A stretch of DNA of 64,000 nucleotides from an uncultured Gemmatimonadales bacterium (GTDB lineage: Bacteria; Gemmatimonadota; Gemmatimonadetes; Gemmatimonadales; GWC2-71-9): assembly GCA_963730185.1 (NCBI GenBank), contig CAVSQW010000007.1, positions 694,263 through 758,262 of the forward strand, written 5' to 3'. Of the stretch, positions 1 to 64,000 are shown in pieces (positions within the stretch are counted from its first letter, which is position 1; each line of letters opens with the position of its first letter). The notes under the pieces are model-generated. The model was not told the origin of the DNA. It did not search any database and saw nothing but the letters and a program-made list of their open reading frames with translations. The position numbers and the translations under genes are program-made.

Positions 1-1070
1 AACAGGAACGGCGTGGTAACGGTCGGCCGCCCCTGCCAGATGGTGGCCACCCACGCGAAGACCGACACCGCGCTCGGGATGGCGATGACCAGGCTCGCCC
101 CGCCGAAGAACGAAAGGGCGAGGGTCGAGAGCCCGGTGGCGAACATGTGGTGGGCCCAGACACCGAAACCGATGATCCCGACCGCGACCGTCGCGAGCGC
201 CACATAAGGGTAGGCCACCAGTGGCCGTCGGCAGAAGGTGGGCAGGATATCGGATGCGATGCTCATCGCCGGGAGGACGATGATGTAGACCCACGGGTGG
301 CCGAAGATCCAGAAGAGATGCTGCCAGAGCAGCGGCTGGCCACCGTGGGCGGCGTCGTAGAAGTGTGTCCCCGCGTGACGATCGAGGTAGAGTAGAAGAC
401 AGGCGGCGCTCAGGGCCGGGACGGCGAAGATGGCGGCGAACGAGCTGGTCAAGGTGCCCCACAAAAGGATCGGTACCCGGTCCAGGGTCATGCCCGGCGC
501 TCGCATCTTGAAAAAGGTGACGACGAAGTTGATGGCGCCGGCCGTGGTCGAGATGCCCAGGAACATCATTCCGAGCGCGAAGAAATCGATGTTGAGACGG
601 GGGAGATACTCGGACGACGCCAGCGGCACGTAGTTGAACCACCCCGCGTTGGGGGCGAGACCGAGGAGGAAGCTGCTGTAAAGAAAGATCCCGGCTCCAA
701 GGAACAGCCAAAAGCCGACGGCGTTGACCCGGGGGAGCGCCATGTCACGTGCGCCGACCATCAAGGGCCAGAGATAGTTGCTGAACCCGGACAGGACCGG
801 GAGGGCGAACAGGAACAGCATGGTCACGCCGTGCATCGTGAATAACTGGTCGTAGAGCTCCGGCGACACGACGCGGGTGCCGGCATGGGCCAGTTGAATC
901 CGGATGAGCAGCGCCTCGAGGCCGCCGACCACCAGAAAGACGAAGGCCGTCACCAGGTAGCGCAGGCCGATGATCTTGTGGTCCACCGTGCCGAGCGCGC
1001 CCAGCCACCCCGGGGGGGTCGTCCACCGATCTCGGAGCCGGTCGATCGCGGCCGAGTCGGGGCCCGTCAT
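1..1070 (-). CDS. ctaD: Heme-copper (cytochrome c) oxidase subunit I, 3' part outside window
   Basis: Manual translation from ATG at 1070 (overlaps subunit II stop): TVDHKIIG, FTMHGVTM, GARDMALPRVN, WQHLFWIFGHPWVY, VWAHHMF; absent from ORF track because it runs off the window edge. Confidence 0.95.
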   Translation of the reverse strand, partial: MTGPDSAAIDRLRDRWTTPPGWLGALGTVDHKIIGLRYLVTAFVFLVVGGLEALLIRIQLAHAGTRVVSPELYDQLFTMHGVTMLFLFALPVLSGFSNYLWPLMVGARDMALPRVNAVGFWLFLGAGIFLYSSFLLGLAPNAGWFNYVPLASSEYLPRLNIDFFALGMMFLGISTTAGAINFVVTFFKMRAPGMTLDRVPILLWGTLTSSFAAIFAVPALSAACLLLYLDRHAGTHFYDAAHGGQPLLWQHLFWIFGHPWVYIIVLPAMSIASDILPTFCRRPLVAYPYVALATVAVGIIGFGVWAHHMFATGLSTLALSFFGGASLVIAIPSAVSVFAWVATIWQGRPTVTTPFL

Positions 1071-2068
1071 CGGCGCTGTTCCAGGAAGGCCACCAGGGTG
1101 TCCACTTCGGACCGGGTCAATCCTGTCCGCGGCATCAGGACGCCCGGCTTGACGCTGTCCGGGCGGCGGAGCCAACGACCCAGATTGGCGGCGGTATTCG
1201 GCACTATCCCGGACGCCAAGCTGGAACGTTCCGCCAAGTGGGTGAGGTCCGGACCGGCCAGCCCGGCCGATGGGGCGCCGCCGACTCGATGACAAGCCAT
1301 ACACCCCCGCCGTCGCAGGAGGTCGACCACCTCAGGGTCCGGTGGCACGGCCTCGCGCTGGCGACGGGCCCAGGCTTGGTAGGCGTCCGGCGTCTGCACC
1401 ACCGCGACCAGGCGCATCAAGGCATGCGCCGGCCCGCAGAACTCGGCACACTGACCGACGTAGCGGCCGACCTGATTGGCTTCGATCCACATCTCGTTCC
1501 GTTGCCCCGGGATCAGGTCCGTCTTCCCGGCCAACTCCGGCACCCAGAAGCTGTGGATCACGTCACCGGCTTCGAGCTGGAGCCGTACCCGGGTCCCGAC
1601 CGGGAGGTGGAGCTCGTTTGCGGTCACGAAATCGGGCCGGCCTCCGGGATCAAGGTACTGGAGCGACCACCAGAACCGATGGCCGACCACCCGGACCGTG
1701 AGTGGGGCCCCGGCCGCTCCGCGGCCGGAGTCGATCAGGACCCGGAGGGAATAGATGAACGCGCCGAGCAGGATGAGGGTGGTGACGGCGGTGCCGCCGA
1801 CGATCCAGCGGCGGCTGCGGCGCTCGGTGGCCTCGAACCGGGCGAACCGGTCCGAAGCCGGCGGGTCCGGCGGTCGGCGGCGGAAGAGCGCGACCAGCAC
1901 CAGTCCAGAGACGATCACGACCACCAGGCTGGAGACGATCGTGAGGGTCAAGCCGAGTCGCGCGATGGCGTCGCTCGACGCGCCGTGGGAGGCAAAGATC
2001 GAGGGCGATCGAGCACAGCTCCCGACCAGGACGGGCACGACGAGGACTCCGGCCTTGCGTCCGTCCAC
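1067..2068 (-). CDS. ctaC: Cytochrome c oxidase subunit II with C-terminal cytochrome c (caa3 type); start approximate
   Basis: DVIHSFWVP, CuA motif CAEFCGPAHALM, heme c motif CMACH; ORF 1067..2245 trimmed to avoid overlap with cyt b. Confidence 0.93.
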   Translation of the reverse strand: MDGRKAGVLVVPVLVGSCARSPSIFASHGASSDAIARLGLTLTIVSSLVVVIVSGLVLVALFRRRPPDPPASDRFARFEATERRSRRWIVGGTAVTTLILLGAFIYSLRVLIDSGRGAAGAPLTVRVVGHRFWWSLQYLDPGGRPDFVTANELHLPVGTRVRLQLEAGDVIHSFWVPELAGKTDLIPGQRNEMWIEANQVGRYVGQCAEFCGPAHALMRLVAVVQTPDAYQAWARRQREAVPPDPEVVDLLRRRGCMACHRVGGAPSAGLAGPDLTHLAERSSLASGIVPNTAANLGRWLRRPDSVKPGVLMPRTGLTRSEVDTLVAFLEQRR

Positions 2069-2103
2069 AGTGCGACGCACCAGGCGGGCCCACTGACCGC
2101 CGC

Positions 2104-3537
2104 TCAACGGTGGGCCTCCGAGGGTCCGTCCCGGACCCGGGCGCCTCGTCGGCGGGTCGTCAGGAAGGCGACGAGCGCGTCCACCTCCGGAGCGCTCAGC
2201 AGGGCCCCGAAGGCCGGCATGTTGTAGCCACCGGTCTCCATCCACTGAGCCAGCTCCCCGGGGGGAAGTCGGTCACCGATGTCCGTCAGGTCCGGTCCAC
2301 GTCGCCCCCCGTACCCTTCGACGCGGTGGCAGAACTCACAGGCCCGATCATGGAAGAGTCGAGCCCCGTACCGCACCACGGAGTCGGCCGAGCGGACGAC
2401 GGTGCTCGGCAGCTGCGGCGCCGAGAAGTCGGGGGCCCAGGGCGCCAGCCCCCCGATCCACCAGAGCGAACCGACTCCGAGGACGACCGTCGCCACGGCC
2501 GCCCAAGCCCAGGGCCGACGGGCGGGGTGACGTTCGCCCCGGGGAAAGAGGAGGGGAAGCAGGATCAGACCGAGGGCCCCCAGCAGCGGCAGGAGCCAGA
2601 TTAGGAACCGTTCCGTTCCGTGCGGAAGCAGGGCCAGGAGGCCGAAGTACCAGAGCAGGTACCAATCGGGCCGCGGCTGGGCGTCGATGAGTGATGGGTT
2701 GGGAGGCTTGCCGAGCGCTTTGGGGCCGACGATCAGAGCGGCGGTGACGACCAAGGCCAGGACGGCCACGCCGAAGGCAACGTCGCGCCAGCCGGCATCC
2801 GGCCAAAAGGGGCGCCCCTCGCGTTCGAGCAAGGCCCGGTACTTGGCCCGGTAGGTCTTGGGATCGACCCCGTCGCCCCGGCGAGGTAGTTCGGAGATTC
2901 CGTGGCGGAGCACCAGATACAAATGAAGGCCGACGATCGAGGTGATCAGGATAGGCACCACGAACACGTGATAGGCGAAGAGATGGCTGAGCGTCGCGGT
3001 CCCGACGTTGGCACCGGCCAGGACGAATCGGGCCAGTGCGTGGCCGACTAGCGGAACCCGGCCCGCCTGTTCCGCGGCCACCACGGTCGACCACACGCCG
3101 TCCTGATCCCAGCGAAGGACCTGGCCGGTAAACCCCATCGCCACGGTCAAGCCGAGGAGGAGAACTCCAGACAGCCAGTTGAGCTCGCGGGGGAACTTGT
3201 AGGCCCCGGTGAGGAAGACCCGGAGGGCATGGAGGCCCACCAGCAGGATCATCGCGGAGGCGCCGAAGTAGTGCATCCCGCGGAGAAGCCGGCCGAAGAA
3301 GGCCTGATTGGTGATGAACTGAAGGCTCTGGTAGGCGTCACCCGAGGAGGGCACGTACATGGTGGCGAGGGCGGCGCCGGTCACGACCTGAAGCAGGAAG
3401 GCCATCAGGGTTGCGCTGCCGAACACGTATATCCATCCGGTATCCGGCGGCACCGGATGGTGGAGCAGGCGGTGGGTTGCTGCCCAGAGCCCAGTCCGAT
3501 CCTCGATCCAGGTGCGGAGCCGGTTGAGGAGGCTCAC
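2104..3537 (-). CDS. Cytochrome b (bc complex) with fused C-terminal cytochrome c
   Basis: LRGMHYFGAS, HLFAYHV and GLHL heme b His, Qo motif PDWY, heme c motif CEFCH. Confidence 0.93.
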   Translation of the reverse strand: MSLLNRLRTWIEDRTGLWAATHRLLHHPVPPDTGWIYVFGSATLMAFLLQVVTGAALATMYVPSSGDAYQSLQFITNQAFFGRLLRGMHYFGASAMILLVGLHALRVFLTGAYKFPRELNWLSGVLLLGLTVAMGFTGQVLRWDQDGVWSTVVAAEQAGRVPLVGHALARFVLAGANVGTATLSHLFAYHVFVVPILITSIVGLHLYLVLRHGISELPRRGDGVDPKTYRAKYRALLEREGRPFWPDAGWRDVAFGVAVLALVVTAALIVGPKALGKPPNPSLIDAQPRPDWYLLWYFGLLALLPHGTERFLIWLLPLLGALGLILLPLLFPRGERHPARRPWAWAAVATVVLGVGSLWWIGGLAPWAPDFSAPQLPSTVVRSADSVVRYGARLFHDRACEFCHRVEGYGGRRGPDLTDIGDRLPPGELAQWMETGGYNMPAFGALLSAPEVDALVAFLTTRRRGARVRDGPSEAHR

Positions 3538-3559
3538 GACGCGGCTCTCTCGGGCCGGG

Positions 3560-4063
3560 TCACGTGATCGGGATGGGACGGGTCTCGACCTCGACTCGTC
3601 CGGCGCGAACCCTGACCCGAAGCCGCTTCAACGGTTGCTCAGGTGGTCCGGCGGCGACCCGACCGTCTTGGTAGAAGACGCCGCCGTGGCAGGGACACAT
3701 GAAGAGTCGGGCGTCGCCGACCCAGCGAATCGGGCAGCCGAGGTGCGTACAATGGACGGAGAGGGCACTGAACGTCCCTTCGCTGTCTCGTCGGAGCCAG
3801 GCACCGGTGCGGGCGCTCACCCCTGACCAGGGCTGGGGCGACGGATCGTCGAATGCCACCTCGACCGTTCGACCGATCACGAAACCGTCGGTTGGTCCGA
3901 CATCCCGCCAGGCCCCTGGGACCCGCCGCCGAAGGGGGCCGAGGACAAAGCCGATGGCTGGAACCGCAACGAGGGCCGCGCCGATCGCGGCCAGGGCGGC
4001 CCCGAGTCGGGAGAAAAAGCGACGGCGATCGCCGGAGGGTTCGGACGCCGGGCCGATGGTCAT
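3560..4063 (-). CDS. Rieske 2Fe-2S subunit of cytochrome bc complex; start approximate
   Basis: Tat-like DRRRFF plus TM helix, CTHLGC and CPCHGG motifs. Confidence 0.93.
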   Translation of the reverse strand: MTIGPASEPSGDRRRFFSRLGAALAAIGAALVAVPAIGFVLGPLRRRVPGAWRDVGPTDGFVIGRTVEVAFDDPSPQPWSGVSARTGAWLRRDSEGTFSALSVHCTHLGCPIRWVGDARLFMCPCHGGVFYQDGRVAAGPPEQPLKRLRVRVRAGRVEVETRPIPIT

Positions 4064-4395
4064 CGGCTGGGGGGGAGGGACGGTGCAAGCAGGCAGGGAA
4101 GGCGGGCGGCCGTCCGGCGACCCGGGAGCGCTTGTCGAGATGGAATCGGCATGGGGTTCAGTCACCTCGTTTCCGGCTGCTTTTCGACCCGGAAAGGCAC
4201 ACAAGTACCGTGGCGGCATCCCCTTCTCGTCCGCACGCTGGAGCAACGATGACGTCAGCGTGGGGATTCGGATCGTATCTCGCTGGCCCGTCCGATGCAA
4301 GATTATGGTCGCCTCATCGTCACCCCAGAACCGGGGTGAGGCGCTATCTTCCGATCGACCGCGATCACTCCGACGACCTTCCGGAGGGCCACTGG

Positions 4396-5544
4396 ATGGG
4401 TACCGAGCTGGCAGGCCACGTCGGACGTCAGCTCGCGGCTCGCGCTTCCACAATTACCCGGCAGTGGATCGACCTCCTGGTCCGGCATCTCGGCGAAGCG
4501 CGAGCCCAAGTGCTGCCCGGCGCCACGCTGCTGAACCACGTCCCCGCCATCATCCAGGATCTGGCCCGCTTTGTCGGAGACCCGCAGATTGCCGACCCGC
4601 TCAGGCCCGCGACCCAGGCGGACCTCGGTCGACTCGCGGATCTCAGGCGGCGACGGGGCACCACCCTGGAGGAGATCCTGAGAGAGTTCGGGATGCTGTC
4701 CGCCCTGGTGGAGGATGCCATCGCCGAGGGGATCGCCTCGTTTGAGGGGAAGGCTGGGCGGAAGGAAATCGTCCGGCTGGTCGGGCGGGCCAAGGACGCC
4801 GTCTTCGTGCTCGGCTCGGAGGCCGCGAGTCACTACCGGGCCTGGGTGGTGCGACGGCGAGCCGAGCGGTTACGGGTGCTCGAGGGCTATTCGGCCATGC
4901 TCTCGCACGAGTTGGGGAATCGGTTAGGCGCGGCGGAGACAGCAGTCCGAGTGCTCATGGGGCAGTTGGAGGTGCCACCGGAGCGGCGCCAACGGCTTCA
5001 CGATCTGATCCTCCATTCGGTTCGGAGCGGCCTCGAAACCGTCGAGGCCGTGAGCACGCTGTTCCGAGCGCGGGACGAGGCCTCTGGGGGGGGCGCTCGG
5101 ACCCTGCCCCTCGATGTCGTCCTCGGCGATGCCGTCCATCAGCTTCGCGTTCGGGCCGGCGCCCGTCAGATCCGGCTCGAGCTGGTCGGCCCGGTGCCGT
5201 CCCAACTCGTCGATGCGGAGCGGTTTCCGCTGGTGCTCTATAACCTGGTCACGAACGCCGTCCGGCATCATGACCGCCCCGGGGGGCGGGTCAGGATCGC
5301 AGTCGAAGAGGAACCCCATGTCCTCGCCATCGTCGTCGCGGACGACGGACCGGGGATCGCCGAGGCCATGCGCGGACGGATCTTCGAGCCGCGGGCTCGG
5401 GGGGCGACCGAGGAGGAGGGAGCTGGCCTTGGGCTCGCGATCGCGAGGGAGGCGGCCGAACAGATGGGGGGGGCGATCGAGCTCGTTCCCAGCACGGGGA
5501 GAGGCTCGACCTTTCGACTGACCATCCCGTGCCGGCTGGAGTGA
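4396..5544 (+). CDS. Cytoplasmic sensor histidine kinase with RsbRD_N-like N-terminal domain
   Basis: H-box SHELGNRL, N-box YNLVTNA, DDGPGI, GAGLGL; N-term LLNHVPAII...RRRRGTTLEEILREF resembles RsbRD_N. Confidence 0.88.
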   Translation: MGTELAGHVGRQLAARASTITRQWIDLLVRHLGEARAQVLPGATLLNHVPAIIQDLARFVGDPQIADPLRPATQADLGRLADLRRRRGTTLEEILREFGMLSALVEDAIAEGIASFEGKAGRKEIVRLVGRAKDAVFVLGSEAASHYRAWVVRRRAERLRVLEGYSAMLSHELGNRLGAAETAVRVLMGQLEVPPERRQRLHDLILHSVRSGLETVEAVSTLFRARDEASGGGARTLPLDVVLGDAVHQLRVRAGARQIRLELVGPVPSQLVDAERFPLVLYNLVTNAVRHHDRPGGRVRIAVEEEPHVLAIVVADDGPGIAEAMRGRIFEPRARGATEEEGAGLGLAIAREAAEQMGGAIELVPSTGRGSTFRLTIPCRLE

Positions 5545-5583
5545 GTCCCGGCCGCGGAGGTGAGCTTGAGCCTCGGCCGTTGA

Positions 5584-6999
5584 TTAGATGCCGTACTTGC
5601 GCCGCCGGCGCCAGAGCGTCGAGGGCGCGACGCCCAGCACCTCCGCGGCCTGTTCGACCGAGTCGGTCACCGCCATGACGTGGCGGAGGTAGCGTTCCTC
5701 GAGCCCGTTCAGGGTCGGCAAGGCGGCGGGGTCGCTCGCCCCGATTTGTTGCAGCAGATCTCCCGAGCCGGTCCGGGGCAGGGCGCCGACGCCGATCTCC
5801 TGGCGCCGTTCCAGGATCACGGCCCGCTCCACCGCGTTTTGCAGTTCCCGAACGTTGCCGGGCCAGCGCTGTTCGGTCAGGGCCACCCGGGCTTCGGGGG
5901 CAAAGCCGGTAATCGGCTTGCCATAGCGGCGGGCGAAGAAGTGGAGAAAGCGCTCGGCGAGCGGGACGACATCCTCAGGGCGCTCCCGCAGGGGGACCAG
6001 CTCGATCTGGATCACATTGAGCCGATAGTAGAGATCGTCGCGGAAGGCGTCTTCCCCGACGGCCCGGTGGAGGTCGCGGTTGGTTGCCGCGATGAGCCGA
6101 ACATCGGCGTGGCGCGGCTCGGGATCGCCAACCCGTTCGTATTCCCGATCTTGCAGGAACCGCAGCAGGCGCGGCTGGAGATCGAGGTCGAGCTCGCCGA
6201 CTTCGTCGAGCAACAGCGTGCCGCCGTCGGCATATTCGATCTTCCCGGCCCGGGTGTCAGTCGCCCCGGTGAAGGAGCCCTTGACATGTCCGAAGAGCTC
6301 GCTTCGGAGGAGCTCGGCCGAAAGCGCCGGGCAATTGACGGTGGCAAAGGGGTGGGCGGCTCGCGCGCTCCACCCGTGCATTGCCCGGGCGAGCACGCCC
6401 TTGCCGGTGCCGCTCTCGCCGGTGAGGAGGACGGTGGCGTCGGTCGGGGCCACGTCCGCCGCCAGCGCGATGGCTCGGGCCATCGCGGGATTCGCCGTCT
6501 CGAGGAGCGGAGTGGGATGGGAGTCCTTCGCGTCGTCTTCCATGGCGCGCATCCGGCTGGCCAGCCGCCGCCGTTCGATCGCCCGGCCGACCAACAGTTC
6601 CAGCTCGTCGGGCGCGACCGGCTTGGCGAGGTAGTCGAAGGCCCCTCGCCGCATGGCTTCGACGGCTGTGGCGATCGAGCCGTGGGCCGTGATCATGGCG
6701 ACCAGCAACTCCGGGTCGGCGTCGAGCAACAGCGGCAGGAGGTCCAGCCCGGACTCGCCCCCGAGCCGGAGGTCGACCAGCGCCAAGTCAAAGCGATGTC
6801 GGGCGACGGCCACCCTTGCGTGCTCGCCCCCGGAGGTGGTGGTAATCAGATGCCCGCCGGGCTCGAGGCAGAGTCGCATGGCCTCCTGAACGGCGGGCTC
6901 GTCATCGACGATCAGGATCCGGGCGCTGCCCGGGGCGGGTCGTCCGTCCGCGGGCTCGAGTGGTTGCGCCGGTGTCGGGGATGAGTTCGGGGACGTCAT
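5584..6999 (-). CDS. Sigma54-dependent response regulator (NtrC/AlgB-like: REC-AAA+-HTH)
   Basis: ILIVDDE receiver, GESGTGKG, GSFTGA, WPGNVRELQN, C-terminal Fis-type HTH. Confidence 0.95.
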   Translation of the reverse strand: MTSPNSSPTPAQPLEPADGRPAPGSARILIVDDEPAVQEAMRLCLEPGGHLITTTSGGEHARVAVARHRFDLALVDLRLGGESGLDLLPLLLDADPELLVAMITAHGSIATAVEAMRRGAFDYLAKPVAPDELELLVGRAIERRRLASRMRAMEDDAKDSHPTPLLETANPAMARAIALAADVAPTDATVLLTGESGTGKGVLARAMHGWSARAAHPFATVNCPALSAELLRSELFGHVKGSFTGATDTRAGKIEYADGGTLLLDEVGELDLDLQPRLLRFLQDREYERVGDPEPRHADVRLIAATNRDLHRAVGEDAFRDDLYYRLNVIQIELVPLRERPEDVVPLAERFLHFFARRYGKPITGFAPEARVALTEQRWPGNVRELQNAVERAVILERRQEIGVGALPRTGSGDLLQQIGASDPAALPTLNGLEERYLRHVMAVTDSVEQAAEVLGVAPSTLWRRRRKYGI

Positions 7000-8531
7000 G
7001 ACGAGCTCCCGGGCTGGCGCTCAGATCCCTTGGCCCCGAGCGAATGGTGGAGCTTCGGGGTACGATCGGGCCGAACGGGTGTCGGAACATGGGCTGGGCG
7101 CGAATCGTGCTCAAGAGGGGCCGGGTCGCCGGCCTGGAACGCGAGTGGGCTCTCGGGCTCGCTCCCGGCGTCGGCGGGCTCCCCGCCAGCCGACCACAAG
7201 ACCAGAACGCCGCCGAGTCCCGCCGCCAGCGTGGACGCGAGAATCGCCAGCTTCGTCGCTTCGAGAGTCGGCCCCTGGAAGGCGAGCTTGGCGATGAAGA
7301 GCGCAACGGTGAAACCGATGCCGGCGAGCACCGAGACGCCGGCGACGTGCCGCCAGGTGAGCGAGGCCGGAAGGTGGACCAGATCGAGGCGCACCCCGAT
7401 CCAGCAGGCAGCGAGCACCCCGATCGGCTTGCCGAGGACGAGTCCCGCAGCCACCCCGCGGGCGGCTGGGTTCTGGATTGCCGGCCCGAGGGTCGCGGGT
7501 GAGACGACCGCGCCAGCGGTGGCCAGGGCGAAGAGGGGGAGCACCACGTAGCTCACCCAGGGACGGAGCCGGCGGCCGAGCCGCTCGGAAAGCGGCTCAG
7601 ACCCGGTCACCATTGCTTCCAGGCCACCCAGAACCACTGCTCGGCGCCGAGTGTCGGCTCGGTCGAGCCCGGTCAACGCCGATCGGGCCATCGGGACGAC
7701 TTCGCCCGGGTCGAAGAGCGACCGGGTCGGGATCAGCAGGCCGAGTGCGACCCCAGCGACTACGGGGTTGATTCCCGCGGCGAGCGTGGCGATCCAGAGT
7801 GCCAGCCCGAGGATCACGTAGAGGCTCAGGAGGCGAGGGCCGGTCCGAGCCAGGAGGCCGGCGGCGCCGATCAGGACGACGGCAACGCCGAGCCAGGGGA
7901 GGGATACGCGGCTGCCATAGAAGACGGCGATAAGCAGCACCCCGCCTATGCTGTCCGCCGCCGCAAACCCGAGCAGAAGCGCCTTGAGGGCCTGCGGGAC
8001 CCGGTTCCCCAGCAGCAGCAACACTGCGAGGGAGAAGGGCACGTCGGTTGCGACCGGGATCCCAAAGCCGGCTCGCAGGGGCCCATCTCCGGAGACCAGC
8101 AGGTAGAGCGCGGCAGGGATCAGCATTCCGCCGACGGCCGCGAGCAGTGGAAGCGCCGCTCGTTTGGGGCTGTCGAGATGGCCATCCTGGACTTCGTGGC
8201 GGATATCGAGGCCCAGAGTCAGGAAGAAGAGCGGTAACGCCGCCACGTCGATCACCCGGCGGAGGGTGACGACGGCGGTCAGCGAGCCGATCCCGACCGT
8301 GAGCGACGTGTTCCAGAGCGCGGCGTAGCTGGCTGCCCAAGGAGAGTTGGCCCAGACGAGCGCGACGGTGGCGGCGCCGATGATGGGGACGCCGGCCGTC
8401 TCCGCGATCCGGATCCGCCGGGCGATCGGCACGCTGACCGCTCGGGTGAAGATCGAGCGCTCGGCTCGGCGCGCCAGCCTGCCGCCGATCCGGCCCGGGA
8501 GATCAAGGCCCACCTCCCGCACCCGGCTCAC
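6996..8531 (-). CDS. nhaA: Na+/H+ antiporter NhaA family
   Basis: AAVGGMLIPA, GIPVATDVPF, PLFALA, LGKPIG, LAGIGFTVALFI. Confidence 0.88.
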   Translation of the reverse strand: MSRVREVGLDLPGRIGGRLARRAERSIFTRAVSVPIARRIRIAETAGVPIIGAATVALVWANSPWAASYAALWNTSLTVGIGSLTAVVTLRRVIDVAALPLFFLTLGLDIRHEVQDGHLDSPKRAALPLLAAVGGMLIPAALYLLVSGDGPLRAGFGIPVATDVPFSLAVLLLLGNRVPQALKALLLGFAAADSIGGVLLIAVFYGSRVSLPWLGVAVVLIGAAGLLARTGPRLLSLYVILGLALWIATLAAGINPVVAGVALGLLIPTRSLFDPGEVVPMARSALTGLDRADTRRRAVVLGGLEAMVTGSEPLSERLGRRLRPWVSYVVLPLFALATAGAVVSPATLGPAIQNPAARGVAAGLVLGKPIGVLAACWIGVRLDLVHLPASLTWRHVAGVSVLAGIGFTVALFIAKLAFQGPTLEATKLAILASTLAAGLGGVLVLWSAGGEPADAGSEPESPLAFQAGDPAPLEHDSRPAHVPTPVRPDRTPKLHHSLGAKGSERQPGSSS

Positions 8532-8535
8532 CCTG

Positions 8536-9639
8536 TCATCCGCCTTCGACGCGGAATCGGAGCCGGGCCCCCACGCCCCCGCCGGCCGTTGCGAGCCGGT
8601 TGGCTGCCGGCCCGGTCACTTCGAGGCACTCGGCCTGTTGGGCCAGCGCTTCGACGACGAGGACGTCGGTCCGGTCACCGTGTTCCCGCCGATAGCCATC
8701 GGTGAAGACGAGGAGGCCAACCCGCCGTTCCCTGAGGGCCCGGGCCACGGCGGTCTCGCCCAGGCAGGCGTCGCCGCCACTGCCGGCCGCATCGATGAGC
8801 AGGTCGGTCGTTCTTGCCTGGCGTGTCTCCGCCCATTCCGCCCCGGCCCGGTCCAGCGCGTCTCGGAGCTCCGCGTCAGTGAGGTCGAGGCTGAGCTCCG
8901 GCCGCTCCCAGCGACGGGTCGACTCGAGGCCCTCCTCGAGCGACCGGCCCAGCGATGCCACAGCTTCGGGCGTGCCACCCATCACCACCAGTCCATGATC
9001 CCCGGCCGCGGCGTGGACCTCGTCCCGGACCCGGCTCATAAGACGATCCCGTTCGACGGCCAGGTAGGTCTGGGCCTGGTCGGTCCCGGTCAGGCCACGC
9101 CGCCCGGTCGCTTCCACAGCTCGCTTCGAGCTACTGACGTCAGTCAGGTCGCCGAGGATCGTGTCGGCCTGCAACCGATCGATGTCGTCGAACGAGCCCG
9201 CCCGGTAGCGGACGATCCGGGCTCGTCTCGCATCGACGAAGACGCCGACGACCGGGCGGGCTCGCTCGAGCACCTGCAGATAGGGTGCGATCCTGGGGCC
9301 TCGACCCCAGCGGACCAGGTTCGACATCCGGACAGGGAGATCCTCGGCGTGAATCACCTTCTCGGCGGTCGCGAAACCGACCCAGCCCCGGCCCCGAAGA
9401 AAGCCATTCGGATCGGGAGCGAGCGACTCGTTGAGGTGGGTCCGGGCTGCGGCCAGCAGGCGTCCCTCGGCTGTGGACAGGTGTTCAGCCGCGGCTCGGA
9501 TCCCGTTGGCGAGCACCACCCTCCATCGCTCCCGCTCGCCGAAGTCACGCTGATCGGCGTCGAGGTACACGGTCAGCATTGGGGTGTCGTGGTACCACCG
9601 GTAGTGACTCTGAAGTTGATCCAGCGTGAGCATGAGCAT
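8536..9639 (-). CDS. Bacterial aeRF1-like protein (baeRF; possible ribosome-associated stress/hibernation factor)
   Basis: N-term LTVYLD, central VFVDARRARIV, C-term GETAVARAL and GGVGARLRF typical of eRF1 domains 2/3. Confidence 0.7.
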   Translation of the reverse strand: MLMLTLDQLQSHYRWYHDTPMLTVYLDADQRDFGERERWRVVLANGIRAAAEHLSTAEGRLLAAARTHLNESLAPDPNGFLRGRGWVGFATAEKVIHAEDLPVRMSNLVRWGRGPRIAPYLQVLERARPVVGVFVDARRARIVRYRAGSFDDIDRLQADTILGDLTDVSSSKRAVEATGRRGLTGTDQAQTYLAVERDRLMSRVRDEVHAAAGDHGLVVMGGTPEAVASLGRSLEEGLESTRRWERPELSLDLTDAELRDALDRAGAEWAETRQARTTDLLIDAAGSGGDACLGETAVARALRERRVGLLVFTDGYRREHGDRTDVLVVEALAQQAECLEVTGPAANRLATAGGGVGARLRFRVEGG

Positions 9640-9681
9640 TCCTCGTTGACGACGGGCCTAGCGTCATATCACCGCTCACGC

Positions 9682-9697
9682 GGCAAGCTTCACGCCT
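9682..9697 (-). promoter_or_regulatory. Sigma54 -24/-12 promoter candidate for aeRF1-like/nhaA/activator operon
   Basis: AGGCGTGAAGCTTGCC (GG-N10-GC) about 45 bp upstream of ATG. Confidence 0.55.
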
Positions 9698-9845
9698 CGG
9701 AGGTGGCGGGTCCCGTCTCTTCCCCGTCGTCGGGCCCACCGCTCCAGTGATGAGCCCACCAGCGTCGACCGTGCAGCGAGCCACAATGTGAAACACGACG
9801 CCGAGCCGAGCCGGAGCGATTCGGGCCGCCCTCGGGCCCCACGCC

Positions 9846-9861
9846 CGGTACGTGCCTTGCG
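9846..9861 (+). promoter_or_regulatory. Sigma54 -24/-12 promoter candidate for DoxX gene
   Basis: CGGTACGTGCCTTGCG (GG-N10-GC). Confidence 0.6.
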
Positions 9862-9926
9862 ACCCCATGCCTTGCGACCCCATGAGCCCACCGAACGACA
9901 CCAATCTTCGACCGGAGGCTAGCCCG

Positions 9927-10490
9927 ATGACCACGACGACCACTCCCCTCGAACGACTGACGCCGTCCTCCCGGCCCGATCTGGCGGCTCTGATCCCGGT
10001 CCCGCCGGCTGCTCGCCGGCGTTGGCTTCCGTGGGCGCCCATTCCCGTGCGCCTCATGCTCGGCGTGGGTTTTCTGTATCACGGGACTCCCAAGTTGTTT
10101 ACCGCGGGCGGCCATCAGCAGTTCGTGGCCCTCCTTCAGAGGGTCGGGATTCCGCTCCCTTCGGTTTCCTCGTGGGTGGTTGGGCTGGTCGAAACGGTCG
10201 GCGGCCTTTGCTTCCTGGCGGGTGCGTTCGTCGCTCTGTTCGCGATCCTCAACATTCTCAACATGGCGGTTGCAATGCTGACGGTCCATCTGCCCAACGG
10301 ATTCAACTTCATTCACATCACGGGCATGACGGATCAGGGACCGGTGTTCGGCATGCCCGGCTTCGAGGTGAATCTCCTCTATATCGCCGCGCTGGCGGCG
10401 CTGCTGATCGGTGGGGCGGGGGCGTTGTCTCTGGATGGGCGAGTCCGCGCCGCGGCGAGACGAGGTCGCCGACCCGTCGAGCCAGATTGA
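9927..10490 (+). CDS. DoxX family membrane protein
   Basis: RLMLGVGFLYHGTPKLF, ETVGGL, GFEVNLL, GAGALSLD; GGAGG RBS. Confidence 0.9.
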   Translation: MTTTTTPLERLTPSSRPDLAALIPVPPAARRRWLPWAPIPVRLMLGVGFLYHGTPKLFTAGGHQQFVALLQRVGIPLPSVSSWVVGLVETVGGLCFLAGAFVALFAILNILNMAVAMLTVHLPNGFNFIHITGMTDQGPVFGMPGFEVNLLYIAALAALLIGGAGALSLDGRVRAAARRGRRPVEPD

Positions 10491-10530
10491 AGCCCGGGCC
10501 TGCCGGTCCCGGGACAGATCACCCGGCTGG

Positions 10531-10938
10531 CTATTCGTCCCGCGCTACCAGCGACTGGGCCACCGTCAGCAGCTCGGCTGGATCGACCGGCTTCGGAATG
10601 ACCGCATCGAACAGATTCCCGCGTTCCGCCATTGAGGCGGTGTCCGAGCGGGCGCTCAGCAGGACGACCGGTACCGGCCTGGTGCCATCGTGCTCCGTGA
10701 GTTGACGGGCAATCTCGAGCCCGTTCGGCTCGGCGACCATCAGGTCGGTAATCAGGAGTTGGGGCTTCAACGCGCGGGTCGCCACCAGTCCCTCGGCTCC
10801 CCCGGGATAGGCGGCCACCCGCATGCCGCCGTGCTCGAGCACGGTCGTGAGCACCTCGCGCAAGTCCTCGTGATCCTCGATCAGGACCACCAGCGGAGCC
10901 TGAACCGGTGGGGTCGTGCTCACGGCGCTCGCCTCCAT
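10531..10938 (-). CDS. Stand-alone response regulator receiver protein
   Basis: VLIEDH, ITDLMV, NGLEI, LSA, IPKPVD. Confidence 0.88.
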   Translation of the reverse strand: MEASAVSTTPPVQAPLVVLIEDHEDLREVLTTVLEHGGMRVAAYPGGAEGLVATRALKPQLLITDLMVAEPNGLEIARQLTEHDGTRPVPVVLLSARSDTASMAERGNLFDAVIPKPVDPAELLTVAQSLVARDE

Positions 10939-10985
10939 CGTTCCGGTGACGCAGGGCAGTGGATCATCATCACCCGGATCGAGCT

Positions 10986-11001
10986 TGCAAGTCGCATACC
11001 T
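10986..11001 (-). promoter_or_regulatory. Sigma54 promoter candidate for receiver gene
   Basis: AGGTATGCGACTTGCA (GG-N10-GC). Confidence 0.55.
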
Positions 11002-11016
11002 CACCCCGGCTGGCAA

Positions 11017-11155
11017 TCAGTCGCTCGCCTCGGGCTCGGTGCGCTCGACCAGACGGGCGGCGTAAGCCTCAGGACGAATGGACCGGCCCCGGGCGCGGGC
11101 CCAGACCTCGGTGAAGATGGCCCCAAGCACGAAGATCTGCGCCGAGTAGTACCTT
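11017..11155 (-). pseudogene. C-terminal fragment of YihY/BrkB family membrane protein
   Basis: YYSAQIFVLGAIFTEVWA is the YihY C-terminal signature; N-terminus absent. Confidence 0.65.
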
Positions 11156-11620
11156 GACCAGGACGTCCGCGGTGGAGTCGTGGGGCTGGTTGGGGCGGAG
11201 GTCGACCAAGGCGAGCCGAACCAGATCCAGGCCGAAGAGCTGCCGCTGACCCTCGGCGAGGGCCTCGGCCCGGAACCGATCGCCGGTCCGGAAAGGGAGC
11301 TCGCGCCGATTGGTGGCATCACTCAGGCGCCGATTGTGGTCGACCACCACCGCGCCGATCCTGGTGCGCGGCCCAGGCTCGGTGGTCAGCACCAGGTCGG
11401 CGGTCAGGCCGGTATCGGGTTGGATCGTCCCTCCCGACTCGGGCGAATGCGTAGCCCCGGTTCTGGAGCCAGGTCAGGACTGAGGTCCGGAGGCGGGTCT
11501 GGAGCTGATCGCCAAGTCGGGCTCCGCTCTCCGGGGCGAGCGACGCCTCGAAGCTGGTCCAGAGCGGCTCGAGCGCGCTCGGCAGGTCGAGCGCTCCCCC
11601 ACCGGCTCGGCGATGGCCCG
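11150..11620 (-). pseudogene. POTRA-domain fragment of TamA/BamA-family protein, frameshifted and truncated
   Basis: WLQNRGYAFARV, EPGPRTRIGAVVV, RRELPFRTGDRF, GQRQLFGLDLV; no beta-barrel present. Confidence 0.65.
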
Positions 11621-11625
11621 GAGCG

Positions 11626-12678
11626 TCAGGGCCAGGGAGTCTCCGACGAGTTCGGCCCTGAGCCGCCAGCGTCGTGGTCCGCTCCCCGCCGCTCGCGACC
11701 GAGTCGACTCGGGTCCAGAGCCGGAGCGTGTCGTTCGCGGGCTCGAGGTGGCCTTCCGCCGTGAGCGACAGCCGGTCTAGGGTTGCCTCGGCTCGGAAGT
11801 GATATGACCCGTCGCTCGCCTCCGCGACGGCCCGGCCGTCCTGCACCCGGTAGCCGCGGACGGTGGACGGGGCCAAGGCCGGGCGAGCGTGCCCGGTCAG
11901 ATGGCGGATGTCGGGGCCCGACAGGTCGGCGTCGAGGTCGCCGGTGAGGCGCCCGCTCGCGCTTTCCGCGGTGAGAATGGTGGCCGGGTCGAGATCGACA
12001 TGGCTCCCGAGGGCGATGGCCAGCACGCCGTCGGGATCGGCCCGAACCCGGCCTTCGGTCTCCACCGTTCCTCGCTCCGGGGGTCGGACTCGCCCGGCGA
12101 ACGCCAGGGCACCGGTCGAATCGCCGTGGGCATCGACCCGGACCGCGATCGGCCGACCCCGGAGCATCGGGAAGAAGGGCGTGAGCTCGTCGAGCCCCAG
12201 CTGGATCGGCCCGGACCTCAAAGTGGGTGGTCGCCGTAACCCGGGTGCCGATGGCCAGAGGGGGTGTCCCCGCGGCCGCCACCAGGCTCGCCGGAGTCCG
12301 GAGCAGCAGGGTGTCGACGGTGAGACGACGCCCGTTCCAGGCGAGCCGAACCCGGTGCGACCAGAGGGCACTGAGGTCGTAGCGGAGCGCGAGACGCTCG
12401 GCTTGCAGCGCGGTGTCGCCGTCGGCCCGTCGGATGATGAGGCTGTCGAGCATGAGCGCGCCGAGCGGATTCCCGGACGCCCGGGCGATCCCAACCGCGA
12501 GCTGCCCGGGGAGGGCCCGCTCGAGCGCCAGACGGACGACGGCGGTGGTGACGGGAGCGAGGTGAAGTAGGGTGACGGTCGCGCCGATCAGCAGGACCAG
12601 GCCCGCGAGCACCGCGACCGTCACGCGGACTAGGGCCCGGCCGATCCGAGACGACGAGACGTCGGGATTCGCACTCAT
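11626..12678 (-). pseudogene. TamB/AsmA-like protein fragments
   Basis: N-terminal TM anchor, SGNPLGALMLDSL, LRYDLSAL, beta-strand-rich segments across frames. Confidence 0.55.
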
Positions 12679-12902
12679 CGCGGGTCCCTACCGCTCCACG
12701 GTGACGCCTCGCGGATCCGCGCGATTGCCTCGGGACGGAGCCTGGGGAAGGCAACGGCCAGCTCGTTCGCGTCCGCGGCGGCCCCCGGCTGCCGAACGAC
12801 CAAGACCAGGGTCCCCCAGTTCCGCTCGTTCCAGCCGGCCGGTGGACCGGCGAGGTGACGTTCGAGCAAGGCTGTGAGGTGATGGGCCGGACGGGCCACG
12901 CC

Positions 12903-13397
12903 TTAGTGACTCTTGACCGCCCGCTGATTGACCCGCGAGTCGGCGATCCGGGTCAGGGTCGCGTCTGCCCTCTTCTCCTCGTCCAGGGTGGCCGTCAGTT
13001 GATCGGCGGCGCGCTTCTGGCCTAGCAGTCGCGCGAAGTGGGCCGCCGTGCCATAGGCCGCCATCTCATAGTGCTCGACCCGTTGCGCCGATGCGATGAT
13101 CGCGGCGTCGCGGACCTCGGCCGACCACTGCTGGTCCACCAGGTCCTTGCCTTCGGCGAGAATCCCGCTGATGCCCTTGCACTTGACTCCGTCAAGCTTG
13201 ACGTCGAGGTCTTTGGCCACCTTGTGGAGGCGCTCCTTGTGGCTCTTGGTCTCCTCGAGGTGGCTTTGCAGGGCCTGCTTGAGCTCGCCGTCATCCGCCT
13301 GCTTCACCAAACTGGGCAGCGCGGCCAGGATCTGGTCCTCGGCGCTGGCAAGGTCTTGAATTTCGTGGGTCAGGAGTTGGTTGAAGGTTCCCGTCAT
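12903..13397 (-). CDS. YciE/YciF (DUF892) ferritin-like stress protein
   Basis: DLASAEDQ, HLEET, QRVEHYEMAAYGT, TLDEEKRAD. Confidence 0.92.
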   Translation of the reverse strand: MTGTFNQLLTHEIQDLASAEDQILAALPSLVKQADDGELKQALQSHLEETKSHKERLHKVAKDLDVKLDGVKCKGISGILAEGKDLVDQQWSAEVRDAAIIASAQRVEHYEMAAYGTAAHFARLLGQKRAADQLTATLDEEKRADATLTRIADSRVNQRAVKSH

Positions 13398-13439
13398 GCG
13401 TCCTCCGTGGTGTGATGTGAGCAAGGAGCCGTCGAATGG

Positions 13440-13455
13440 GGCAGAAATCGTTCCG
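13440..13455 (-). promoter_or_regulatory. Sigma54 promoter candidate for YciF-like gene
   Basis: CGGAACGATTTCTGCC (GG-N10-GC). Confidence 0.45.
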
Positions 13456-13533
13456 GCGGAGCTGCGGCGGTCCCGGGCCGGTCCTGAGGGAGCGGCGGGG
13501 CTTGCTCCCAGTCAGATCGTGCGACGTGAACGG

Positions 13534-13908
13534 TCACGAAACACGAGATCGGTCGCTGTCCCGGGGGCCAACGTACGGTCGCCACGAGGCCGGCGGTCGG
13601 CTGGCGCCGGTGGGGACGATCGCCACCACGGCCAACAGGAGGCTCACCAAGATGTCGTTCTGAGCCTGCGGCGGCCCGGGCCTTGGAAAGTGGAGCCAGG
13701 CCCAGGTGGTCAGTCCCCCAACGACCAGCAGGGTGCCAAGATGCGCGTGGCGATAGGATCGGAGTGCGGAGAGGGCGGCCAGGGCCAGCACCAGGCTGCC
13801 ACCAATCCAGTCGGCGAACCGGGCGCTCGCATCCGTGACCGAGCCGAGGGCGAGTGGGCTCGCCAGCAGCCAGAGGCCCAGTAGCGCCTCGACCAGACGG
13901 GGCCACAT
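13534..13908 (-). CDS. SPW-repeat membrane protein
   Basis: LGLWLLASPLALG repeat, four TM helices. Confidence 0.7.
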   Translation of the reverse strand: MWPRLVEALLGLWLLASPLALGSVTDASARFADWIGGSLVLALAALSALRSYRHAHLGTLLVVGGLTTWAWLHFPRPGPPQAQNDILVSLLLAVVAIVPTGASRPPASWRPYVGPRDSDRSRVS

Positions 13909-13911
13909 TGA

Positions 13912-14523
13912 TCAGCCGTCCCGCCGGGCCACGGCCAGCGCTGCCTCGGGAGCCCGACCCCAGAACACGTCCCAAAGGACTCGCCGGTCCCGGGTCGTCT
14001 TCCAGACGCGGGCGAGATAGCGGACCGAGGCGAAGACTTCGTCGTAGGATAGCCCGATCAACACCAGCGAGATCAGTGCAGTGACGAGGCAGAGGAAGCA
14101 CCAGGCGCCGACCGCAACGCCCTGCAGAATCACCAGGATCACGCTGACCAGACCCAAGGGAATCACGTCGATTCCGAAGAGCAGCACCAACCAGGGCCGG
14201 AACTGCCACCGGCGAGTTGAGCCCGCGAGGCTTAGGATCACCTCGGTCGAATAGGCCCAAGCGCCCAGCACGGCGTCCGGCAGCCCCAACCCGGAGCCCA
14301 TCCGCTTCGACAGGTCGGAGGTAAGCACGGCGGCCGTGCCCCGCCCGAAGACGGGATCCCAAACCCGATCGACGACGCCCCACTGATAGAGCCCCAGGTA
14401 GAGGGAAATCAGCATCGCCACCGAGGCGACCGCCGCGATGGTGAGGCGCTGACGCCAGGACGACGGATTGTAGCCGAGCCGTTCCACGGTCACCGCTGGC
14501 CGGAGGGGCGCGGGCTGACTCAT
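13912..14523 (-). CDS. Vitamin K epoxide reductase (VKOR) family protein
   Basis: [25 protein letters not shown] redox motif. Confidence 0.88.
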
Positions 14524-15602
14524 CGGTCCGACGGCTCGGCCCGGGCGTCTGGAACCTCGAGGCCTTGGGATCGATACCAGGCGGCAGGGTCGCGGCGGAG
14601 CGCCGCGATGATCGTCGGGAGCGTCTCGAGCAGGTGGTGGCTCGGCGCCCAGCCAAGGAACCGTCGAGCCCGCTCGATGTTCAGGGCGTAGTGGTCGTCG
14701 GCCAACTCAATCATGAACGGCTTGATGAACGGGTCGATCCCCGGGGCGTGATCCTGGACCCAGGCGCCCACTTTCGCCAGCGTTTCGGGCACCCGGAGGG
14801 TCGGCCACTCGCGCTGCCAGATCAACTCCCCGATCCGATCCTGGAGTGTGGCATAGCTGGGGGGGTCGGCCTCGCCGATCAGGAGCGTGAGCTCCGCCGG
14901 CAGGGAGGTGCGGCGTTCGATCCCCCGAGCGATGGCGTCGACGACGTCGTCGAGATGGACCAACGACTGGCCGGTCTCCCGATTGCCGGGAAAGAGGAAG
15001 CTGGTGAGGTCCTGCTCGTAGATCCGGCGGATCTGCTGAACCAGAGTGGGTTGCTGGCCCAGGTCAGTGTAGATACCGGCGATCCGGAGGATCAACTTGG
15101 GGGTGCCGCCTGGGCGGGCGCGGATCAGACGTTCGGTCGTGAGCTTCGACTGCGGGTAGGGCCACTTGGCCTCGATCGGCGAGGTCTCATCGAGGTGCTC
15201 GCCGGGACGGACCGGGGCGTGCACCAGCATCGTGCTGGTGAACACGAATTGCTCGACTTCGAATCCGGCCAACGCCTCCAGCAGGCGTCCCGTGCCCTGG
15301 ACGGTGATCTCGTCGTATCGAGGGCTGGGCTCGCCCGAGAAGTCGTAGTAGGCCGCCAAGTGTACCACCGACGCCAGCCGACCGCCGTGATCGCGCCGGA
15401 TACGATCGAGCGCCTGACGGACGCTGGCGTCGCTGGTCACGTCCAGATAGACGAAGGCTCCCGGCGACGACCGGTCGGGCTCGGTGATATCGCAGCCAAC
15501 CACGGTGCAGGACGGCGCCAGGCGTCGGCTCAGAGCCTGGCCAATGAGACCGCTGCTCCCGGTGATGACGACTACAGGGCGATTGGTGTGCTGGTTCGGC
15601 AT
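14520..15602 (-). CDS. NAD-dependent epimerase/dehydratase
   Basis: [23 protein letters not shown]. Confidence 0.9.
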
Positions 15603-15715
15603 CAGGACCTCGACGTGATGGGTGCAGGGGGCGGCGCTCCGGTCAGGGACGGCGCGTGGCGGTCCAGGGTCGGACACCATGGTCGGACACCTGGGTTCGT
15701 CTCAACTACCCGGAG

Positions 15716-15731
15716 TGCAAGCACGGTGCCG
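15716..15731 (-). promoter_or_regulatory. Sigma54 promoter for epimerase-VKOR-SPW operon
   Basis: CGGCACCGTGCTTGCA, near consensus TGGCAC-N5-TTGCW. Confidence 0.75.
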
Positions 15732-15851
15732 ACTCCGAGCTACCCGAGGCCCGCCCGGCCTTGGTCCTCACTCAGTTGTTTCGCTGGCGCCCCGACTGCA
15801 CGAAAGTGAACGGACTGCGCTTCGTCGTCGGCGCCCGGGTGTCTCGATCGC

Positions 15852-15867
15852 TGGCACATCGCTTGCG
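15852..15867 (+). promoter_or_regulatory. Sigma54 promoter for DUF296 gene
   Basis: TGGCACATCGCTTGCG, consensus match. Confidence 0.75.
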
Positions 15868-15921
15868 CGGCTCCCGGGCCGAGGCGAACGCAGCACTTAC
15901 CATCGAAAGGGAGAGCGAGCG

Positions 15922-16356
15922 GTGCATCGAATCGAGATGGCGCGACGCCCCGGCCAACGCCGCTGGGCCCTGATCTTCGAGACCGGCGAGTCGGTCGTCG
16001 ACGCGCTCGAAGCCTTCGCGGCTGACACCCGGGTTCAGGCTGCCCAGCCGACCGCCCTGGGGGCGTTCCGGGAAGCGACCTTGGCGTACTTCGACTGGTG
16101 CTCGAAGCAGTATCGAGAGCTGCCGGTCCAGGAGCAGGTGGAGGTAACGTCGCTGGTCGGCGATCTGGGGGTTGCCGCGGACGGCCCGGCCCTTCATGCC
16201 CACGCTGTGCTGGGCCGCTCCGATGGGACCGCGGTGACCGGGCATCTGCTTCGCGCGACCGTCCGTCCCACCCTCGAGGTTTTTGTCACCGAGGGAGCCA
16301 CCCCGTTGCGTCGTCGTCCGGATCCGGAGACCGGCCTCACCTTGATTCGCCCCTGA
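15922..16356 (+). CDS. DUF296/PPC domain protein
   Basis: ALGAF, EVTSLVGDL, LHAHAVLG, GHLL, PTLEVF. Confidence 0.9.
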   Translation: MHRIEMARRPGQRRWALIFETGESVVDALEAFAADTRVQAAQPTALGAFREATLAYFDWCSKQYRELPVQEQVEVTSLVGDLGVAADGPALHAHAVLGRSDGTAVTGHLLRATVRPTLEVFVTEGATPLRRRPDPETGLTLIRP

Positions 16357-16478
16357 CGACCGCGACACCCTGGTAGGCAGGCGGGTCGTGCAGTTCCGTC
16401 TCCAGCGAAACAACGACGTCTGGCGCCCGAGGCCCGCTGAGCGTTGGTCGTGCAGAGGGCGGGAGGCCTTCGCCTGCA

Positions 16479-16494
16479 CGGTACGTCATTTGCG
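16479..16494 (+). promoter_or_regulatory. Sigma54 promoter candidate for TPP-enzyme operon
   Basis: CGGTACGTCATTTGCG (GG-N10-GC). Confidence 0.65.
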
Positions 16495-16584
16495 CCCGGC
16501 CCGGCCACGAAGCGCCCGGGTCGCGGCGTGACGCCGTCGCCCGCCGGTTGGGATCGAGCCTTCCAACTCGAAAGGAGAGCGTTC

Positions 16585-18388
16585 ATGGCGAAGTCGGTCA
16601 GTGACTTCCTGCTGGAGCGATTATCGGCGTGGGGCGTGAAGCGGATCTTCGGCTTTCCCGGTGACGGGATCAATGCGATCATGGGTGCGCTCGACGCCGC
16701 AGGCGATCGATTCGAGTTGGTGCGGGTGAGTCACGAGGAGATGGCGGCGTTCATGGCCTGCGCTCACGCCAAGTACACCGGCGAAGTCGGGGTCTGCCTG
16801 GCGACGTCGGGCCCGGGCGCGATACACCTGCTCAACGGACTCTACGATGCCAAGATGGATCACCAGCCGGTGGTTGCGATCGTCGGCCAGCAGTCGCGCC
16901 TCGCCCTGGGCGGCTCCTACCAACAGGAGGTGGACCTGAGCCTCCTCTTCAGGGACGTGCGCCGACTACGTCCAAATGGCGAGCCACCCGGCCCAGGTCC
17001 GCCACCTTGTCGATCGAGCGGTCCGACGTCGTCAGTCGGCGGGGCGTGCGGTGATCTGCATCATCTCCCCAACGATGTCCAGGAGATGGATGCCGTCGAG
17101 ACCCCGCCCCGCGCGCCATGGCACGGTGCACTCGGGAATCGGTTACTCGCCGCCCCGTATCGTCCCGGTCGAAGCCGACCTCGAACGGGCTGCGGCCGTC
17201 CTCAACGAGGGCGAGCGGGTGGCGATGCTGGTCGGGGCCGGGGCGCTCCAGGCGACCGACGAGGTGATCGCGGTGGCCGACATGCTGCGGGGCGGGCGTC
17301 GCCAAGGCCCTGCTCGGCAAAGCCGCCGTCCCGGACGACCTGCCCTAAGTTACCGGCGCGATCGGTCTGCTGGGCACCAAGCCGAGCTGGGAGATGATGA
17401 TGGACTGCGACACCCTGCTGATGGTCGGGGTCGAGCTTTCCGTATTCGGAGTTTCTGCCCAGGGAGGGGCAGCGCCCGGGGGGTCCAGATCGACACGATG
17501 CCCGGATGCTCGGCCTTCGCTATCCGATGGAGGTGAACCTCTACAGGCGACGGCCAGGCGACCCTCCAGGCTCTGCTGCCCGCGCTGATCCGGAAGACGG
17601 ATCGGACCTGGCGCGACGAGATCGAGCGCGAGGTCGGCGAGTGGTGGAAGCGTCATGGAGGCGCGGGCCATGCAACGAGGCCGACCCGATCAACCCTCAG
17701 CGGGTGCTCTGGGAGCTCTCGTCGCGGCTGCCCGACGGTGCATCGTCAGCGCCGACTCTGGCTCGGTCGCGAACTGGTTCGCTCGGGACCTTAAGCTCCG
17801 GCGGGGGATGATGGCCTCGCTGTCGGGTAACCTCGCCACGATGTGCCCGGGCGTACCCTATGCGATCGCCGCCAAGTTCGCGCACCCGACCGGGTCTCCA
17901 TCGCCCTGGTCGGCGACGGCGCGATGCAGATGCTTGGCAACAACGGCTTGATCACCATCGCCCGCTATTGGAAGGAGTGGTCGGATCCCCGGCTGATCGT
18001 CCTGGTGCTCCACAACGGCGACCTCAACCAGGTCACCTGGGAGCATGCGGGTCATGGCCGGGGATCCCGAAGTTCGCGGCCTCCCAGCTGGTGCCCGACT
18101 TCCCCTACGCCCGCTACGCCGAGATGCTCGGCCTCCGGGGGATCCGGGTGGACGATCCCGCCGGCTTGGGAGCCGCCTGGGACGCGGCGCTGACCGCGGA
18201 CCGGCCGGTGCGTTCTCGAGGCGATCACCGACCCCGATGTGCCGCCGCTTCCGCCGCACATCAGCCTGGAGCAGGCTCGAAAGTACGCCTCCACCCTCCT
18301 CAAGGGCGATCCGGACGAGGGCGGGATCATCCGGCAGACGTTTCGGGATCTGGTGGCGACGGTGGTGCCCGGGCGAAGTCGTCGATGA
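16585..18388 (+). CDS. Thiamine pyrophosphate-requiring enzyme (pyruvate oxidase-like), many frameshifts (likely read errors)
   Basis: FGFPGDGIN, HEEMAAF, TSGPGAIHLLNGLYDA, SGNLATM, GDGAMQM spread over several frames. Confidence 0.88.
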
Positions 18389-19503
18389 CCGAGACGGGGG
18401 GCGGCGTCCCGATCGAGCGCCTCGAGGTTTCGGCCTACGACCTTCCCACCGATGCTCCGGAGTCCGATGGCACCCTGACCTGGGATCACACCACGCTCGT
18501 GCTCGTCGAGGTCGAAGGTGGTGGGAAGCACGGCCTAGGGTTCACCTATGCCGATCGGGCGACGGCGACCCTGATCCGGCACACGCTGGCCGAGCAGGTG
18601 GTCGGCCGCGATGGTTTCGGGACCGAGGGGACTGGCTCGCGCTCCGGCGCGCGGTCCGGAACCTGGGGCTGAGCGGGATCGCCGCCATGGCGATCGCCGC
18701 GGTCGACATCGCACTCTGGGATCTCAAGGCCCGGCAGCTCGAGCGGCCGCTGGTGTCGCTGCTGGGACCGGCCCGCAGCGCGGTCCCCGTCTACGGGAGC
18801 GGGGGGTTCACCTCGTACGACGAGGCTCGACTCCGCGAACAGTTGGGCCGGTGGGTTGGCGACGGCATCGCCGCCGTGAAGATGAAGGTCGGCCGCCACC
18901 CGGCCCGAGACCTGCAACGGGTCGCGGTCGCCCGGGATGCGGTGGGAGACGCCGAGCTCTTCGTCGACGCCAACGGCGCCTACGGCCGGAAGCAGGCCCT
19001 CGCGCTGGCCGGCGACTTCGCGAGACTCGGAGTCGGCTGGTTCGAAGAGCCGGTTCCCTCGGCCGACGTGGCCGGTCTCCGTCTGCTCCGCGATCGAATG
19101 CCGGGCACCATCGACGTCGCGGCCGGCGAGTACGGCTATACCCTCGCCGGGTTTCGCCGCTTGCTGGAGGCGGGGGCGGTCGACGTCCTCCAGGCCGACG
19201 CCACGCGCTGCCAGGGGATTACCGGTTTTCTGCAAGGTCGCGGCCCTGGCCGAGGCCTTCGGCTCCCGCTCTCGACCCACTGCGCGCCCGTATGCACCTT
19301 CACCCATCCTGCGCCACCGGCCCGGCCCGGCACCTGGAGTACTTCCACGATCACGTCCGGATCGAGCATCGGCTGTTCGACGGCGCGCCTCGTCCCAGGG
19401 CGGGGATGCTCCTTCCCGACCCGGCCCGGCCCGGCCTCGGACTCGCAATCAAGCGTCGGTACGCGGCGCGTTTCGCGACCCCACGCGAAGGGACATCGCA
19501 TGA
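18385..19503 (+). CDS. Mandelate racemase/muconate lactonizing enzyme (enolase superfamily), frameshifted
   Basis: PESDGTLTW, AVDIALWDL, KMKVG, VDANG, FEEP, AGEY. Confidence 0.88.
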
Positions 19504-20427
19504 CAGTGACGGAACGAGGCCAAGTCCCGAAGCCGCCCTTCGCAGCCGATCTGGCCCGGGCGCTCCGCGACGGTCGACGGCGAGGTTCGGTTCGATTCCG
19601 GCAGCCGGGCAGTCCATCCGACCGATGTGTCGACTATGTCAGCCTCCGGTCGGCGTCGTCGTTCCACGAACGGTCAATGCCGTGCGGCGGACGGTGGCCC
19701 TGTGTCGTCGACAATGCCGATCACCTCCGGCGGGGGAATCAGCCTGGCCGGGCAGGCCTGCAACTGGCGGTGGTGATCGACTATTCCAAGTACCTCAACG
19801 AGGTCCTCGAGATCGACGAGGCCCAGCGGCTGGCCCGGGTAGAACCGGGCTGCGTCTTGGACAACCTCCGCCAGGTGGCGCGGTCGGCGGGACTCACGTA
19901 CGGACCCGACCCTGCCACCCACGATCGCAACACCCTCGGCGGGATGATTGGCAACAACTCCTGCGGGGTCCACTCAGTCATGGCGCAGTTCTACGGGCCG
20001 GGGCCGCTGACCCGCCATCAGGTGGCCAAGCTCACCGTCCTGACGTACGACGGCGCGGAGTTCGACGTCGGACCGACGCCCGAGGCCGAGTCGAGCTGAT
20101 CATCCGTGGCGGCGGCCGGCGGAGGAAGATCTATGCCGCGCTCCGCGACCTCCAGGATCGCTACGCCGATGAGATCCGCCGTCCATGGCCCACCGACCCG
20201 TCGGCCTCGAAGGGATCGACCAGACCCTGGTCCACAACACGAGGCTCAAAGGCCTCCACGAGCGGACGCGCCCTTGCTGCCCCAGGGGCAGGGTTGGCTG
20301 CTGGTGGAGTTCGGCGGGTCCAGTCGGGCCGAGGCCGTGGCCGGGGCCCAGCGGCTCATGGCCGAGCTGGCCCGGCGCGAGGACGCTCCCCAGATGCGGC
20401 TCTATCGCGATGACGACGAGGCCTCCC
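19500..20427 (+). CDS. FAD-binding (Fe-S) oxidoreductase, GlcD/D-lactate dehydrogenase-like; partial and error-rich
   Basis: IDYSKYLN, VEPGCVLD, GPDPAT, TLGGMIGNNSCG; ends at chimeric junction. Confidence 0.8.
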
Positions 20428-20476
20428 AGCAATACGTAGTCTAAGTCAGTAGACGACATAAACTCTACGTATTGCT
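20428..20476. other. Chimeric junction: back-to-back Oxford Nanopore adapter remnants
   Basis: AGCAATACGTA (20428-38) and TACGTATTGCT (20466-76) match the ends of the ONT ligation adapter; base composition switches abruptly and both flanking genes are cut. Confidence 0.9.
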
Positions 20477-20738
20477 AAAGACCAGAGCCAATTGTGAATA
20501 GGGCAAATCCCAGATTATACAGCTTCACTCTTCCAAACATATCGGCCAATCGGCCGAATGTTAACAAAACAGAGGATGTGACTACCCAGTATCCTATGGT
20601 AATCCATACAAGCGTAATCAAAGAAGTATTCAGGTCAGCAGAAATAGAAGGGAGTGCAATAATCACTATATTTCTATCCAGAGATGCCATGAGTGTTCCC
20701 ATGGTTGTATTGCTCAGTGCTACCCATTTGTAATTCAA
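20477..20738 (-). CDS. MFS transporter (DHA2/EmrB-like), truncated at junction
   Basis: LMASLDRNIVIIALP, FGRLADMFGRVK motif A. Confidence 0.85.
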
Positions 20739-20948
20739 AACAGATTCTTTTAATTTATTGTGTAAATAGACATATACAAACGCTTCATTATTTTGACTTA
20801 ATAATTATGCTAGTTTAATCTATGGAATGGGATTGATTTTGATGAGATCTGTGATGAAATTATGATGATGTTATAACTTGGAAAAGTAAACTTGAATTAG
20901 TTAAAAAAATAAAAAAAGGTATTTGGTTTTGTCCAATGATAAATTGGA

Positions 20949-21794
20949 TTAATCTTCTTGTGCTGCTGCGTTGTTTCCTTCGTTATCTTGGTTTTGAACG
21001 TTGACGTTGTTGCCAGAGCCTTCAGAGTCATCGCCTGATACTACATGACTATCTTGGTCTGAAGATTGAGATTGACCAATTCCTTGATTAGAACTATTTC
21101 CATCATTGTTATCATCGTGATGGTTTCCTTTGTCATGGTGGTTTCCATCGTCACCATTGTCGTCATTATTATTTCCACTGCTTTGAGCTGCTGCATTGCT
21201 ACCTGAGTTCTCTTGGTTTTGTACGTTTATGTTGTTTCCAGAGAATGCGGTATCATCACCAGATACTACACCACTGCTTTGACTTGAGGATTGAGATTGA
21301 CCAATTCCTTGACTTGCACTGTTACCACCATTGTCGCCATGGTCATCACCATTTCCACTCTGTTGGGCTATTGCATTGTTTCCTTCATTTTCTTGGTTTT
21401 GAACATTCACATTGTTACATGATAAGAATGTCCCTTCACCAGATACACATAATGCATTTTGATCGGATGATTGAGATTGACCAATTCCTTGACTTGCACT
21501 GTTACCACCATTGTCGCCATGGTCATCGTTGCCGCTACTTTGAGCTGCTGCGTTGTTTCCTTCGTTATCTTGGTTTTGAACATTTAAGTTGTTACATGAG
21601 AATAGAGTGCCATCACCAGATACACATATTCCGAGTTGTGTGGATGCTTGTGATTGACCTATGCCTTGACTTAATTCATTTCCTTGAGCAAATGCATTTG
21701 TTGCTATGGAGGACGGTGCCACCAACATAATAAATGCAAAAGCTACAACTGTTGAAATAGATAATATTCCATTCTTTGATGCTTTACTATTCAT
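20949..21794 (-). CDS. Secreted Gln/Asn/Ser/Gly-rich repeat protein, four 48-aa repeats (candidate functional amyloid)
   Basis: Signal peptide ending AFAQ; repeats GNxxxQGIGQSQxSxQxxxxVSGxxxxxSxNNxNVQNQxNxGxNAxAQ. Confidence 0.85.
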   Translation of the reverse strand: MNSKASKNGILSISTVVAFAFIMLVAPSSIATNAFAQGNELSQGIGQSQASTQLGICVSGDGTLFSCNNLNVQNQDNEGNNAAAQSSGNDDHGDNGGNSASQGIGQSQSSDQNALCVSGEGTFLSCNNVNVQNQENEGNNAIAQQSGNGDDHGDNGGNSASQGIGQSQSSSQSSGVVSGDDTAFSGNNINVQNQENSGSNAAAQSSGNNNDDNGDDGNHHDKGNHHDDNNDGNSSNQGIGQSQSSDQDSHVVSGDDSEGSGNNVNVQNQDNEGNNAAAQED

Positions 21795-22263
21795 TTAATA
21801 AGTATAAGTAAAAAAGTATATAAAGACATTTCTAGAAAATTTTTATGTAAGACAATTCTAGAAAATTATACAATGTTTCAGAACAAAACCATAAATTTTG
21901 AAATAGTATATAAAATAGAATCGATAAAGGCTTTGAAGATTTTATAAATAAACAACCGTTCAGGACAAGAACCTTACGAAATTTACAATATATGTGAGAA
22001 TTCCTCATGTTTGATCTGAATAAACAATAATTTCAAATTTACCCCACTTTCTATATCTTCCTATAACCGTCATTTACCGTCATTTGAATACACGAATAAT
22101 TAATAGGCAAATATATTTAGCAGATCATGATCAAATATATCACAACCCTTAAAAACACATTCAAATCTTGAACATCGACTTTGATTATAAAACATCCTTA
22201 GAACTGTTTTAATATACAGTGCTTCATCAAACCCTTTAGTTTTAAAATTGTAATAGCATCCAT

Positions 22264-23013
22264 CTATTTAGAAATCTTGATTATAATCAATTTGTTGACT
22301 CCTTTTCGAAAGTGATACTTGACATTTTTTATGGTATGGGTAACCTTTGAATCGGTTAAGCGAGTCAAATCGCTCATTAGTTGTTCGAAATAGTTAGGTA
22401 AATTTCCATTTGGTGTTTGGACTGGGAAAATTCTGACATCTTGTTTTGAGACTCTAATGAATTCTAGAATGGATTCTAAGTGAAATTCATAGTTAAACAC
22501 ATCGTGATAGTAGAATAGTAAGTTACCACTCAGAACCATATCGAATTCTCGATCTTTAAATGGTAGTTTAGGTAATTTTCCGTAAACGTAGCGGTGTTCT
22601 TTAATCCCCAAAGCATAATCCAACAGGAACTTTTGTAATGGTATATATCTAGCTTTTAAAAGCCCCCTTACATCTTGATAATGTTCGCATTTGTATAAAT
22701 CCATCACTTCTGAAAGTTTTTTTCCCATATGCTCCAGATCGTTACTTGCAATGCTTTTCAGTTTATTGGGATCAACTAACTTATACATTACATCACAGCC
22801 AGTCACAAATTTCATCCCGTACTCGCTGACAGACTCTGAAACAAAAGAAGAAGCGCCAGATGGACAATCCAATGTGTTGAAATTTTTGATTTTTGACAGT
22901 TCGAGGTCAAACATATCCACATATTCTGAGAATGACCTTCCGATGAATACTACTCGGTCCAGATTTAAGGAATTTATATCGTTTATCTCTTCTGATCCGG
23001 CATTGTCTTTCAT
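22264..23013 (-). CDS. SAM-dependent methyltransferase
   Basis: GRSFSEYVDMF, LDCPSGASSF, LPKLPFKDREFDMVLS. Confidence 0.8.
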   Translation of the reverse strand: MKDNAGSEEINDINSLNLDRVVFIGRSFSEYVDMFDLELSKIKNFNTLDCPSGASSFVSESVSEYGMKFVTGCDVMYKLVDPNKLKSIASNDLEHMGKKLSEVMDLYKCEHYQDVRGLLKARYIPLQKFLLDYALGIKEHRYVYGKLPKLPFKDREFDMVLSGNLLFYYHDVFNYEFHLESILEFIRVSKQDVRIFPVQTPNGNLPNYFEQLMSDLTRLTDSKVTHTIKNVKYHFRKGVNKLIIIKISK

Positions 23014-23428
23014 CTTAGAATTATAAGACCCACAAGAGAAAAGGTTTTCAACTTGAGCAATACTGCATTGCTATTGAGTTTTTGCTGTTATGTTGAAGAG
23101 AATTTCAGGATTGTTCGAATTAAATAGACTTTACAAGATAAACAAGGGTTTTTGTTATTTCAGTTTTCTCCTCATTAATTTTTTAAATACTATTATGACT
23201 AGACTGCTAGATCCACTGATCACATAATATTAACAAGCGAAACTAATTCCTGTCTCAGAGTACATCCCCAAAATCCAATACGAGAACGCAATTTTGTGGA
23301 ACCTTAGCATTGTTTTGCTGAGAAGATTATTAAGAGTTCTGGCATGGTGTCACTATGTAAGCCTTTACTATCATTGCCTTTGTAGTGAATTAATAATTTA
23401 TATCAACTATTTCTTGCTTGAGCAAAAG

Positions 23429-23980
23429 CTAATCTTTAAATTTAAACCTAATTGTGGTATTACTAATAGTCACATTGACAGTTTTGTTAAAAATTTCATT
23501 AAACATAAGTTCTATTACAATTTTGTGATATAGAGACCAGTTTTCACCCAACTCGTGTTTTAAAACATAAACGTGGTAACCATCCTGAATCGTATGATTA
23601 GTTTCGGTATGAGAGTTAGACATCCTTGTTTCGAACCACGAAAGGAAGGATTCTAGATCCATACGGTTCTTCATAAATAATGCTATATCATGTACTACAT
23701 CCTTCCCTATCTCAGTAGCCATGTTGGATATATCCTCTTTAGTCATCTTGCTAAATAACTGGATTACTATAGGCTTTGCAATCGGGATCATTCCAACTTT
23801 TGGTTCAAACATATCCCATTCTACGTAGCGCTTGAGAAGCTGATTAACTAGGCTGTTTAAAGTAATTTGATTATGTTCGGATTCTAATCTTAATATTCTT
23901 AATACATTCTCATCTAATCGAAATGTCATAGTGGCAGTTTTTTTGGATTCACCATAACTTGAGTTCCCAGAATCATGCAT
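23429..23980 (-). CDS. Hypothetical protein with N-terminal ribbon-helix-helix-like domain
   Basis: TMTFRLDENVL...ITLNSLVNQLLKRYVEWD. Confidence 0.6.
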   Translation of the reverse strand: MHDSGNSSYGESKKTATMTFRLDENVLRILRLESEHNQITLNSLVNQLLKRYVEWDMFEPKVGMIPIAKPIVIQLFSKMTKEDISNMATEIGKDVVHDIALFMKNRMDLESFLSWFETRMSNSHTETNHTIQDGYHVYVLKHELGENWSLYHKIVIELMFNEIFNKTVNVTISNTTIRFKFKD

Positions 23981-24448
23981 TCAGGAATACTAGTAATTTA
24001 TATAATAATATCTTTTGTTTGTTACCTCTTTAGACTAGTTAATTCCTTTTTCTAGTCCTCAATGGATAATTGCAACAGGGACATCTTATTCCACTAAACT
24101 TTATGTATAAACTGCAACCTGTGCATCTTTTATATCCTAAGGCGTAAACAGATTCTTTTCCTCCACCCACTCTGTCATACCTTAAGCATAAGCCTTTGCA
24201 TACCAACATCTCATAAATTATATTTGAAAGAATTAAATCTTAAGTCTCTGTTGCAATCAAATGCAATCGCGTCTCGTAGACTGAGATATTCGTTAAATAA
24301 ACTATTTAATCATATTGGTTGTGTAATTCAGGTACTCTTCAAAGTCTGATCTAGTTAATGAAATGAAATAAACCAGGTTATATTTTAAATTCGGAATTTT
24401 ATTATTTAAAAGTTCGACTTTTAAATATCTTGTTGTTTAAAATAGGGT

Positions 24449-24652
24449 GTGAAATATCATATTTTATTTTTAATAGGGATTACATTGTTAACATTTAGTC
24501 ATCTAAATTTAATTTCGGCACAACTAAATGAAAGTGTAGATAAATCTTCTTCGACAGAGCCATTGTCAAACTTCGTCAACGCTTCTAATTCCAATAACTC
24601 CAATATGTCAAATATTACTACACCAACGGGTAACGCCAATACCTATCGATGA
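24449..24652 (+). CDS. Small secreted hypothetical protein
   Basis: Signal-like N-terminus ending ISAQ, Asn/Ser-rich tail, TATA-like element upstream. Confidence 0.4.
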   Translation: MKYHILFLIGITLLTFSHLNLISAQLNESVDKSSSTEPLSNFVNASNSNNSNMSNITTPTGNANTYR

Positions 24653-24922
24653 GCCCATTTTTTGAATTTTTCGCTGAGAATAGATATTCTCGTGAAAATG
24701 AGCTTATATTTCTAATCTGTAGAATTTAATTTTTTAATTATAATGGCGATTTAGTTTTTTTATAATAATAGAGCGGGGTACTGAGAATTTAATGCGATAA
24801 GTTTTGATAAATTACACAATAAATGAGAATAAACTTAGTAAATTTTATAATAAATAAATGATATATTGCCTTCATATATTAATTATTTCATAGTTTAAAT
24901 ATTTTTGACATCAAATAATATT

Positions 24923-25517
24923 ATGTCTTCAAACCCTAGTTTTAACGAGAGCCCCAATCACTTTATGGTGCTCGATGCTGTCGCTCGAGGAATGAAAAAA
25001 TTAGACAGTGTTGCAAAAGTTACGAAATTATCAAAAGATCAAGTAGAACTTATAATTAACGACTTGAAAAATCAAAAGCTTTTAAATGTTGTGATCAAGA
25101 AAGGCTTTTTTGGAAATAAAAAAATGGAATTTTTTATTACCGAAACTGGTTCAAAACTACTCAACTCAAAGAAAGAAGAACTATCATACAAATCACAAAA
25201 GCTTCAACAGACTTTATGAAACTGGAAATAAAACCCAAATGCAAAGTTACATGGACGATAATAGAATGTGGATGCCCATGATGTTATTTTCTGGAATAAT
25301 GAGTATGGTAATGTTTGGATCAATGATGTCGTTCATGGGGATGGCCATGAATCCAGCTGAAAGTTCCCAAACTGATGGACAGGTAGATGATTCTAGCAGT
25401 GGTGCGACTGATTCGGGTAGTGGTGCAGATTCAGGGTCCTCCGATATGGGAGATACAGGTGGTGCTAGCGACTTTGACGCAAGTGGTTTTGACACTGGAG
25501 GGTTTGATTCTTTTTAG
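24923..25517 (+). CDS. Winged-helix domain protein with Met-rich segment and acidic Gly/Ser tail; one frameshift
   Basis: VLDAVARG...VAKVTKLS...ITETG wHTH; ORFs 24905..25219 and 25110..25517 join. Confidence 0.65.
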
Positions 25518-25678
25518 GGTATATCAAACTAGATAGTCAGTTTAACAACATTATTTTTTGCATAACCCCTCAACCCTTTCTTTTTTAGAATTAAAAAAAT
25601 TAGAATCTAAGATCTTGTATGTTGGACGGTCAGGATTATAGCATGTATTCGATTTGCTAGATTCTATTTACACTATTA

Positions 25679-26077
25679 TCAATCTCGGATAATAGTGTTA
25701 TTAGTTGAAGTAACTACAATCGGACCTTTTAAATGATTCCATGCCGGATCATAGTAATCATAATTACCAGGATTTTGCAAAGTTACATTGTAAGACTCGC
25801 CGGGACCAAAATAATCACCATAAAATATGTTAGACGGACCCTGATCAGGTGATCCGGAAACAATAGAATGCAATGTAGAATCCTTATTTAACCAAGTAAC
25901 GGTATCTCCAGAATTTATGGTAACGTTTTCAGGAGAAAAAGGATTCTGGCTCCTACCATCTGTAGCACCAGGGTTTATTATAATTATCGAATCATTCCCC
26001 TGAGAAAATACTTGAGATCCACTAATACACAATATAGGAAGTAAGAACAAGCAAGTGAAAACAATCTTTATTCTCAT
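25679..26077 (-). CDS. Secreted cupredoxin/plastocyanin-like protein with non-canonical ligand loop
   Basis: FSPENVTINSGDTVTWLNKD..HSIVSG; C-term YYDPAWNHLKG. Confidence 0.8.
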   Translation of the reverse strand: MRIKIVFTCLFLLPILCISGSQVFSQGNDSIIIINPGATDGRSQNPFSPENVTINSGDTVTWLNKDSTLHSIVSGSPDQGPSNIFYGDYFGPGESYNVTLQNPGNYDYYDPAWNHLKGPIVVTSTNNTIIRD

Positions 26078-26385
26078 AATTACAATCTGGTAAAATATTA
26101 TCTAGTATATAATTATGATCGTTTATTAGGAATTTGCTCAAGCCTATTGATTAAAGATATCACTATGTTCCAATCTCTCTTCAGATATTAATTTTCTAAT
26201 GCGAATCTATTTTTCAATTGAAGTGTACCTTAAAAAAACTATCAAATTAATTGTTCATTGTTCATCACTACGTTTTCCTGACCCGAAGTTTCTTTCAAGG
26301 TCACAAAAATGAAAAAAAAGAGGTCCACATATTTCGTTCGAGATATACGTGTGCGCGCATATTTCAACTATCAATCATCTTTGTA

Positions 26386-28105
26386 TTAATTTACAATGAT
26401 TTGTCCAACCATTGATGGATGATAAAAACAATAGTAAGGATAGGTTCCAGAATCATCAAAGGTAATACTATAGTATTGATTTGGTATTATCGCTTTAGAA
26501 TCAAAGGATTGCCTTGAATCATCCTCATTATCGTGTCCAGAGGTAACCGTATGAGATATAGTATCACCGTTGTACCAAGTTATTGTTTGTCCTCTTTGAA
26601 TTGTAATTGGGTTAGGAGTGTATGACTTGTCTCCTTTCAAACCGGCTATAACCACAGGTTTAGTATTTTCAGATGAGGATGGAATCTGCTGATTAGTGTC
26701 ATCATGATTTAATGATTCATCTTGAGGATTACTTTCTTTGCCTACGTTTGAAGTTACACCGTTTGTTGCAGGCACGATCCTAAATAATGATCCAGTATAG
26801 CTCAAGATGTACAAATATCCATCCGGACCTACTTCGATATCGGTAATGCCGCCAAAACCCTGGCCAAATACTAGGGGTTGATTTTCTTTGGGATCGTTTA
26901 TCTCCTTGTCTGACAACGGATTTACATTTGCAGAATTTTCACTAGTTACTTTTAGGTCATCTCGTGCGTCATTTAATACAAATCGGTACAACAATCCATT
27001 ATTTATGTCTCCTACAAACATATCATTTTGATACTGTTTACCCAACTTATCCGAATTCATGAATTTTAGGGCAGTAATTCCTATTGGGGTAACCCAATCT
27101 TAGTTTCGGCTCAGAATAGGAACCTTTACCAAACATTACGAGATCATCTGGACTTGCTCCTGTTCCAAGGAGATCTTTTTGGGATGGACCCTGAATCAAG
27201 GCCCAACCGCTATTAAATCCAGGATATACTAAATTAATTTCATCGCCTGTAAAAGGGCCATTTTCTGTATCCCATAAATTGCCTGTTAATGGATCAAAAT
27301 CCATTCCAAAACTGTTGCGTATCCCCATTGCAAAATACAAACTAAGCGGAAGTGAATCACCAAATATTGAGTCAGTACTCACAACCTTTCCTTCTTGAGT
27401 TATTCTCAATACTCCACCCAATCCATTAGGTTCAGGGCCGTTAGCAGTGTTCTGTGCCTGAGTTCTATGGCCACCCACTTCACCGATAATGTAGTAAACA
27501 TTATTATCTGGGCCAATTCGAATTTTGCCACCATTGTGTTCACCCCTACCGTTATCCGGGATTGCAGGAAGATCCAACAAAAGGACTGGATTTTTCAGGT
27601 GTCCATCGGAATATTCGTATCGATATAAGCGATTACCAGAAGGATTTATATTCTCACTCACATCGCTTCCATCCTTACTGTTTCCTGATTCCGTATAAGA
27701 CAAAAATACGAAAATTTGTCCATCTGTTTGCTTTGAAATTGCTATCCCCAATAATCCTCTTTCTATACTACTTGCAACGCTTACATCCAAGGGAGGGTCA
27801 TCTTGTAACTGACCATCCAATACCCTCATGACCTTCCCAGTTTCTTTTTCGGTAACTAAAATATCATTGGGTCCTAAAAATGCCATGCTAGTTGGGATTC
27901 TTAGGCCGTCAACCACTTTCTCAACCATCAAATTATCATCTTCAACAGTAGGACCATTGGGGGCCTGTGGTGCTTTTACATATGCGCTAAAAGAAATATT
28001 CAACATACCAATTGGTGAAGACATTACCATCATGGAAATTAAGAAAGTTGAGAACAATATTAAATGGAAATTTGAATACTCTAAGTGAAACTTTATCATA
28101 CACAA
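26386..28105 (-). CDS. PQQ-dependent glucose/sorbosone dehydrogenase family protein fused to C-terminal blue-copper domain; one frameshift near 27080
   Basis: ERGLLGIA, HNGGKI, GIRNSFGMDFDP, DEINLV, GPDGYLY; then HTVTSG...YYCFYHPSM. Confidence 0.88.
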
Positions 28106-29255
28106 CTCAACATCAGTATCTTATTAGTAACACCGAAATACCCTATTAGCAGGTCTGCTAGGACCACCTTACACATGAAAACATCATTTCTATTTTCATA
28201 AGTATTATCGAACAATTCTGCTTGCTTTGAAATCATTATTCATAGTTTCAAACTCGATCAAATTATTATAAGGTATAGTTGTTTGCACACTTATTTTATA
28301 TGAAATATCTAACAACTCCTGATTGCAACATTAAAACTGAGCAAATTACAATAGTAAAATCCATTATGCCTTCTGCATCTAGTCATTTTCTCTTATTTAC
28401 TTTATTTATGCGACTTAAAAGAGGTATGATACAACTAACTAACTATGATTAAATTACATATAGATCCGATAGATTTCATTTAGATATTTGTACTATACCC
28501 CTTCATAATTAAAAAACCATTAACGCCTGCTAGATTCACTAATTACCACAAGTATTCTGATAAACCATTATTACATACAATTTAGGTTCAAATGGCTCCC
28601 CTATCCAAAACCATGCCACAAATCCGCTGTAATCTGAGTCAATCATAATGGCCTTTGAAAGATATATCATTACCCAAATGTTATCTAAAAATGGTTATTA
28701 ATCTATGAATAAAAAGCATATCGACAGAAAATTTAATAGCAATAGCATTAAAGACAGCAGATGACACGCAAACCATATATGTCACCTATTTTTGATTTGG
28801 ACGGAACGGTCTCTCAATTTAAATCATCATTGAAACAGCCAGTATTTGCACTCTGTAAGATATTTGTATCAAAAACTTCTGACCCTTTGCTATAATTTTA
28901 AATTCATTATAATCGATTTTATCTAAATGATCAATTATTGTCGACTTTTTTATGAATTTCAAACTTTAGAAGGCAACTCAAATGAAACTGAGAGTCTTTT
29001 CACAACTTTGGTCAGTAGATTCTGCTGCACACGTGCTGGAAATACAAACCGAAACTAACATTTTTCAAAATTATTTAAATTGTTTATGTGTGACCAATTA
29101 AGTTAGATATTCAAGATTTCTGCAGCACTACTGAGCCTTTAGAAATTGGAATGTAATTTTTGATGGTGTATTAATTGGTAAAACATATCTATTTCAAGAG
29201 AGCGTATAAATCTCAATAAGATTAAACATTCAAATCAAAAATTAGACAAGGTTTA

Positions 29256-31522
29256 TCATTTAGTATCTCCCTTTTTAGATATATCGTTTTTGGGACTGTT
29301 GAGTGAATCAACTAATGGCAATCTAAACGAGAATGTTGCACCCCCCTCGTTTTGAGGATTGTTTTGGCCCCATAATACTCCATTATGCCTGAATATTATT
29401 TTCTGAGAAGTATATAGCCCTAATCCCGACCCATAGAACCATTTTGAAGTAAACTTTGTAAACAGTCTAGGTAAAATCTCGGGATGTATTCCCTCTCCAT
29501 TGTCTCTAATATGTACAGTTACCTCATCTCCACTATGCTCGAGAGTTATTGAGATTAAACCTTTCTGAGCATCACGCATGAAATTGATAGCATTATCAAT
29601 AATGTTGGTTATAACCATTGAAATCTGGAATTTGTTAGCTTTGACGACAAATTCGGATTCTAACCCCTTACAATCAAAACGAATTTCTTTTCTTGTTGAT
29701 AAAGGTAATTTAGTCAGATCCTGAAACCTTATTTTGTAGTTATCAACTATTTCAATAATAAGCATAGTCAAATCAAAGACATCTTTTGAAGTATCTGACA
29801 AGTAACCCTCTAATTTAGTGGCGGTAAGAACATTTTCTATAAAACTGTGTAATCTGGCCCCGTTTTCAGCTATTGTAGATAGTAGTTCCTTACTCTCTTT
29901 TTCTTTAGTATGTTCTTTTACTATATCGGTTAGACCAAGGATGGATTGAAGAGGTGTTCGCAGTTCATGAGCGATAATATCTATGAATTCTCTCTGCATA
30001 TTGTCATAGGTCTGAAGTCTTTGTAAGGATTTTTCTAAAATCTTAGACGTTTGTACATATTTCCACAAGGAGTCAAACATTACTGCATATGATTCTGATA
30101 TTTGAGAACTATCGGAGTAGGAAGATATGCCTATATAGTCAAGTAAATCATCCGACTGAGTTTCTCTTTGTTCTACCACTACAGATTTACATCTGTCGAC
30201 TACAACCATGCCCATCTGCAACCCATTGCTTTTGCCATATAATGATCTGATTATCATATTTTCAATGCTTTCTATAGTGAATTCGTACATCTTGTCATTA
30301 TCACCCATAGCTTGAACATTCATGTCTTTGAACGACAAACGAAATTTGCCCTTCCCAAATGTGTACATCGCTTTTTTCGGACGGTAATTCTATTTTTCCT
30401 GCCACAAGGATTTTGATTATAGGTTTTTTTTCTTGTGTCGTATTCATCATGTGATCGAACATTCCGGCATTAACATGTCTTTGAAACACTTCAAAGGATG
30501 GAAGGATCTCTAAAATTTCATCATTAGCTGGATGCAATCAATTCTTTAATTATAAGAATTGTTTTTTCAGGACTATCAATTATCTTTATGACAATTACCT
30601 TCTTGTCATTTTTGAATTGCGAATATCTTCGGCGAATTGGCGTTCATTCCGCCACCATCTGCACATAAAGTTAAAGCGCTGAATGTATAAGGCATCGTCA
30701 CTGTAAAGCACACTCTCGGCCATATCTTCATGACTCATTCGCTCTATAGTGGCCATCATATTAAAATTAGTAACTGCAAAGTATAGAGGAGGTTCCTTTT
30801 TTAAGTGCCGTACTTCTAAGTTCAATTTGGTATACTTTCTCACCAAATCTAAGTTGTATTTAGATACTTCAACTAATACCTTTATTCCCTTGTGATCATC
30901 TAAATTTATCTTATTTTGTATTTGTTTTACCAACTTTAGAAAAAAGTCATGACCGATCTCGAGGCCTTCTGTTGAGGCAACCAGGTCAATCTCATTTGCA
31001 TTGAAGATAAGTTTTCCCAACTCGACCTCATCTAATGATCCTTCCGATCTACTCAAAATCTCAGTCCTGTAATTGATAGATTTAGGCTTCTTCAATCTCT
31101 TTGATTTTTTTAATTGCAGGAACAGCATTTTTACACATCGTATCAAATATGTATTGTCCTTGAGACACCATCTCTTCTGCGTTGCTGTAAATCACATCGG
31201 TTAACGGCTCTCCCTCCTTTAGAATTGTAGTGGCCATGTACTCTAATTCGTTAATCGCAATCCCTCCTTTCATTCCATCCATGTGACGTAATTCAGTCAC
31301 CAACTGAAGTAGTTCCTTGCATTCACCAATGTTCTCATGTGTGACTTCAGTAATAAACCTGATTGTAGCCCCCCTTCGTAAAATGTCAAGGTAGCCTTCG
31401 CGATATTGAGGGATCCCGACAACTATTGAAGGAGCTTTGTTATCGAAGGTAATATGCATCCTTGATTTGGTATTTTGCATAAATTCCACGCCCTTTTCTA
31501 CCGCATTTTTGGAACCATACAA
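29256..31522 (-). CDS. Thaumarchaeal sensor histidine kinase with repeated N-terminal domains; several frameshifts
   Basis: AHELRTPLQ, NIIDNA, DNGEGI, GSGLGL; ORFs at 31082, 30595, 30301 and 29256 are collinear pieces. Confidence 0.82.
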
Positions 31523-31952
31523 TATCTCTGATTTCTTTTTTGTGTCTGGCTATCTCTTAATTTTACTCAAGATATCTATACTCAGCAATACATAATAAGG
31601 TTCTAGTCCTTGTGATTCTCGACAGTAATCACGATTGTTTGGTAAATACCCAAGATAAGCGTGGGGAATGGAATTCAACTCCATTAGGGTATTGAGTGAT
31701 TATGTCATTTTAAGAAGGTCCATTCTACGTGTAGTGGTATTTGAACTCCGCAGTTATAATCGAAGAGGCAAGACATCAATAAATTTCTAAATCATTTTAA
31801 AAAAAAATAGTTAATTCTAAAAGATCAGAGGAATACCGAGCAGCGCCATATATTCGAGGATCAAGTTAATTGTAGTTTCTCACCTTGTGAGGTATGTGAA
31901 ATATACCGCAGACCGTGTGTAGAATTGACACCAGGAATCTAATGCAATGTTA

Positions 31953-33149
31953 AGAGCTGTGTAAATGACGAGATATATTCATCTGTAAACTAGTTGTGCT
32001 TGTTTAGATGACACAACAACACCTTTAGCTTACCATTTTGGATTACCTTCATTATGAGGGATACTTTCCTCAGATTACTTTCAGATTATGAAAGAAACAT
32101 GTTATATGATATGATGGAAGATGATGAAGAATCCAGTTATCGGGCCAAAATAATCTTACTCAAGGATGAAGGATATACAGTTCCAGAAATAAGAAGAGCA
32201 ACCAATCATCATGACATCAACATAAGAAAGTGGATACATCGATTCAATGAGAAAGGTATTGAGGGAATCATGTCCAGAACATACACAAACACAAACCAGT
32301 CAAAATATCGGTCGATATAGAAACAAAAATAGTTGAAATAGCATCCAAGAATCCAAAGAAGGTTATGGACTACCTCCTTCTCGACATGGTCTTTAAGGGT
32401 ACTGGCAGGGTACGTATCAAAGGAACTAAACCTTGTGGACTCTGTAAGTCACACCGCGATTAGAAACATACTCCTAAAACACGGAATAAAGTATCATCAA
32501 CAATCAAAGATAACCTTGGGAAACAGCTCCGATCCTGAATATGATTTAAAAAAAAGAGGATTGAAGAACTAAGATATGGCATAAATCTGCCACCTAATTC
32601 CGTCCTACTTTATGAGGATGAGAAGGGTCCTGTAGCAGCAAAAACATATGGAGGCCCCTCATGGTCATCCATTCAATCCAAAGTTAGTAAGGCCCAGAAG
32701 ATCAAGGGATTGCTAAACGTGTTTGGTGTCTATGATTATACAAACGACCAAATGTTGACCCATCCACAGCTACAAACGTAAGACAAGCAGACAGTTCCTG
32801 GATTTTATTAAACAAGTTGACAGAAAGTATGATGACAATACTCAAGCAGATATTTCTAGTTTTAGATAACGCATCCATACACAAATCAAAGATAGTAAAA
32901 GAAACTCTAGCCAGATATTATCCAAGGATACACTTGGTATTTCTTCCAACCAGAACGCCTGAACTTAATCTAATAGAAGTTAGATGGTTATGGTTGCACA
33001 GACAGGCGATAAACAATTCCACATTTGAAAATGAACAGGAGATTGGTAAAGCCGTATCAGATTGGACATGTGATTACAACAAAAAGCATGGAATCAGAAC
33101 AAGCACAACTAGTTTACAGATGAATATATCTCGTCATTTACACAGCTGT
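31953..33149 (+). mobile_element. IS630-family insertion sequence, transposase frameshifted
   Basis: 52-bp terminal inverted repeats (1 mismatch), TA on both flanks, HTH ORF, DEKG, LDNASIH, PELNLIE; A8 run near 32547. Confidence 0.93.
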
Positions 33150-33436
33150 TAACTGTCATGGAAACACATGGATACTTTCATGTAAACTAATCATGTTCGC
33201 TTAGATACCTTGATCTTTTGTTAATTATTTTAACTCTTCATATGAGGGTATCTTCCTCCTTGACAATATTGCTCATAGCTGGCTCCATACTCTACTAAAA
33301 GAAAATGGTAAGGGACCACGGGCAGCCAAAAGATAGGTCATAATACATATCCTCCAAACACCCAAAAGTATTCAATAGTCACCGAAAGTATGGCTTCCTA
33401 ACCGTGTTTTTGAGTCAAACATTGTAATACCAGCGG

Positions 33437-33894
33437 GTGTGTCATCTGTGTGTCATCTGTGTGTCATCTGTGTGTTATCCGTGTGTTATCTGTGTGTTAT
33501 CTGTGTGTTATCTGTGTGTTATCCGTGTGTTATCCGTGTGTTATCCGTGTGTTATCCGTGTGTTATCCGTGTGTTATCTGTGTGTCATCTGTGTGTCATC
33601 TGTGTGTCATCTGTGTGTCATCTGTGTGTCATCTGTGTGTCATCTGTGTGTCATCTGTGTGTCATCTGTGTGTCATCTGTGTGTCATCTGTGTGTCATCT
33701 GTGTGTCATCTGTGTGTCATCTGTGTGTCATCTGTGTGTCATCTGTGTGTCATCTGTGTGTCATCTGTGTGTCATCTGTGTGTCATCTGTGTGTCATCTG
33801 TGTGTCATCTGTGTGTCATCTGTGTGTCATCTGTGTGTCATCTGTGTGTCATCTGTGTGTCATCTGTGTGTCATCTGTGTGTCATCTGTGTGTC
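33437..33894. repeat. Tandem array of 41 full 11-bp units GTGTGT(C/T)ATC(T/C) plus a 7-bp partial unit
   Basis: Read directly; units 4-13 are the TTATC(T/C) variants, the rest are GTGTGTCATCT. Confidence 0.97.
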
Positions 33895-35428
33895 CGACAG
33901 CAGACCAATGGTCAAAAGAAGATACGACAGAAAAAGTTTCTAGGTTTAGAGGCAGGATAAACTAGCAAAAGGATATGACGAGGTCATCAGGAAGATGATT
34001 CTAGGACTAGCTAACATCTACCCTAGGTCAAACAAGATGCGGTAGTCTACCCTATCCAAATAATGTGCCATCACAGACAGTATTTCTTATAGATAATTCT
34101 GGACCTAGACACGAAAGAAAAGTAAAGAAGGTTCTTATGGATACAATACCATATATCCTGGCAAGCAGTGATAGACAATGCCGCCTTTCACATTAAACAG
34201 GATACCGGCAAAAGTGGTTTGAAAAGATTTGTCCATCCAAGAAATCATGTTGAAAAAACAAGCACGATCAATATTCATTAGAGCAACGACGGGATTTACA
34301 TAACTTAACCACGGCGCCTAAATAGGCATGACACAAGCCTGCCTTTTAAATAAGTTTATCCATATCAAGTATAGAAAGCAGTCAGTTCCACTTATTCTAT
34401 GGATAAAAGCGACACCAAGAGACATCAAAGCCTAATTAATTATCCATTTATATATGTCTATAATCAAACTGCTTATATAACATTAGGTCATCTTTCCGTT
34501 TAATATGAGACGAAACGGCGCAAACGAACATCAAACATCTCTACTTTAACTGTCTATCTTTAGTATACAGTACTGGTATAAATTTCTAAAAAGGATATAT
34601 TATTACCAGAATTTACATTTATCCATCCAAATATTACTAAAATTTATAAAAAATACTATGATAATGGCTAATTCACATCTCACAAGATCCGAACTAAAAT
34701 TCAGACCTGATTACTAAGCATCCTGATCAGATTATTTAGTTGATATGTCTATTTCTGACCGAATTAATGATATACTTTTATGTTGATTTTGACTTTAAGA
34801 GGATGTTTTCTTCTAATTGGTCATTGTTGGATGTTCTAGATAGCCAAATTCATTAGTCATTAATATTATAATCGATCCATTGTCCAGATTCTTTAGCATC
34901 AAGCAAATTACCTGCCTCTTTGTTTATTTAGTCAGCAGGAAATTGTATCATGATAGATGGAAAAAGGTAATTCATCATGATGATCCAAAATAATTAACAA
35001 AAGATCAAGGCATCTAAGCGAACACGATTAGTTTACATGAAAGTATACCAATTCTTTACACGACTGTTAACAAAGACACCAAAGAAGATGCTCACGTAGA
35101 TTATGAGAGGGGATTGTTGAATCATTATTGCTTCCCTACCTTCTTCCTAAGACAAACTAAGAACGCTTATTTTGGAGTAGTAAATGAGCAGATTTTAGAA
35201 ATCGCAAGGAATCCGCCTGACAGAGATTTATTATGATTCACTTAGAAAAGAGTTTAATTAAAATTGATTTTAATATGAACAGGTATTATTGTCGCAAAAT
35301 CTGATACAAATTGAAACTATCTCCGTTATTTTGAGTCTAATAGTTATTGCAAATTTTGCTGGATCATTCATTTCGTCATTATTTCCTAACTTATCGAACC
35401 TTACCAAAAACAGAAAAGAAGAAGGCAA

Positions 35429-35469
35429 TTCGAGCTCGCAGATCCCGGGTTCAAATCCCTACTAGAGCA
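35429..35469 (+). pseudogene. 3' half of a tRNA (probably Glu-TTC), att-site-like relic
   Basis: TTCGA-GCTCG...CCGGGTTCAAATCCC..CTAGAGCA begins at the anticodon loop; no 5' half upstream. Confidence 0.6.
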
Positions 35470-37264
35470 TTGGTGATTTTTAAAGATAATTCAAATATTA
35501 ATTCATGTATTTTCAAAGATAAATTTGTAAATTTGATTACCGATATGAAAAATCCCTATCCTACCAATTGCTGGATAGTAATATGTACAAAGGCACTAGA
35601 CCATAATAGGAATCAAATACCACTATATTAAATACAGTGAGATAATCAACAACTAGAAATAAATCATGTCAATTGTCCTGGATTAATGGTCGAACAGCAT
35701 CTTGATGCTTTATGTCATTTTTGTCTATGTTTTAAATTCGCAAGTTGAATTTCCAACTTTCCTATTTGAGAATTTAATTGGCTGATTTGTTCTTTAAGAT
35801 CTTGTTTCAATCTAAACATTTTTAACTCATTATGGATGTCCGCTTTCTTATACTCCAATGAAAATTTATCAGGTTCAATTAATGGCATGGCGGCAGCCTT
35901 TTCAAATATTGATAATCTCTGGTTAAGTTTCTTGTGGACTCATTCGCTTGCACATCTTTTCCTACAATTTTAGATGTCAATTCTATATCAGCCCCGTTGA
36001 TCTTATTAACAAAATCATGGATTGCATCATTATAGGTTGACTCAGACATCATTGATATTATCAAAAATGACCCGTGTAAGGTTTTTCACGATATTCAAAT
36101 TTTGATACAATTTCTAATTGATATTTTAATACTCTAAAATACTATTACTGATTCTAATACAAATTCAGGATACAAATACTTTACATATATTGCAAACAAA
36201 TTCAAATCTCTAGAAATGGAATTTGATTATTACTTGATTGCGACTTCACCAAAACTACACTAGTTGTTACGGAGGGAATCCTATTTTTATTTGCCTTGAA
36301 CTGACGAATTCTAAAAACTCATATGGATTAATCAAATCATTTCTTTCTCTAATCTCGTCTGTCTAGCTAGGGAAACCTTAAATTCAATAAGCTCTGGAGT
36401 CGTAAACATAGATAACAAAACATGATTGTCCATTGGTTCCCTGTTGATCTGAATCTCTTAGCGTCTATTGTTTCTACCAGATTCCCTCCCTCTTCATGAT
36501 GGATAATTGAATTCCCAGATGTGCAAAGTTGAAATTTCCGAAGGGTAGTTTTGAAGTAAGGTATTTACAGTCTTCTGCAAGTCTTATCCTTGATTCCCTT
36601 TCAGATATCATATCAAAAGTTATTAAATTCCTAGGTATAATTTGGTTTGAAATATCTTTTCAATAATAATTCTAAATAGAATTTGTAAGTGACAAAGTGA
36701 CGGCGGATCTTTACTCAATTACAGCCCAGATGGATCTTAACCGACAATTCAATAGGCAGAAAAATTGTCATGGAGTTAAAATGTTTCGACTATATTTTTT
36801 GATGCGTTTGGTTTACCGATAATGGCGACTTTTCAAGAGATGGACTCTGAAAAGAATTGAGATCATGAGGGCATCGCAATCCTACGATAAACATTCTGAT
36901 CAAAAGAAATGCGTTATCATAGCATATGATGAGGATAACATCAAGGGCAGTCATTATTAGGATCTACGCAAGTTGTTCATGTATATCAAAACATCTAGGA
37001 TGACAATAATCATATGCTCAAGTTTTAACATGGGGTTTTTTACTTTTCACTAGACAGTCTAAACCGATCCACAAAACTGTTTAACCTCTAGTCTTTCTGG
37101 ATATAATTTGAAAGGTCTACTAGCTTGGAGTTCATCTATCTCCTAATTAAGATAACATTAGAAATTTATGGTGATCCAATCTACCAAGTAATAACCCCAT
37201 GTCATGAAGTTTTTTAAACAAATATTTTATTACATATTTGTCCCTTGATAAGAGTATATGAACA

Positions 37265-37542
37265 CTATTGTTCATATATGTTAAGACCAGTGTTCTCACT
37301 GGAAGTCAGATCACCAGAATTACAAGAATTTATGATAGTAGCATTTGGTGGTACATAACAATATGAACCCTGCATAGAACTTTGTGAACTACTTATAGAT
37401 TGATCTTCACCAGTATCACTGCCACTAACATCGAATTCCACATATGCGTACATTAAATTAGCGGGATAATTGAAAATGAAATCACCAGAAATATAGCGAG
37501 GAATAATAAGCGAATCTGGTTCTTAGAGTTAATAATACTCAT
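37265..37542 (-). CDS. Small secreted single-repeat paralogue of the Gln/Asn repeat protein; one frameshift after the signal peptide
   Basis: MSIINSKNQIRLLFLAIFLVISFSII then QSISSSQSSMQGSYC...SCNSGDLTSSENTGLNIYEQ in register with the 48-aa repeat. Confidence 0.65.
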
Positions 37543-38499
37543 TAAATATATTATTGCTAAGTGCTATATCGCGATTATGTTACATTAAACTGAATTTGTT
37601 TTACAATAATTTGTTACTGAGATAAGGTAGATAATCTCCGAAGGTTTATCTTTCTAGAAATCCAGGATCAACGCCAACACATACAAAACATATGTTGCTA
37701 AATCTTGTCGTCATGACTACTCCTGTCATAAATATGAAAAAATAATAAACCCTTATGCATTGGTAATATTTTTTTATAAACTCCTTGGCCCTAAGAAATT
37801 CAATCTTTTGGGAAAAAGAATAGAAAACTATCCTTGATATATTGTCTCTCGCCTTTAAAGTACTTCAACATTCAGCAATATTCAAGATTTAGTATGATTA
37901 CAATGAAGTGTATTACTCCACTCAACCTCTTGTCCATAATTTACTTTCCGCTGGACAAAAGTGAAAATGAAAATGAAATAATATTGTATTTATTCAGAAG
38001 CAGTTCCATTATCTGCCGTAGTGGAATTAGCAGATGAGTAACTACTCAAAACAGTATAAGAACTTGACTGATATACAGGAGCATCATAAATAGGTTGACC
38101 GTAGGTATCAGTTGGTATAGAATAATTATCTAATGATGTCAATAACAATAGTATAAGTATCAAGGTAGGAATCATAGTCAAAGAACAAAAAGTCCTTAAT
38201 TTCATATTATGGATGCCACGATGATCCTTTAAAAATTTATTGTGGGGATCAAACCTTCGAATCAAACTCAAAAGGGGCTCTTAAACCACCAAAGATTAAA
38301 AGGTAGAATATCGACAGGCGACACAACAATCAAAATCATCAAAAATTATTAAAACTTCGAGGCCTGGACTGAGTCATATTTCTTCTTTTTGTGATTTCAA
38401 AATCAAAAATCAAAATCAAAAACCAGTAAATGCTTTTCAATCATTCTCGTTTTTATCATAAACTGGTTAATATATTCGGGGACTAGGATTTTCCATATT

Positions 38500-38989
38500 C
38501 TTTGAACGAAACCAGTTCGTGCATTGTCAACCTATTCTTCTTTTGTTTTTCCATCAATTTTCTTTCTTGGATATCCAATCCCACTACGATTACAGGTTTA
38601 TAATCAATTGGAATAGAGAAATCCTTTCTTAACAACGGACCCCTTATCCCTGTAAATAGAGCAGAACCGACACCGTAGTTCCATGCAGCAACTGGAATCC
38701 GGGACTACTTTGCCAGCATCTATTAGGTGAAATCGAAATAAGGATTAGTCAAAACAATTATTGCGAAATTAGCCCCGGAAATCCATTTTCCACTAGTGCT
38801 ATCATTGGATAATTTCATCAGATTATCCTTATTCTGTATGATTATAAATCTCCAGGGTTGAGTATTTAGAGAACTACCAGTCAGCCTAGTCATTCCAAAA
38901 TTTTTAACCTAATCTCTGAGGATACACTATTTTCATCACTATATTCTCTAACCTCGAGTTTGGTTACTTATACAATCATAAGCATCCAT
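38500..38989 (-). pseudogene. Nitroreductase family, frameshifted; end approximate
   Basis: MDAYDCI..KLEVREY, RLTGSSLNTQPWRFIII. Confidence 0.7.
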
Positions 38990-39485
38990 GTTATAACATT
39001 TATAACTGATTATATTAATCATTTCAGATAATTCTACGAGATTAAAATTTATGGAATATTTACATTCAATTAAAGTGAAGAGATGAATCGAAGGTTTTCA
39101 ATTAACATTAATCAGAATTAATTACTTTTAGATACAATTTGATTTGAGTTCTTATCAAATTCGATTTGTCTAGGAAGTTGAAATTAGGCTGACGTGAAAA
39201 TGACTGTTTTTATCGACTTTAAATAGATTTTCTCTATTTTATCAGCAAACAATCCTGTTTGCTTAAGAGAACTCGAATACTAATTCTCGTTCTGACTTTT
39301 TACATCCGACAAAAAATGTTAGATACACTACAGAGTTTAAATATTCATTAATTTTGGCCTTTTCGTCTGAGGATTGCTCCGTCAAAATATTATCTGAGAA
39401 ATGAAACAAATGAATCACAAAAGTCAAGCTGAAATAATCTCCCTCGCTTCATTGGAGTAAGGGAAATACAAAGCCCAAAGCGTAT

Positions 39486-40186
39486 TCACATAACATAAAA
39501 TGATGAAACACATGGCTTGATTTTATGGGTCCTGTTTATAATGAGGATTTGCCCATTCAATAAAAGGCTGGCATAGTTTAAGGAGCGAGTATCCTCAAGA
39601 TAATTTGGAAGAATCTTGATAAAATCAAATCCATTAATAAGATTCAAACTTAACACGAGGTCGTGTAATTTACAGTCTGCAACTTTAAGAGCATATTCTA
39701 ATGGCGTTAATTTCTCAGAGTGTTCACAGTAGTTATATAGTCTACCACCTCCAATCATTCTTTTCAAATTCATTCCCATTGCAATATCCTTTCTCCCTTG
39801 ATACAACTTGTGACCTATTCCTCTATGTCTAACTCGAGGGTGTGTGGATATATCTGCTCCATAAAGAGTATCACCAGCCGGAAAATGTGTTGTAAGCATT
39901 CCATTCCCCGTAATACTCTCCCAAGTGTGGTCTGCATAAATAGGATTTAACTGAACAATTAGACTTGTAGCTCATCCTACAATCTTTTTATCAGTCGGAG
40001 TGCAAGAAGCTCACCCCCTGGGAATATTTCCATGTGGCTCTTTAATTCGTCTGGATGCCAAATATTACCAATCTTTGCTAAATCAGCAAAAGATTCTTCC
40101 TGCAACTTTACAATTTCTGGAATATCAGTGACAGTAGTGGGCCTAATAAGCACTGAATCCGAATCTAGGACATAAAATGAACTCAT
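39486..40186 (-). CDS. GNAT acetyltransferase, frameshifted
   Basis: GDTLYGADISTHPRVRHRGIGHKLY, GGRLYNY, PNYLEDTRSLNYA. Confidence 0.78.
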
Positions 40187-40646
40187 TAATTCACTAAGGA
40201 TTACCCTAATGATTTAAATTTTTTTTCTATTTTTAAATGGGATATAGGATTATCGTATAACCACCTGCAAATTCTGGATTGATCGACAAGTAACAAACTA
40301 CTAGATTGTCATACTCAGAGATTAGATAAATTAGAAATATTGAGAAAAAGTGCATCGGTATCAAATTTTGGCGTTACTACAAAAGTAAATTCAAATTCAA
40401 ATTCTTATGACAAGTGAAGAATCAATGAAATCAGAACCTTCCTACCGTATTGGGATGACTACTATGATAATTAACTACCGTGTTAATCATAGCAGTTGCT
40501 TAGCAAACAGGTGAAAAACACCATGCCATAACTCACTCATCCATCTTCTAATTTGATAACAACAAAAATGTTGGAACGAATTCAGGAGTGACATGAAACT
40601 TCAATCCTATGAGTAAAAGCATCTCTAAGATGATCTATTAGTAGTA

Positions 40647-41179
40647 AGTTAAGTGTCTAATTCTTCATCAATATACTGCATTCATTCACTGCAATTATAG
40701 AAATGAATTTAGCTTTGTATTGCGTCTACTAACAAGTGCCATATCATTCACTCAGACTGGAATTATCCAAGGTACAGAAAAAGGAACTGGTTTTGTTCAT
40801 GAAGCGTACACATGATAAGGAAGAGTACAGAAGGGCATACGCTATAAAACAAAAGATGGAAGGAGTACCATACAGGACCATAGCAAAGGACATTGGTGTC
40901 AATTACCGTAATGTGTAGATGACTGGATAAACAACTACAGAAAATTTGGTCTGGATGGCATAAGAAACAAAAGAAAAAATGGTGGTAGAAGACCGGTGAT
41001 ATCTTCTGCTAAAAACAAAGAGATGATAAAAGACATTGTACTTAACAAATCACCCAAAACATTTGGCTATCTAAAAAATACATGGAGTATAAGACTCTTA
41101 GCTACCCATCTTACCTCACTTTTAGGAATCAATGTTAGCCCCAAACAAACATGGAGGATTATCCATGAACTTGGTATAG
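40647..41179 (+). mobile_element. 5' remnant of IS630-family element
   Basis: Left end TA-AGTTAAGTGTC resembles ends of the 44444 element; HTH ORFs with PKTFGY..TWSIRLL; cut at 41180. Confidence 0.75.
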
Positions 41180-41358
41180 TAGATCTCTTGCGTAATTAGC
41201 ACAGGTTAGCATGATCTTTTAGCCATTATCTATTTCTATAACTAACAGGTATTCATTATTCTGTAGTTTACCAGTCCAGATACTATATCTGATATCCTGT
41301 CGTACTTTCTCAACCTGTTTCTAAAGACATCGTTCATTATCCTGACGATATGAAAATC

Positions 41359-41511
41359 TTGTAGTATCCTACAATATTGTATGTTGGCTATAGGTTCGAA
41401 AGGTACATGCTCCGTACGAGAGCGAGATCCTGACTGAACCAGTATCCTAAGCGGCTATCAAACTACCCCATATAGAGGGTGAATGGATGTTTGCCGCCTG
41501 TATAGCCAACA
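41359..41511 (+). ncRNA. Predicted bridge RNA of the IS110 element
   Basis: 5' hairpin TTGTAG/CTACAA, 11-bp closing stem, two stem-internal-loop arms holding target- and donor-matching segments. Confidence 0.78.
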
Positions 41512-41526
41512 AATAAAAAAAAGGAA

Positions 41527-42616
41527 ATGAGAAAAAAGATGAATCATCTTGGAATAGATGTAGGAAAAAGAAAATGTAGAGCAGTGCTTAAAGACGATAA
41601 AGGAAAGATATTAGACGAATTCTTTTTTGGTAATGATGCAATCGGGATAGGTAATCTACTTTCAAAGATATCATCAAATGAAATCTGTGCTACTCAAGCA
41701 GTATTAGAGTCTACAGGCAACATGTGGATGAGAATCCATGATACATTAGAAGATAATGGAATAGATACAATACTAGCCAATCCATACAAGACAAGAATAA
41801 TAGCAGAAGCTAAGAATAAAATCAGATAAACTGGATGCTCGGATATTATCTGATCTGTTGAGAACAGACTTGATATACGAGTCATATGTACCAACAAAAG
41901 AAGATAGAGACAAAAGAAGCCTTGTTAGACACAGAATAACACTATCAAGAACCAAGACAAGGCTGGTAAACAAGGTACACTCTATCCTTGACAAATATGA
42001 TTACAGGACTAATATGACTGATATATTCGGTGTTTCAGGAGTAGAATGGTTAAAATCACTGCTTTCAAAGGTTAGTCCAGTAGACAGGATAATTCTGAGC
42101 ACGTCAATAGAATCTATCCAAACAATTAACCACCAGATAGATATGGTATCAAAAGAGATATCAAAGTATGCATCCAGGGATAGCACGGATGTAAAGCTCC
42201 TTTTGAGTATAACAGGAATTGACATATTTGCTGCCATGCTCATATCCTCAGAAATAGTTGATGTGAGACGATTTTTCACACCATGGAAACTGGTAAGCTA
42301 TGCTGCAGGACTGGCTCCTTCCACTAGAGAATCAGCTGGAAAAATGATAACAGGGAGAATAACTAAACAGGGGTCGCCTTGGCTAAGGTGGATACTACTC
42401 CAGTGTGCACTTGTAGCAGTAAAACATGATAACCGTCTTGGTTTGTTCTATACCCGAATAAAGAACAAGAAGGGACATGGTAAAGCCATAGTTATGGCAA
42501 CCGCCAAAGAACTACTGGTAATCATATGGTACATGCTGACTAGAAACCAACTCTATAGAAACATGAACAAGCAGAGATATGAAAAGAAGTTACGGAAATT
42601 AGAACGACTTCAATAA
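41527..42616 (+). CDS. IS110 recombinase (DEDD RuvC-like plus Tnp domain); one frameshift near 41815
   Basis: GIDVG, LESTG, KSDKLDA across the shift, GLAPSTRESAG, ITKQGSPWLR. Confidence 0.92.
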
Positions 42617-43814
42617 TAAATGCAATTGCTGGCTCACTCTACGTACCATCCATGTAGCGATAGCTATGCTTAGAAAAAATTATTAGAACCAAAAGCGTAA
42701 ACATTTTAGGCTAAACGGGATACCAAAGGAAGCCAACTTATGAGATGATTTTCATGGATGTACTTTTTTATCCTGCAGATAGCATGTTCTATTACTATTC
42801 TTTTTGCAGAATGATTTCTGTTGTACTCTTTTTGCTCTTTAGTTAATTCACAATCTTTTTCCTTTTTGATTGGCAATGATGACCGTTGTTCTGGATAGTC
42901 ACCTTCTATTCCAGAAATCCAAGGTCATACATACCCATTACATCCTTTGGTATTTCAGCAGGATGATTATCCTTATAGACTTTGTAATCATGTTTCTTTA
43001 CCTATTTGTCTGTGCTTTGTTTTGTAGATTATCAGTCCCTTTTGGTTTACTGTATATAGGTTCTTTACAGTGTGTTTCTTTTTCTTTCCTTCAGAATAGT
43101 ATAGTCTTCTTCTCAACCTGTTCTTAGGTCTTGGTATTGGCTGTTCTGTACAGTCTGTAAATCATAAAGCCAGGGAAATACTGTTCAACCTCTTCTTTGG
43201 TTTTTAGTCTCTTGGTTACCTTATACAGTTTCTGAGGAATGGGTAAGCATGTCTTGATCAAGGATTCTATCTTTTCAATATCCCTGCATACATTACTCTG
43301 GTCCAAACCGAAGAGAAATTCCATCAGGGTATAGGTTATGTACAGACGATAGTATACCAGTACCATGACAACCCTATCTTTGGGAACCAGTTTGAAATGT
43401 CTCCCTGCACCAACGGCTCGTTCTCTTTTATTTCTTCGGGTGGATGAAAGACGCTTTATTTCGTACTTTGCATACTTTGATTCTATTACTTTAAAAACAT
43501 CATCAAACTGTTGGACCGAAAGACCTGTAAATGATTTGAATAAACGTGGTTTTCTTGATAACCTCTTATAACTTAGCAAAAAGAAAGGACATGTTCACAT
43601 GCGATAAACAGAAATAAAGCTGTTTTGCCTAATTACGCAAGAGATCTAATGATAACTTTTTTCTAAAAGCATTAATCATTTTGATAATTCTTTCATCCAT
43701 TGAAATCTAACTAAACTAATGGTTAAACTAGGATGCAAAGTAGTTAATTTTTTTAGGTTTACTCATAAATCAGCAATTAGTTCAAACTATCTTAAAAAAA
43801 TATAAAATAAAAAA

Positions 43815-44009
43815 TCAGGTAGTTTTTATTAATTTTCTAAAGTTCTCCTTATCTTTCCCGACCCGTTCATTAAATGTCTCTTCTGTATATCCGTGAACTT
43901 CTATACCGTGTTTCTTTGCATTTTCAATCAATTCTTCTTCTGTTTCACCATACATCGTATGAGTACAAACAGGATCACCTGCATCTTTACAGTTTAAACT
44001 TAATGTCAT
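43815..44009 (-). CDS. DUF1059 family small protein
   Basis: LNCKDAGDPVC...GETEEELI...HGIEVHG. Confidence 0.8.
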   Translation of the reverse strand: MTLSLNCKDAGDPVCTHTMYGETEEELIENAKKHGIEVHGYTEETFNERVGKDKENFRKLIKTT

Positions 44010-44443
44010 GATAAATGGACATTGTGTAGCATAATAAAGTTATCCTAAATATTCTCAAATGCTGAAATAAGCAATTATTAATAAATAAGTACAAGCAATT
44101 GTCTTCCCAAATTACAGATTCGTATGAAATTTCATATTCGTTCCACCGAAAGTGCGTTGATAGTATCTACAAGAAACCAAAATCATCATTATCTATTATA
44201 AACCCATAACTGCCTGACATGTAAACAAATCCCATCTCCTCCATTGTATTCATGTCAAAATGAGCAGGATTGAACAAATAATTATAATGACAATAATAAA
44301 AAAGGTAATTCATCAAAAGTTTTCTAGTAATATATATCAATTACCTTAATAATAGTATTGAATGAAAACAATTATTTTTGCAGTAACTGAAATGAATTAT
44401 TCAAATGTAAAGATAATATATAAAAAGTCTTATTATAAACATA

Positions 44444-45598
44444 AGTGAAGTGACTTGATTCTTGTCATATTTAATTTACAACATAGTCTACATTGTTGTA
44501 TAGACAAAGCTTAATGGAAGCAGGATACCTCCATTTTGTGAATCACCCTTCCACTGTTAGCCTTACCATACAGCAGAAGAAAACGTTAAACTCATTGGTG
44601 AAGTCTACCAGTAAGAAAGATGAGTATCGCAAGTATTTGGCTGTACTACGAAAAAGTGAGGGAAGAACCTATCTAGAGATATCAAAGGAGTATGAAATTA
44701 GCAGAGCAGATCGGTACAAAGATGGATTGCTGCCTATATCAAGAAAGGAATAGATGGACTAAAAAACAAGAAACCAGGTGGAGCAAAATCCAGGATAACT
44801 GATGAGGATAAAGAGATTATTCTTTCAGTGTTATTTAACGACCCTCACATCTTTGGCTATTTAAGAAACACATGGAGTTTAAGATCTTGCAAGATGTCTT
44901 ACAGATGAGCTTGGAATCCAAATCAGCTTTAGACATCTGCAGCGAATAACCAGGGATATGGGTATCAGATGTAAGAGACCTAAATTGGAACTGTTACATG
45001 GACCCGATTATGAAGAAGGGAAAGCAAGAGTAAAAAGATACAAGCAGATAGCATCAGCTTTGAAAAAAAAGAGTGATGTTAGCATTTGAAGATGAAACTA
45101 CTATAACGCAGAAACCATGTATAAGAAAGTCTATGTTCTTTGAAGGAGGCGAACAACAAAAGATTGAGCATACAGGGACTAGAAAGAAGTTCTCTCTGTC
45201 TACATATCCGCGTTATGGCCGGATCAAAGATTAATATATGATTTTTATGATAAAATGAACTCCACCAATACCATAGACCATCTTGAAAACATCAAAAAGT
45301 ATATCACAAAAAATTGCTGGAAAAGACTGATAATCATCTGGGATAATGCTTCATTTCACACAAGCAAAATGACAACGGAGTATATTAAAGAACAGAAACA
45401 TTGGCTTACCATAGTCCATCTTCCAAAGAAAGCTCCTTATCTGAATCCAAATGAAAGAAAGATAAACCAGCAAATAAAATCAGATGTATGTGCTAATCGA
45501 TTTTACACCAGTATAGAGGAACAGAAAGATGCGGTATCAAATTATCTGGAAAATAGATTTAGAACATGGAATAACGACAGGCACTACGACACTTGACT
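44444..45598 (+). mobile_element. IS630-family element, copy 1, transposase fragmented
   Basis: Ends AGTGAAGTGAC / GACACTTGACT, left TA; FEDE, WDNASFH, PYLNPNE; A8 run near 45063. Confidence 0.9.
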
Positions 45599-46171
45599 TT
45601 GTTGAGACTTTTCGTGACTTTTTTGGTTCCATTTTCCGATTACAATTGACATTGAACTAATCAGAGCAGTAACAGCATCTAGAAAGAACTGTTTACTCAA
45701 ACCATCATAAAATATTACCTTATATAAGTTAATTAACGGGGGAGACTGGATCATAGAGATATTCTTCGGTAATACGAGACTATCTAACTCTATATATGTT
45801 AAATCTAGTTCTTTTCCAGTAATTTGGCTTTCAATATTTTTGTCCAGTTCAAAGGTTGTTCGGATTATAAAACCATCATCTAAATCCTTCTGTAATTCCA
45901 AAAGGAATGGAGTAGATAACACCGACGAATAAGGCAATTGTGGAGATATTTGTGCTTGAAATTTGATACCTTCAGTTTTATCATCCTTTGTGGTATCCTT
46001 TGTTCCATATCCCCATTTTTTTAACCAATCAATTAATTCGTAAAATTTTGATTCTTTTAATTTCATCAATTCAGTTCCATCTTTACCTGCGTCTTTTTCA
46101 ACCGTTATCTCCTTACTTACATTACTAGAGGTAGATTCAGCCGCAGTATTGGTTTTGTTCGATGTAGACAT
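45584..46171 (-). CDS. Hypothetical protein whose last codons and stop lie in the IS end
   Basis: 195-aa ORF overlapping the IS630 right end. Confidence 0.6.
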   Translation of the reverse strand: MSTSNKTNTAAESTSSNVSKEITVEKDAGKDGTELMKLKESKFYELIDWLKKWGYGTKDTTKDDKTEGIKFQAQISPQLPYSSVLSTPFLLELQKDLDDGFIIRTTFELDKNIESQITGKELDLTYIELDSLVLPKNISMIQSPPLINLYKVIFYDGLSKQFFLDAVTALISSMSIVIGKWNQKSHEKSQQSQVS

Positions 46172-46812
46172 CTTCTAAATTAAAATTAGAATATTATTTA
46201 AACAATGATTTCAATCTCAATAATGAGACTAACGTTTAGTTCAATATAATAAAAAAAACTTATTTGTTCCTCATCAAAGTAGTCGCTATTGTTAATTGAA
46301 GTGAGAGAAGGAATATTAAGATCGCTTGTGTGATAAACAGATAGAACTAATTAAGAATTAAAAGAGTTGATCCTATTCTTGATTCGGATCCGAATCTCTT
46401 CATTCCAAATAGTCTATTATGAGGCTAATAACATAGATAAAACCTCTATTACTCAGGTAATATACTGTAATCAAGGATTAACCGTAAGTTGCCAGCACTA
46501 TTTAATAATGATCTTTATTATCGGTTTCGATTCTACATTTTAAAAATTACTGAAAGTCAACTAACAGTATTTTTATATATTTGGAATAAGATGTGCTGGT
46601 AGTTAATTGGCAATGGATGCTAAAAATTTTATTAAAAAGCATTGGTTTTAAAGATTTGCAACTTCGTAAATTCTTCTTGCAAGGATTTTATGAAGACATA
46701 TTGTAAACCTCACTGCATCAAGACAATAACTAATCAATGAATACGGGATTAGCAGATTTGAATTGAATATGGGATAAGTTTGAGAGAATTAAGCATGGAA
46801 AGTAATAAATGT

Positions 46813-46870
46813 ATTAATTTGTACTAATATTTTATTAATCTGTACTAATATTTCATTAATCTGTACTAAT
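46813..46870. repeat. Three direct repeats ATTAAT(T/C)TGTACTAAT at 21-bp period upstream of the ferritin-like gene
   Basis: Start at 46813, 46834, 46855; TATA-like TTTATATA near 46902. Confidence 0.85.
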
Positions 46871-46937
46871 TTTTTATAAAATTTCATATAATATTGAAAT
46901 ATTTATATAAAAGAACTGTGTAATATATCTGATCAAT

Positions 46938-47423
46938 ATGGGTAAAATGTCTAAAGAAATAGCTGGGCCTGGTGTTGAAGGTACAGTACAAATGCTCAAA
47001 AAAGCATATGGCGCTGAATTATCTGCATTTCATTACTTTTGGTTCGTATCACAGAATATAGAAGGATTAGGAGTATTACATCAGGGTTTCTTTGAAGATA
47101 GAGCAAAGGAAGAATTAGGACATGCAAAAAAAGTTGCATTCAGGTTAATGCAGTTAGAAACACAACCAACCGATGAACCATCACAATGGGAACAAGACAG
47201 CGGCCTCGGAAAGCTACAACCTTCAAGATATTTAACACTTAGGAGTGCATTGGAAAAAGCATTAGAATTTGAAAGGGCGGTAATTAAACATTATAATGAT
47301 TTGGCAAATAATGTAAAAGATAAAGACCATGCAACATACCATCTTGCATTAGAATTATTAGATGCAGAGTTGGAAGATGAACAAAACATAGAAGATATTT
47401 TAGCAAAGCTAGAAATCCAATAA
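46938..47423 (+). CDS. Ferritin-like protein (DPSL/bacterioferritin-related)
   Basis: AELSAFHYF, KEELGHA, EFERAVIKHY, AELEDEQ. Confidence 0.82.
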   Translation: MGKMSKEIAGPGVEGTVQMLKKAYGAELSAFHYFWFVSQNIEGLGVLHQGFFEDRAKEELGHAKKVAFRLMQLETQPTDEPSQWEQDSGLGKLQPSRYLTLRSALEKALEFERAVIKHYNDLANNVKDKDHATYHLALELLDAELEDEQNIEDILAKLEIQ

Positions 47424-48379
47424 AATATTTTTCTTTTAATTTTTGATTTAAAACAATGATATAAATATATTGTAAAAGTACCTTAGTCAGGTTGACTGAC
47501 ACCATTTCTAAATATTCTACTTATTGTACAGCGTGTAAGATTAGCGTAAATTTATCGGGTATTAAATTTGTTAAACTAGCAAATAATATGGCAACAATTG
47601 AAGGCAATTGTCCTATATTTGCGGTCTCAGGTTGATGAAGGGAAAGATTATGCCAAAAGCAGGAAAAAATCCACTCCAAAAGAGCAAAAGAAAAAATAAT
47701 AGAAGAAAATTAAGTTCTTATAATTTGTTAAAGTCAAAGAAATGATTATAAATTATAGTAAATAAAATGGTAAGAAAAGCAATTATGTTTTAGATTCATT
47801 TTCATCATATATGTTAATTAGCCATTATTTTCTCTTTTTCTATTAGATGGAAGCTCCAAACCGATAATGCCCATCATTGATTCGCCTATGGGTTCAAATA
47901 TAGTTCTGAGAGATTCATCATCATAATACTTTGCTATGTCAGACAACTTTGATTCGATTTTCTTTTGTTCAATTTTTAATAAAACATATCTAGCTATAAG
48001 GGCCTTAACCTCGTCTGCTTTATCTTCCTGAATAGGGTGCTTCCCTGATGAAGTTAGAATTTGATGTATTAGTGGAAGTGGTTTTAGTAGGCAATACCAA
48101 TTTTATTAGTTACTTCCTAATACTATGGTGCATCTTTGAGGACTACAATAGGACCGTATCTTATTGCCGTCTCATTTAATGCAAAGGTCATTTGGTCGAT
48201 CGAGTCAAGTATTCCATCTGTGTTTTCGCATATATAGGTTATAAAAGTGTCTTCAGATTCCTTTTCTTCTTTTTCATTTATGAGCGACGAGGATGATGAT
48301 AAAGATTGTTGGCGGTTGGTAATAGACATTAGTATGGCCTAATTAATCCAGCCTAATATTTAAATTGTTTCATAATATA

Positions 48380-48867
48380 GAAAATCAACCTTTAATATTT
48401 GGTCAAGGTTTTGGCGGTATAACCGACCTTCATGTAGGACCAGACGGGTACCTTTATGTATTAAGTTATACCGGTGCATTGTATAGAATCTTACCTATAT
48501 CTGAAAGTAATACTTCCAAAAATCAACCAGATTAGCCGAAGATCACGAAACACAAAGTACTACTCTATCCCTGTAATCATCGCAGGAATAAAAGGCAACC
48601 AATCATATTCGCCAAACACAATTAGGAGTTGAATCAGGCCAAACAATAACTTGGCATAATGGAGATACAGTGTCCCATACGGTGACTTCGGGCCAGGATA
48701 ATGACGTGGATGAAGGTGTATCGTTTGATTCTGATGCCATCATACCGAATCAACAATATAGCTTCAAATTTGATAGTCCTGGGGAATTCAAATATTACTG
48801 CATATATCATCCTTCGATGATCGGTGAGATGATAGTTGAATATATTGCTTACATCGGACGCCTCTAA
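48380..48867 (+). pseudogene. 3' remnant of a second PQQ dehydrogenase-cupredoxin fusion
   Basis: ENQPLIFGQGFGGITDLHVGPDGYLYVLSYTG, then HTVTSG...YYCIYHPSM; paralogous to 26386..27060. Confidence 0.8.
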
Positions 48868-49019
48868 CCCCCTATAGGCAGTACTAGAACTAATTCCATG
48901 ATATCCAGCCTGAACGTGAAAATCGCAAAGAAAACATGCTTGTAATTAATAAATGTTTAGAATATCAAAATTAATGTATAAATTTATCATATATATATAA
49001 TAAATAACCAAAGAGTAAT

Positions 49020-50213
49020 GTGAAACCCTCTGTATCGTTGATTTCAAAGTCCCTTGCGCTCGTTTTCACTATTTATACATTTTTGTCCTTAGTCACGCAG
49101 TATAAAGTACAAGATGTTGTTAGCACAATCATCAACGAATCTTCATTTACGTCAATAAATCCATCTATTTTGATTAATACAACAAAGGTATCTAACTGTA
49201 TGCCGCAAGAGATCACCGATAACAATGATGACAATAATTCAACTGCATTATCTAAGACCGAATCCAACAAAATAAATAAAGCAAATACCAATAATGAGAT
49301 TGGAGGAATTTGTAAAATTCTTGGAGTATCAGATTCGATCTCCTGTACTGAATATAATGGTAATCAATCCGAAATACCATGTGAATCAAACGATTCTGAT
49401 GAAAATGAACTTAAACTAGATAATTTTGGTGATAATGGTCACCTATTGGCCGACACAAAATTTGAACAACGATATTCATTCGAATTGAATGATCCCGCGG
49501 CTCAAGACAAAAAATTCAGAGTAACTATGGACTTTGATAAACATACGCAAAGCGAAAATAATGATATAAACTCACCTCGATTAGAGATAGTAAGAGAAAA
49601 TTCAGAAGGAATACCAGATATGTCTGCTGCAAAGAATCAGGAAATAATTTGGCATGGAAACATACATGAGTATTTTAAGGAACCTGAAGGCAAATTTGAA
49701 AATGAAACATATATAGCTCTTCAATTTAATACCGGACGTCACGGAAGTAATGAGCCCGATGAAGAGCGTGGCTTTGGGATATTGTTTGATGTTTCTGGTA
49801 GTAGTAACCCGAATCTATTAGAATATCGGGATGATGGCAAGTATGTAAAATATGATTTTAATACTACAAAGGAATTAGCACATGACAGTTTTATTTTCCA
49901 TCAATTAGATAAGAACGGCAATCCTATATTTAATAACAATCTGACAAACAAAGAAAATGTGGAACTTAAAGTAAGAACATTTTTGACAGACAAGGATACT
50001 AGAATGATCGAAACATTTATTGATAATGGCTCGGGTAAGGAAATTCCCTATTGGACCTTAAATAATCTCTCCAAATTAAAGGAACAAGATGGTGTTGATG
50101 ACAAAAACGGATTCATGGAGACTATAAATCAAGGATCTGGATATGTTATTGCACGCACTGATAACATTGATACCAGGCCTTCATCATTTAAGTCATTTTC
50201 TTTTGACTTATAG
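49020..50213 (+). CDS. Secreted/membrane-anchored hypothetical protein
   Basis: 397-aa ORF with N-terminal hydrophobic segment. Confidence 0.7.
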   Translation: MKPSVSLISKSLALVFTIYTFLSLVTQYKVQDVVSTIINESSFTSINPSILINTTKVSNCMPQEITDNNDDNNSTALSKTESNKINKANTNNEIGGICKILGVSDSISCTEYNGNQSEIPCESNDSDENELKLDNFGDNGHLLADTKFEQRYSFELNDPAAQDKKFRVTMDFDKHTQSENNDINSPRLEIVRENSEGIPDMSAAKNQEIIWHGNIHEYFKEPEGKFENETYIALQFNTGRHGSNEPDEERGFGILFDVSGSSNPNLLEYRDDGKYVKYDFNTTKELAHDSFIFHQLDKNGNPIFNNNLTNKENVELKVRTFLTDKDTRMIETFIDNGSGKEIPYWTLNNLSKLKEQDGVDDKNGFMETINQGSGYVIARTDNIDTRPSSFKSFSFDL

Positions 50214-50409
50214 TATCCTATATATGCTTAATTTGAGAGAGTATTTTTGAATTTTAACTGATATGCACAAAAATCAACCAAAGTCATAAACCAAAATTTT
50301 TTTGCTATAGGATGAGTTAATCAGTCAAATAACCGGAATGGTATAATATTTGGTAAAATAGTCGTATTTAATATACATATTTAATAAAAATACCACTATT
50401 TAGTACGGA

Positions 50410-50676
50410 TTATTCAAAATCAAACATCTCATCAGTGGAGGCATCTTCACGATATTCATCCTTGTAAAAATAATAACCCTTATCTTGCCCATCACAAACA
50501 TTGTTTTTTTCCGATTGATTTCTTTCATGAAGTTCATTTCCAAAGTTGTTATTAGCAGCTATTTTTTCGATTTCACCGCAATCTAACCATATACCTTCAC
50601 ATTCAGGGCATTTATCCAATTCCACGCAGAATCTAGATGTCAAAACCATTTCTGAAAAACAATTTGGACATTTCAA
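50410..50676 (-). CDS. zf-TFIIB-type zinc-ribbon protein
   Basis: MKCPNC...ELDKCPECEGIWLDCGEIEKI...FDFE. Confidence 0.8.
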   Translation of the reverse strand: MKCPNCFSEMVLTSRFCVELDKCPECEGIWLDCGEIEKIAANNNFGNELHERNQSEKNNVCDGQDKGYYFYKDEYREDASTDEMFDFE

Positions 50677-50915
50677 AATATTAAATGATTTTTGTTGATG
50701 ATATATATAAAATGATCCTATTAATTAAATTCTTAATAATTATTGTCATTTTATTAGATAATATAATTTCTATAAATTCATTTCTATAAAACTGGAAAAA
50801 TTGAATTGAGTAATCCATTCTATTGCTACAACTAGCTTCTGTAATTATTTTCGGGGTTAATATCATAACAGATGTCAATCAATAATCTTATTTACTATAG
50901 AGATAAATTTAATTA

Positions 50916-51203
50916 ATGAGCGAATCTACGAAATTTAATTATTCGATAGTTAGAGAGAATTCAATTAATAATTTCATTAAGGATCTGCTAGAGGACAGGA
51001 TTGAATTTGATTATTCAAAGGGTATTAAGGAAGATAAAAATGAAGTTTTTAATGCTGCTATGGATTTAAAGGCAAAAATAATTCCATATCTAACTGTTGA
51101 AAAGGACTACGCCAATAAAGAATATCATAAGCTTCAAGAAAACATATTTTCTTGTTATCTGACCCTAAAAATTTTTGGAGTAATACGTCCAAAATTAAGT
51201 TAG
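50916..51203 (+). CDS. Hypothetical protein
   Basis: 95-aa ORF with ATG and TATA-like upstream sequence. Confidence 0.55.
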   Translation: MSESTKFNYSIVRENSINNFIKDLLEDRIEFDYSKGIKEDKNEVFNAAMDLKAKIIPYLTVEKDYANKEYHKLQENIFSCYLTLKIFGVIRPKLS

Positions 51204-51386
51204 GTTACATGTATCTTTCATGTGTTTTATGAAAGAGAATAATATCATCACATGATTCAACTGACATAGACAGTTTGTTTTTATAATGACCATCCTTCCT
51301 ACATCTTTTGTTTGACATTAAGTAATCAAAACTTACTTTTCTACTCTGACTAAATATTCCTCTAAAAGACATACAGTCCAATTAAT

Positions 51387-52590
51387 TGAGGCTGGGTCAT
51401 AATTCATTTTGATAATCTTATCCAGCAATAGTATATCGAATCAAATTACGATCCTATCATGTACTTGATCATCCTTCTGGGATTGTTATTTCCGTTCATA
51501 CAGTTATGATAAACAAGTATTTGGTACAGTAGTACTGCTAAAAGCACGATACCACGTACCTTATCAAATCCTCTTATCGGTACTGGGTCTATCCGAAATA
51601 CAGATTTTATGTGCTCTATCAGAGGTTCTATGGATATACCTCTCCTGGAATACACTACCTGCCCTAGCGATGACCGATAGAAATCAACAAGTTTCAGTCT
51701 TTCTTCAGGTGTTTTTCTGTATCTGCGTACAGGACATACAAGCTGAAATCCCATCTTTAGGCTTGATTCATACAGTTCATGATCGTCGTAACCTGGATCT
51801 GGGATACTACCATAAAATGTACTTTTTTAATGATTTCAGAAGATAGACCCGATGAGGTTGATGATGATGATGATTCAAATCTGGATAAACATTATTATCT
51901 TGTATATTGGCCGTTGTGACATCTGCTGCTAGAGGTACAATAATTGAAGAAGGATCCGTATTACATACCAGGTGAAGTTTGTATCCAAACACCCATCCTT
52001 TGGTATGACTTAAACCCCACATTGCATCGGTGTCAATTCCTGAATAAGGTACAATTCCTTCTTTTATGGATGATGCATGCCAGACATGACCATTCGATTT
52101 TAAGAGTGCACTGTCTGTTGCAAGGATGTATGGTTTGACCAGACCATGCAGAAACAAACAGATTCCCCATTGTTGCTATCCTTTCCTTTATATCGGTAGA
52201 CATCGTTTTCAGTCTTCTATCAAATGTGCGTCTGTTTGGTGGTAAGTATGATAATGACAAACCACATGCTTTTACAATCCTTCTGTTATAGGGTAAATCC
52301 AAGGATAGAAAATGATGCAGTGACCTGTTTGAGTCCAGTCTGAACCAAATACGAACGATAAAGCATCGTAAAATGATGGTAGGAGAGTATACATAAGGTC
52401 TACCTCTTTTATGACGACGGTTGGTGCAATTCGATGACCAATCAATCAATCCGATAAAATACAAAATACTAATTAGAATGGATGACGAACTATAACTGGC
52501 TAGTCTTTTAGTTAGTATCTGTTGTTTCAATCAAAATATGATATTCTAGAAGACCAGCTTTATTTGTTGGGAATTAATGACCCAGTCTCA
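51387..52590 (-). mobile_element. IS4/IS5-superfamily (DDE_Tnp_1-like) element, frameshifted transposase
   Basis: IR TGAGGCTGGGTCAT / ATGACCCAGTCTCA (13/14); RGRPYVY, ATDS, FGYKLHL, RGISIEP. Confidence 0.85.
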
Positions 52591-52738
52591 TTTAATTAGT
52601 AAGTAAAAATCATAACCAACTGGATGAATGTTTTTGAGTAGTAGTATAATCAATAAATAAATATCTAATTGGTATTATTTATGGACAATATTTCCTGCAT
52701 TTAACATTAAAGTATAAGATTTATTTACAAATGTTATA

Positions 52739-53711
52739 ATGACTAATAACTTCATTGGTGTTGAAAAAACTACAAAAAGTTTTTTAGATAAACTACAAAA
52801 TAATTCCGGTCCCCCTATTTACAAATTATCACCTACCGATGCACGAAATGTGTTGTCAGGTCTTCAATCGGTACCAGTTGCAAAGCCTGCAGTTGACATA
52901 CAGGATCTCTCCATCTCCGGCAAATCAAATGAAAAAATAGATATTCAAATTATAAGACCGTTCAATAGCGGCGATAAAACCCTTCCGGTTGTGGTCTATT
53001 TTCATGGTGGCGGATGGGTTTTAGGAGGAATAGATACTCATGACAGGCTAGTAAGAGAATTGACCAACTCCATTAATGCTGCAATTGTATTTGTTAAATA
53101 TAGTAAATATCCTGAAGCTAAATATCCAAAAGCTCTAGAAGAAGCTTATGATTCAATAAAATGGATTTCAGAAAATGGTAACTCATTGAATTTAGACTCA
53201 TCTAGAATGGCTGTCGTAGGAGACAGTGTTGGCGGCAACATGGCAACTGCTGTTGCGATGCTTGCCAAGGAGCGTCAGGGACCAAAAATTCTTTATCAGG
53301 TCCTTTTCTATCCGGTTACCGAAGCAAATTTTGATACCGAGTCATATCAATCTTTTCAAGAGGGTTACTTTTTGACAAGAGAAGCCATGAAATGGTTTTG
53401 GGAAAGTTATGTTTCAGATAAAGCCGATTTGAAAAAACCCACAGTTTCTCCATTGCTATCTTCAAGAGAACAGCTCAATGGTTTACCACCAGCTCTTGTA
53501 ATAACAGGCGAGTTTGATGTATTAAGGGATGAAGGGAGAAGCTTATGCACATAAGATGATGGAAGCTGGAGTAAACGTAACTGCATGTAGATATCAAGGC
53601 ACCATTCATGATTTCGTAATGTTAAACGAAATTGCAGATACGCCAACAACAAGAGGTGCAATTGAACAGGCATCTGATAAACTAAGAAAGGTATTATGGG
53701 AAAGAGAATAG
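52739..53711 (+). CDS. Alpha/beta hydrolase (HSL-family esterase); frameshift near 3' end
   Basis: HGGGW, GDSVGG, DVLRDEG, TIHDF. Confidence 0.92.
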
Positions 53712-54126
53712 ACATTGTAGATACTGTTTGGTCAATTTTTTTTGACCATACCATTTCTCATTATTTACTGAGAGAAATACGATTGTTTTCAATAGAGTTT
53801 TGTCACATCTCATAAAGTACGTATATCTATTTAGAAGACTAGATAGAACATGTTACTAACATTAGTGTTATTATTTTCAATATTTTTGTAGTGGCCTAAT
53901 GTAGTTGTATAAAGGATATAATGGGATTGGATTGGATTTGATTGAAATGGTGTAATACCCGTAAAGCTGGCTAAATTGATCTATATATTCATATTCAGAA
54001 TTCCATTTGTTGATGTCTGTCTGTCTGTCTGTCTATGAATGTCATTTTTCAAGTTTTTCAAACAAGATTGAAATCGACTTGATGAATTTATTAAATATTA
54101 AGACAACAATTAGGTAGAGAACATAT

Positions 54127-54861
54127 TGGATAAAGTACAAAGTTAATCACGTTGAACCTCACATAAAAGAAAGTAACTACATTAGAGACATTGTTTTTGG
54201 TTTTGGTGATGGAGTTAATACTTCTTTAGGAATAGTAGCCGGCATAGGTGGTGCCTCTGTGGGTGTGGATATAGTCATTTTAGCAGCGGTAATAGGAATG
54301 TTTACGGGTGCTAAAGCCATGGCAGTACAAAATTATCTTGCTGTTAAATCCAAAGAGAGATTTTAAATCGAAATCAAAAGAGAAGAATATGAAATTGAAA
54401 ATACTCCCGAGGAGGAAAGAAAAGAGATAGAAGAAATTTACAAGTCCAAAGGGTTTGCCGGTGAAGAATTGAATATGGTTGTAAATAAGATTACATCCAA
54501 TAAGGGAGTTTGGTTGAAAACGATGCTAACAGAGGAGTTGGGTATGAATCTAGAAATCCTAGGCAATCCTATAAAAGGGGCTATTGTTATGTTCATATCA
54601 TTTTTAATAGGAGGCATATTACCAATACTACCATATTTCATAGTCAAAACTGGTTTAATCAACAATTTTACGGCATTACTAATAGCCATTTCTATGAGTT
54701 TATCGTCATCTTTCATGATTGGTGCAATCAAAGGTAGATTAGCTAAAAAAAGCTGGATAAAAGGAGGATTAGAAATGTCTTTATTAGGAACAGGCATTGC
54801 GTTACTTGGTTATGGAATCGGATCTGAAATGAATAACCTAGGAGTGGTCAACTTTGAATAA
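54127..54861 (+). CDS. VIT1/CCC1 family iron/manganese transporter, frameshifted; start approximate
   Basis: YIRDIVFGFGDGVNTSLGIVAG, AMAVQNYL, MLTEELG, GGILPILPY. Confidence 0.85.
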
Positions 54862-54919
54862 CTGGTATTGGTGATGTAAGGCATTATAGTTTAGATATAT
54901 GCAGTAGATGAGAAATAAT

Positions 54920-57061
54920 TTAAGTAGAATATTTTTTTTTCAATTTCTTAGCTAGTTTTGGACCTATTTTTGGGATCATAGATAGTTTTGATTCTGAAAT
55001 TAGCAGGAGATCGTTAGGTACGTTGATTCCAGCCCCATGAAGAGATCTCGCTCTTGCCCTTCCTATATCTTTAATCTGTACCAATGGAACAAGCTCTGCC
55101 TTTACTCCATGCTTAATTCGACTTTCGAGTGAAAAAAGAACGGGTAAAAGATCGTTTCTGTTTAACAATTTACATATTTCGAATATTGAAGAGATTAACC
55201 AATTAGACACTTCGACAATTCTATGTATATCACCTGGCTCCACACCAATTCTCTCATTCATCCTTTTTTCTGTAGACTCATTGATCCATTCGTATAGAGT
55301 CCATAGACTTCTAGAACAATCCATAATGTCTACGTCTGAAAAAAATTCATCATAATTGTTATAAAATAGATAACTGAACTCTTCGATGTCTTGTTTTCTA
55401 AACGAAAGTTTAGGATAAAAGTCTGGGCAAGTGGTAATCATATGAAGGAAACCAAATACATTGTTGATTTTTACAGACTTTGGTTTTATATCATTGATGG
55501 TGTTCCTAAACGCAACAGCAGTCTCAGGATTAAGATATAAATTTGAAACTAATTTTCCAAATCCGGTCACATTATACATATTGTTTTGCAATCGAATTAG
55601 ATCTTCCTCTAGAAAATAATCTAAAGATGAATCTATTTTATCAAATAGGGAAGTATTGTTACTATCTTGAAATGAATAAAATGTCTTTGAGAACAAGTCA
55701 TAGATATCATCCAGACTAATTCCGTTAAATGAAGCAATTACACCCAGTAGATGGATTTTAATCGCTATTATATTTCCAAGATTTGAATTTAGAGGTTCAG
55801 GAATCCCTAATATATAATGATCATACAAGTCTTCATAAGATGTTCTTGAATCTGAAATAATTATGGATTCTCCATAAGCATCATATTGAGGTCGTCCAGC
55901 TCTTCCACAAAGTTGTTTATATTCAAGCACACTAATAGGAACTGAAGCACCGTATACAAAATCATACCGGGTAACATTTGTTATTATGACTCTACGTGCA
56001 GGGAGGTTGACGCCAGCAGCTAGTGTAGGTGTTGCAAACAGGGATTTTATGATTCCACTTTTAAATGCCTCTTCAACAACCCCTCTACTTGAAAGACTTA
56101 ATCCTGCATGATGAAACCCTATCCCATTAGATATCAAATTTGACAAATTTTTAGTTAAATCCGTGTCATCACCCTCCTCCAAAATTTGTTTAGAAACCTT
56201 TAAGGTATTTTTCCTTTCTTCTGGTGATAGGGTCTTGGATACAACCTCTGAAACCTTCTTAGCTAAGGATACGGCTCGTTTTCTTGTTTCAACAAAAATA
56301 AGATTTTGTCCATTACTATTTAGAGAATCCATGATTAAATCGATAGCCATCGAAGTGGTGTCTTTCCCTGACTCAGAAACTTTAATTCTGGAATCGTTAT
56401 TAGAATATATTATTCCATCAGAATATACCCCTTCTATCAATTTTGTTGGTCTCCAAGTGCTTTCTATTAATCTTGATCCTAACCATCCTGCAATTTCGGA
56501 GGCATTAGTGATTGTAGCACTTAAGCCAAGAATCTGAGATGATGAATAGTATTTTTTTATTTTGGTTAGGACCATTTCTAAAACCGGTCCCCTATCTTGA
56601 TCTCCGATTAAATGAATTTCGTCTGAAATAAATAGTCCAACATTTGATAACCATGAAGCATTATGTCTAAGAATCGAGTCAATTTTTTCGTTTGTCATAA
56701 TAATTATGTCTGCTGAACTTAAATCGGCGTTTGAAGTATTAAAATCTCCAGTGCTAATCTTTATTCTTATTTTTTTGGAAAATATACCAGATTTATCTAT
56801 AGAAGTAAATTCCAAATATTTTTCATAAGCTAATGCTCTTAATGGTGTAAGATATACTACTTTCTTATTTTTTTCTAAGGATTTAATGGCAGCGAGTATG
56901 GCAATCAATGTTTTCCCGCTTGCGGTAGGAGTAGTAATTAAAATATTAGAATCTTCTAACAAGCCTTTTTCTATAGCCAATTGTTGTGGAGGATATAGAG
57001 AGGTATAACCTAAAAATGAAAGATAAGAAGAAATCCTATCATCACTTAACTTCAATTGCAT
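54920..57061 (-). CDS. hel308: Ski2-like DNA helicase Hel308/Hjm
   Basis: PTASGKT, DEIH, SAT, FHHAGL, TLAAGVNLPA, GRAGRP, IGRARAR. Confidence 0.93.
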   Translation of the reverse strand: MQLKLSDDRISSYLSFLGYTSLYPPQQLAIEKGLLEDSNILITTPTASGKTLIAILAAIKSLEKNKKVVYLTPLRALAYEKYLEFTSIDKSGIFSKKIRIKISTGDFNTSNADLSSADIIIMTNEKIDSILRHNASWLSNVGLFISDEIHLIGDQDRGPVLEMVLTKIKKYYSSSQILGLSATITNASEIAGWLGSRLIESTWRPTKLIEGVYSDGIIYSNNDSRIKVSESGKDTTSMAIDLIMDSLNSNGQNLIFVETRKRAVSLAKKVSEVVSKTLSPEERKNTLKVSKQILEEGDDTDLTKNLSNLISNGIGFHHAGLSLSSRGVVEEAFKSGIIKSLFATPTLAAGVNLPARRVIITNVTRYDFVYGASVPISVLEYKQLCGRAGRPQYDAYGESIIISDSRTSYEDLYDHYILGIPEPLNSNLGNIIAIKIHLLGVIASFNGISLDDIYDLFSKTFYSFQDSNNTSLFDKIDSSLDYFLEEDLIRLQNNMYNVTGFGKLVSNLYLNPETAVAFRNTINDIKPKSVKINNVFGFLHMITTCPDFYPKLSFRKQDIEEFSYLFYNNYDEFFSDVDIMDCSRSLWTLYEWINESTEKRMNERIGVEPGDIHRIVEVSNWLISSIFEICKLLNRNDLLPVLFSLESRIKHGVKAELVPLVQIKDIGRARARSLHGAGINVPNDLLLISESKLSMIPKIGPKLAKKLKKKYST

Positions 57062-57355
57062 GTATAAATTACTATTATTAAGAAATCGTATTACATATTA
57101 AATTTCTTTCATTGATATACAAGCTATTGTTATTAAGGATAGGTAAGGATTTGATCGATAAATTTCTTGCTTGCCCCGGGTAGTGTGTTTGAAATCATGT
57201 TCGCCTTTGATTAACTAAAATGAATTGAAATACTATGACATTATGATTACTATAATTGACACATTTTCGGTCTGTTGATTATTATTATAATATTACCAAT
57301 AAATTATTAATAATTAATAAGTAAACTTTATATTATTAATAACCAAATTATTTTC

Positions 57356-58317
57356 ATGCGAGAGAATTATAAGACTTGGATCTCTTTTTGCTTTATTGTT
57401 TTAACCATAACTTTATTTTCTTCAATTATTCCAAAGTCTATTGCTACCAGTAATTTATCACAAAATAATAATAATATAGTATCAATGAATCAGAGGGTCA
57501 GGGCTTAATTTCATCAAATAATACAAATTTAAAAATTTTCGCATCCTTTTATCCGATTTATGATTTTGTCAAGAAAATAGGCAAAGACAGAGTGGATGTT
57601 TCAACTATAGTACCTGCCAGTATAGAACCCCATGATTTTGAACCTACAGCCAGACAAATAATTGAACTACAAAAAGCTGATGTGATTTTTATTAATGGAG
57701 CCGGATTTGAATCCTGGATTAATAAGATAGGAAATCCAAACGTAGTTGACTTGAGCAAGGATCTGCCGATTGAAAATATAGGATCTACTCCAGATCCCCA
57801 TATTTGGCTTGATCCCAATTTGGTTAAAACATATTCAAAAACCATATTTGAAAAATTAATATCTTTAGATCCTCAAAATACAGATTATTATACAAGCAAT
57901 TTTAATGAATTTAATAGCAAACTAGAACTATTAAATTCAGATATTAATATGAACTTGACTAATTGTGATCTGAATGATTTTATCGCATTTCATGATGCTT
58001 TTGGCTATTTTGCAAAAAGATACGGGTTAACGCAGCATTCAATTAGTGGTTCATCACCCGAAGGAAACATTAATCCTCAAAAAATTGCAGATGCAATAAA
58101 ATTAGCTGAGCAACTAGGTGTAAACATTATTTTTTCAGAAGATAATATTGAGCCTAGACTTTCAAACACAATAGCAAGTGAAATAGGAGGGAAGGTAATG
58201 ATATTGAGCCCGATTGAAATGATTACACAGGAAGAACAAACGTTAGATAAAGATTATTTCTCAAAAATGTACGATAATTTAGATAATTTGAAAATAGCGC
58301 TCAGATGTGAAAATTAA
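57356..58317 (+). CDS. Zn/Mn ABC transporter substrate-binding protein; frameshift near N-terminus
   Basis: EPHDFEPT, DPHIWLDP, FHDAFGYF. Confidence 0.9.
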
Positions 58318-58359
58318 TTATTTGAATTATATAGAATATAAAAAAAGAATTGAATAGCA

Positions 58360-59199
58360 ATGATTGAAATTCTCCAGTATGAGTTCATGCAACGTGCCCT
58401 TATTTCTGGAATAGCAATTTCTATAAGTTGTTCGCTGATTGGATTGTTTCTTATATTAAAAAGATTTTCTTTGTTTGGGGATGCAATGTCGCATGTCGCT
58501 TTTGGAGGGATCGCATTAGGATTGTTTCTAAAATCCAATCCTATTTGGGTATCATTAGTTGTTTCAATAATTGGAGCATTAGCAATCATAAAATTGAATT
58601 CAAGCAAAAGAATCTATTCAGATTCGTCTATCTCAGTTCTATTATCTCTAGGGCTAGCGATGGGATTGGTATTAATCAGCTTATCTGGAGGATTTTCTAT
58701 AGACATAACAAGTTATCTTTTTGGGAGTATATTATTAGTCAATATCGAAGAAACATTGAGTACCATACTTCTAAGCGTTATAGTTATTACATTTGTTATC
58801 TTATATTATAAAAAATTAATATATCTCGTATTTAATGAGGAACAAGCATTAGTAAATGGCATCAATACAGTTGTATTAAATATTTTATTCATTACTTTGG
58901 CAACCATTGCAATTGTAATGTCCATTAGATTGATAGGAGTACTAATGGTTTCATCTCTCTTAATAATTCCTAATGTTTCTTCGTTGCTACTAGGATATGG
59001 ATTCAAGAAAACCATACTATTCTCAATTTGTTTTTCTCTGATATCTGTTATTTTGGGAATAATATTAGCATATGAATGGAATATTACACCTAGTGGAATG
59101 ATAGTAATAACATCCGCTGGAATTTTCTTTGGAGTAAATGTATTAAAATTATTTTCTTCAAAAATAAAAAACAAGACTGAAACAAAAATAAGATCTTGA
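58360..59199 (+). CDS. Zn/Mn ABC transporter permease (ZnuB-like)
   Basis: GDAMSHVAFGG, YLFGSIL, IGVLMVSSLLIIP. Confidence 0.92.
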   Translation: MIEILQYEFMQRALISGIAISISCSLIGLFLILKRFSLFGDAMSHVAFGGIALGLFLKSNPIWVSLVVSIIGALAIIKLNSSKRIYSDSSISVLLSLGLAMGLVLISLSGGFSIDITSYLFGSILLVNIEETLSTILLSVIVITFVILYYKKLIYLVFNEEQALVNGINTVVLNILFITLATIAIVMSIRLIGVLMVSSLLIIPNVSSLLLGYGFKKTILFSICFSLISVILGIILAYEWNITPSGMIVITSAGIFFGVNVLKLFSSKIKNKTETKIRS

Positions 59200-59238
59200 C
59201 AATTAATAGTTTTTATCAGTCTATTACCCGATATTATT

Positions 59239-60144
59239 ATGTACTTGTATAACCAGTATGTTTTTAAAGAAATGAATTTTGGTATGAAATTTACATTTGT
59301 CTTTTTTTTTGCTTCATCACTTTTGTTTTTTACTTGCTTATTTATTTTTGACGATATCACAGTCTTTGCTCAACAAGAAAATAATACCACCACCATAAAT
59401 GCAAATGATCAATTTGGTATTGAAAAAATTTATCCTACCAAATCCGATGGCAGGGAATGGTATGTTGACATGTCTAACCCCAAAAATGATCCAAATGTAA
59501 CTTTTACTTTTAATCCTAGATTAACCAAACAGGATGATGGATCTTGGAAAATAAGGGATGACAAAATTCGAATTAATGTAGACACGTTAGATGGGACAGA
59601 AGAATGGAAAAATGTTGAAATTACTGGATATGTAAAAATAGACTCGATAATCAATCCGCGTAAAAGTGTTATAACAGATATTGACTGGGTAGCAAGAACT
59701 GATCAACATAATGAAGACTTTCCATGTCACGGCCTATCCCTTCACGGGGGCATTTATCCGGATGGTTCTGCAGCATGGAAAAAAGAAATATGGTTTACCG
59801 GAGGATATACTAAAGAAAAATCAGTCCCTAAAATAACCGACTCATTGATGAATAGATGGATTGGTTGGAAAACTGTGATCTATAATACAAATAATGATTC
59901 CGCGGTAAAAATGGAATCATATTTAGATAACTCAAATTCTAATCATTGGGTCAAAGTTTTTGAAATTACGGATAACGGAGGCTGGTATGCAAGTAGTTCA
60001 GATAAAGTATTCTACAGTGCAAATTGTGGTAGATCCAAAGATCATATGGTTTTGAATTCAGGACCTATTGTTACTTTTCGTGCAGATAACGTAGTTTTGA
60101 ACTTCAAAGATTTGAGCATAAGAGAAATAGAGCCACCAAAGTAA
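59239..60144 (+). CDS. Secreted hypothetical protein, beta-sandwich-like
   Basis: Signal ending VFAQ; DQFGIEKIYPT..GREW, WIGWKTVIYN, FRAD. Confidence 0.7.
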   Translation: MYLYNQYVFKEMNFGMKFTFVFFFASSLLFFTCLFIFDDITVFAQQENNTTTINANDQFGIEKIYPTKSDGREWYVDMSNPKNDPNVTFTFNPRLTKQDDGSWKIRDDKIRINVDTLDGTEEWKNVEITGYVKIDSIINPRKSVITDIDWVARTDQHNEDFPCHGLSLHGGIYPDGSAAWKKEIWFTGGYTKEKSVPKITDSLMNRWIGWKTVIYNTNNDSAVKMESYLDNSNSNHWVKVFEITDNGGWYASSSDKVFYSANCGRSKDHMVLNSGPIVTFRADNVVLNFKDLSIREIEPPK

Positions 60145-60228
60145 GATAAGGATAATACTGATTTATCCATTGGAAACCATTCGTAAATGGAAAAAACAAA
60201 TATTATGAAATGATCATAATAAAAAACA

Positions 60229-60612
60229 TTGCCAATCATAAGCATTTCACTGAATGAAAACATAATCCAAGAACTAGATAAATTGCAAAAGTTTTTGGGT
60301 TTTTCAGGCAGATCAGAAATCGTAAGAGCTAGTGTTAGAAACCTACTTTTAGAAGAGAAAAGAATAGACGAATTGTCAGGAGTTCTACATTCAGTTCTTC
60401 TAGTAATACATGATGAAAAATCTGATCAAGAAATTAGTGAAATTCGACATGGATTTGATAAAATAATTAATACCCACATTCACAATAAGATAGACAAAGA
60501 CAGATGCCTTGAAATTTTTGTACTTTATGGCGATGCAAGAGAGATTAAGAATATTACCAAGAAATTTCAAGGGAACAGAAAAATGGATCAAGTTAGATTA
60601 GTGGTAACATAG
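60229..60612 (+). CDS. NikR/CopG-family metal-responsive regulator
   Basis: ISISLNE...GRSEIVR RHH; HIH...CLEI. Confidence 0.85.
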   Translation: MPIISISLNENIIQELDKLQKFLGFSGRSEIVRASVRNLLLEEKRIDELSGVLHSVLLVIHDEKSDQEISEIRHGFDKIINTHIHNKIDKDRCLEIFVLYGDAREIKNITKKFQGNRKMDQVRLVVT

Positions 60613-60634
60613 TAGTTCAACATATTAATTTGAA

Positions 60635-60708
60635 AGCCATAAGTGGGATTTGAACCCACGGCCTAAGGTTTACGAAACCTTCGCTCTGCCAGGCTGAGCT
60701 ACTATGGC
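60635..60708 (-). tRNA. tRNA-Thr(CGT), intronless
   Basis: GCCATAG...AAGGT TT CGT AA ACCTT...GGTTCAAATCC...TTATGGC cloverleaf. Confidence 0.96.
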
Positions 60709-60792
60709 GGCAGCGTTAGAACCAATCTGCAAATAATTTCCAAGTATTAGAAGTATGAAAAAGTTAAATAATAATGTATTTTTTTCTATGAT

Positions 60793-61113
60793 GTGACAAA
60801 ATGCAACATACATGAATTTTTTTTTGAATGGAATTGTAATGATTGCAAAGAAGAATATAAGAATTTGAAGGGAACTAACAAAATTGATGAAGAGTCACAT
60901 GAGGAAGTAGAACCGATAAAGGCAAAGAAAACAAAGAAGATTAATGATTACAAAGAATTCACAGAGGAGAGAGCTAAAAAACTCTATGAAGAAGTTTTTT
61001 TGCAGTATTTAAAAAAGGGTAACATAAGCGAAGCAGAATCCATTGAACGCTCAAAGAAAATAATAAGAAAACAATGTTTAATGCGCAACATTGAGCCTTG
61101 GTCATGGGTTTAA
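60793..61113 (+). CDS. Hypothetical protein with N-terminal CxxH/CxxC
   Basis: CNIH...CNDC. Confidence 0.6.
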   Translation: MTKCNIHEFFFEWNCNDCKEEYKNLKGTNKIDEESHEEVEPIKAKKTKKINDYKEFTEERAKKLYEEVFLQYLKKGNISEAESIERSKKIIRKQCLMRNIEPWSWV

Positions 61114-61176
61114 TCCATATTTAGAATCAAATAGTTAAGTTAAACCTAAATAACAAAAAAAAGTTATTTAACTTTA

Positions 61177-61404
61177 TTGTCGTCACCGAATAATCAATCC
61201 AATATCTTACAAGGAAGTGTAAATAAAGACATCCTTCTAAAACTAAAAGGAAAGAGAACTATCAAGGGAAAGCTGAAAAGTTTTGATCAATACATGAACC
61301 TAACACTGGAAAATGCAACTGAAGTTTTAGAGGGAGATAAAGTTCAACAAATGGGAGAAATATTCATCAAAGGCGAAAACATTGTTATCATAGCAACAGA
61401 TTGA
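61177..61404 (+). CDS. Sm/Lsm RNA-binding protein
   Basis: GKLKSFDQYMNLTLENA, IFIKGENIV. Confidence 0.9.
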   Translation: MSSPNNQSNILQGSVNKDILLKLKGKRTIKGKLKSFDQYMNLTLENATEVLEGDKVQQMGEIFIKGENIVIIATD

Positions 61405-61497
61405 TTATATACATATAATAGTGAATCTTACATGATTATAATCATAGATTATAACAAGTTTTTCAAAAAAAATTAAGTTAAATTATTTAAAACTGTC

Positions 61498-62740
61498 TCA
61501 ATCTTTGGCACACTCAATAATTTCCGAGTCAGATAAATAGTTATCAATGCTAAATGCTCTATCAAAACATGCAGAGATTTCCTTTGAATGTTTGTTATCA
61601 GTCTTACCGTCATTGTCATTATTATTATTCTTTATGTTGTCGCTTAAAGCATAATTGTGAATGCTATTTTGAGAATAACTGTCTTGAATCTTTGGCACAC
61701 TCAATAATTTCCGAGTCAGATAGATAGTTATCAATGCTAAATGCTCTATCAAAACATGCAGAGATTTCCTTTGAATGTTTGTTTTTGCCATCTAGAGACT
61801 CGCCTAATTCGCTATTAGTTGGATTAGTATAGATATTTTTGTTGATTGATGTATGGAATGACTGGAATGAATACGGGTTGGATACTGGTTGATTCATACT
61901 TTGCTGTTGTAACCCCGAAAAGGTCGAAGGGTTGGATACTGGTTGATTCATACTTTGCTGTTGTAACCCCGAAAAGGTCGAAGGTTTGTCTTGAGGTGGA
62001 GACTTGACGAAGGTCGAAGGTTTGTCTTGAGGTGGAGACTTGAAGGTATCCATATAATTACCATTAACTGAATTTGATGAATCAGAAGTAAAAGTGGGAG
62101 TCCTGACGTCACCGTCAACAGTATTTTTACTCTGAAATTCATGATAGAATGGATTGTTCTTACTTAAATTGTATGGATTGTTACTAGAGGAGGAAGATAC
62201 GGAAGTGGTACTATCAGGGGCTTTGTCTGAAGAAGATACAGAAGTGGTACTATCTGGGGCTTTATCTGAAGAGGATATGGAAGTGGTAGTATCAGGGGCT
62301 TTATCTGAAGAGGATACAGAAGTGGTATATCGGGGATTTATCAGAAGAAGATACAGAAGTGGTACTATCAGGGGCTTTGTCTGAAGAAGATACAGAAGTG
62401 GTAGTATCAGGGGCTTTGTCTGAAGAAGATACAGAAGTGGTAGTATCAGGGGCTTTGTCTGAAGAAGATACAGAAGTGGTAGTATCGGGGCTTTGTCTGG
62501 GGCTGTTGAATTTATTTTATCCAGGTTGTCAGTACAATCAGAATTTATACCAATAAGCGCACTAGTCATCATGCTCGTAATACAGTCAGTAGTTTGGGCG
62601 ATCAATGAATTATCAGGAACCAAACTTATTTGACCGTACGAAGGAGTAAATTTTGCATATATAGTTGAAAACGATATCAATAAAAACACCATTAAAATGG
62701 GATTGATTTTATTTGCTATGTGCACGAAAAAATAAAACAA
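61498..62740 (-). CDS. Secreted repeat protein (Ser/Thr-rich stalk, duplicated C-terminal Cys domain); frameshifts
   Basis: Signal peptide; KAPDTTTSVSSSD repeats; KHSKEISACFDRAFSIDNYLSDSEIIECAKD present twice. Confidence 0.7.
62185..62505. repeat. About eight 39-bp tandem repeats encoding 13-aa Ser/Thr units
   Basis: GGGGCTTTGTCTGAAGAAGATACAGAAGTGGTAGTATCA unit. Confidence 0.9.
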
Positions 62741-62851
62741 TCATACTTTATAATGAGCACTTTAGAATGCTAGTATTAACTTAACAATATATCTATTATA
62801 CATAAATAAGATAGATTTTTTTTATGAATTAAAAGGATGGTTTAGTATCTA

Positions 62852-64000
62852 AGTCAAGTGTCGTAGTGCCTGTCGTTATTCCATGTTCTAAATCTATTTT
62901 CCAGATAATTTGATACCGCATCTTTCTGTTCCTCTATACTGGTGTAAAATCGATTAGCACATACATCTGATTTTATTTGCTGGTTTATCTTTCTTTCATT
63001 TGGATTCAGATAAGGAGCTTTCTTTGGAAGATAGACTATGGTAAGCCAATGTTTCTGTTCTTTAATATACTCCGTTGTCATTTTGCTTGTGTGAAATGAA
63101 GCATTATCCCAGATGATTATCAGTCTTTTCCAGCAATTTTTTGTGATATACTTTTTGATGTTTTCAAGATGGTCTATGGTATTGGTGGAGTTCATTTTAT
63201 CATAAAAATCATATATTAATCTTTGATCCGGCCATAACGCGGATATGTAGACAGAGAGAACTTCTTTCTAGTCCCTGTATGCTCAATCTTTTGTTGTTCG
63301 CCTCCTTCAAAGAACATAGACTTTCTTATACATGGTTTCTGCGTTATAGTAGTTTCATCTTCAAATGCTAACATCACTCTTTTTTTTCAAAGCTGATGCT
63401 ATCTGCTTGTATCTTTTTACTCTTGCTTTCCCTTCTTCATAATCGGGTCCATGTAACAGTTCCAATTTAGGTCTCTTACATCTGATACCCATATCCCTGG
63501 TTATTCGCTGCAGATGTCTAAAGCTGATTTGGATTCCAAGCTCATCTGTAAGACATCTTGCAAGATCTTAAACTCCATGTGTTTCTTAAATAGCCAAAGA
63601 TGTGAGGGTCGTTAAATAACACTGAAAGAATAATCTCTTTATCCTCATCAGTTATCCTGGATTTTGCTCCACCTGGTTTCTTGTTTTTTAGTCCATCTAT
63701 TCCTTTCTTGATATAGGCAGCAATCCATCTTTGTACCAATCTGCTCTGCTAATTTCATACTCCTTTGATATCTCTAGATAGGTTCTTCCCTCACTTTTTC
63801 GTAGTACAGCCAAATACTTGCGATACTCATCTTTCTTACTGGTAGACTTCACCAATGAGTTTAACGTTTTCTTCTGCTGTATGGTAAGGCTAACAGTGGA
63901 AGGGTGATTCACAAGATGGGGGTATCCTGCTGCCATTAAGCTTTGTCTATACAACGATGTAGACTATGTTGTAAATTAAATATGACAAGAATCAAGTCAC
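62852..64000 (-). mobile_element. IS630-family element, copy 2, inverted and near-identical to 44444..45598; last bases outside window
   Basis: TA-AGTCAAGTGTC end; same ORFs with a few substitutions. Confidence 0.92.

Follow-up and report, generated by a model that had tools for sequence, protein, structure and literature searches.

A Nitrososphaerales IS110-family element with a putative upstream bridge RNA whose loops covary with its insertion sites

Introduction

Recombinases guided by bridge or seek RNAs are under development as programmable DNA-insertion tools, and what is known about them rests mostly on a few bacterial elements. In the stretch of DNA analysed here (64,000 nucleotides, hereafter the window), an IS110-family element interrupts the transposase gene of another mobile element. 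An initial annotation, made from the sequence of the window, proposed that the non-coding 5′ end of this element specifies a guide RNA and that the host is an ammonia-oxidising archaeon. The locus raises the question of whether its left end could encode an RNA that addresses both the insertion site and the element's own ends, and in which organism such an element resides.

Results

Origin of the DNA

The contig carrying the window is a chimera with respect to GC content: bases 1 to ~20,400 have 69% GC and are bacterial, whereas the remainder of the window past ~20,400 has 33% GC and is Ca. Nitrosocosmicus DNA. A Hel308-type helicase encoded at 54923-57061 is 99% identical to a protein of a Ca. 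Nitrosocosmicus MAG, in which an AmoA-like C-terminus is also present (L194 ORF 13-396; recognised by eye only, unscored), and nearly all loci related to the element come from Nitrososphaerales MAGs. On the strength of the helicase and of these relatives, an ammonia-oxidising archaeon is a sound assignment for the AT-rich segment but not for the assembly (G000), a bacterial genome of 69% GC that contains a bacterial 16S. Searches of G000 for further copies of the element, for an empty site and for AmoA (the latter run without a positive control) were uninformative, because G000 is a high-GC bacterium to which the AT-rich part of the window is foreign. A DNA search of 301 genomes gave no match and a protein search of 401 genomes gave matches all of at most 37% identity; both sets comprise the bacterial family only and have no bearing on archaea.

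Boundaries and insertion site

The IS110-family element occupies 41345-42760 (1416 bp) and is inserted at a TG core within a DDE_Tnp_4 transposase gene (Table 1). As first proposed, its excision rejoins the host transposase: on the minus strand the reading ..RIKKY ends at 42761 and RIMNDVFRN.. restarts at 41344. The host transposase has an intact paralogue (L195; 315 aa; HTH_Tnp_4 and DDE_Tnp_4 domains) that reads ..RLKKYRIMSDIFRN.. continuously over the insertion site. Homologous archaeal loci have identical ends, with alignments starting at left position 1 in approximately 70-75 of them and finishing at right position 144 in approximately 40, and in most of these loci the left flank ends in TG. 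Close to the termini, ATGAAAATC (41350-58) pairs 9/9 with GATTTTCAT (42747-55). The weight of this repeat rests on its conservation in homologues, since other chance 9-nt pairs occur within the same 1.5 kb.

Table 1. Features of the element and of the interrupted host gene (positions are those of the window)
Feature	Position	Strand	Basis
Host transposase, C-terminal part RIMNDVFRN...RIMNTC*	41242..41344	-	Sequence reading; L195 continuous over the site
Left TG core copy, end of the left target flank ..TTATCC-TG	41343..41344	+	Flank and element both end in TG
Left non-coding end (LE), 182 nt, begins ACGATATGAAAATC	41345..41526	+	blastn alignments of homologues start at LE position 1
Left subterminal inverted repeat ATGAAAATC	41350..41358	+	9/9 complementary to 42747-42755; nearly invariant in 66 aligned copies
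Putative bridge/seek RNA core, closing stem P1 and two arms	41379..41513	+	Covariance model R1: 126.4 bits, E = 1.1e-23
P1 5′ strand, pairs with 41501-41511	41382..41392	+	In the MFE fold
Target loop, predicted 5′ guide AAAGGTACA	41399..41407	+	Reverse complement of core and right flank (TG-TACTTTT)
Target loop, predicted 3′ guide ATCCTG	41427..41432	+	Same sense as left flank and core, 6/6
Donor loop, predicted 5′ guide TATC	41456..41459	+	In register with the target-loop 5′ guide
Donor loop, predicted 3′ guide ATGGATG	41483..41489	+	Same sense as right-end terminus and core; 7/7 to 42754-42760
DEDD recombinase gene (PF01548 and PF02371)	41539..42616	+	Disrupted by one extra A near 41811-41812
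Right non-coding end (RE), 144 nt, conserved blocks, ends GATTTTCATGGATG	42617..42760	+	RE alignments of homologues finish at position 144
Right subterminal repeat	42747..42755	+	Within RE
Second TG core copy	42759..42760	+	RE terminus
Host transposase, N-terminal and middle part (HTH_Tnp_4, DDE_Tnp_4), more frame breaks	42761..43579	-	Pfam; 7 stops in a single frame

Empty sites were found in the soil metagenomes X1 and X2, where contigs (with loose ends) pass from 41344 straight into the right flank; one X2 contig without the element is a diverged copy that differs by one letter at the joint. Empty sites are also present in the related Nitrososphaeraceae genomes G401, G403 and G405. They read ..ATCC-TG-TACTT.., TG stands at both junctions of the element, and TG is the only duplication. 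The 16-base rejoined site has one exact match in G403, at least 36 in G401 and at least 30 in G405. When up to two mismatches are allowed, the numbers are 15, 142 and 215 in G403, G401 and G405, respectively, against 12, 13 and 11 for a reversed-pattern control. Judging from these sequences, the subfamily of the window copy is programmed for a site within a transposase gene that belongs to a different and very abundant archaeal IS. The particular host IS in the window is decayed, and the stretch around it is rich in IS.

Recombinase gene

Pfam domains DEDD_Tnp_IS110 and Transposase_20 match the two halves of the gene. An intact homologue, P0001 (94% identical), is recognised by the NCBIfam model NF033542, 'IS110 family RNA-guided transposase', with 228.6 bits (cut-off 140), and the extra A that breaks the frame of the window copy is absent from all four aligned relatives as well as from the X1 and X2 contigs. 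In the plasmid collection, the closest annotated proteins are IS110-family transposases of haloarchaea, such as those of the ISHvo10 family, with 37-41% of residues identical over 94% of the length. IS621 is matched over the N-terminal half only (phmmer E = 9e-9) and the match to ISCro4 is also partial, while the IS4321/IS5075 transposases share ~23% identity over 94% of the length (E = 2e-6). By these pairwise matches, the protein is remote from IS110-group and IS1111-group members alike.

A conserved structure upstream of the gene

The MFE fold of 41345-41530 (-54.4 kcal/mol, z = -4.13; 1 of 200 shuffles equally good) contains the 11-bp closing stem and both arms described at the outset. All five stems are kept across the family, four of them with compensatory changes. 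An alignment of 66 sequences, scored at 29 pairs, gives 94.8% paired cells, compared to 34.9-45.0% with the partners slid, and changes on both sides occur in 8 pairs, amounting to 93 cells versus 32.6 in shuffles. The closing stem P1, taken in the family as 7+2 pairs, is paired at 91% and 77% and its changes are wobbles only. Both stems of each arm, i.e. four of the five helices, were recovered independently by RNAalifold, which missed the closing stem.

The covariance model R1 has no second match in the whole window, right end included. In more distant relatives from archaea (Methanoperedens, Bathyarchaeia and further Nitrososphaerales) it does match, directly upstream of the recombinase gene; their recombinases are 36-58% identical at the protein level, and the RNA lies upstream of the gene in every homologue with an R1 match. 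A search against Rfam matched no family (best E = 0.32). Contigs from the RNA-library runs X19 and X20, 90-99% alike, extend over portions of the gene and the 3′ portion of LE and are silent on transcription, ends and strand.

Target loop and flanking DNA

The 5′ segment of the first loop, AAAGGTACA, would pair with the top strand, because it is the reverse complement of the core and right flank. It matches the target at 8/9 positions in the window and at 9/9 in sister copies; base 41402 is G in the window copy and A in the X1 and X2 copies, with a G:T wobble still possible. The 3′ segment, ATCCTG, located 3 nt ahead of GAACC, would pair with the bottom strand, because it has the same sense as the left flank and core.

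These segments change with the DNA next to the element. Across 46 unique guide and flank combinations, the 3′ target guide (7 nt) agrees with the left flank at 196 of the 230 variable positions, and none of 10,000 shuffles reaches this number (mean 128.3, maximum 151). For the 5′ target guide and the right flank, 113 of 140 positions agree in 20 unique combinations, again reached by none of 10,000 shuffles (mean 92.5, maximum 110). Both tests overstate significance because the related sequences are kin; a partial remedy is to count per guide type, in which case the flank is exact for 13 of the 20 distinct 7-nt guide types and at least 6/7 for 18 of them. Mismatching cases exist, with 8 of the 46 combinations below 6/7 (e.g. 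L051, L144 and L075). Covariation of loop segments with flanks in homologues, which the initial annotation had put forward as a check, is thus present for both target segments. For the window copy alone, among 20,000 shuffles of the 182-nt end, 605 contained ATCCTG, 285 contained ATGGATG and 1263 contained an 8/9 match to AAAAGTACA; none contained the three matches jointly.

Donor loop

ATGGATG, 3 nt ahead of GCCGC, matches the right donor and core at 7/7 positions and hardly varies among homologues, whether in the loop or at the right end. The left-donor guide TATC, considered weak from the beginning, is real, since it covaries with LE position 5 (T/C with A/G), with position 4 in L122 and with position 3 in the mini elements, yet it is only 4 nt long: of the expected 9 nt, 4 are matched, and the four bases nearest to the core and the core itself are uncovered. 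For these four core-proximal bases (AAAC / AAAG / ATAG) no partner was seen by eye in the target and donor flanks. RNAalifold prefers the donor 5′ guide paired with the donor 3′ guide inside the RNA.

Mini elements

Fourteen ORF-less elements of 315-326 bp retain the ends and the RNA. They occupy sites matched by their own guides, with an exact left match in 13 of the 14. This suggests that a recombinase supplied in trans could still move copies lacking their own enzyme. A similar relationship is described for MITEPpu9 and ISPpu9 of Pseudomonas putida, where a miniature ORF-less derivative with IS110-family ends is presumed to be moved in trans by the transposase; MITEPpu9 carries the Ssr9 sRNA gene (PMC12288879), whereas the archaeal mini elements carry a complete bridge RNA.

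Discussion

Proposed function

Taken together, these comparisons argue, with a probability of roughly 0.88, that 41345-42760 is a copy of a Nitrososphaerales IS110-family element that encodes a DEDD/RuvC-like recombinase as well as a bridge (seek) RNA of ~135 nt lying upstream of the gene. The initial reading of an RNA-guided IS110-family recombinase is upheld by the shared ends, the covariation of loops with flanks and the stems with compensatory changes in homologues.

In the predicted RNA, the closing stem would bear two arms, each with an internal loop between two helices. The 5′ side of the first loop (9 nt) would pair with the target's top strand, and its 3′ side (6-7 nt) with the target's bottom strand. 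The second loop would apply the same design to the donor, which is formed where the right end of the element meets its left end: the 3′ side of this loop would correspond to the right-end terminus and TG, and the 5′ side would pair with only 4 left-end nucleotides. By analogy with IS621 and ISEc11, the element would leave as a circle closed at TG, with the right-end/left-end junction predicted to read ..TTTCATGGA-TG-ACGAT..; the recombinase-bound RNA would bring this junction and a matching target together; strands would be exchanged at the TG core; and insertion would be orientation-specific, with duplication limited to TG. From the same analogy we infer transcription, an RNA-protein complex, the circle and catalysis. 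The circle-junction pattern was absent from all 219 loci examined.

Alternative readings

Probably, the window copy is inactive, judging by its frameshifted recombinase and one mutated guide base, both private to this copy. One may go further and suppose that the family uses a bridge RNA but that this copy is a dead relic, immobile even in trans, a view that refines the best explanation and does not compete with it. We consider the chances about even. The frameshift at ~41811-12 and the G at 41402, neither of which is found in sister copies, speak for a relic, as does its placement, the host IS being decayed and the surrounding DNA rich in IS. However, the ends, subterminal repeats, donor guides and RNA structure are all intact, the mutated guide base still permits the G:T wobble, the extra base could be an error of an assembly that is clearly imperfect, and the mini elements suggest that a recombinase in trans could still act on it.

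Alternatively, the matching segments might act as DNA, i.e. as internal copies of half-sites bound by the recombinase, for instance during synapsis. The matches are equally present in the DNA and the RNA molecule itself is a prediction, but this explanation is very unlikely: the segments are framed by five helices, four of them with compensatory substitutions, a mark of selection on a folded single strand, and the family members studied experimentally use RNA (PMC11208160, PMC11187229). Still less credible is the idea that LE is merely a structured 5′ leader controlling translation or stability of the recombinase mRNA, its likeness to the flanks being coincidental: the structure does lie directly upstream of the start codon, where it would be co-transcribed, and the structured 5′-UTR of ISPpu9 is reported to inhibit translation (PMC12288879), but a leader has no reason to follow the flanks through 20 specificities, the RNA is retained in mini elements that have no ORF, and the joint occurrence of the three matches is not reproduced by shuffling.

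Relationship to known bridge and seek RNA systems

We compared the layout of the predicted guide RNA with those of known systems. The target and donor had initially been placed on the minus strand with a CA core; every coordinate of that description stands, but its orientation does not, the target having been flipped to match the layout of IS621. Read in the direction of the element itself, the 5′ guide complements the top strand and the 3′ guide the bottom strand. The same arrangement, with the top-strand complement placed 5′ of the sequence matching the bottom strand, is described for IS1111-type seekRNAs (Siddiquee et al. 2024, PMC11187229), so that the guide order agrees with the IS1111 type and is the opposite of that reported for IS621 (Durrant et al. 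2024, PMC11208160).

As far as described in the latter report, IS621 shares with the archaeal element a DEDD recombinase with PF01548 and PF02371, an RNA encoded in the left end that precedes the gene and shares its strand, and two internal loops, for target and donor, in which each side ends on the core dinucleotide and a longer 5′ side (8-9 nt) is combined with a shorter 3′ side (4-7 nt). It differs in having subterminal repeats of only 2-3 bp instead of 9 bp, and, unlike in IS621, the archaeal donor 5′ guide stops short of the core (PMC11208160). With the IS1111-type elements ISEc11, ISPa11 and ISKpn4 the archaeal element has in common subterminal inverted repeats, site- and orientation-specific insertion and natural reprogramming among relatives, but their RNA is downstream of the transposase gene, whereas the archaeal one is upstream (PMC11187229). 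'A few' IS1111 members are mentioned as having an upstream non-coding region, which that paper leaves unanalysed (PMC11187229).

The element thus mixes IS1111 traits, namely the 9-bp subterminal repeats and the guide order, with an IS110-type upstream RNA. The combination of a 5′ RNA with IS1111-like subterminal repeats had been proposed at the start and is borne out by the position of the LE RNA upstream of the gene and by the conservation of the 9-bp repeats, the length of which falls within the IS1111-group range of 7-17 bp. Among IS1111-group members, IS4321 and IS5075 have a fixed insertion site within another mobile element. They differ from the archaeal element, whose target is the coding sequence of the DDE_Tnp_4 transposase of an archaeal IS and whose hosts are archaea.

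It is conceivable, though we advance this only tentatively, that the archaeal clade represents a third architecture of bridge recombinases, which would be of IS1111 type in its long subterminal repeats and top-strand-first guides and have the RNA module at the 5′ end. Such an architecture would fit the translocation of the RNA between the ends postulated by Durrant et al. (PMC11208160). As only 4 left-end nucleotides are read by the donor loop, part of donor recognition would then rest with the repeats or the protein. If this were true, the mini elements of ~320 bp would each bring a targeting RNA, with a recombinase in trans as their sole remaining requirement; they would be a self-addressed non-autonomous transposon, a very compact natural design combining cargo and guide.

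Significance

The gain is incremental, because the principle is established and large surveys already covered IS110-adjacent non-coding regions in bacteria and archaea (PMC11208160; bioRxiv 10.64898/2026.10.21.760802). What the archaeal family would add is a well-populated natural series that comprises some 20 natural retargetings and has clean empty sites, a reduced donor guide, and mini elements with only ends and guide RNA. A mobile element programmed to land within the transposase gene of another would also bear on the genome dynamics of soil ammonia oxidisers.

Insertion site and ends of the element

The IS110-family element at 41345-42760 interrupts a DDE_Tnp_4/HTH_Tnp_4 transposase gene on the minus strand, which reads ..RIKKY to 42761 and resumes with RIMNDVFRN.. 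from 41344. An intact 315-aa paralogue of this host transposase in a related genome (locus L195) is continuous (..RLKKYRIMSDIFRN..) over the insertion site, and two host-IS paralogues in the related archaeal genome G403 align contiguously through it. Empty sites were also recovered: contigs of two soil-metagenome sets (X1 and X2) pass from 41344 directly into TACTTTTTTA.., and two X2 contigs arrive at 42759 from ..GTTCATTATCC. One X2 contig lacking the element is a diverged copy with a single differing letter at the joint. The exact 16-base rejoined site is present once in G403, at least 36 times in G401 and at least 30 times in G405 (the latter two being further related archaeal genomes); at up to two mismatches the counts are 15, 142 and 215, versus 12, 13 and 11 for the reversed-pattern control. 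Some Nitrososphaeraceae genomes (G401, G405) carry the host IS in extremely high numbers, so that its many copies offer the IS110 subfamily of the window many landing sites in another transposase gene.

To delimit the element, both ends (182 nt on the left, 144 nt on the right) were used as blastn queries against 159 related loci. Alignments begin at left-end position 1 in about 75 and stop at right-end position 144 in about 40 of these loci. Homologous elements start with AC(G)A(T/C)ATGAAAATC, end with GATTTTCATGGATG and keep a 9-bp subterminal inverted repeat (41350-58/42747-55). Since TG is found at both junctions, the core could belong to either side. Conserved blocks of the right end (42617-42760 and homologues), TAGCG..GCTAT, TTA.TAGA and GGCTAAACAGGATA.AAAAGA, could contribute to promoter elements spanning the circle junction.

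Features of the element, with the uninterrupted host-IS transposase for comparison
Feature	Location	Strand	Remark
Loop 1 (target loop), 5′ side	41399-407	+	Reverse complement of TG+TACTTTT; immediately before the U·G pair opening the inner stem
Loop 1, 3′ side	41427-32	+	Same as ATCC+TG; 3 nt ahead of the outer stem
Loop 2 (donor loop), 3′ side, ATGGATG	41483-89	+	Equals right-end terminus plus TG; 3 nt ahead of the stem
ORF 1	41527-41829	+	First half of recombinase, adjacent to ORF 2
ORF 2	41858-42616	+	Second half of recombinase
Intact host-IS transposase paralogue	L195 1404-2351	-	

Recombinase and host DNA

The two ORFs jointly constitute an IS110-family recombinase split by a frameshift. 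Full-length homologues of 355-360 aa share up to 94% identity with it, one being named at NCBI 'IS110 family RNA-guided transposase [Candidatus Nitrosocosmicus sp. R]', and the intact homologue P0001 matches NF033542 with 228.6 bits. Compared to four relatives, the window gene has an extra A after AAG, near 41811-41812, and X1 and X2 contigs have one base fewer at 41812. The frameshift is thus either private to the window copy or an assembly error, and this copy is probably dead. Protein similarity does not settle the choice between the IS110 and IS1111 subgroups: IS4321/IS5075 shares 23% identity with the window-family protein over 94% of its length, IS621 and ISCro4 give partial matches, and the nearest annotated relatives are haloarchaeal (37-41% identity).

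The initial annotation assigned the element to an ammonia-oxidising archaeon, which holds for the AT-rich, Nitrosocosmicus-like part of the window, whereas the assembly itself (G000) is bacterial: its 17 contigs have 67.5-70.8% GC and its 16S rRNA scores 1581.9 bits with the bacterial model versus 1020 with the archaeal one. GC content drops from ~0.69 to ~0.33 between ~20,400 and ~20,600 and stays low through the contig end. Proteins of this AT-rich 43.5 kb are up to 99% identical to those of a Ca. Nitrosocosmicus MAG; its Hel308-type helicase shares 99% identity with a helicase of G403 (the genome containing L028, with the title 'MAG: Candidatus Nitrosocosmicus sp. isolate WA-bin7'), and neighbouring DNA matches G403 at 80-92%. 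The contig is most likely an assembly chimera, a huge inter-domain transfer being much less likely. Such a chimera would explain why searches of G000 and its bacterial family for the element or its empty site were blank. In G403 (contig C23), an exact and unoccupied target site within a decayed host-IS copy has, ~1.1 kb away, an ORF (L194 13-396) that looks like a C-terminal stretch of archaeal AmoA.

The element lies in an IS graveyard. Short ORFs at 40736-41199 and 44493-44753 have weak HTH_23 and HTH_33/HTH_32 matches, all under Pfam cut-offs, and an ORF similar to them has no Pfam match; they resemble pieces of additional transposases.

Conserved RNA structure predicted in the left end

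The 11-bp closing stem and two arms proposed initially are present in the minimum free energy fold of 41345-41530 (-54.4 kcal/mol, z = -4.13). For comparative analysis, the window was aligned with 65 non-identical homologous left ends, selected for a full 172-nt left end among 73 with a defined start. RNAalifold applied to this 66-row alignment found both stems of each arm and 10 pairs with compensatory changes. Our five-helix structure (29 pairs) is conserved: it is 94.8% paired, as compared to 34.9-45.0% after shifting the 3′ partners by 1-3 columns, and two-sided changes at 8 pairs amount to 93 cells versus 32.6 in shuffles, a value reached in 0/500 of them. Compensatory changes are clearest in the inner (GC/AU, 27 sequences) and outer (UA/CG, 9 sequences) stems of arm 1 and the outer (CG/UA, 25 sequences) and apical (CG/UA, 19 and 9 sequences) stems of arm 2; the closing stem varies by wobble only. 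An Rfam search with the left-end RNA matched no family.

Guides of the target and donor loops

In the element's own orientation, used here throughout, the target flanks are ..TTATCC-TG on the left and TACTTTT.. on the right. Covariation of loop segments with flanks, suggested initially as a check, was observed in homologues for both sides of loop 1. For the 3′ guide, 196/230 variable positions match over 46 unique guide+flank combinations (shuffle mean 128.3, maximum 151, 0/10,000 reaching 196); the match is exact (7/7) in 24 combinations and at least 6/7 in 38, the other eight being genuine mismatches, mostly in visibly decayed copies. For the 5′ guide, 113/140 positions match over 20 unique combinations (shuffle mean 92.5, maximum 110, 0/10,000 reaching 113), and right-flank single-base variants TTAAC/G/TTT are paralleled by AAG/C/ATTAACA in the guide. 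Because the copies are kin, we also counted by guide type: among 20 distinct 7-nt guides (e.g. GTTAATG, AGTTGTG, GGTGCTG, TGCTATG and AACCCTG), 13 have an exact flank and 18 a flank matching at 6/7 or better. In sister copies of the window element the 5′ guide is AAAAGTACA, a 9/9 match, and X1 and X2 contigs read A at 41402, so that the G of the window is a private change, still allowed as G:T.

Copies with guides AGTT(C/G/A)TG (L030, L044, L049, L085, L086, L118, L036) have the left flank ..TAAGTTAACAGTT.TG, which has TAAGTTAACAG in common with the reverse complement of the main-clade target GGCTCTG-TTAACTTA. Judging from these sequences, the shared target may lie within a genomic element that is repeated and in part palindromic.

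In the donor loop, ATGGATG is nearly invariant, and so is the right-end terminus. The donor 5′ guide keeps the register seen in loop 1 and stops at a U·G pair, with ATATCGTCA expected and CTATCAAAC present; TATC alone matches. The weakness of this guide was noted initially and stands, and the TATC match itself covaries with the left end. Left ends starting with ACGAT have CTATC in the loop and those starting with ACGAC have CTGTC (26+12 and 12+8 loci in the large classes), L099 being the one clear exception; locus L122 combines the left end ACGGT with ..ACC.. at the TATC position, and miniature elements combine ACTAC with CTGTA. The donor 5′ guide is therefore real and limited to left-end positions 3-6; no partner was found for its four core-adjacent bases. 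In the RNAalifold structure, TATC is instead paired with GGAT in the donor 3′ guide.

Distribution and miniature elements

A covariance model was built from 49 copies, that is, the 66-row alignment minus 9 truncated rows and a further 8, near-duplicate or decayed, that were excluded by hand, and used to scan 67 sources (the window and 66 of 219 loci). In relatives at 44-65% identity, the RNA lies directly 5′ of the recombinase gene (85-107 bits). Weaker matches (25-45 bits) were detected in Methanoperedens, Bathyarchaeia and other Thaumarchaeota loci, and none in Thermoplasmatota loci or in the 25 remote IS110 loci (L003-L027) from the bacterial family.

Some copies of the RNA in G405 and G401 have no recombinase gene within 1.5 kb. 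Fourteen complete, ORF-less miniature elements of 315-326 bp (L177-L180, L182-L190, L192) retain the full RNA together with a left end ACTACATGAAAATC and a right end GATTTTCATGGATG. All are inserted where the target agrees with the guides they carry. Their flanks are all different, ending in (C)GGCTCTG followed by TAAAGTTAAG or TTAACTTAAG, and their own 3′ guide GGCTCTG exactly matches 13/14 left flanks. G405 has 23 RNA matches at E ≤ 1e-5 versus ~6 recombinase loci, one with an open full-length frame.

Relationship to known IS110 and IS1111 elements

The RNA-guided principle itself is already known. Vaysset et al. treated 662 archaeal IS110 recombinases phylogenetically, an October 2026 preprint clustered 181,180 IS110-adjacent non-coding sequences from bacteria and archaea and described bridge RNAs unlike that of IS621 covarying with their sites (bioRxiv 10.64898/2026.10.21.760802), and MITEPpu9 carries an sRNA that is not the bridge RNA (PMC12288879). 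Our literature search found no description of bridge RNAs of Nitrososphaerales elements, although the window family may be included in the supplements of that preprint, or of guide-carrying miniature derivatives.

The initial observation is confirmed with good support, and the mechanism proposed with it is essentially right, RNA guiding being predicted from sequence. The IS621-like picture did not survive: it was reached only by reading the target on the minus strand, and in the element's own orientation the guide order is that of IS1111. Elements of the IS110 group are described as having long left ends and subterminal repeats of 2-3 bp, whereas in the IS1111 group the right end encodes the RNA and the repeats measure 7-17 bp (PMC11208160), a few IS1111 members having an upstream non-coding region (PMC11187229). 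The window element resembles the IS1111 group in guide order and long subterminal repeats but differs from it in having the RNA upstream, as in the IS110 group. Its architecture is a mosaic of these two described subgroups.
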